From positions 1-35,117 of the forward strand of contig JBGVEZ010000070.1 in NCBI GenBank assembly GCA_045120555.1: DNA of 35,117 nt, in the 5' to 3' direction. The position numbers and the translations under genes were made by a program. Shown in pieces: positions 1-35,117 of the stretch (the first letter of the stretch is position 1; the number at the start of each line of letters is the position of its first letter). The notes beneath the pieces are model-generated. The model did no database searches. It saw only the letters and a list, made by a program, of their open reading frames with translations, and had not been told where the DNA came from. Source of the DNA: Eubacteriales bacterium. GTDB lineage: Bacteria; Bacillota; Clostridia; Oscillospirales; CAG-272.

Positions 1-2
1 AC

Positions 3-182
3 AACATAATCCAGATGCTTCCCACATCATACAACCAAATGAGAACCGTAACCATGAATTACGAGGTGCTCATCAATATGTATTACGCACGTAAGGCGCA
101 TAAGCTTGCCGAATGGCACGTGCTTTGCGACGCAATAGCTGATCTCCCGTACGCAAGTGATCTCATACTTATAAAGGAATAA
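3..182 (+). CDS. 3' end of a ThyX-like (flavin-dependent thymidylate synthase-related) protein, truncated by the window start
   Basis: Frame 3 is open from the window edge: NIIQMLPTSYNQMRTVTMNYEVLINMYYARKAHKLAEWHVLCDAIADLPYASDLILIKE*. The LPxSYNQxRT...NYEVL...R..HKL.EW pattern is recalled from ThyX-like proteins of Clostridia and their phages. Not in the ORF track. Confidence 0.6.
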   Translation, partial: NIIQMLPTSYNQMRTVTMNYEVLINMYYARKAHKLAEWHVLCDAIADLPYASDLILIKE

Positions 183-184
183 CA

Positions 185-234
185 AAAAGCTCCCGACCTT
201 CCGTCAAAAGCGGATATCGGGAGCATTATTTTTT
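185..234. terminator. Bidirectional intrinsic terminator between convergent genes
   Basis: GCTCCCGA (189-196) / TCGGGAGC (217-224) stem, with an A-run on the left and a T-rich tract on the right. Confidence 0.7.
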
Positions 235-532
235 ATCTTATGTGTGTATGCGAAACGACCCACTGCTTCATCTTAATGCCCATCCAGAAGCCGTAGATGC
301 CGAGTGTTATTACGGTAAGCAAGAACCACTTGATGTAGTTACCGAAAAGCTGTACACCGGTTCCGTCAAAATAAAGCTGTCTGCCGTCGATGTATGTTTT
401 TTCAGCCATCCATCTTTCCTTTATACAAACCGCCCACGGAGCGCCTATTCCGAAGGTTACCGCAATAAGCAATGCCTGAAGAATCGAAATACCGATAAGA
501 CCTAAAAGTCCGCCCTTGAATTCTGATTTCAT
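233..532 (-). CDS. DUF898/YjgN-family short membrane protein
   Basis: Motifs S.F.GGLLG, TFGIGAPWA, IDGRQLYFDGTG.QLFG.YIKW, ITLGIYGFW; two hydrophobic segments; AAGGGAG RBS upstream. Confidence 0.8.
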   Translation of the reverse strand: MKSEFKGGLLGLIGISILQALLIAVTFGIGAPWAVCIKERWMAEKTYIDGRQLYFDGTGVQLFGNYIKWFLLTVITLGIYGFWMGIKMKQWVVSHTHIR

Positions 533-554
533 AATTTGTTTCTCCCTTTATATT

Positions 555-600
555 TTTTTAAAAAGAGGTGCCCGCAAGGACACCTCTGATTTTTTATTTT
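555..600 (-). terminator. Intrinsic terminator of solute-binding protein 1
   Basis: AGAGGTG-CCCGCAAGGA-CACCTCT hairpin (564-587) followed by a T-run on the minus strand. Confidence 0.7.
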
Positions 601-602
601 AA

Positions 603-2174
603 TTAGTTCTCATAGGGGAACTCATAAGGATTCTTCAAAGTTTCCTTGAGTTTCCAGAAGTCCTTAGAAGCCTTCTTAGCGTTATCGGAATATCCACGGA
701 TAAGTGTACCGTAAACTGCGGACCACTTGGAGCCCTTAGCAGCACACTTAGACCACTGGTCAGCGATAGCAGCATCGGGAGAAATAACCTTTGTGAAGAT
801 ACGACCGATATCAAAGGATGTTGTACGTCTGATAACGTCGAAGGAGTTAGCATCGTCGGGCTGATCTGCATATCTACCCTTGAAGAGGTATTCGAAGATA
901 GCTTCTGTAGTATTGACCATACCTAAGTAGCCGCCCCATTCAATAAAGCCTGCTGCGGATTCTTCTCTTTCAAGATCATAGTTACCGGAGTAGATGCCCC
1001 AGAGTGTGAAGGGGTTACCTGCAACGCACTTATAATCTACCTGTGCTTCATCATACTTAGGAAGCGGGAGAACGCCGTATTCACATTCTTCAACGCCTTC
1101 ATTGAAGAACTCACGGATGTCACGGATACGTGTTACCTCAGCGATGTCGTTCTGTCTTGTTGCGAACGTCGTCTTAGGCTCTGCGTTGTAAGCGTGATCG
1201 GATGTGAAGAGCTCACCGAGACGGTCATTGAGGTCGATAGACTTCTTGCTTCCATAGTCGGAGGAAACAACAACGAGTTCTGTGTCCTTAGTTGCATTGT
1301 TATTGATCTCAGCATACTTAAGATCTGCACCTACGTAGAATGCATCGAGGTGATAGTTGAAAGAACGGAGACCGAAGCCGTCATTTTCGGACTTGGAACC
1401 ATTCTGGTCAACGTCCTGATAATAGCTTTCTACGAGCTTATACATTTCTTCAAGAGTCCACTTACCTTCGTCAACAAGCTCATAGAGATAATTGTAATCA
1501 ACACCAAGGTTTGTAAGAAGGTCCTTGTTGAAAATGAAGCCGTATGTAAGGAAAAGGAGGTTGGTGGAGATATCACCGGATACGAAGTATCTGTTACCGC
1601 CTATGTTAACCTCGTCAATAAGAGCCTGGGGATACCATGAGTGAGAAAGGTCAATATAGTTAGGATAGAAGTTTACGGGGAGATAGAAGCCCTTCTGAGA
1701 AAGAAGACCTGCTGTTCTGGAATAGGTAGCAATAATATCAATATCAACGTCGCCGTTCTGAGCTACTGTTTCAACGTACTTGAGATAGGAATCTTCATTA
1801 CCTGTAGAACCCTTCTGCTCAGTCCATACGATCTCAGAAATACCAAGCTTACCCTTAAGCTGATTATTTCTTTCAAAAATAGCGGCATTAACTGTGTCGG
1901 AACCTGCATTTTCTTCGAGCATTTCAAATTCATCGTGCTCGGAGTTCCAGCAAAGAATGTACATGATCTTTTCTTCAGTTTCATGTCTTTCCTTCATCTC
2001 GGTGGGATCGAAGGGTTTGTCTTCCTTGACTACATCACCGTCTTCGGATCCTTCAGGCTCTGTTGTCTGATCGGGAGCAACGGTTGTTTCGTCACCCTTA
2101 CCACCTTCAGCACAGGAAGCAAGAACCGTAAGCATCATAAGCAATGCAAGAATCAAGCATAATACTTTTTTCAT
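603..2174 (-). CDS. Extracellular solute-binding lipoprotein (ABC family-1-like), paralog 1
   Basis: Signal peptide with LASC lipobox, Thr/Glu-rich linker, motifs FNKDLL, V.EGKWTLE, D-x-D-x-N-G loop, YGVLPLPKYDE; AAGGAG RBS. Confidence 0.8.
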   Translation of the reverse strand: MKKVLCLILALLMMLTVLASCAEGGKGDETTVAPDQTTEPEGSEDGDVVKEDKPFDPTEMKERHETEEKIMYILCWNSEHDEFEMLEENAGSDTVNAAIFERNNQLKGKLGISEIVWTEQKGSTGNEDSYLKYVETVAQNGDVDIDIIATYSRTAGLLSQKGFYLPVNFYPNYIDLSHSWYPQALIDEVNIGGNRYFVSGDISTNLLFLTYGFIFNKDLLTNLGVDYNYLYELVDEGKWTLEEMYKLVESYYQDVDQNGSKSENDGFGLRSFNYHLDAFYVGADLKYAEINNNATKDTELVVVSSDYGSKKSIDLNDRLGELFTSDHAYNAEPKTTFATRQNDIAEVTRIRDIREFFNEGVEECEYGVLPLPKYDEAQVDYKCVAGNPFTLWGIYSGNYDLEREESAAGFIEWGGYLGMVNTTEAIFEYLFKGRYADQPDDANSFDVIRRTTSFDIGRIFTKVISPDAAIADQWSKCAAKGSKWSAVYGTLIRGYSDNAKKASKDFWKLKETLKNPYEFPYEN

Positions 2175-2240
2175 AATAAATTACTCCTTGTTTTATTTTT
2201 CGGGCGCGCCAAGAGGCACTTATCCCTTTGGAATACATTT

Positions 2241-2269
2241 ATTATATCACAAATCCATTTTTATGTCAA
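2241..2269 (-). promoter_or_regulatory. SigA-type promoter of solute-binding protein 1
   Basis: Minus strand TTGACA-17 nt-TATAAT with extended -10 TG. Confidence 0.8.
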
Positions 2270-2278
2270 GAGTACGAT

Positions 2279-2489
2279 TTCGGAGAATGTCAAAAAATTC
2301 GGCAATTTAACGAAATTCGCAAAAATTCTTTTCGAGATTTGCCAATCCTTTTCTTTTGATTTTTTATTTTTTCTCGAGCTAAAATTCAAACCATTTATAT
2401 TTTTTTGTGAAATGTACCTATTATATTTTTTATACCTGCGACATCGTAGAGCATTTTGCACAAATCGAAAATTTGTTAAATTTGTACAA
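2279..2489. promoter_or_regulatory. Array of imperfect ~17-bp palindromes (putative operators) upstream of the paralog 1 promoter
   Basis: TTCGGAGAATGTCAAAA 2279-2295, TTCGGCAATTTAACGAA 2298-2314, TTGTGAAATGTACCTAT 2405-2421, TAGAGCATTTTGCACAA 2447-2463, TTGTTAAATTTGTACAA 2473-2489. Confidence 0.4.
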
Positions 2490-2503
2490 GGACACAAAGC
2501 GAA

Positions 2504-2540
2504 GCACCGCGGCAGAAAAGTGTAATCTCTGCCGCAGTGC
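2504..2540 (-). terminator. Hairpin terminator of solute-binding protein 2
   Basis: GCACCGCGGCAGA...TCTGCCGCAGTGC stem 26 nt downstream of the stop codon; weak U-tract. Confidence 0.6.
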
Positions 2541-2566
2541 CGTTACGACCTTGCATTATACGTTAA

Positions 2567-4138
2567 TTACCTGTTTTCGTAGGGATAATCATAAGGATTC
2601 TTCATAGTTTCCTTAAGTTTCCAAAAATCCTTGGAGGCTCTCTTTGCACCGTCCGAATAGCCACGGATAAGAGAACCGTATATAGACGACCACTTAGAGC
2701 CGGAGACTGCGCAATTGGACCAGGTATCAGCCATCATATTACTTGACGTAATAACTCTTCCGAAAATTCGACCGATATCAAAGGACGTTGTTCTTCTGAT
2801 TGTATCAAAGGATGCCGCGTCGTCGGGCTCGTCTGCGTATCTTCCCTTAAAGAGATATTCAAATATTGCCTCTGTGGTGTTATGTACTGCGTAATATCCG
2901 GACCATTCGATGAACGCTGCAGCACATTCCTCGCCCTTAAGATCAAAGTTACCGGAGTAAATTCCCCAGAGAGTGAAGGGGTTAGCCGCAACGCACTTAT
3001 AATCCGTCTGAGCTACATCATACTTCGGAATCGGAAGCACGCCGTAATTCATCTCGTCAACGCCCTCCTTGAACATCTCGCGGATGTTACGAATACGGGA
3101 TATAAGCATTATGGAGTTTGCCCGAACGGCGAAATTTACCGCAGAATTACTGTCGTTTATAGCAAAGTCGGATGCGAAGATCTCACCGAGACGGTCGCTG
3201 AGGTCGATCGACTTCTTGCTTCCGTAGTCGGAAGAAACAACAAAGAGCTTATCCGCAGTGGTTGCATTGTTGTCAATTTCAGCATACTTAAGACCGCAGC
3301 CGGTATAGATAGCATCAACATGGAGGGATTCGGTACGGAGGCCGATAGCGTCAGCTGCAGATTTGGTTCCGTTTCCGTCGGCATCGTGATAGTATTCACC
3401 GGTAAGCTTGAGCATTTCGTCAAGCGTCCACTTGCCGTCGTCAACAAGCTCGTAGAGGTAGTTATAGTCAACGCCGATATCCTCGAGGATATCCTTATTG
3501 AACACGCATCCGTAGGTAAGGAAGAGGAGGTTTGTGGAAATATCGCCGGAAAGGAAATATACGTTTCCGCCGATGGTTACCTCGTCAAGAAGAGACTGAG
3601 GATACCAGGAATGCGTAAGATCGATATGCTTATCATAAAAGTTCACGGGAGCGAGAAATCCCTTTTGGGAGAGAAGCGCTGCCGATCTTGAATAAGTTGC
3701 AACAACGTCTATCGGAACGTCTCCGTTCTGAGCAACTGTCTCGACGTACTTAAGATAGCTTGCTTCGTTTCCGTTAGAGCCCTTCTGCTCATTCCATACT
3801 ATCTCGGAAATACCGAGTGTACGCTGCACCTGATTATTTCTTTCAAAAATTGCGGCATTAACTGAATCACCGCCGACCGCTGTTTCAAGCATTTCAAATT
3901 CATAATGCTCTGAGTTCCAGCAAAGGACGTTAATAACCTTTTCCGCAGCTTCGTTTTCTTCTCTCATTTCGTTAGCGTCAAATGGCTTTTCTTCAGCGGG
4001 AACCGTTTCTTCAGCGGATTCGGTTACCGATCCCTGAGGCTCTGTCGTCACCTCATCCTCTTTTCCGCCTTCCGCGCACGCAACGAGAGACGTAATAAGC
4101 ATGACGGAAAGAAGAATAAATGCCAATAATTTCTTCAT
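2567..4138 (-). CDS. Extracellular solute-binding lipoprotein, paralog 2
   Basis: LVAC lipobox; collinear and highly similar to paralogs 1 and 3 (VETVAQNGDV, SGDISTNLLF, AIFEYLFKGRYA, IRRTTSFDIGRIF); AGGAGG RBS. Confidence 0.8.
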   Translation of the reverse strand: MKKLLAFILLSVMLITSLVACAEGGKEDEVTTEPQGSVTESAEETVPAEEKPFDANEMREENEAAEKVINVLCWNSEHYEFEMLETAVGGDSVNAAIFERNNQVQRTLGISEIVWNEQKGSNGNEASYLKYVETVAQNGDVPIDVVATYSRSAALLSQKGFLAPVNFYDKHIDLTHSWYPQSLLDEVTIGGNVYFLSGDISTNLLFLTYGCVFNKDILEDIGVDYNYLYELVDDGKWTLDEMLKLTGEYYHDADGNGTKSAADAIGLRTESLHVDAIYTGCGLKYAEIDNNATTADKLFVVSSDYGSKKSIDLSDRLGEIFASDFAINDSNSAVNFAVRANSIMLISRIRNIREMFKEGVDEMNYGVLPIPKYDVAQTDYKCVAANPFTLWGIYSGNFDLKGEECAAAFIEWSGYYAVHNTTEAIFEYLFKGRYADEPDDAASFDTIRRTTSFDIGRIFGRVITSSNMMADTWSNCAVSGSKWSSIYGSLIRGYSDGAKRASKDFWKLKETMKNPYDYPYENR

Positions 4139-4168
4139 ATAGAAAGTCCTCCTATAATTATTTAGTTT

Positions 4169-4197
4169 ATTATATCACAGACGGCTGATTTTGTCAA
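4169..4197 (-). promoter_or_regulatory. SigA-type promoter of solute-binding protein 2
   Basis: TTGACA-17 nt-TATAAT with extended -10 TG on the minus strand. Confidence 0.8.
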
Positions 4198-4247
4198 TAG
4201 AAACAGTATTTTTTTACAAGCATTAAATGATAAGTTTGTCTATAATA

Positions 4248-4291
4248 AAAGAAAAACCGGGGCTGTCTCACTGAATAAGTGAGACAGCCCC
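4248..4291 (-). terminator. Intrinsic terminator of solute-binding protein 3 (perfect 14-bp inverted repeat)
   Basis: GGGGCTGTCTCACT (4259-4272) / AGTGAGACAGCCCC (4278-4291), then GGTTTTTCTTTT on the minus strand. Confidence 0.75.
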
Positions 4292-4316
4292 AATATTCAT
4301 TAAATAAATACAGTTA

Positions 4317-5885
4317 TCAGTTCTCGTACGAAACCTCGTAAGGATTCTTCATCGTTTCCTTAAGATTCCAGAAGTCCTTTGATGCCTTCTTTGCGTTATC
4401 CGAATATCCGCGGATAAGCGTACTGTAGATCGTTGCCCACTTGGATCCCTTTGTAGCACAGGCGGACCATTTGTCTGCCATGATATTATCAGGAGAAATA
4501 ACTACCGCAAAGATACGTCCGATATCAAAGGAGGTAGTTCTTCTGATAATGTCAAAGGATGCAGCGTCATCGGGCTCTTCTGCGTATCTTCCCTTGAAGA
4601 GGTATTCGAAGATAGCCTCTGTGGTATTGTACATACCGTAGTAGCCGGACCACTCTATGAATGCAGCAGCACATTCCTCGGAATCCAGATCGTAATTACC
4701 GGAATAAACGCCCCAAAGAGTAAAGGGATTAGCCGCTACGCACTTATAGTCTTCCTGGCTTTCGTCGTATTTCGGAAGCGGAAGAACACCGTAATCCATT
4801 TCATCAACGCCTTCCTTAAAGAGCTCGCGGATATCACGGATACGGGAAATGAGCATGATAGAGTTAGCCTGAACAGCAAAGTTCTTTGCACAGCTGCCAT
4901 CATTTATCGCATAATCGGATGCGAAGATCTCACCGAGACGGTCGTTGAGATCAATTGACTTCTTGCTTGAAAAGTCAGGAGAGATGATAACGAGCTTTTC
5001 GGAATCAGTTGCGTTGTTATCTATTTCAGCGTACTTAAGACCCGCGCCCGTATAGATGGAGTCAACGTGAAGAGACTGTGTACGGAGACCGATAGCATCC
5101 TTTACAGACTTTTTCCCGTCGCCGTCAACGTCGTGGTAATATTCACCGGTAAGAGTAAACATCTCGTCAAGAGTCCACTTTCCCTTGTCAACAAGCTCGT
5201 AGAGATAGTTATAGTCAACACCGATATCAGTGAGGATGTCCTTGTTGAATATACAGCCGTATGTAACGAAAAGAAGATTTGTAGAGATATCACCGGAGAG
5301 GAAATAAACGTTTCCGCCGATGGTGATCTCATCAAGAAGAGACTGGGGATACCAGGTGTGTGTAAGATCGATGTGCTTATCGTAGAAATTCAAGGGTGCA
5401 AGGAAGCCCTTCTGTGAACAGAGAGCCGCAGATCTTGCGTATGATGCGATAACGTCGATCGGAACGTCACCGTTCTGTGCTACCGTCTCTACATACTTAA
5501 GAAACTTAGTTTCATTTCCGGCAGTTGCAACCTGCTCAGTCCATATGATCTCCGAAAAACCGAGTGTACGCATTACCTGATTGTTTCTTTCAAATATCGC
5601 CGCGTTTACCGAGTCGCCGCCGATTTCTGTTTCAAGTATTTCAAATTCGGGATGCTCGGAGTTCCAGCAAAGAACGTTCATGACCTTCTCGGATGCAAGG
5701 TTCTTATCCCTCATCTCAGTAGCGTCAAAGGGCTTTTCTTCAACGGGACCGTTTCCTTCCTCGGGCTCGGTTACTGATCCCTGAGGCTCTGTTGTAACCG
5801 TCTCCTCCTTGCCGCCCTCAGCGCACGCAACAAGCGTTGTCAGAAGCATAACAGCCAGAAGGATTAATGCTAAAAATTTCTTCAT
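4317..5885 (-). CDS. Extracellular solute-binding lipoprotein, paralog 3
   Basis: LVAC lipobox; same motifs as paralogs 1 and 2; AAGGAGG RBS. Confidence 0.8.
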   Translation of the reverse strand: MKKFLALILLAVMLLTTLVACAEGGKEETVTTEPQGSVTEPEEGNGPVEEKPFDATEMRDKNLASEKVMNVLCWNSEHPEFEILETEIGGDSVNAAIFERNNQVMRTLGFSEIIWTEQVATAGNETKFLKYVETVAQNGDVPIDVIASYARSAALCSQKGFLAPLNFYDKHIDLTHTWYPQSLLDEITIGGNVYFLSGDISTNLLFVTYGCIFNKDILTDIGVDYNYLYELVDKGKWTLDEMFTLTGEYYHDVDGDGKKSVKDAIGLRTQSLHVDSIYTGAGLKYAEIDNNATDSEKLVIISPDFSSKKSIDLNDRLGEIFASDYAINDGSCAKNFAVQANSIMLISRIRDIRELFKEGVDEMDYGVLPLPKYDESQEDYKCVAANPFTLWGVYSGNYDLDSEECAAAFIEWSGYYGMYNTTEAIFEYLFKGRYAEEPDDAASFDIIRRTTSFDIGRIFAVVISPDNIMADKWSACATKGSKWATIYSTLIRGYSDNAKKASKDFWNLKETMKNPYEVSYEN

Positions 5886-5915
5886 TAAAAATTCCTCCTT
5901 ACAGGTATTTTCCTT

Positions 5916-5944
5916 ATTATATCATATTAATTTATTTTTGTCAA
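5916..5944 (-). promoter_or_regulatory. SigA-type promoter of solute-binding protein 3
   Basis: TTGACA-17 nt-TATAAT with extended -10 TG. Confidence 0.8.
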
Positions 5945-5980
5945 TAGTTACAAAAGCTTTTTACGAATTCTTTTTCATTT

Positions 5981-6682
5981 TTATGAATTCATATAGAATT
6001 CGCGAAGATCGTCAAGCCTTAGTATCATGGGATCGTATCCGCCCGACACACCGGCATCAATATCGATCCAAGAACCACGGTTCACAGCTCTGCCCGCATA
6101 CTCCTTGCCGTAAAGTCTTGACGGTGTGTGACCGAAGACGAGTATTTTATCGTCGTAAAAAGTATCAAAATAATCCGGACGCGTCCAGAGCAGCTCGTGG
6201 CGTGTATATTCTGAAAGCGGCTTATCCTTATCAAAATTACCAAGTCCGCTGTGAGAAAGCACGAATTTACGTCCACCGCATTCGACCTCTTTATACAATG
6301 GCGCATTTTTTAGATATTCAAGTATTTCCGCTCTCACCCTCGGCGTTTGCTTTCTGAGTGCCTTAAGGGTTTCACCGCCTCCGTTGAATTGCCAGAGATA
6401 AAGCTTTTCAAGTGACGATTTACTCAGCGAATCAACGCTTTCGTTCGTTATCTCTGCAAAAACGAATTCGCATTCAAGCATCATTTCCTCGTGATTGCCG
6501 AGAAGAAGCACAACGTTGGGCTGCTTCATTATCCATTTAAGAAGGTCAACGCCCTCGCTCCCCCTGTCTATCACGTCGCCAAGGACGTAGCAAACGTCAT
6601 CCTCGCAAAAGCCTGTGCTGTCAAGAAATTCCACAAAATCCTCAAGAGAATACCCGTGAAGATCGGACGTTACGTATATCAT
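5981..6682 (-). CDS. Calcineurin-like metallophosphoesterase (PPP/lambda-phosphatase-like Ser/Thr phosphatase)
   Basis: SDLHG, GDVIDRG, GNHE, HSG, FGHTP, IDIDAG motifs. Start re-assigned to ATG 6682 (GGAGG 8 nt upstream), because the longer ORF (6796) would span its own promoter. Confidence 0.85.
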   Translation of the reverse strand: MIYVTSDLHGYSLEDFVEFLDSTGFCEDDVCYVLGDVIDRGSEGVDLLKWIMKQPNVVLLLGNHEEMMLECEFVFAEITNESVDSLSKSSLEKLYLWQFNGGGETLKALRKQTPRVRAEILEYLKNAPLYKEVECGGRKFVLSHSGLGNFDKDKPLSEYTRHELLWTRPDYFDTFYDDKILVFGHTPSRLYGKEYAGRAVNRGSWIDIDAGVSGGYDPMILRLDDLREFYMNS

Positions 6683-6719
6683 TTTCATTTCCTCCCGTAC
6701 AGTATTGTTTTCACATACA

Positions 6720-6748
6720 ATTATACCACATATCCCACCTTTTGTCAA
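6720..6748 (-). promoter_or_regulatory. SigA-type promoter of the metallophosphoesterase
   Basis: TTGACA-17 nt-TATAAT with extended -10 TG. Confidence 0.8.
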
Positions 6749-6823
6749 CACAGAAATTGATCCGGCGCAAGGACGAGAATGTAAAATAACTTGCATATAT
6801 ATGTAAATAAATATAATAAAGTA

Positions 6824-6852
6824 TTGAAAAATATATATTTATATGATATAAT
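6824..6852 (+). promoter_or_regulatory. dnaA promoter
   Basis: TTGAAA-17 nt-TATAAT with extended -10 TG, within a very AT-rich tract. Confidence 0.7.
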
Positions 6853-6890
6853 ATATAATAAATACGACAAAACAAAGAAAGGAAAACGCT

Positions 6891-8456
6891 ATGGATTTTG
6901 AAAAAGACCTAAAGGAATTCTGGCCGACCCTGCAGAATCTGCTGTATTCCTCATTTCCGCAAGCTACATCGAATTTTTACTTTTCAAAAACGTATCCGGT
7001 AGAATACGATTACGCCTCGTCAACGCTTACCGTTATCTGCACCAATTCCTACGTATACTCGTTTTTCTGCGGTGAGCAGGCTAAAATAGAACAAACTCTC
7101 CACGACGCATTCCGTGTTGCAATAAACGTAAACTTTCTTGAACAGCCCGAAGCTATAGATCCCTCCGTATATAAAAAGCGTATTATAGAGGACGAAAAAA
7201 AGAAAGCTGCCGAAAACGAATCACTCAAGGAAAGAGCAAACGAAATACTTATGAAGGACCATCCCGAGTATTTCCGTGCTCAAAGATCTCCTGCGCAGGT
7301 AAGCACCAACGAATACGAAGCTGAAGCTCCGGCACCCGCCGTGCCCGATGCGGTGAAGGAATCAAGCTCCGATAACGGAGATTTTATAGAATTCACGAAA
7401 AACGGAAAGAGAATACGCCTCGGCTCAACTCTCCCCGCCTTCAATCCGAACTACACCTTCGATAAATTCATCGAGGGCGAATCCAATAAATTCGCAAAGG
7501 CTGCCTGCTATGCTGTTGCAACAAAGCCCGCATCCGGATACAACCCTCTGTTCATTCACGGTGCAAGCGGACTCGGTAAGACCCACCTTCTTTACGCTAT
7601 CATAACAAAGCTTAAGGAGGATTTCCCGGACAAAAAGATCATGTTTATCCCCTGCGAGCAGTTTGCGAACCAGATGATCCAGTGCATCGCCGCAAACGCA
7701 ATGCCGGAATTCCGCGAAATGTTCAGAACCCGTGACATCCTGCTTATCGACGATATTCAATTCATCGAAGGAAAGCCCTCGACGCAGGAGGAAATATTCC
7801 ATACGATAAACGCGATGATCGATAAGTGCCAGATAATCTTCACGTCCGACCGCCCGCCGAGTGAGATGAAAAACCTTGAGGACCGTCTCCGCACAAGATT
7901 CGAATGGGGACTCCTTGCCGACATACAGCCGCCGGACCTCGAGCTTCGTGTTGCACTCTTCAAGAGCAAGGCCGAAGAAAATAACATAAAGATCAACGAT
8001 GACGTTATCCTCTTCCTTGCTGAAAACCTCCGTTCCAACGTACGACAGATCGAGGGCGCGATCAAGCGCTTCTCCGCAAGAGCTTTTCTTATCGGACGCG
8101 ACGGGGAGATCGACATGGAATACGCACGCTCGTGTCTGCCTGACCTTCTCGGAACGGACGAGCCTATTGAGGTAACGGTCGATAAAATCTTTTCTGCGGT
8201 ATACGATAAATACTCTGTATCAAAGGATAGCCTCATAGGCCCGTCGAGAGTAAAGAACATAGCATACGCAAGAAAGGTTGCGATCCACCTCATAAAGCAG
8301 AAATGCGGTCTTTCCGTTAATTCTCTCGCATCAATGTTCGGCAGAGATCACAGTACGGTAACAACGCTTCTTAACGATTTCAATGCAAAAAAGGATATTG
8401 ACGAAAAGATCATGAGCGATCTTAACGACCTTTACGGAAAGCTCGGAATCAAGTAA
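6891..8456 (+). CDS. dnaA: Chromosomal replication initiator DnaA
   Basis: YTFDKFIEGESN, YNPLFIHGASGLGKTHLL (Walker A), LLIDDIQF (Walker B), RLRTRFEWGL, NVRQIEGA, GRDHSTV. Confidence 0.98.
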   Translation: MDFEKDLKEFWPTLQNLLYSSFPQATSNFYFSKTYPVEYDYASSTLTVICTNSYVYSFFCGEQAKIEQTLHDAFRVAINVNFLEQPEAIDPSVYKKRIIEDEKKKAAENESLKERANEILMKDHPEYFRAQRSPAQVSTNEYEAEAPAPAVPDAVKESSSDNGDFIEFTKNGKRIRLGSTLPAFNPNYTFDKFIEGESNKFAKAACYAVATKPASGYNPLFIHGASGLGKTHLLYAIITKLKEDFPDKKIMFIPCEQFANQMIQCIAANAMPEFREMFRTRDILLIDDIQFIEGKPSTQEEIFHTINAMIDKCQIIFTSDRPPSEMKNLEDRLRTRFEWGLLADIQPPDLELRVALFKSKAEENNIKINDDVILFLAENLRSNVRQIEGAIKRFSARAFLIGRDGEIDMEYARSCLPDLLGTDEPIEVTVDKIFSAVYDKYSVSKDSLIGPSRVKNIAYARKVAIHLIKQKCGLSVNSLASMFGRDHSTVTTLLNDFNAKKDIDEKIMSDLNDLYGKLGIK

Positions 8457-8708
8457 TAAAGCTTCTTTTGCACATAAAACCTAATTTTACTTTCCAACGT
8501 TTTCAACACGCCGATGTTGAAAAGTAAAACCCGAAATTCGCAAAAAAATCGGCGTTTCGGGGCAAAAAACGTACGTAGGGCAAGGTTTTCAACGTTTTCA
8601 ACGGCTCTACTGCTACTCCTATAATAATATACCTTCTACCAACACTTGCGTGTTGATGACCATCCACTAAATAAGCCCCTGCGGGGCAACTGAATCGGAG
8701 GCTCGATT
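8457..8708. other. oriC (dnaA-dnaN intergenic) with variant DnaA boxes, DnaA-trios and AT-rich unwinding element
   Basis: 9-mers TTTTGCACA 8466-8474, TTTCCAACG 8491-8499, TTTTCAACA 8500-8508, inverted TGTTGAAAA 8515-8523, tandem TTTTCAACG 8586-8594 and 8595-8603, then GCTC and TAC-TGC-TAC-TCC-TAT-AAT-AAT (8608-8628). This is the box-GC-trio-AT layout of the B. subtilis basal unwinding system. Confidence 0.85.
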
Positions 8709-9911
8709 ATGAAATTAACATTTAACAAAAACACTATGTCCGCGGCAATCGCACCGCTTATGGGCTCCACCGTGAACAAATTGGATAACCCTGCCATAGG
8801 AGGCATCTTCTTTGAGGCAAAGGACGGCGTCTGCACTATGACCACCTACGACCTTCAGAAGGGTATAAAGGTAATAGCCGACGTCGAGATTGAGGAGGAG
8901 GGCTCTTGCGTCATTAACGCACAGAGATTCGCTTCCGCCGTTCGCGCATTCTCTACAGACAGAATAACTCTTACGGTAGGCGAGGATAAGCAGGCTACTC
9001 TTAAATCCGGAAGAAGCCGCCTTCAGATGAACGCTATGGCAGGCTCCTCCTTCCCCGAGATCCCGCCCCTTACAAGTAAGATCAACTTCAAGATCCCCCA
9101 GTGCGTGCTTAAAAAGCTTATCGGTAAGGTTGCTTACGCAATGGCGATCAACGATCACAGAAACGTGCTTAACGGCTGCTACGTAAGAATAAACAAGGAT
9201 CACCTTACACTCGTTGCATGCGACGGCTTCAAGATTGCTCGCTGTGACACGGATAATTCTGTAACGCATATGGATGACGACGAGCTTATTCAACGTCTTT
9301 CATTTATAATCCCCAATAAGACCGTCGTTGAGCTTCAGAGACTGCTTGAGGATACCGAGGAGGAGATATCCGTATTCCTTACGAAGAGACATATCGTATT
9401 CACAAACGGTGAATACAACTTCTTCTCTCGCTTGCTCGACGGTGAGTACGTTGATTTTGAAAAGCTTTTCTCAGGAAATCACAAGGTATTCTGCGAGATC
9501 GACAGCGACAGCTTCCTCGACATTCTCGAAAGAGCTCTTATCGTTACCGAGGAGAGAATTGCGGGCTGCAACAAAACTCACATTACTCTTGATATCAACC
9601 GCGAAAAGGCGTCTATCGCTATTTCCGCTATCAACGCTCAGTCCTCGGTTTACGATAACATCGAGGGAGCTATCGACGGTGGCGATATCACAATAAACTT
9701 CAACAATAAGTTCCTTACCGAAACTCTTCGTTCTGTAGAGACAAAGAAGGTAAGACTTTCACTCAATTCTCCTCTTTCCCCCATTCTCATCGAGCCCGTC
9801 GGACCTATTGTGGGCGCTGAGGAGGACGAAGCAGAGAACGAGGAGAAGGAAGAAAAGCCCGTCCGCAACGAAAAGGACGTATTCCTCCTTCTTCCCGTAA
9901 GAACAAGATAA
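8709..9911 (+). CDS. dnaN: DNA polymerase III beta sliding clamp
   Basis: Position after dnaA; FPEIP, LNG, LVACDGFKIA, SRLLDGEYVDFEK, FNNKFL, LLLPVR; GGAGG RBS. Confidence 0.95.
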   Translation: MKLTFNKNTMSAAIAPLMGSTVNKLDNPAIGGIFFEAKDGVCTMTTYDLQKGIKVIADVEIEEEGSCVINAQRFASAVRAFSTDRITLTVGEDKQATLKSGRSRLQMNAMAGSSFPEIPPLTSKINFKIPQCVLKKLIGKVAYAMAINDHRNVLNGCYVRINKDHLTLVACDGFKIARCDTDNSVTHMDDDELIQRLSFIIPNKTVVELQRLLEDTEEEISVFLTKRHIVFTNGEYNFFSRLLDGEYVDFEKLFSGNHKVFCEIDSDSFLDILERALIVTEERIAGCNKTHITLDINREKASIAISAINAQSSVYDNIEGAIDGGDITINFNNKFLTETLRSVETKKVRLSLNSPLSPILIEPVGPIVGAEEDEAENEEKEEKPVRNEKDVFLLLPVRTR

Positions 9912-9937
9912 CGCGGCAGCAGAGCTTATCTTGTCAG

Positions 9938-11143
9938 ATGATAGCAAAAAAAATAACCGTAAGAAATTTCCGTAACATAGAATCAGCCGAGCTTTTGCTT
10001 GGGCAAGGAATAAACGTGCTTTACGGTCCGAACGGAAGCGGTAAAACGAGCCTTGCGGAGGCACTTTACTTCTTCTCTGTGGGGAAATCCTTCAGAGTCG
10101 TGCGTCCTTCCATGCTGGTGAAATACGGCGAAATAGCGTCCGAGGCGAAGCTTACGTTTGTTGACGATGCTCTGAAAAAGGAAACCTCCATGAAATACAC
10201 TGTTCCTCAAAACGGTAACGTGTACTACGAGGTGAACAGATTTTCGGGGACGAGAAAAGAATTTGTCGGGAATTTCCTTGCGGTAATGTACACCCCCGAA
10301 ACTCCCGCGCTGATAATTAAGGGCGCACCCGAGACGAAGCGTGATTTTATGAATATCGCGCTTTGCAGGATAAATCCGATGTATACCGAAAACGTTTCGG
10401 TATTTACAAAGGCTATGGATGACGCGGTGGGGTTGGTCAAGGCGAGGAACGATCTTGCATACAGGATATTCGGACGATGCGTGAACCTTCCGTACGACGA
10501 GCGTATTGCAGAATACGATGCGCAGCTTCTTTTGTACAAGGATATTATGTGCAAGGCGGCAGGCTACGTGCTTTGCCAGCGTTCTCGCTTCTGCAAGCTG
10601 CTTGCGGGATGCATGAAGGAGTTCCTCGGATACGTTTACGACGGCGAATTCGACGTTGACGTTGAATATAAACCGGGAATTGAAGGCGGTGACCGACCGC
10701 TTGCCTCGGTTGGTGAGTTCACGTCCGCGATCGACAACGATCTTACCCGTACCCTTTATGAGGATATTGCGGGCGGAAGACCGTCATACGGAATTCATAA
10801 GGACAGCATATCCTTCAAGTTCAACGGTGTTGAAGCGAAGAATATCGCGTCGCAGGGACAGCTTCGTATACTCGGAATTGCGCTTAAGTTCGCTGAGGGC
10901 GTCACCATCAAGGCTATGGGCGGCGGTGAGCTTCCCGTATTCATACTTGACGACGTTATGAGTGAGCTTGACAGAAAGACGCAGCTGAAGATAACCGAGA
11001 TATTTTCACCGTACCAGACGGTTATAACGTCTGCTGATATGGGATATCTCGACACGCTTTGTGCTTTTTCGGCAAATATCAGAAAGGGATTTGATCTTCC
11101 TGCGATATTTACCGTTTCAGGCGGATCGTTCGGAAAATACTGA
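9938..11143 (+). CDS. recF: DNA replication/repair protein RecF (divergent)
   Basis: NFRN, GPNGSGKT Walker A, GKSFR, GIHKD, ASQGQ signature, ILDDVMSELD Walker B/D-loop; synteny. Confidence 0.9.
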   Translation: MIAKKITVRNFRNIESAELLLGQGINVLYGPNGSGKTSLAEALYFFSVGKSFRVVRPSMLVKYGEIASEAKLTFVDDALKKETSMKYTVPQNGNVYYEVNRFSGTRKEFVGNFLAVMYTPETPALIIKGAPETKRDFMNIALCRINPMYTENVSVFTKAMDDAVGLVKARNDLAYRIFGRCVNLPYDERIAEYDAQLLLYKDIMCKAAGYVLCQRSRFCKLLAGCMKEFLGYVYDGEFDVDVEYKPGIEGGDRPLASVGEFTSAIDNDLTRTLYEDIAGGRPSYGIHKDSISFKFNGVEAKNIASQGQLRILGIALKFAEGVTIKAMGGGELPVFILDDVMSELDRKTQLKITEIFSPYQTVITSADMGYLDTLCAFSANIRKGFDLPAIFTVSGGSFGKY

Positions 11144-11159
11144 AAAGCGAGATAAGAAA

Positions 11160-11432
11160 ATGTATCTGCACGTAAGCAAAAAACAAAAAATAAGCAATAA
11201 AAATATAATAGGCATTTTCGATATGGATACCGCAAGTGTCGGAAAAGACACAAAGCAGTTTCTGTCGAGGATGCAAAAGCGGGGCTCGGTGCAGTCGGAT
11301 ATCGGTGATATACCGAAATCCTTTGTTATGTATGACACTGATAAAGGAACCGAGATTGCGCTTCTGAAGTTTTCGTCGGGATCGGTTGAAAAAAAGGTAA
11401 ACGCCTTTGACGGATACTTTGGAAAAGAATAA
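11160..11432 (+). CDS. remB: RemB/DUF370 family protein
   Basis: MYLHV...IIGIFDMD...PKSFV; canonical position between recF and gyrB; start taken at ATG 11160. Confidence 0.8.
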   Translation: MYLHVSKKQKISNKNIIGIFDMDTASVGKDTKQFLSRMQKRGSVQSDIGDIPKSFVMYDTDKGTEIALLKFSSGSVEKKVNAFDGYFGKE

Positions 11433-11481
11433 AATTACTTTAAAATACAGCGGCATGATGCCGAAGATTGAAATACAGTAA

Positions 11482-13448
<1,967 letters not shown>

Positions 13449-13449
<1 letters not shown>

Positions 13450-14414
13450 TGAAATACGTTGTTGTTTCGATAAATCCCGGAATCGACGAATTCCGATACT
13501 ACGCATCAAAAGAGGATGCACTTGCCGGAAATGAACCTATAAGTGTCGAAAGAAAAAGCGGAAGCAAGGGCGCAAACTGCGCAATTGCTCTCGCATCTCT
13601 CGGCGCTGACGTTGAGTATTTCACCGTTGGCAGAGGCGAATACGGCGTTGACGGATATTTTGCGGAATATACCGATAAGATCACCGTAAGAAGAACGGTA
13701 ACGTCTGCTGCGGAGCGTGTTAACGTCAAGCTTATCTACCCCGAAGCGGACGGAATAAGCGGTATGACCGAACAAAATTCAAGGGGCGGACCGCTTACGG
13801 AATCCGAAAGCGAGGCGTTCCTTGATTCGGTAATTGCGCATGCAATTGCAGAGAAAAATTCCGGAGAGTTTTCAACATACGTTTTTACGGGATCTTTGCC
13901 GCAAAACGTTGAAAAAGATAAATACCTATGTTGTATTTCCGAAATTTCAAGGCTTGGAGCGTTCACTGTGCTTGACGGAAAGGGAGAGCTTATTTCCCGT
14001 ATTTCGCAGAATTTTCCGTCTCTGATAAAGCCCAACCTTGATGAATGGCGTGAGCTTTGCGGCAAAGTTGAATTTCTCAAAGGTTTTCCACAAAATGTTG
14101 AAAAGTCACCTGAGTTTTCAACACAAATGTTGAAAAGTGCCCGAAAACTTGTTGAAAAGTGGAAAAACGCAGTGCTTTTAACACTCGGAGAGCAGGGATT
14201 TTGCTACGTAGATGCAGAAGGCTGTGAGTTCGTTTTTAAAAGCGAGCCGCGCGATCTGCTATTTCCCGCAGGCATGGGGGACAATCTGCTTTCGGCGTTT
14301 CTTTACTACACGCAAAGCCGTAAAATGCTTCCGAAAGAGGCGGCACTGTTAGCGGAACGCTATGCGGTATCGTACGGTCTCACGGGAATATCCGGAAAAA
14401 CGGTTACGGAATAA
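13449..14414 (+). CDS. Divergent PfkB-family (1-phosphofructokinase-like) sugar kinase
   Basis: NPGID, GSKGANCA, R.NVK, GSLP, KPNLDE, LTLGEQG, AGMGD anion-hole motif; start overlaps the gyrB stop (TGATG). Confidence 0.75.
13869..14166. promoter_or_regulatory. Intragenic cluster of oriC-type DnaA boxes
   Basis: TTTTCAACA 13869-13877, CGTTGAAAA 13907-13915, TTTTCCACA 14084-14092, TGTTGAAAA 14096-14104, TTTTCAACA 14115-14123, TGTTGAAAA 14128-14136 and 14150-14158, AGTGGAAAA 14158-14166. Confidence 0.7.
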
Positions 14415-14451
14415 GTATCATATATAATATAAATGAAAACGGAGTAAACAA

Positions 14452-17019
14452 ATGAGCAAGGAAAAAGAGCTTGATCTTTCGTTTGAAAATCAGAAAATAG
14501 TTGATATCGGAATGGAGAAGGAGATAAAGAAGTCATTTATCGAATATTCCATGTCGGTTATTATATCCCGTGCGCTTCCCGACGTAAGGGACGGTATGAA
14601 GCCCGGTCAGCGAAGAATTCTCTACGCTATGTACGAGGATAATATCACGCACGATAAAAAATTCAGAAAGTCCGCTACTACCGTCGGTAACGTTCTCGGT
14701 CGTTATCATCCTCACGGTGACGCTGCCGTTTACGGTACTATGGTACGTATGGCACAGCCCTTCAACTACAGATATACTCTCGTTGAAGGTCAGGGTAACT
14801 TCGGCTCGGTCGACGGTGACCCGCCTGCTGCTTACCGTTACACTGAGGCGAGAATGTCGAGAATTGCGGACTGTCTTATGACCGACCTTAATAAAGAGGT
14901 CGTTGAGTTCGTTCCGAACTTTGATAACAGCCGCCGCGAGCCCACAATACTTCCCTCCCGTTTTCCGAACCTTCTCGTTAACGGCTCTGTAGGTATTGCG
15001 GTAGGTATGGCAACTAATATCCCTCCCCATAATCTCGGAGAGGTAATTGACGCAACGGTATACCGCATGGAGAACCCCGACTGCTCGGTTCGTGACCTTA
15101 TGGAATTTGTAAAGGGTCCTGACTTTCCGACAGCGGCTACCATTCACGGTACTGCCGGCATCTATAACGCTTATGCTACCGGTCGCGGAAGAATTACAGT
15201 TCGCGCAAAGGCAGATATCGAAGAGGATAAGCACAGGATCATCATTACCGAGATCCCCTACATGGTAAACAAGAGCATGCTTTGCGAGGCTATTGCAACA
15301 CTCGTTAAGGAAAAGCGTATCGAGGGCATTACAGAGCTTCGTGACGAGAGTGGACGTGACGGTATGCGTATCGTTATCGAGCACAGACGTGACGTCAACG
15401 GCTCTATCCTTCTTAATCAGCTTTACAAATATACACAGCTTCAGGATACCTGCGCAGTAAATATGCTTGCGATCGTTGACGGAGAGCCGAAAATTCTTTC
15501 TCTCCCTGCAATTCTTGATAAGTATATCTCCCACCAGGAGGACGTTATCATCAGACGTACAAAGTACGATCTCGAAAAGGCACTTTCCCGCGCACACATC
15601 TTTGAGGGCTACAAGAAGGCACTCGACCATATCGACGAGATAATTCAGGTTATCAAGAAGTCGCCCTCCATTCCCGAGGCTAAGGCAAGACTTATCGAGC
15701 TGTTCGCGTTTACCGAAATTCAGGCGCAGGCTATAGTCGATATGACTCTCGGTAAGCTCACGGGCCTTGAAAAGCAGAAGATCGAAGAGGAGCTTGCAAG
15801 ACTTCACACTCTTATCGGCGAGCTTCGCGCAATACTTGGCGACATGGGTAAGGTAAGAGAGATAATTAAGACGGAAATGCTTGAGATAAAGGAAAAGTTC
15901 TCGGACGAAAGAAGAACGGCAATCGAAACTGCCGTTAACGATATCGAGCTTGAGGACCTTATCGAAAGACATAACTGCGTTATCACCGCAACTCATTACG
16001 GCTACATCAAGCGTCTTCCCACCGATACCTACTCATCTCAGCACAGAGGCGGTAAGGGCGTCGTGGGTATGGCAACGAAGGAGGAGGACTTCATCGAGGA
16101 CGTCCTCGTTGTTCCCTCTCACTCCGACCTTCTCTTCTTCACTAACCACGGTAAGGTTTATATGAAGAAGGCTTATATGATCCCCGAAGCATCAAGAACC
16201 GCAAAGGGAACGAATATCGTAAATATCATTGATATCGACGCGCAGAACGGCGAGCACGTCAGCGCGATAATTCCCGTAAACCGCTATGACGACGATTCCT
16301 TCCTCGTTATGGTTACAAAATACGGTGTAATTAAGAAGACGGTAATTGACGAATTCGAGCAGAAGCGTAAGGGCGGTAAGATAGCGATCCTTCTCGACGA
16401 GGGCGATGAGCTTATCTACGTCGGCCACACGTTTGGCGAGGACGAGCTTGTTATCGCGACGAGAAACGGTAACGCGGTAAGATTCCCTGAGGATACAGTC
16501 CGAGTTATGGGAAGAAGCGCGCGCGGCGTTAAGGGTATGAAGGTAAGAGACGATGACTACGTTGTCGGCGTATCCGTGGTTGACGAGGAAAAGCAGCTTC
16601 TTACGATTACCGAGCTTGGATACGGTAAGCGTACCCCGTTCACCGATCTTAAGGTCAAGAAGAACCGAGGCGGAAGCGGCGTTCAATGCCATAATATCAC
16701 CGATAAGACCGGTCTTCTCTGCTCTATCGCAACCGTTTCTGATAAGGATGACCTTATGATGATAACCGACGGCGGTACAATTATACGTACGCCCGTAAAG
16801 GATATTCCCTCCTATTCGCGTGCGGCGAGCGGTGTTATCGTTATGAGACTTGACGAAGGACGCTCACTTGTTAATTTTGCGCTTTGTCCTAACGAGGAAG
16901 AGGCGGAGGAGCAGGCTGCGGCAGCGAATGCGAATATTTCCGCAGAGGAGATAAACGTTGATCCATCCGAAATACACGTTCCCGATGACGTAGTAGACGC
17001 AGATTCCGATTTTGAATAA
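14452..17019 (+). CDS. gyrA: DNA gyrase subunit A
   Basis: [18 protein letters not shown], catalytic [18 protein letters not shown], GyrA-box QHRGGKG, pinwheel repeats, acidic tail. Confidence 0.98.
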
Positions 17020-17061
17020 AGAAAATTTTATCGGGCATAAATGCAGATAGCTTTTGAATGA

Positions 17062-17090
17062 GGCTTAAGAGTATACCCTACTCTTAAGCC
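17062..17090 (+). terminator. Perfect 12-bp stem-loop after gyrA (terminator or mRNA-stabilising hairpin)
   Basis: GGCTTAAGAGTA-TACCC-TACTCTTAAGCC; no clear U-tract. Confidence 0.5.
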
Positions 17091-17137
17091 CGTTACAAGA
17101 GAGTTTCCTTATATAATTAGTAAAGAAAGAAAAGTGT

Positions 17138-18154
17138 ATGAACAAAAAAACGATCGGACTTGACCTTGGAACGTCCATAGTCAGAATATGGACGAAGGAA
17201 AACGGAATAATACTGAGACAGCCAACCGTGGTTTCCTTGAACAAGACTACGGGTTACGTTGAAAAAGTCGGTTTTGAGGCAAAGAAGATAATCGGAAAGA
17301 CGGGCGGAGAGCTGTCAAACGTAAATACCTTTTGCCCTGTTAACGACGGTGTTATTGCCGGAGTTGACGAAACAATTAAAATGCTCTATACATTTTTTAA
17401 GGATGCCGGTCTTCAAAGCGTATTCTCAAGACCGTCGATAATAGTCGGAGTTTCTGATTTTGCAACCTCCGTCGAACGCGGCGCGGTAATCGATGCGCTT
17501 TTCAGAGCGGGTGCAAAGAGCGGCGGTGTCGCGCTTGTACGTGAGCCCGTTGCGGCGGCGCTCGGAGTCGGACTTCCGATTGATATTCCGCGCGGAAACA
17601 TGATAGTCGATATCGGAAGCGGTACTACGCAGGCGGCGATCTTCTGCTTTGATCGCGTTGTTGTCTCACGCTCGACAAACGTCGGCTCAAAGAAGTTTGA
17701 CGAGGCAATAATGTCGTATATGAGCAGCCGATACAATATAAATATCGGCGTCAACGCGGCGGAGGCTACAAAGATAAGAATTGGCTCTGTAATCCCGACC
17801 TTCAATCAGAAGAGCGAGATAATAATGGGCTTTAACAGAATACAGAAGCGTCCCGATAAGATAACCGTAAATTCCAACATAATCGCAGAAGCGTTGTCGG
17901 ATCACAGCAAGGCTATAATCAAGCTGATAAAGGACGTGCTTATGGAGGCACCTCCTGAGATCTGTGCTGATATTTACGATAACGGAATAGTACTTACCGG
18001 TGGCGGATCTCTTATAGACGGAATGGCGAAGATGCTTGCTTCCCATCTCGGCATAACCATAAAAATGTCAAAGGCTCCTCAGGATGACGTTATAAACGGC
18101 ATCGGCAGGATCATAACCGAAAATCTCGAGCAGTATATAGAATATGAACCGTAA
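17138..18154 (+). CDS. MreB/Mbl-family rod-shape actin homologue (divergent, stand-alone)
   Basis: IGLDLGT, PVNDGVIA, TSVERGAV, EPVAAALG, VDIGSGTT, GIVLTGGGSL; no mreC/mreD adjacent. Confidence 0.88.
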   Translation: MNKKTIGLDLGTSIVRIWTKENGIILRQPTVVSLNKTTGYVEKVGFEAKKIIGKTGGELSNVNTFCPVNDGVIAGVDETIKMLYTFFKDAGLQSVFSRPSIIVGVSDFATSVERGAVIDALFRAGAKSGGVALVREPVAAALGVGLPIDIPRGNMIVDIGSGTTQAAIFCFDRVVVSRSTNVGSKKFDEAIMSYMSSRYNINIGVNAAEATKIRIGSVIPTFNQKSEIIMGFNRIQKRPDKITVNSNIIAEALSDHSKAIIKLIKDVLMEAPPEICADIYDNGIVLTGGGSLIDGMAKMLASHLGITIKMSKAPQDDVINGIGRIITENLEQYIEYEP

Positions 18155-18155
18155 T

Positions 18156-18200
18156 AAAAGCTCCCGACGATCCTTAAAGGATAGAACGGGAGCATTTTTA
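18156..18200. terminator. Bidirectional terminator between convergent genes
   Basis: GCTCCCG (18160-18166) / CGGGAGC (18187-18193) with inner ATCCT-TAA-AGGAT; A and T flanks. Confidence 0.7.
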
Positions 18201-19187
18201 TTGAGTGTTGTTTTGGGTTGAAGAATATATCTTTACAATTTCCTCACCGAATCTTTTGCCGAGCAGGAATTCGTAAATAGCATCGTAATGTCCGAGGTCG
18301 GGCTCGTAATCCGGCTCGTTCATGGTTGTAAATCCGAGGTCTATGGTGGAAAAATATATATTTTTGTCCGACAACTCGGAAAATCTTCGCTTGGCTTCGT
18401 TTACGGTCGGATATCCCGGCTCACAGTAAGGACTGCTTGAAATCCCCGCATCGATAAAATAAACGCCGTCGCCGAAAGGACTGTATTCAGAAAGATCCTC
18501 ACGAAGGTATTTTACGAAGGAGACGAGATTTTTGTAATAGCGTTCTGCCTTCTCCTCGGAAGTATCCGATTCGCCCTGCATCCAGCAGACAGCCGCAATC
18601 TCGGGAATAAATCCGTTTTCAGTGAGCTGCTGCATATAAAAATCAACAAAAGAAATAAACGCATTATATATTGATGCCCGTTGCCTGTTGAAAAGCCAAT
18701 GGTGATTGAGCGAATAGCCGGACATCGTATATTTCAGGATAACCGTTTTTTCGTCCTTGAAGGCTTCCGAAAGGACGTGCGCCATTCCGGCCTCGGGACC
18801 GAAAAATCCGCTTGCCGCACCGCAAGTAAGGTCTACGGGGCGGAATTCGCCGTGTGAGGTTGCGTTGTGATCGTCGATGCAGTAATTTATCAAGACGTTT
18901 TCGTATCCGTTTTGTGCTTTTTTAAAATTTTCCTTGTCAAGACTCTTTTCAAGGTAAGATACTATTGACGATCCGGATGCGTTGCTCTGACCTATAAGTA
19001 ATATAACCTTGAGCTTTTCGCCGTTTCCTGTCCGCACCTTGTCGCTCTTTTCATAATCGGTATTCATATTAAGGGCATAGTCCTCGTATTTTTCAACGTC
19101 CGCGGAGCAGGAGGAAGAAAAAAGGACAGCAAATAAGATAATAACAGATAAAAGCTTATAAATTTTCATTTTTATTTTCATATTCAT
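18198..19187 (-). CDS. SASA/CE6-type SGNH carbohydrate acetylesterase, probable lipoprotein
   Basis: GQSN, FGPE, WMQGESD, DLGH motifs; signal peptide ending FSSSC; exact start Met uncertain. Confidence 0.8.
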   Translation of the reverse strand: MNMKIKMKIYKLLSVIILFAVLFSSSCSADVEKYEDYALNMNTDYEKSDKVRTGNGEKLKVILLIGQSNASGSSIVSYLEKSLDKENFKKAQNGYENVLINYCIDDHNATSHGEFRPVDLTCGAASGFFGPEAGMAHVLSEAFKDEKTVILKYTMSGYSLNHHWLFNRQRASIYNAFISFVDFYMQQLTENGFIPEIAAVCWMQGESDTSEEKAERYYKNLVSFVKYLREDLSEYSPFGDGVYFIDAGISSSPYCEPGYPTVNEAKRRFSELSDKNIYFSTIDLGFTTMNEPDYEPDLGHYDAIYEFLLGKRFGEEIVKIYSSTQNNTQ

Positions 19188-19196
19188 ATTCGTAAG

Positions 19197-19231
19197 AAAA
19201 AGCCCGCGTACCGAAAGGTATACGGGCTTTT
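19197..19231. terminator. Intrinsic terminator after maf
   Basis: AAAAAGCCCG-CGTACC-GAAA-GGTATA-CGGGCTTTT. Confidence 0.7.
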
Positions 19232-19235
19232 ATCT

Positions 19236-19847
19236 TTATTTACAATCCTCAAGCGCTACCCCGAAATTATCGAGCATAGCCCTACGAATCGCATGGAGGG
19301 GAAATCCCACAACGTTAAGATAACATCCCGTAATACCGCAAATATAAGGGGCAGCAGAGCCTTGTATAGCATAGGCTCCTGCTTTGTCGTAGGGAGAGTC
19401 ACCGCTTATGATGCTTTCAACGTCATGCTCGGAAAGCTCATCGAAGGTTACGTACGTGGTTTCTGTGTCGGATATTTCGGTTCCGTCCGAGCAACGGATA
19501 ATAGAATACCCTGTGTGAACTGCATGTGCGGTTCCGGACATGGACGTGAGCATAGCTACCGCCTCGTCACGGTCCTTCGGCTTACCGTAGACGGTACCGC
19601 AGAAGTCAACTACCGTATCAGCGGCGATGACAAAGATCTCTTCGGATTCACCGTCAACGTCGGGGGTCTGAGCGTAAACGTCTCTTCCCTTCAGCCTTGC
19701 GTTTTCGCAGGCAATTTCATAAGGAAGAAGCGTGCTGTCTGTTATTTCATCCGCGTTTGACGGAATTACCGTAAACTTTGCTCCGACGGAGGAAAGGATC
19801 TCCTTTCTTCTCGGAGAATTTGATGCAAGAATTAAGGTTATTTTCAT
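19236..19847 (-). CDS. maf: Maf-family nucleoside triphosphate pyrophosphatase
   Basis: LILASNSPRR, ADTVV, GKP, DKAGAYAIQG, NVVGFP. Confidence 0.93.
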   Translation of the reverse strand: MKITLILASNSPRRKEILSSVGAKFTVIPSNADEITDSTLLPYEIACENARLKGRDVYAQTPDVDGESEEIFVIAADTVVDFCGTVYGKPKDRDEAVAMLTSMSGTAHAVHTGYSIIRCSDGTEISDTETTYVTFDELSEHDVESIISGDSPYDKAGAYAIQGSAAPYICGITGCYLNVVGFPLHAIRRAMLDNFGVALEDCK

Positions 19848-19866
19848 GGTTAAAATTTAAGATAGA

Positions 19867-21291
19867 TCAGTTTTTTACAAATTTCTTGAAGAATTCAACG
19901 ATGCCGTTTTTCTTTTCCGCAGACTTTTGCACAGCGGGAGCTTCCGTTGCTTCGGGTGCCACGTGCGCTTCGTTCTGCTTTTTTCTCTCGTCTTTTTTCG
20001 GCTTTGATTTTGCCTGCGACGGCTTTTTGCGAGTGCAGTTGTTCTTCTTGCGGCATTCCTTTGATTTATCGTCGTCGGTGTCCTTCTTTGCCATTTCAAA
20101 TGCCTCGTCAAAGGTTACCGATTGAGTTTTGGGCATGGCATTTACGGCATTTATTATCTCAGTGCTCTTTCGATCCTCGGACGGATCGTTTATGTAGCAA
20201 TTCGGGAAGATCTTTTCCCAAAGAATTCGGCAGGAATGGGTATCTGCCATAGACGTGTGGGCAGTTCCGCTCCATTCGATTCCGAAATACTCTGTTGCGG
20301 ATACAAGAGAGGATTTATTGATGTCAGGCTCGTATTCGGAGATGTATCTAACGTATTCCTTTGCGCAGTCGCGAAGCTTCGGAATAAGCTTTTCACGTTC
20401 TTCTTCGGTAAATATCTCCTTTATATGAGCGTAGTCGGTAGCGATTCCGTACGCTACGATTATTTCGGATTCGAGGAAGATCTTTTTGATCTTAGGTGTG
20501 ATCTCCGAAAGAAAGGGAGCGTATTTTGTCATTTTGGGAGTTATGCCGTGAATTTTGACGGTTGCGTTCCACTGTCTTCTCTTTTCGGGGCGGACGATGG
20601 TGTCCATGATCTCATTTCCCCAGCCGTCGGTTATGCTTACTGAAATAATTTCATCATAAGGATAAACGCCTGTAAGCTCAAGATCAAAGAAAATTGCCTT
20701 TCCGCGGTCAACTCCGGTTACCGATTGGCGATATATATCTCCCTGCTTTCTGCGCTTTAGCATATCCTTTTCATAGCACCTTCTGCAGAGCTTGTTGCGG
20801 AATCTGTCCTCCTTACCGCATCTTACGCAAAGCATGGCGCGGCGCACGCAGGTACGGATGTCGTAAAGATATTCATAGCTGACCTCTCCGTCATCTCCCG
20901 CCTTATGCATATAAGCGACCGGTGCTTCAACTACGGCAAGGTGGAGGGATTCAAGATAGTCTTTTGTATGATAGCCCATTGTTTCCGCACTGTCACGGTC
21001 CACAAGCGGAACTGCAGAGCCGTCGGGCAGGGTGAGTGAGCCTTCCTCGTTTCCATTTTCGGGATACCAAAGCTCGGCGGGGGTTACGGTAACGTTATCC
21101 GGACTGAAATAGAATTTCAAAGTTCCGTTGTCGATATATTCAAATGCTACGGGATCCTGTGTAGGCATTAAATGGAGCGTTGCAAGCTCGGAGCGTGTAA
21201 GGCAAGCCTTTGATGCTCCACCGTGCTTTACGGAATTTACCGTTTTGCCGGAATGGAGCTTTATGGACTGCGTTTCTTTTTCGATATTCAA
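19867..21291 (-). CDS. DEDDh 3'-5' exonuclease with N-terminal repeats, a Cys4 Zn-finger and a Lys-rich tail
   Basis: ExoI FFDLELTG, IHGIT, ExoII AYGIATD, ExoIII HTSMAD; CVRC-x10-CRRC; TTG start uncertain. Confidence 0.8.
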   Translation of the reverse strand: MNIEKETQSIKLHSGKTVNSVKHGGASKACLTRSELATLHLMPTQDPVAFEYIDNGTLKFYFSPDNVTVTPAELWYPENGNEEGSLTLPDGSAVPLVDRDSAETMGYHTKDYLESLHLAVVEAPVAYMHKAGDDGEVSYEYLYDIRTCVRRAMLCVRCGKEDRFRNKLCRRCYEKDMLKRRKQGDIYRQSVTGVDRGKAIFFDLELTGVYPYDEIISVSITDGWGNEIMDTIVRPEKRRQWNATVKIHGITPKMTKYAPFLSEITPKIKKIFLESEIIVAYGIATDYAHIKEIFTEEEREKLIPKLRDCAKEYVRYISEYEPDINKSSLVSATEYFGIEWSGTAHTSMADTHSCRILWEKIFPNCYINDPSEDRKSTEIINAVNAMPKTQSVTFDEAFEMAKKDTDDDKSKECRKKNNCTRKKPSQAKSKPKKDERKKQNEAHVAPEATEAPAVQKSAEKKNGIVEFFKKFVKN

Positions 21292-21329
21292 GGTGAGATG
21301 ACCTTTCTTAATATATTTATTTGTGAATT

Positions 21330-23030
21330 TTAATCGTTGAATGTGAAAGTCTCGTCCGGATCAAGGAGTGCGACTTTAAAGGCCTCTGTGACGGTGGGAC
21401 GCTTGATCCGCAATGCGCGGTCATAATCTAAGGATGAGAAAATGATTTCCACGTTTTTAAGTTTTTTGTGCGGTAATAGGACGGAGTTTATTCTTGATAT
21501 CGTTTCAAGGGTGGATTTTTTTGCATGCGCGCTTCCGTAATATTCCGTAAAGGCAGGATCGGGACGAACCTTTGCCGAAAGCACAGTTCTTCCGTCGGAG
21601 AGCTTTTCGGGGAAAACGTATGCCTCCGCGATTCCGTATTCGGTCGATATAACGCGCTCTATCTGCTCGGGGCAGATAATGCGGTTGTTGTATTCGGATA
21701 CGTATGCGTTATAATCCTTGCCAAAGAGAGTGAGTGTTCTGTTCTCATCAATGATTCCGTAATCATTGGTGTCAAGCCATTCTCCGACAGGAGTGCCGTT
21801 TGCATATCGGTTGCTTACTCTGCTTCCTGATATGAGAAGCCTTCCGAAGCTTTCGCCCTTTACGGATGATGATACGATATTTACATCTGTCGGGATATAA
21901 CTTTTTTCTCCGCTTCCGGGAGCAAAGGGGGATTTCAGGGCAGCGACAGGACATTCCGCGGTTCCGTAAACGTTTATTATCGGAATTCCGAATGCACGCA
22001 TACCGTGGTCTATTCTTTCCGTAAGCATGTTGCCGGAGGAAATAATGAAATTGAGGCTGTCTCCGAAAATCGCACGAAGCTCGTCCATTATATTCTGCTT
22101 CAAGCCTCTTCTGATCTGACCGGCTTTATTTACAAGCTTTATGTAGTTTTGCGCGTTTTCAACCTTACCCTCGGCAATCAGCTTTCTCCACATCATAGTA
22201 TAGAAGTTGGAAATAATGTGAGGTGCAACAACCGTTATGGTCGGCTTTTCCTCACGGATATCTGCGGCGATTATATCTGATTTGCCGGAAAGCTGTGTGG
22301 AATAGATTACCGATGCGCCTCTTGACATAGGAAAGAAAAGTCCGCAATAGATCTCATAATAAAGAGACATATGAGAAAGGGACAGGAAACGGTCGGAGTA
22401 AGAAATGTAAACCTCGTTTCTTATAAGGCTTACGTTTTCGTAGATCTGTCTGTTGGTACAAACGATAGCTTGGTTATTTTTGCTGTTTCCGGATTTGAAG
22501 ACTATAATTGCTTCGTCGTTGTTTTCATCGATCTCCGCGTCAACGGGAAGGACGAAAGGATTCGATTCCTTTTCCTTACAAATAAGCGAAAGGATATCGC
22601 TTGTGCAGATCACGGGTATGCCGTTTGGTACAAGGTCAGACTTTGAAAGGTCGCAAATTGCAAACTTAGCGTTGATCTCATTGCACGCAGAAGCAACAGC
22701 TTCTTTTGTAAAAACGTTAGGAAGAATAGCCGGAACACCGATTCCGGATGCAAGCGTCAAAAAAGCAAGCGAGAAAGAGTATGAATTATTGCCTATAAGA
22801 GCAACTCTGTCTCCCTTTTGAATTCCAAAGCGTCTGAAAACGTGTCCGAGATACTTGAAATCTTCGTAAAGCTCGGAATAAGTCCATTTTCTGTATGTGG
22901 ATTTTTCTGTTTCTGTAGCTTTTGTTATCTGCTGCGTGAAAGCGGTATTGTTTCCAAATTCCTTGCTGTTGTTGATGATAAGATCTCTGACTGTTTTGAA
23001 ATCGGAAAATTCCTTCAGTCTTCTTGGCAT
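21330..23030 (-). CDS. AMP-binding (long-chain acyl-CoA synthetase-like) protein with degenerate catalytic motifs
   Basis: TYSEL, GIQKGDRVALIG, YGTAE, ICPEQIE; P-loop reads FKSGNSKNNQAI instead of YTSGTTGxPKGV. Confidence 0.7.
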   Translation of the reverse strand: MPRRLKEFSDFKTVRDLIINNSKEFGNNTAFTQQITKATETEKSTYRKWTYSELYEDFKYLGHVFRRFGIQKGDRVALIGNNSYSFSLAFLTLASGIGVPAILPNVFTKEAVASACNEINAKFAICDLSKSDLVPNGIPVICTSDILSLICKEKESNPFVLPVDAEIDENNDEAIIVFKSGNSKNNQAIVCTNRQIYENVSLIRNEVYISYSDRFLSLSHMSLYYEIYCGLFFPMSRGASVIYSTQLSGKSDIIAADIREEKPTITVVAPHIISNFYTMMWRKLIAEGKVENAQNYIKLVNKAGQIRRGLKQNIMDELRAIFGDSLNFIISSGNMLTERIDHGMRAFGIPIINVYGTAECPVAALKSPFAPGSGEKSYIPTDVNIVSSSVKGESFGRLLISGSRVSNRYANGTPVGEWLDTNDYGIIDENRTLTLFGKDYNAYVSEYNNRIICPEQIERVISTEYGIAEAYVFPEKLSDGRTVLSAKVRPDPAFTEYYGSAHAKKSTLETISRINSVLLPHKKLKNVEIIFSSLDYDRALRIKRPTVTEAFKVALLDPDETFTFND

Positions 23031-23069
23031 GATTATTTCCTTTTCTGTGATACGTGATGATTACTCGAT

Positions 23070-23759
23070 TTATTTTATGAATTCCATGAGCCACGCCTCT
23101 GCGTTGTGCGCGGAGTCTGCGCAGAATTCCGCAAAGGAATCGGGGGCTTCTCCATCTGCGGAGTCTGAGATTGTTCTGACAGCTATGTAGCTTACGTTAT
23201 TTAAAAGAGCAACGTGAGCGATCGCTCCGCTTTCCATTTCGACGCAGGAAGCGCCGAGTGCAATTACCTCGTCCTTGAGATAAGCATTCTGACCGCCTAC
23301 GAATTTATCGGAGGAGGCAATCCTTCCACTGACAACTTTTTTGTTCGGGAAAAGCTTTTTTGCGGTTGCAACTGCTTTTTCACAAAGCTCATTGTCCGGC
23401 TCTATCATGATTTTATTGATCCCGGAGATCATATATTTGGGATCTCCGACAGGGGACGTGTCGACGTCAAACTGAACGTAAGAAGAGCCTACGACAAAAT
23501 CTCCGATGCCAAGCTCTCTTGTGGTCGTTCCCGCAACGCCTATGTTGATGATAAGCTCGGGAGCGTATTTCATTATGATCGCCTGTGTGGTTGCGGCGGC
23601 GTTTACCTTACCTACACCGCTTACGCAGACGACGGCATCCTTAGTGCCGAGCCTTCCGACGCATGCAAGGACAGGTCCTGCCTTTTCCTCGCGCATATCG
23701 GTCATGTTGGCGATAACGCGCTCGGATTCAATTTTCATTGCTGTGATTACTGCTATCAT
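23070..23759 (-). CDS. mtnN: 5'-methylthioadenosine/S-adenosylhomocysteine nucleosidase
   Basis: TAMKIE, SGVGKVNAA, INIGVAG, SSDKFV, VEMESGAIAH, RTISDSAD. Confidence 0.92.
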   Translation of the reverse strand: MIAVITAMKIESERVIANMTDMREEKAGPVLACVGRLGTKDAVVCVSGVGKVNAAATTQAIIMKYAPELIINIGVAGTTTRELGIGDFVVGSSYVQFDVDTSPVGDPKYMISGINKIMIEPDNELCEKAVATAKKLFPNKKVVSGRIASSDKFVGGQNAYLKDEVIALGASCVEMESGAIAHVALLNNVSYIAVRTISDSADGEAPDSFAEFCADSAHNAEAWLMEFIK

Positions 23760-23782
23760 TTTTATTTCTGCCTCACTGCTTT

Positions 23783-24325
23783 TTATATGCTTACCGTTGT
23801 CATTACGGTGGCGGTGTTATAATACTTTAATATTCTCAGGGTTCTGTTGGTTGCTTCAAAGAAAAATACGCATTTTTTTCCTTTTTCATCGGTGAAAAGA
23901 GCAAAATAAGGGGAGGATGGATTTTTGTCCGAGGAAAAAGCATTGTATTCAACGGTTGCCTTATATGCGGCGATTTCTTTTCTGTGTTCGTTATCGTACG
24001 GAGCGATAACGTCAAAGGAGGATATACGTATTGAAAATTTTTCCTTGCGTCTTCTTCCGCCGTAGATCTCGGAAAAGGTTATGTTACCGCCGATCATGGC
24101 GTATTCGTGCTCCACGCTGAAATAGGGCCACGTGAAATACACGAGCATCCATATTGTAACAGGAGCAAACGCAAAAAGGACGAAGAGCTTTGAGGCGTAT
24201 ACGACAATGAATTCGAGAATACCGAAAAGAAAGTATCCTATAAGGGCAAGCACTCTTTTTACGGCGTATGAGCCCTCTATCTCCTTTGCTACGACGTATT
24301 CGTATGAGTCTGACATTGCAGCCAT
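23783..24325 (-). CDS. Conserved membrane protein (DUF6106-like)
   Basis: N-terminal YEYVV, two TM helices, VEHEY...FSEIYG.RRRK, VFFFE. Confidence 0.6.
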   Translation of the reverse strand: MAAMSDSYEYVVAKEIEGSYAVKRVLALIGYFLFGILEFIVVYASKLFVLFAFAPVTIWMLVYFTWPYFSVEHEYAMIGGNITFSEIYGGRRRKEKFSIRISSFDVIAPYDNEHRKEIAAYKATVEYNAFSSDKNPSSPYFALFTDEKGKKCVFFFEATNRTLRILKYYNTATVMTTVSI

Positions 24326-24444
24326 GGCATTACCTGCTTTCTTTTTACTTTGGTGAAGAGTCCCGATTCTTAAAATGTATTTCGTGATTTATCCCGCCCC
24401 CAGAGAAATGAGGTCGGGATAAACTTATGCTTTGATCATATTTT

Positions 24445-25530
24445 TCAGCCTTGCGCGCTTGTTTCGGGAGCGTCGGGATTAACGGTAATGGGCTCTCCCG
24501 TAGTAACGAAGACGTTGCCGACCTTAACCGTTATCTTAATGGAATTCGGAGCAAAATCGGAATCAGCAGAGGTTTCGCCCTCCTCTGTCTCTGTTTCTAC
24601 AGGTTCTCCGTTTTCGTCGGTTTCAGGAGTCTCGTCCTCGTCGGGAGCAAGGTCAACGGCGAATTTTCCGGATGTGATTATTTCTTCGTTGAGCTTGAGT
24701 CTGCCGTCGATTGCCTTGAATACAACGTCGAAGCCCTCAAACGTATTCGCAACGTGATCGTAGGTAACGTCGCCGTTGTCGACCGATACCTCAAGGGCAC
24801 GCGTGATGGGGCAGTTCTTGATATCAACGGGAGCAACACCTGCCTTGACCGTGAGAACGTAAAGGCTTGAGTCTTCAACAAGCACAGAGCCATTATCGAG
24901 TGAAAGTGTAAGCGAGGAATCCTTCGCTATATTCTTTACCGAGATATCACCCGAGCTTGCGGTAAGATTTATGTCGCAGGTTTTATTGAGATTTTCAACG
25001 GTAATGCTGCCGTTATTTACCGTGCAGGATATGTTTGTAACGTTCGTATCGTCGCGCAGATACACAACAACCTGTCTTTCGAGCTTTGCGTATTCAAAGT
25101 AGAAAAGAAGGTTACGGAAGCCCTTGAAATTGATACCGGAGCTGCTGAAGGACACCATCTTGAGAAGACCCGTAAGGTCGTCGAGGGAAAGTGCACCGCC
25201 AACGCTTGTTTTGTAGGAGTAAACGCCCTCTGTGAAATTGTAGAGCTCTATCTTGTTTACATCCTGACCGCCCTTTATAACAACGTCAACGTTCTGGAAG
25301 TTAAATTCCATTTTCTTGATATTGTTCTTGCTTGAAGAATGATCGGGGTTTTCACCCTCGGCAAGTCCGAAGTATTTCGTTGTAACGAAGTTACCTTCCT
25401 CGTTTTCGACGGATTCAAAGAGAACCTCTCCCGATTCCTCTGCCATTGTCATTGCGGACAAGCAGAGCATACCGCCTACGCAGGCGATAAGTATCGAAAT
25501 AATTAAAAATATTACTGATGTTGGACGCAT
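24445..25530 (-). CDS. DUF4097 (beta-strand repeat) membrane-anchored protein
   Basis: N-terminal TM helix; repeated [NS]G[SD][IV]x[VI] units (NNGSITV, SSGDISV, DNGSVLV, DNGDVT); start set to ATG 25530 after an AAAGGA RBS. Confidence 0.65.
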   Translation of the reverse strand: MRPTSVIFLIISILIACVGGMLCLSAMTMAEESGEVLFESVENEEGNFVTTKYFGLAEGENPDHSSSKNNIKKMEFNFQNVDVVIKGGQDVNKIELYNFTEGVYSYKTSVGGALSLDDLTGLLKMVSFSSSGINFKGFRNLLFYFEYAKLERQVVVYLRDDTNVTNISCTVNNGSITVENLNKTCDINLTASSGDISVKNIAKDSSLTLSLDNGSVLVEDSSLYVLTVKAGVAPVDIKNCPITRALEVSVDNGDVTYDHVANTFEGFDVVFKAIDGRLKLNEEIITSGKFAVDLAPDEDETPETDENGEPVETETEEGETSADSDFAPNSIKITVKVGNVFVTTGEPITVNPDAPETSAQG

Positions 25531-25566
25531 ATAGCAAGATCCTTTCTTAAATTCCAAAAAGTAAGA

Positions 25567-26721
25567 TCATATCTTACGGCAAAGTGCCTTAAGCTTGATA
25601 AGTGCATTCTTAAAGAGCTTGAAGATGAGTATAAGAAGCACGCCGAGCTTTTTGATTATGAACGGAATAAATCTGATTGCGAAATTGTATACCCAGATTC
25701 CGATAAACATTACGATACCGCCAACGCAGAGTGCGAGACCGACCTCGAAGAGAGCGGCTGCGGCGTTACCCGAAAATGCTTCTATTATTCCGAAAATAAG
25801 TCCCATAACCGCATATGCCGTTCCTGCGACAACTATCGCGGCAAGCGCGAGCAGGAGAACTGCAATAACGACCGCAAGGCCGACCCAGAGTCCAAGAATG
25901 ACCGCGAACGCGGCAGCTCCGATCACGCAGAAAAGCGGAATAATGAATATCGCCATAACGATAAAGAGCCAGCTGTTCTTGGATTCCTCCTCGTCAAAGA
26001 AGAGATCCACGGTTTCGCTTGTAAGTCTTACGGGCTTTTTATCTCCGGAATTTTCGGAGGAGTGCTTTTTTGAGTCGTTTATACGTCGCTTGCTTGTGGG
26101 AGAGTAAACGGAAACGTCATCGTCGGCGTCTTCGCTTTCCGTAGTGGCTTCTGCAGTCTCCTCGAAATTTTGGGTAGCGTTTTCTGCCTCGTCAAACGAT
26201 TTGATATCGTCGGCACCCTCACTGTATACAAAGTCGTCATCGGTAACTACGGTGTCATCGGTTACGGGTGTGGGCTCCTCAGTGGGATCGGAGATCTCGT
26301 CATCCTTGACCTCGTCGCCAAAATCAACGTCGATCTCCTCGGTGATGTTGGAGGCGTCAGATTCTTCAACCGCCTCCTCGGAAGGATCAGCCGTATCCTG
26401 TTCCTCTGAAAGCGGAGACATAGCGTCCTTGCCCTCTTTTATCGTGGTTTCTACGGTGTCGCTTTCTGTGTCGATCACCATAACCTCACTTTTCGCGCCG
26501 GCATCCTCATCGGTTTCCGCGCGGAGCATGTTATAGATATTTTCAGCGATTGAAGCCGGGGGGATTTTTGAAAGAGCATCGTTGATGTAATCCTCGTTTT
26601 CGGCACGCTCGCTCAGCTGGCTTTTGAATTTGGATACGTTTTCCTCTGCGACCTCATCTGAAAGACCGCGCGCCTTGAGCTCGGTAAGAAGCGCCTCAAA
26701 GAATTCGCTTTGAACAGACAT
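25567..26721 (-). CDS. DUF1700-like membrane protein with a long acidic linker
   Basis: HAAS/DUF1700-like N-terminal helices (EFFEAL..EL...L....E...P..IA..I), a long D/E-rich segment, C-terminal TM helices; upstream of the DUF4097 gene; ATG 26721 after AAAGGA. Confidence 0.6.
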   Translation of the reverse strand: MSVQSEFFEALLTELKARGLSDEVAEENVSKFKSQLSERAENEDYINDALSKIPPASIAENIYNMLRAETDEDAGAKSEVMVIDTESDTVETTIKEGKDAMSPLSEEQDTADPSEEAVEESDASNITEEIDVDFGDEVKDDEISDPTEEPTPVTDDTVVTDDDFVYSEGADDIKSFDEAENATQNFEETAEATTESEDADDDVSVYSPTSKRRINDSKKHSSENSGDKKPVRLTSETVDLFFDEEESKNSWLFIVMAIFIIPLFCVIGAAAFAVILGLWVGLAVVIAVLLLALAAIVVAGTAYAVMGLIFGIIEAFSGNAAAALFEVGLALCVGGIVMFIGIWVYNFAIRFIPFIIKKLGVLLILIFKLFKNALIKLKALCRKI

Positions 26722-26761
26722 ATGCAATGTTCCTTTCTTTAGGTGAATTTTCGTCGGGTAC

Positions 26762-26790
26762 TTGACCTCGACAGCTTTTTGTGGTATAAT
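26762..26790 (+). promoter_or_regulatory. SigA-type promoter for trmB
   Basis: TTGACC-17 nt-TATAAT with extended -10 TG. Confidence 0.75.
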
Positions 26791-26854
26791 ATGTTAGTAT
26801 GAGCAACTATGAATTGCTTAGAGTCAAATACTATAAAAAGACTATATATATAAT

Positions 26855-26883
26855 ATTATACCACAGAACAGGAAAAAAATCAA
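26855..26883 (-). promoter_or_regulatory. SigA-type promoter for the DUF1700-DUF4097 unit
   Basis: Minus strand TTGATT-17 nt-TATAAT with extended -10 TG. Confidence 0.7.
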
Positions 26884-26884
26884 T

Positions 26885-27550
26885 ATGAGAATGAGAAAAA
26901 AACGTAACGGAAGTGAAAGAATTTTAGCATGTTCGGACATATTGGTGCCGAAAGAAACTGAATTCACGGAAATTTTACAAATGTTTGGCGATCAAAACAG
27001 AACATTACGCCTTGAGATCGGATGCGGAAAGGGCAGCTTTGCGGTCGGAAGCGCGAAGAAGGAGAAGGACGTTAATTTTCTTGCCGTTGAGCGCGTTGCT
27101 GACGTTGCCTGCCTTGCGCTTGAAAAGGCAAAGAAGGCAGAGGCTGACGGTGAGCTTGACGGAACGAATCTTCGCTTCTACATAGGAAACGCGGACGAGC
27201 TTCTTGAGAGGATACCCGACGGAGCACTTGAAATGATCTATCTTAATTTCAGTGATCCGTGGCCGAAGACGGGATATGCAAAGAGAAGGCTTACCCATTC
27301 GAGATACCTTACACAGTACAAGCGCATACTTATGGAGGGCGGCGAGCTTCGTATGAAGACGGACAACGACGGTCTTTTCGAGTTCACTCTTGAGGAGCTT
27401 GCTGCGTCAGGATGCTTTGATATATATATGCAGACCACCGATCTTCACGCAAGCGAATACGCGGCGGACAACGTTGTTACCGAATACGAGCGCAACTTCT
27501 CCGAGAAGGGAAAGAACATCAACGCGGTATTTGCCAAGATAGTAAAATAA
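26885..27550 (+). CDS. trmB: tRNA (guanine-N7)-methyltransferase
   Basis: MRMRKK, LEIGCGKG, YLNFSDPWPK, KRRLTH, KTDN, TEYE. Confidence 0.95.
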   Translation: MRMRKKRNGSERILACSDILVPKETEFTEILQMFGDQNRTLRLEIGCGKGSFAVGSAKKEKDVNFLAVERVADVACLALEKAKKAEADGELDGTNLRFYIGNADELLERIPDGALEMIYLNFSDPWPKTGYAKRRLTHSRYLTQYKRILMEGGELRMKTDNDGLFEFTLEELAASGCFDIYMQTTDLHASEYAADNVVTEYERNFSEKGKNINAVFAKIVK

Positions 27551-27582
27551 CCGCCAAGAACCTTTAAGAAGGAAAAAAATCC

Positions 27583-27609
27583 GTAGGGACCGGCGTCCTT
27601 GACGGTCCG
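27583..27609 (+). repeat. GTAG-type REP-like palindrome
   Basis: GTAG-GGACCG-GCGTCCTTGA-CGGTCC-G: a GTAG tetranucleotide followed by an imperfect hairpin. Confidence 0.6.
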
Positions 27610-27731
27610 CCAGCTTCGCTGGACGTAATTAGCCTTCGCCCCAGCTCCGCTGGACGCAATTAGCCTTCGCCCCAGCTTCGCTGGACGTAATTAGCCTTCG
27701 CCCCAGCTCCGCTGGACGCAATTAGCCTTCG
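27610..27731. repeat. Tandem array of ~4 x 31-bp hairpin-containing units with A-B-A-B variants
   Basis: CCAGCTYCGCTGGACGYAATTAGCCTTCGCC starting at 27610, 27641, 27672 and 27703 (last copy 29 nt); no spacers. Confidence 0.95.
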
Positions 27732-27746
27732 GCGCTGTATCATATG

Positions 27747-27785
27747 GGAGCTTGCAGAAATACGGTTCTGCAAGCTCCTTTTCTC
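27747..27785 (+). terminator. Intrinsic terminator downstream of trmB and the repeats
   Basis: GGAGCTTGCAGAA-ATACGG-TTCTGCAAGCTCC-TTTTCT. Confidence 0.75.
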
Positions 27786-27792
27786 TACGTGA

Positions 27793-27920
27793 GGCTCTCC
27801 CTTTGGGAGAGCTCCTGCGGAGCAGGTGAGAGGGGGGATGAAGAAATCATTGCTTACGTGGCGGCAACTTATACAGCCCTCTCCGCCTCGTTCCTCGGCA
27901 CCTCTCCCGATGGGAGAGGC
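27793..27920. repeat. Pair of oppositely oriented composite palindromic REP-like elements
   Basis: GGCTCTCCCTTTGGGAGAGCTCCTGCGGAGCAGGTGAGAGGG ... CCCTCTCCGCCTCGTTCCTCGGCACCTCTCCCGATGGGAGAGGC; both carry CTCTCCC-NNN-GGGAGAG hairpins. Confidence 0.6.
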
Positions 27921-27966
27921 ACGCCTCATCCACCGCCTCGTGTGTATATGGGAAAGCTGACAAAAC

Positions 27967-27998
27967 AAAAAAGCAGAAGCCGCGGCTTCTGCTTTTTT
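27967..27998. terminator. Perfect 32-bp palindrome, bidirectional terminator
   Basis: AAAAAAGCAGAAGCCGCGGCTTCTGCTTTTTT, 4 nt from the stop codon of the convergent lipoprotein gene. Confidence 0.8.
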
Positions 27999-28002
27999 AT
28001 GA

Positions 28003-29760
28003 TTATTTAACGTAAGGAATTGTGACCGTTGTCGTTGTTTTACCTGCGACGATGACCTCCTTGACGTGGAGGAAATGGACGAGGTAATAGTTTGCTTCCC
28101 AAGCGGAGCCTGCGGTCTGGTTCCATGCCATTTTATTCTGCTGTGCGGCAACGCCGTCCGGCCACATAACGATGGACGGGTCAACGAGCTTATAGAACTC
28201 TATTGTGCCGTTACGTGCGCGGTAGCGGTTCTGGTTATGGCCGTGGTGAGGGACGGTCATGATATCGGTCTTAAGGTATTCGCCGTAGCGCTTGCACATT
28301 TCGTCAACGTTTATCTTTGATGCGTCGCCGGTTACCATGATGGACTGATCTCCCGTAAAGAAGCGGAACACAGCGTTTTTGAGGTTTCCGTCAACCGACG
28401 ATTTATCGATATCGCCGATATTTTCCTCACCGACAATAGTGGGGAGGAAGTCGGACATGGTGTAGAGGACCTCCATATCACATCCGGGGAAATGGAATAT
28501 CTGACCTGTGAGTGCCTTATATACGGTTGCATTCGGCCAATTATCGTTTATTGCTTTTCTTGTGGTATCGAAATTACCGGTCGAGGAATACTGATGCTGC
28601 TCTTCCGTGTCACAGCCGTTGAAGATAAAGCTTTCAACGGTGAATACACCCTTTTTTGCATAGCTCGGTGAGAACTGAAGGAATGCACCTACATGGTCGC
28701 CGTGGGCATGCGTGAATACCCATGCGCGGATGGTTACCTTTTTGCTGTTGCCCGAGAGCTTATAGAGAGTGTTTGCGATATCGTCAGCCTCTGCCTTTGT
28801 TTTATGTCCGCCGTCAACAATGATAAACGTACCGTCGGGGAGACCGATTATACAGCCGAGACCGCCCGAGTTTCCGCCCTTTTCAAGACCGAGAAGAGTA
28901 AACGTGGGCTCGCATACCTTTGTGTAGCTTACCTTATCCGTTGAAGGAAGAACTGCGTTTTTCGCTGCGATCACGCGCATTTGCTTATTATGCTCTGTAT
29001 AATATGCGTGGACAGTGAATTTGTCCTTTTTGTAGGTGATAAATTCGGTGCCGCCGAGATTTGAGGTTGCATATTCGGTAAAGCCCTCGTCGGAGAGGAT
29101 TTTTTTGTAGCCATCAAGGATGTCCTTTGTACATCCATTGAGGGTTGCCTGCTGATAGTTGTCGTCACAATCGGAGAACTCGCAGGAGGTAAAGCCCACG
29201 GGAGAGGGTACTTCTTTGGTAAGAACAGAGAAGCTGCCGTTTACTCTCTTACCGCTGAGGTTGAAATCGGGGGTTATTTCAAGCTTTCCGTCCTTCATGT
29301 TTTCGGTTACGTAGTCAACAAACTTTGTCAGCGCGTACTCGAGTGCGTAATTGACCTTTGATGCGATAACGATCTTGGTTCCCACGACCTTTATGACGTA
29401 GTTGTTATATCCAAGCTCGCTTTCAACCGCTTCGTATTCGGGAGTGTCGGTGACGCCGCAGAGTATCTCGTATGTATCTCGTTCCTTCTTGCCGTCAACG
29501 GTTATCATTATGTCCTCAATTCCCGTTGCGGATTTCAGATCCTTTACAAATCCCGTATACATCTTGACGTTGTCCGTTTTATAAGGACGCGTGACTACGA
29601 AATTGAATTTTCCGTCCTCTGCAACGGTAAGATTTGTCGCCTGAGGTGCTTCGGTGGTTTCGGGTGCCGTTGTCTGATCGGGCTGCGACGTGGGCTTACA
29701 GGAGACCGCGCAAGCAACGATCAACGTTAACGTCAGTATAAGAAATAATGCTCTTTTCAT
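28003..29760 (-). CDS. Lipoprotein with C-terminal ComEC/Rec2-like MBL-fold metallohydrolase domain
   Basis: AVSC lipobox, Thr/Pro linker, IIVDGG, THAHGDH, TGDA, VPHHG. Confidence 0.8.
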   Translation of the reverse strand: MKRALFLILTLTLIVACAVSCKPTSQPDQTTAPETTEAPQATNLTVAEDGKFNFVVTRPYKTDNVKMYTGFVKDLKSATGIEDIMITVDGKKERDTYEILCGVTDTPEYEAVESELGYNNYVIKVVGTKIVIASKVNYALEYALTKFVDYVTENMKDGKLEITPDFNLSGKRVNGSFSVLTKEVPSPVGFTSCEFSDCDDNYQQATLNGCTKDILDGYKKILSDEGFTEYATSNLGGTEFITYKKDKFTVHAYYTEHNKQMRVIAAKNAVLPSTDKVSYTKVCEPTFTLLGLEKGGNSGGLGCIIGLPDGTFIIVDGGHKTKAEADDIANTLYKLSGNSKKVTIRAWVFTHAHGDHVGAFLQFSPSYAKKGVFTVESFIFNGCDTEEQHQYSSTGNFDTTRKAINDNWPNATVYKALTGQIFHFPGCDMEVLYTMSDFLPTIVGEENIGDIDKSSVDGNLKNAVFRFFTGDQSIMVTGDASKINVDEMCKRYGEYLKTDIMTVPHHGHNQNRYRARNGTIEFYKLVDPSIVMWPDGVAAQQNKMAWNQTAGSAWEANYYLVHFLHVKEVIVAGKTTTTVTIPYVK

Positions 29761-29781
29761 TGTATTTTCCTTTCGGTTGGG

Positions 29782-30681
29782 TTAATGAGTTTTTTTATAT
29801 GCTTGTATTATTAAGTCCAAACGGTTGTAAATGAGGTCGGCAACGGCGTGAGACGCGCAATTCACCGTAATAATATCCGCAGCTTCCAATGCGTCGGGAG
29901 AGGAATCGCCCACGGCAACACCAACGTCGGCATCCCTTATCATGGGGGTGTCGTTTTCATAGTTTCCTATCGCCACGGAGAGATATGCACCGGTATATTC
30001 CTTCAGCAGCTTGACAGCTGTGCCCTTGGTTGCGTTTTTGTTGAGAAATTCGATTCCGTGAGGCCAGGAGCGGCAGATGAACGTTTCGCCGTTTGATTCC
30101 CTTATGACCTCGCTCTCTATACGTGCCATTTCGCTTTCGTCGCAATACCTTACGGAGGAGGTTGCTACGGCCTTGTAGATCCCTTTTGAAAGAGCGGTAT
30201 CAACTTCGGGAATGCCCGTTACAACTCTTCCGCCCTCAAGCCTTGCGCCAAAGCTATCGATCGGAGTTTCCTCGCTCGTAACGTCATTTTCATCTATGAA
30301 GGAATAAGACAGTCCTTTTTGGCTTCTTATGATCTTGGTTACGCGGAGATCGTTATATATCAAAAGTCTTTTTATGACCTCGTGCTCACAGAAGAATTTT
30401 ATGGCGGTACAAACGTCGTGCGGCTCCATCAGTATCTCTGATATTCGCTTTTCCCCGTCGAGGATCATCGCACCGTTTAAACAGACCGCGGGTGCCGTCA
30501 GATTCGGAAGTCCGTTAGGATTTGTGAAAAAAATTTGCTTTCGCCCCGAAATAACGGTGAAAAGTCCGCCATTATCGGTGAAATAATCAACGGCTGCTCT
30601 GTTTTCGGGGGATATTACCGCCCCCTCTGCTATAGTCCCGTCAAAGTCGGTGCAAAGGAGAACACCCTCGTATTTTTTCAT
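29782..30681 (-). CDS. Cof-type HAD-IIB hydrolase
   Basis: TDFDGT motif I, ISGR, NGA, ATKG, IGNYENDTPM motif IV. Confidence 0.85.
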   Translation of the reverse strand: MKKYEGVLLCTDFDGTIAEGAVISPENRAAVDYFTDNGGLFTVISGRKQIFFTNPNGLPNLTAPAVCLNGAMILDGEKRISEILMEPHDVCTAIKFFCEHEVIKRLLIYNDLRVTKIIRSQKGLSYSFIDENDVTSEETPIDSFGARLEGGRVVTGIPEVDTALSKGIYKAVATSSVRYCDESEMARIESEVIRESNGETFICRSWPHGIEFLNKNATKGTAVKLLKEYTGAYLSVAIGNYENDTPMIRDADVGVAVGDSSPDALEAADIITVNCASHAVADLIYNRLDLIIQAYKKTH

Positions 30682-30740
30682 ATGTACGTTCCGTCCTTGT
30701 TAAATTATCGTAAAACTTTGCTACAAAACGAAAAAAGCCC

Positions 30741-30769
30741 TTGAAATTTTATAAATAATAGTGTATAAT
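30741..30769 (+). promoter_or_regulatory. SigA-type promoter for the ogg unit
   Basis: TTGAAA-17 nt-TATAAT. Confidence 0.6.
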
Positions 30770-30884
30770 ATTATATATGGCTTTGTGGTAAGTGAAATAT
30801 GTATATATTTTACCACAAAGAGCCGAGGAAATAAAGTGATATTTTGTAAACAAGTTTAAAAGCATACAGGGGCGAAAGAAATAA

Positions 30885-31805
30885 ATGATCGGAAACGAAT
30901 ATTTTCTCAAAAGAAGCAACATAAATGCCGTTCTTGAAACGGTTGACGGATATCCTTGCGTGGTGCTTCGCGGTGTTAAATACTTTTCTATCGAAAAGAC
31001 CTTTGACTGCGGACAGTGCTTCCGCTTTGAAAGAGTTGAGGACGAGAAATACGATGCGTGCGTTTGCGGCGTTGCATTCGGAAAGTACATAAAAATAGCC
31101 GAAAGTGAAGGAGTTTTTTATCTTTTCGGCACGGACATAGAGGAATACAGAAGCCTTTGGCGTCCTTTTCTCGGTCTTGATATGAACTATCCCCGTATGT
31201 GCGAGCGCATCCTTCGTGAAAACGCGTCCTTCCCGATAGTTGCGCAGGCTGAGCTTCGTTCAAGGGGAATAAGAATACTCGTTCAGGACAAGTGGGAGGC
31301 GCTTTGCTCCTTCATAATTTCACAGAACAACAACATCCCGAGAATAAAAAAGATAATCGAAAGACTTTGCCTTGAGTGCGGCGAAAGGTTCATCGCCTTT
31401 GACGGAAGCGAGCATTATTCCTTCCCTTCCCCCGAGGCTGTTATAAAGGGTGGAATCGATATGCTGAAGGATATCGGCACGGGATTTCGCGCAAAATACA
31501 TAATGGATGCCGCAGAGCGCGTCATGTCGGGGAGAGTTGATTTTGATTACCTCTCCGAGTGTGACAACACCGAGGAATGCACGCGCCATCTTTGCGAGGT
31601 ACACGGCGTCGGACCGAAGGTCGCGTCCTGCGTGCTTCTTTTCGCATTTGAAAAATATGACGCGTTTCCGAAGGACGTTTGGATAAATCGCGTGCTGGAT
31701 AAATATTTTGAAAAGGGCTTCGATCCGGATCTGCTCGGTGAATATAAGGGAATAATACAGCAGTGGCTGTTCTATAACGAAAGATACGTTGAAGAAGGAA
31801 AATAA
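30885..31805 (+). CDS. 8-oxoguanine DNA glycosylase (Ogg1-type HhH-GPD)
   Basis: TFDCGQCFRF, GIRIL.QD.WE, FIISQNNNIPRI, GFRAKYI, HhH GVGPKVA, FPKDVW. Confidence 0.9.
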   Translation: MIGNEYFLKRSNINAVLETVDGYPCVVLRGVKYFSIEKTFDCGQCFRFERVEDEKYDACVCGVAFGKYIKIAESEGVFYLFGTDIEEYRSLWRPFLGLDMNYPRMCERILRENASFPIVAQAELRSRGIRILVQDKWEALCSFIISQNNNIPRIKKIIERLCLECGERFIAFDGSEHYSFPSPEAVIKGGIDMLKDIGTGFRAKYIMDAAERVMSGRVDFDYLSECDNTEECTRHLCEVHGVGPKVASCVLLFAFEKYDAFPKDVWINRVLDKYFEKGFDPDLLGEYKGIIQQWLFYNERYVEEGK

Positions 31806-31817
31806 AACGGAAAAGCT

Positions 31818-33128
31818 ATGGTTAAGATAACTGACGTAGATAAAAATTCAAGGCTTTATGCTCTTGGCGTAAGAGAGGGAGACGTGCTTATCTCGGTCAA
31901 CGGAAACGAGATACGCGACGTTCTTGATTACAGATTCTATATAACCGAAAAGGAAGTAGAGCTTGTTCTTTTGAGAAGCGGCGAGGAATACACCGTGTCT
32001 TTGCGTAAGGGAATGTACGATGACATAGGTCTCGGCTTTGAAACGCCTCTTATGGACAAAAAGCATACCTGCACAAATCAGTGCATTTTCTGCTTTGTCG
32101 ACCAAATGCCGAAGGGACTTCGCGATACGCTTTACTTCAAGGATGATGATTCCCGTCTTTCCTTCCTTCACGGAAATTACATCACGATGACGAACATGAA
32201 GCGCGAGGACATTGAGCGCATAATCAAGATGCGAATTTCTCCGATAAACGTTTCGGTCCATACAACAAATCCCGAGCTGCGCGTCAAAATGATGAAAAAC
32301 CGCTTTGCGGGTGAGGTCCTTTCCTACCTTCCCATGCTTGCGGATGCGGGAATAGAGCTTTGTACTCAGCTTGTTCTCTGCCCCGGAATAAACGACGGAG
32401 AGGAGCTTATGCGCAGTATGCACGATCTCGTAAAGCTCTGCCCTTCGCTTATCAGCTGTGCTGCTGTTCCGGTTGGGATAACCAAATTCCGTGACGGTTT
32501 GTGTCCCCTTCGCACCTACACGCCCGAGGAGGCAAGAGAGGTTATAAGGACGGTGAATATGTTCGGTGACTACTGCAAAAAGGAATACGGCTCGCGTATC
32601 TTTACTGTGGCAGACGAATTCTATCTTTGCGCGGGTCTTCCGATCCCCGATGAGGATTACTACGAGGGCTATCCCCAGCTTGAAAACGGCGTTGGGCTCA
32701 TACGCAGTCTGACCGAGGATCTGCGGTACTACCTTGAGGACGAATTTGAATATGACGGTGAATGCAATGAACGGGCTCTTGCGATAACCGGATACGCCGC
32801 ATATGACACGGTGTGCGAGGTGACGGAGATGCTGAAGGCGAGCGTTCCGGGGCTTTCGGTTGACGTTCTGAAGGTAAAGAACGATTTCTTCGGTGATACG
32901 GTGACGGTTGCCGGTCTTCTTACCGGCGTCGATATGAGGGAAGCGATAATCAATGCCAAAAAGGATAAGAATTACACAAGAGTGGTTATACCGCACGCAA
33001 CTCTGAAGGCGGACGAGGATATTTTCCTCTGCGGAATGACGCTTTGCGAGCTTGAACGTGCGGTCGGACTTCCCGTATACGCGGCAAAGAACGAGCCCGA
33101 CGCGCTTGTCGAAGCATTTATTAAATAA
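31818..33128 (+). CDS. PDZ + radical-SAM-like Fe-S protein, DUF512 family
   Basis: N-terminal PDZ-like region, CTNQCIFC cluster motif, KDDDSRLSFLHGNY, QLENGVG, FFG..VTVAGLLTG. Confidence 0.88.
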   Translation: MVKITDVDKNSRLYALGVREGDVLISVNGNEIRDVLDYRFYITEKEVELVLLRSGEEYTVSLRKGMYDDIGLGFETPLMDKKHTCTNQCIFCFVDQMPKGLRDTLYFKDDDSRLSFLHGNYITMTNMKREDIERIIKMRISPINVSVHTTNPELRVKMMKNRFAGEVLSYLPMLADAGIELCTQLVLCPGINDGEELMRSMHDLVKLCPSLISCAAVPVGITKFRDGLCPLRTYTPEEAREVIRTVNMFGDYCKKEYGSRIFTVADEFYLCAGLPIPDEDYYEGYPQLENGVGLIRSLTEDLRYYLEDEFEYDGECNERALAITGYAAYDTVCEVTEMLKASVPGLSVDVLKVKNDFFGDTVTVAGLLTGVDMREAIINAKKDKNYTRVVIPHATLKADEDIFLCGMTLCELERAVGLPVYAAKNEPDALVEAFIK

Positions 33129-33145
33129 AAATCAGGAGAAAAGCT

Positions 33146-33697
33146 ATGATAGATCTGCTTGAAATGCATAAGGAATTTATTCTTCGCCACCTTAAGGAGG
33201 GTGACGTTTGTGCCGATTTCACTATGGGAAACGGTCACGATACCGAATTTCTCTCAAAAACCGTCGGAGAGGGCGGCAAGGTATACGCCTTTGATATACA
33301 GAAGGCGGCTGTCGAATCGACGGCGAAAAATCTCAAGGCGGCGGGTTGCCCCGAAAACTACGTGCTTATAAACGATTCGCACCACAACTTAAAAAAGTAC
33401 ATCACAGAGCCGATAAAGGCGGGTATGTTCAATCTCGGATATCTTCCGGGCGGTGATAAGTCGATAACTACAATGCGCGAAACGACTCTTCCCGCAATCT
33501 CGGATGCTATTGATATGCTCGGCAAGGACGCTTGTCTTAATATCGCTGTGTATCCCGGACATAAGGAGGGCGAGCTTGAGGGCGAGGAGATCTGCGAAAT
33601 GCTCTCAAAGCTTTCAAGATACAAGTTGTGCGTTACGAAGGTAAAGATACTTAATTCACCTACGTCTCCGTATTTTATTTTTGTTGAAACGAAGTGA
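33146..33697 (+). CDS. Class I SAM-dependent methyltransferase (YtqB-like putative rRNA methylase family)
   Basis: DFTMGNGHDT, YAFDIQ, DSH, FNLGYLPGGDK, YPGH..G..E. Confidence 0.85.
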   Translation: MIDLLEMHKEFILRHLKEGDVCADFTMGNGHDTEFLSKTVGEGGKVYAFDIQKAAVESTAKNLKAAGCPENYVLINDSHHNLKKYITEPIKAGMFNLGYLPGGDKSITTMRETTLPAISDAIDMLGKDACLNIAVYPGHKEGELEGEEICEMLSKLSRYKLCVTKVKILNSPTSPYFIFVETK

Positions 33698-33707
33698 CGG
33701 TGATGAT

Positions 33708-35117
33708 ATGAACGATATGAAGGGTAATCCCAAAGAAAGAAATCGTAGGGCAAATCAAGGCTTTGCTGCGGCGGGAAGCTATGAAAAGCACAAAAGGCGC
33801 GTAAGAGCGGGAAGAAATATAGGACAGGTAATGCTTTGGAGCGTTACTGCGGTGCTTGTGGCAATTGCCATCGTTATGGCGGTGTTCGGAATACGCGTTT
33901 TACTTAATAAGCCAGAGCCGCTTCCGGGCCGTATTACGGTCGTTTATTCGGATGACGTATCGGTGAAATACGATAGGGATGAGCTTTACGTTGCTGACAC
34001 GCTATACGTTGATTTTGATTCGCTTTCCTCGGTGCTTGGCTTTACAAAGAGCGTGAGCGGAAATACCGTTACCTATTACGCAAAGGGTGGGGATTCATTG
34101 GTATTTACCGTCGGAGAAGCGTCCGTTACGGTAAACGGAATAAGCTCGAACGCGGGCGGTGCTCCGTTTCTCGGCAAGAACAATGAATTTATGGTGCCTG
34201 CTTACGTGGTCAATTCATATATAAACGATACGGTGATAAGTGTGAGTGAAGATAATAAAAGGATAACAGTAATAACGGTTTCGGATGATATTTCCTTCAA
34301 TCCGAAGAAGAGTGAAACGCTCGGAGAGATGAGCAAGCCATCGTCCTTCCCTGCGGATACGAAATACGATCCTTACGGAACTCTTCCTCCGGACGAAGTA
34401 ACGATACCGGAAACTACAACACCGGAAACGACGGCGCCCGAAACCACGACAGAGGCGACCACCGTCCCCGTGACGACAACGCCAGCACCCTACCCGACGG
34501 ACGCAGAGATCCTTTCGATAATTGCGGGCTACACCTATAAGATAGATGCGACGAAATATCTGCCTTATATGAATCCGACGGATCAGAAGCCGTTTCTGAT
34601 ACTTGCAAACCGTGAAAATCCGCTCGGACAGAGCTTTGCTCCCGATCCGCTCTGGAAGGTTCCCACGCAATATACGCTCGGCGGCAAGGCAATATCTCTT
34701 AAGGACAATGCCTATATGGCTCTTTATGCGATGATACAGGAGATGATAGCGGACGGCGTGTGGGATACGACGGTATGCAGCGGCTACCGCACGTATTCGT
34801 ATCAGTACAATCTCTACTACAACACCTATTACAATCAGGAAAAGGCAAAGAATCCCGGTCTTTCGGACGAAGAGATCTTCAAGATAATCGATACCTATTC
34901 CGCGCGTCCCGGTACAAGCGACCACCAGACGGGACTTTGCGTAGACTTTTACGAGCTTGAGGAGACGTTTGAGAACAGAGCGGCGTTCAAGTGGCTTGAA
35001 AAGAATGCGTACAGATTCGGATTTATTCTTCGATTCCCGAAGGGAAAGACGGATATTACAGGATACACCTATGAGCCTTGGCACTGGCGCTTTGTCGGTC
35101 AGCTTTCGGCATACAAG
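33708..35117 (+). CDS. Membrane-anchored M15B (VanY-like) Zn carboxypeptidase, truncated by the window end
   Basis: Open frame from ATG 33708 to the window edge (missing from the ORF track): basic N-terminus, TM helix, copper-amine-oxidase-N-like stalk, PETTT linker, SGYR, SARPGTSDHQTGLCVD, YGFILRF-like YRFGFILRF, YEPWHWRFVG. Confidence 0.88.
   Translation, partial: MNDMKGNPKERNRRANQGFAAAGSYEKHKRRVRAGRNIGQVMLWSVTAVLVAIAIVMAVFGIRVLLNKPEPLPGRITVVYSDDVSVKYDRDELYVADTLYVDFDSLSSVLGFTKSVSGNTVTYYAKGGDSLVFTVGEASVTVNGISSNAGGAPFLGKNNEFMVPAYVVNSYINDTVISVSEDNKRITVITVSDDISFNPKKSETLGEMSKPSSFPADTKYDPYGTLPPDEVTIPETTTPETTAPETTTEATTVPVTTTPAPYPTDAEILSIIAGYTYKIDATKYLPYMNPTDQKPFLILANRENPLGQSFAPDPLWKVPTQYTLGGKAISLKDNAYMALYAMIQEMIADGVWDTTVCSGYRTYSYQYNLYYNTYYNQEKAKNPGLSDEEIFKIIDTYSARPGTSDHQTGLCVDFYELEETFENRAAFKWLEKNAYRFGFILRFPKGKTDITGYTYEPWHWRFVGQLSAYK

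Follow-up and report, generated by a model that had tools for sequence, protein, structure and literature searches.

The gyrB-gyrA locus and the boxes within pfkB

The window, that is the whole stretch of 35,117 nucleotides analysed here, belongs to the genome of an uncultured rumen bacterium assembled from a metagenome (MAG, 84% complete, 284 contigs), and further box clusters may therefore be unassembled. Boxes were called strict when matching TTTTCMACR and relaxed when matching TTWTCMACN; the relaxed pattern, as well as the dialect labels used below, was defined after the data had been seen. The features at the locus, with the predicted DnaA boxes, are the following:

6891-8456, + strand: dnaA, with no box cluster upstream
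8500-8640, + strand: oriC core in the dnaA-dnaN spacer, with four strict boxes at 8500 (+), 8515 (-), 8586 (+) and 8595 (+)
11500-13449, + strand: gyrB
13449-14414, + strand: gene for a PfkB-family kinase of 321 aa, host of the box cluster (ORF list, Pfam, NCBIfam, AlphaFold)
13869-13877, + strand: DnaA box TTTTCAACA, frame 0, read as F-S-T
13907-13915, - strand: DnaA box TTTTCAACG, termed site A, over the conserved kinase motif GSLPQNVEK
14084-14104, both strands (14084 +, 14096 -): inverted pair 1, TTTTCCACA-AAA-TGTTGAAAA, 3-nt spacer, translated FPQNVEK
14115-14136, both strands (14115 +, 14128 -): inverted pair 2, TTTTCAACA-CAAA-TGTTGAAAA, 4-nt spacer, translated FSTQMLKS
14150-14158, - strand: box TTTTCAACA, termed site B, LVEK
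14158-14166, - strand: box TTTTCCACT, overlapping the site B box, KWK, relaxed pattern only
14452-17019, + strand: gyrA

The three genes are tightly packed, the gyrB stop and the pfkB start overlapping by one base and pfkB being separated from gyrA by 37 nt. In total, pfkB holds seven strict and eight relaxed boxes. An earlier note on this DNA had listed eight boxes and two inverted pairs with AAA and CAAA spacers; all of them are present, with the sixth box of the dense group (14158-14166) fitting the relaxed pattern only. The boxes at 14096 (-), 14115 (+), 14128 (-) and 14150 (-) are all TTTTCAACA. A DnaA-box cluster has been defined, as quoted in an excerpt of PMC7561715, by at least three boxes like those of the own origin at a mean spacing of <100 bp; here, six relaxed boxes were found within 83 bp and eight within 298 bp. 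The array is also denser than oriC itself, as had been proposed (six boxes in 83 bp vs four strict boxes in 104 bp).

The host kinase is, judging from its profile scores, a divergent member of the PfkB/1-phosphofructokinase family. It scored 53 bits against Pfam PF00294 (cut-off 25.8) and 94 bits against the NCBIfam 1-PFK equivalog TIGR03828, whose cut-off is 292, and its AlphaFold model (pLDDT 87) predicts the alternating strands and helices of a ribokinase-like fold. The segment following KPN, which the earlier note had suspected to be lengthened, counts indeed 45 residues up to the next strand motif, the modal length in family orthologues being 32. The extra residues are modelled as a loop of lower confidence, and inverted pair 1 sits in this genus-specific loop. 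The peptide PQNVEK occurs twice in the kinase (aa 151-156 and 213-218), again as described before.

Box identity and codon choice

Across the window, the strict motif was counted 17 times where 1.87 copies would be expected (sd 1.34; none of 100 shuffles gave more than 6), and it fills the dnaA-dnaN spacer both here and in relatives. The oriC boxes are followed by a CTA-type triplet run (8604-8640), trio-like when judged against the C. difficile trio quoted in PMC7561715, and by a short AT-rich stretch, and the GC-skew minimum falls at 8-10 kb of the window. On sequence grounds, TTTTCMACR is the DnaA box of this clade. The E. coli consensus TTATCCACA was also considered as the host box; its one-mismatch matches are not enriched in the window (5 vs 6.3 expected), and the classical consensus was thus rejected as the box of this organism.

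The box comes in three dialects, and oriC and the gyrB-gyrA interval vary together in the one they carry when genomes are compared, these being related and not independent samples. Both sites carry TTTTCAAC in G000 and G002, TTATCAACA in G042, and mainly TTTTCCACA in G081, G076, G098, G068, G009, G005, G022, G004 and G024. Two residues in domain IV of DnaA follow the dialect: the position matching E. coli T435 holds S or A in 9/9 genomes having A at position 6 of the box and T in 14/20 genomes of the C dialect, while H at the residue aligned to E. coli Q408 was observed in 0/9 A-dialect vs 15/20 C-dialect genomes.

In the whole genome, 212 strict boxes were counted over 2,161,147 bp (0.098/kb). 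The density scan suggested by the earlier note retrieved at least four strict boxes per 100 bp at three places only, namely the dnaA-dnaN spacer (4), pfkB (5) and positions 7918-8088 of contig C216 (6), the last being denser still, with 10 relaxed boxes in 171 bp. When pfkB was resampled according to the genome codon usage, 0.89 strict boxes were expected against the seven present (maximum of 5 in 20,000); synonymous permutation within the gene gave 1.64 expected boxes, seven being reached in 1/20,000. Among 1205 ORFs of at least 250 aa, 1080 contain no strict box, 117 one, six two and one three, and seven are found in pfkB alone. Codon usage by itself had been named as a possible source of frequent clusters, and it does not produce them, pfkB being the sole outlier (1/1205). 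The codons that build the boxes are rare (TTG, 4% of Leu; CCA, 7% of Pro; AGT, 7%, and TCA, 13% of Ser; CAA, 21% of Gln), inverted pair 2 being spelled with TCA, CAA, TTG and AGT, and one and the same 9-mer is read in several frames, as VEK and MLKS on one strand and as FST and FPQ on the other. A chance origin of the array is excluded, and codon choice has been bent to make the boxes.

The cluster on C216, the second outside the origin, is flanked by convergent genes and has a syntenic counterpart in the same-genus genome G002, where nine boxes were counted between flanking proteins just 46-63% identical; the genus therefore keeps DnaA-box clusters other than the origin. Boxes of pfkB are likewise kept in orthologues, their loss having been named as a possible objection. 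By synonymous permutation, 8/26 pfkB orthologues have a box excess at p<0.05, four of these at 0/2000, and no significant excess was found in the other 18/26. Site A (13907) is boxed in 11/26 family orthologues and site B (14150) in 6/26, where it is read as VEK (frame 2) or CGK (frame 0). The pfkB of G002, with a protein identity of about 50%, has three strict boxes vs 0.46 expected (p=0.002); three boxes lie at homologous places, one of them shifted by a base and read as FFN instead of FST.

Since the boxes at 13907 and 14150 overlie the kinase-conserved motifs GVEK and YVEK, protein constraint contributes there. Residues covered by boxes are not significantly more conserved than the remaining ones (20/29 vs 184/292 invariant; Fisher p=0.69) among the eight proteins of the approximately 80%-identity group (that of the window and seven relatives). 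PfkB proteins 80-83% identical exist, with the variants FPQ, FQQ, FPH, FQR and YQQ in the peptide encoded by the boxes; the protein query retrieved no related locus from the metagenome or genome contigs searched, and the alignment query retrieved nothing from the metagenome contigs and just two G002 contigs from the genome contigs. In four rumen runs searched at 80% likeness, pfkB was covered by a single near-identical strain of little diversity, with four variable places (13604, 13754, 14249 and 14253), none of them in a box. For G001, a third species of the genus (70% complete), the queries used retrieved neither the true gyrA nor a pfkB orthologue, which does not imply their absence.

The gyrB-gyrA interval across the Oscillospiraceae

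We examined 88 loci from related, hence not independent, genomes, 63 of which contain the end of gyrB as well as the start of gyrA. In these 63, relaxed boxes amount to 1.91/kb in the gyrB-gyrA interval vs 0.46/kb in the flanks. At least two boxes were found in 24/63 intervals and at least three in 19/63; in 39/63 just 0-1 boxes were found, so that the cluster is not universal. Intervals without pfkB (41) have at least two boxes in 17 cases and at least three in 14, those with pfkB (22) in 7 and 5 cases, respectively. Ten of the close pairs in the intervals are convergent with a spacer of exactly 3 nt. This inverted pair is the signature unit of the interval clusters, being non-coding in many genera and read as FPQxVEK inside pfkB; the 21-bp unit of inverted pair 1 is itself non-coding in sister genera.

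The boxes fill the gyrB-gyrA spacer in genomes where it is short (L094, L068, L079, L107 and L121), and directly follow the gyrB stop in several long spacers. By reading the sequence of L062, the apparent start of another open reading frame was seen after the boxes. In G002 and G041, where gyrB has moved away, the box-bearing pfkB remains directly upstream of gyrA. Rumen contigs that skip positions 13442-14512 belong to other organisms, whose gyrB runs at its end straight into the start of gyrA. The cluster recurs at the gyrB-gyrA locus in coding and non-coding form, and its box variant tracks the oriC of each genome. Judged from this distribution, it is, in the family at large, a feature of the gyrB-gyrA interval (upstream of gyrA), and not of pfkB as such.

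These data bear on whether the array is a DnaA site at all, or rather a side effect of the protein sequence, of codon usage or of an internal duplication, or a palindromic operator, e.g., of Spo0A. Two boxes do lie over conserved kinase motifs, PQNVEK is repeated, 21-22 bp palindromes are typical of dimeric regulators, and Spo0A is encoded in the genome, its 0A-box motif resembling the complement of the box at 6/7 positions. However, codon usage is rejected by the codon tests, the identical unit stands in non-coding spacers of sister genera, the boxes are read in several frames, and no exact 0A-box 7-mer was found in 14084-14166. Moreover, the half-site varies together with the oriC boxes and the DnaA domain IV residues, which is unexpected for the conserved Spo0A helix. 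Either of these readings is very improbable.

A second possibility concerns transcription. DnaA bound upstream of gyrA in a gyrB-pfkB-gyrA unit could block or modulate RNA polymerase and set the output of gyrA (and pfkB) against that of gyrB, thus linking the initiator to supercoiling; in E. coli, the complex of DnaA with its box can act as a transcription block. The tight packing of the three genes, the short spacers filled by boxes and the box-bearing pfkB that stays upstream of gyrA in G002 and G041 though gyrB moved are all consistent with such a role. A promoter scan of 11300-14700 gave nothing beyond chance inside pfkB (3 found, 3.1 expected). Control of neighbouring genes is also attributed to the DnaA-box clusters (DBCs) of B. 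subtilis in extracts of PMC3245932. On the other hand, the boxes just past the gyrB stop in several long spacers, together with the ORF-like start after the boxes of L062, speak against it, as does a metatranscriptome contig that reaches from the end of gyrB through pfkB into the start of gyrA, which indicates read-through, unless DNA was carried over into the library. We consider this role unlikely as the principal one; it is compatible with, and not exclusive of, the DnaA-handling cluster favoured below.

The cluster might also be the distal half of a bipartite origin, with DnaA bridging the two sites, looping out dnaN-recF-gyrB and aiding unwinding at the dnaA-dnaN DUE. Origins in Bacillus and the clostridia are of the bipartite kind; in C. 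difficile, in vitro melting depends on both halves, according to an excerpt of PMC7561715. In our data, no box cluster was found upstream of dnaA, either here or in relatives (0-2 boxes in at most 800 bp at 37/37 loci, from 36 genomes, G002 contributing two loci), and the usual oriC1 half is therefore missing at these loci; no second cluster lies nearer than that between gyrB and gyrA, which shares the dialect of oriC. Nevertheless, 39/63 loci lack it, so that it is not an obligatory part of the origin family-wide, and the halves of known origins flank dnaA at a distance of some 1.5 kb, as against 5.5 kb here. The pfkB cluster is, besides, outside any unwinding module: its flanks are ordinary coding sequence (46-48% GC), and no adjoining trio-like run or AT-rich DUE was found on reading the sequence. 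In G002, the pfkB boxes persist despite a rearranged order with the origin boxes between gyrB and dnaN. A distal origin half thus appears quite unlikely. Also unlikely is the bolder proposal that the gyrB-gyrA cluster is either a relocated upstream-of-dnaA half, which would make sugar-kinase DNA a working part of the origin, or a DnaA-operated gyrA valve tying supercoiling to the initiator level, the kinase owing its extra loop FPQNVEK to selection for the 21-bp DnaA pair and to no function of the protein.

An oriC-proximal DnaA-binding candidate and known systems

The stretch 13869-14166 is very probably a selected DnaA-binding array. The codon tests, the orthologues, the interval survey and G002 agree in that the boxes are kept by selection, and these results, together with the coding and non-coding recurrence of the unit and its co-variation with oriC, support the proposal of the earlier note that this is dual-coded DNA, with DnaA boxes apparently under selection at the DNA level. 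The reading that suits the pfkB cluster best is that of a DnaA-binding cluster close to oriC (DBC/datA-like), overprinted on coding DNA. To the reading as a whole, with eight selected DnaA boxes over the pfkB coding sequence forming the gyrB-gyrA cluster of this genome and handling the initiator in a DBC- or datA-like manner, we would assign a probability of about 0.6, and we see titration or negative control as its main role at somewhat below even odds. Several DnaA molecules would bind, for the most part paired head to head on the inverted units of 21-22 bp. Lying about 5.5 kb from the dnaA-dnaN origin, the cluster would be copied seconds after initiation and, for this reason, might act like B. 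subtilis DBCs and E. coli datA, sequestering or handling the initiator and damping re-initiation, possibly with an added effect on transcription entering gyrA.

Extra-origin DnaA-box clusters are already known as regulators of initiation, those described in B. subtilis being intergenic. What is new is that gyrB and gyrA, in a large family from gut and rumen, enclose a conserved DnaA-box locus not reported before. A literature search, mostly without subscription journals, retrieved no report of DnaA boxes clustered between gyrB and gyrA or embedded in coding sequence, and the papers examined that contain both "gyrB-gyrA" and "DnaA box" merely name the gene cluster. Here, a translated gene retains the cluster and pays for it with rare codons and an added protein loop, and sister genera keep the unit non-coding at the same locus; the cluster would represent a clean example from nature of bases that serve protein coding and initiator binding alike. 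The variants TTTTCCACA, TTTTCAACA and TTATCAACA, co-varying with two DnaA domain IV residues, offer a natural specificity series usable for studies of box recognition. The locus is also a warning for the annotation and codon optimisation of such genes. Clusters outside oriC in B. subtilis were reportedly also treated by Ishikawa et al. in 2007.

The paired arrangement recalls the double DnaA boxes bound in vivo in E. coli, described in an excerpt of Stringer et al. 2024 (PMC11317965) as pairs 2-3 bp apart, for which spacing matters and few of which are intragenic. The short gap is a shared trait; the E. coli pairs run in the same direction, as read from the quoted sequences, whereas the signature pair of pfkB is inverted.

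Like the bipartite origins of B. subtilis, C. difficile and H. pylori (PMC7561715 and PMC3479198), the locus has two box clusters near dnaA, the dnaA-dnaN one having trio and DUE. In those origins the halves are separated by dnaA alone; here dnaN, recF and gyrB lie between them, over about 5.5 kb, and the second cluster is downstream, inside a gene and absent in most relatives.

In the DARS core, boxes I and II are opposed and box III has the direction of box II, with a 5-bp spacer in DARS1 (quoted from PMC6868365). The boxes at 14115 (+), 14128 (-) and 14150 (-) copy this logic and inverted pairs dominate the interval clusters; the opposed boxes could then force head-to-head DnaA contacts, release ADP and regenerate ATP-DnaA. 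The I-II spacer is however 3-4 bp in the pfkB cluster, and inverted pairs were found inside the origins of this family too, so that such an arrangement does not single out a reactivation site. DARS1 and DARS2 of E. coli are non-coding, unlike the pfkB cluster, and we know of no DARS system outside proteobacteria. Reactivation of this kind is a most unlikely function.

The DnaA-binding cluster favoured here resembles E. coli datA in being an extra-origin group of DnaA boxes copied early, datA lowering the initiation potential. It differs in lying much nearer to the origin (5.5 kb), and membership of datA, which acts via IHF-dependent ATP-DnaA hydrolysis, is not claimed.

The B. subtilis DBCs are oriC-proximal, restrain initiation by dosage and in some cases control neighbouring genes, all six being intergenic (Okumura et al. 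2012, PMC3245932, as excerpted). Intragenic sites of B. subtilis are bound by DnaA in vitro and not detectably in vivo, possibly through transcription, in the portion quoted from PMC4447404. Together with the metatranscriptome contig that crosses the pfkB cluster, this counts against the reading favoured here. Unlike those DBCs, the pfkB cluster lies inside an ORF and is translated, its counterparts in many sister genera lying between genes; none of the B. subtilis DBCs is located between gyrB and gyrA, the box is TTTTCAACA and not TTATCCACA, and inverted pairs with 3-4 nt spacers dominate. Like them, it is found in a member of the Firmicutes and consists of several origin-type boxes, in a class of clusters that is mostly oriC-proximal and numbers several per genome (here at least two besides oriC).

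The gyrB-gyrA interval and its boxes

The window corresponds to contig C70 in a MAG of 2.16 Mb (284 contigs, 84% complete), whose nearest named relative is an Oscillospiraceae MAG; the same DNA is also present in bovine gut and rumen sequencing runs. GC skew turns at 8-10 kb, and the dnaA-dnaN spacer, predicted from its sequence to be the unwinding module of the origin, carries four strict boxes (TTTTCMACR; 8500+, 8515-, 8586+ and 8595+), the last two in tandem. Directly 3' of the tandem boxes, at 8604-8640, CTA-like triplets (CTA CTG CTA CTC CTA TAA TAA) and a short AT-rich stretch form a layout resembling a DnaA-trio unwinding module, such as that of C. difficile oriC2 as given in PMC7561715. 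Divergent from dnaA, three tandem paralogous ORFs of 522-523 aa on the minus strand (603-5885) gave weak, below cut-off matches to solute-binding proteins (PF01547). All the boxes that the earlier note had listed were found at their positions in pfkB.

Genes and pfkB boxes of the window (gene order dnaA, dnaN, recF, gyrB, pfkB, gyrA, mreB)
6891-8456: dnaA, first in the order
11500-13449: gyrB, after recF; its stop shares one base with the kinase start
13449-14414: pfkB-family kinase gene, between gyrB and gyrA, 37 nt before gyrA
14452-17019: gyrA, followed by mreB
13869 (+): box in pfkB
13907 (-): box in pfkB
14084 (+)/14096 (-): inverted pair 1, 3-nt spacer
14115 (+)/14128 (-): inverted pair 2, 4-nt spacer
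14150 (-): box in pfkB (site B)
14158 (-): box of sequence TTTTCCACT

The window contains 17 strict boxes against 1.87 expected, and the whole genome 212 (0.098/kb), dense in only three places, namely the origin, pfkB and positions 7918-8088 of contig C216 (L001). Relaxed boxes (TTWTCMACN) number 568 genome-wide (0.263/kb) and form chains (at least three boxes, no gap exceeding 60 nt) only in pfkB (6) and C216 (10). The latter cluster, the densest of the genome, packs its 10 relaxed boxes and further near-boxes, with three inverted pairs, into 171 bp flanked by the 3' ends of two genes, one for rubrerythrin and one ECF-S-like, and is syntenic in the same-genus species G002 (L122, 2314-2473, 9 boxes), where identity of the flanking proteins is only 46-63%. 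The genus thus keeps DnaA-box clusters that are neither origins nor promoters. A single box-like 9-mer near the gyrB 3' end (12906-12914), at the same conserved position in four other loci (L004, L009, L015 and L008), probably results from conservation of a GyrB peptide.

Codon usage and the kinase protein

The earlier note had considered that codon usage might make such clusters common; pfkB proved to be the only one among 1205 ORFs of at least 250 aa with more than three boxes. Codons drawn from genome usage for the same protein gave 0.89 boxes (maximum 5 in 20,000 resamples), and within-gene synonymous codon permutation 1.64, the observed 7 being reached in 1/20,000. The boxes are spelled with rare codons (TTG 4%, CCA 7%, AGT 7%, TCA 13%, CAA 21%), and one 9-mer is read in several frames: on one strand it gives VEK at three boxes and MLKS at a fourth, on the opposite strand FST at two boxes and FPQ at one. 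The cluster is not explained by codon usage.

The host kinase is predicted to be a divergent 1-PFK/hexose-kinase relative and models well (pLDDT 87). Its segment from KPN to the next strand, suspected earlier of being lengthened, indeed has 45 residues, the modal length among family members being 32. Pair 1 falls in the additional stretch (about aa 207-222), a lower-confidence loop in the model, and pair 2 and site B fall in the modelled helix 223-238. This segment length is shared by all genus-level homologues (15/15), which show FPQ, FQQ, FPH, FQR or YQQ at the first box, all of which could be compatible with a box provided that the preceding codon ends in T. Box-covered residues were no more conserved than the rest of the protein (p = 0.69).

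Orthologues, intervals and box dialects

Retention of boxes in orthologues, proposed as a check on the cluster, was observed on the conserved GVEK/GVDK motif in 11 of 26 pfkB orthologues, with a second box site in six of the 26 (VEK in frame 2 or CGK in frame 0); box excess under synonymous permutation reached p < 0.05 in 8/26, four of them with 0/2000. The G002 pfkB (~50% protein identity) has three strict boxes against 0.46 expected (p = 0.002). Three boxes of this gene are at places homologous to those of the window, one being shifted by a base and encoding FFN instead of FST. Gene order in G002 (L124, contig C73) is rearranged to dnaA, gyrB, boxes, dnaN, recF, pfkB, gyrA, the boxes between gyrB and dnaN being of origin type, and genome G041 (L067) has recF-pfkB-gyrA with no gyrB in between; in these two genomes the partner of pfkB is gyrA and not gyrB. 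The G002 assembly breaks inside pfkB (L025/L060 end on C73, L003/L059 start on C19); the two ends share aa 96-132, with a single-base difference in an A run just before the C73 end, which looks like a homopolymer assembly artefact.

The gyrB-pfkB-gyrA order was seen repeatedly across the family (PfkB ~30% identity) and is not universal, since pfkB was detected by HMM in 13 of 60 further loci. The survey covered 88 loci, of which 63 contained the end of gyrB together with the start of gyrA and 25 were paralogue loci, contig ends or rearranged. Relaxed boxes amounted to 102 in 53.5 kb of interval (1.91/kb) versus 76 in the flanks (165.6 kb, 0.46/kb). At least two boxes were present in 24/63 intervals and at least three in 19/63 (17 and 14 of the 41 loci without pfkB; 7 and 5 of the 22 with it). 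Boxes recur as a convergent pair whose spacer is exactly 3 nt (10 of the closely spaced interval pairs); this unit is often non-coding and directly 3' of the gyrB stop (L094, L068, L071, L077, L064, L062 and, from another family, L121), and inside pfkB it encodes (S/G)FPQxVEK (L080, L067 and the window). The richest non-coding example, L062 (G081, 534-1119), has eight TTTTCCACA boxes in ~600 bp immediately past the gyrB stop, including two box triplets based on this inverted pair. The pfkB cluster may also use head-to-head DnaA chemistry similar to that of DARS, the DnaA-reactivating sites of E. coli.

Relatives carry clusters of TTTTCCACA, TTTTCAACA, TTATCCACA or TTATCAACA in their dnaA-dnaN spacers, and the origin variant is that of the gyrB-gyrA interval within the same genome: TTTTCAAC at both in G000 (the window's genome) and G002, TTATCAACA at both in G042 (four at oriC, three in the interval), and mainly TTTTCCACA at both in G081, G076, G098, G068, G009, G005, G022, G004 and G024. 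The pfkB motif is, by this comparison, the predicted DnaA box of the clade. A non-DnaA protein is an unlikely ligand, even with Spo0A encoded in the genome, because the half-site follows the DnaA dialects. DnaA domain IV (window 8091-8453) was aligned to 1j1v and compared with 28 other genomes. Where the box has A at position 6, the equivalent of E. coli T435 is S or A in 9/9 genomes; where it has C, that residue is T in 14/20. The Q408 equivalent is H in 0/9 versus 15/20, and since the genomes are related, all these counts overstate independence. With TTTTCAACA-type boxes the Q408 equivalent is K, N or Q; with TTTTCCACA-type ones it is mostly H. The two residues, with numbering and contact role as in E. 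coli DnaA, may be a natural specificity switch.

Putative role and comparison with known clusters

No cluster was found upstream of dnaA in 37 loci of the sampled family and order (L029-L058, L121 and L124-L129; 36 genomes, G002 twice), where up to 800 bp held 0-2 boxes; the window spacer (94 nt, 6797-6890) is very AT-rich and has zero boxes. Bacillus and clostridial origins are instead bipartite, with an oriC1 half upstream of dnaA, whose counterpart was not found in these loci. The pfkB cluster may itself be a distal origin half. Lying 5.5 kb downstream of the origin on the leading side, it would be copied almost at once after initiation. An RNA-library contig running from the end of gyrB through pfkB into the start of gyrA hints at transcriptional read-through, which would matter here because transcription is suggested, in PMC4447404, to impede the binding of DnaA to a site inside a B. 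subtilis gene. The cluster may also control transcription into gyrA.

The best-supported reading is that of a putative oriC-proximal DnaA-box cluster overprinted on coding DNA. In our literature search, neither a gyrB-gyrA cluster nor a selected coding-embedded one was described; clusters outside oriC are already known, and it is the locus and the coding overprint that appear new. The cluster resembles the DnaA-box clusters of B. subtilis, which, according to PMC3245932, are mostly origin-proximal and restrain initiation by dosage; those clusters are intergenic, whereas the one in the window lies inside the coding sequence of pfkB.
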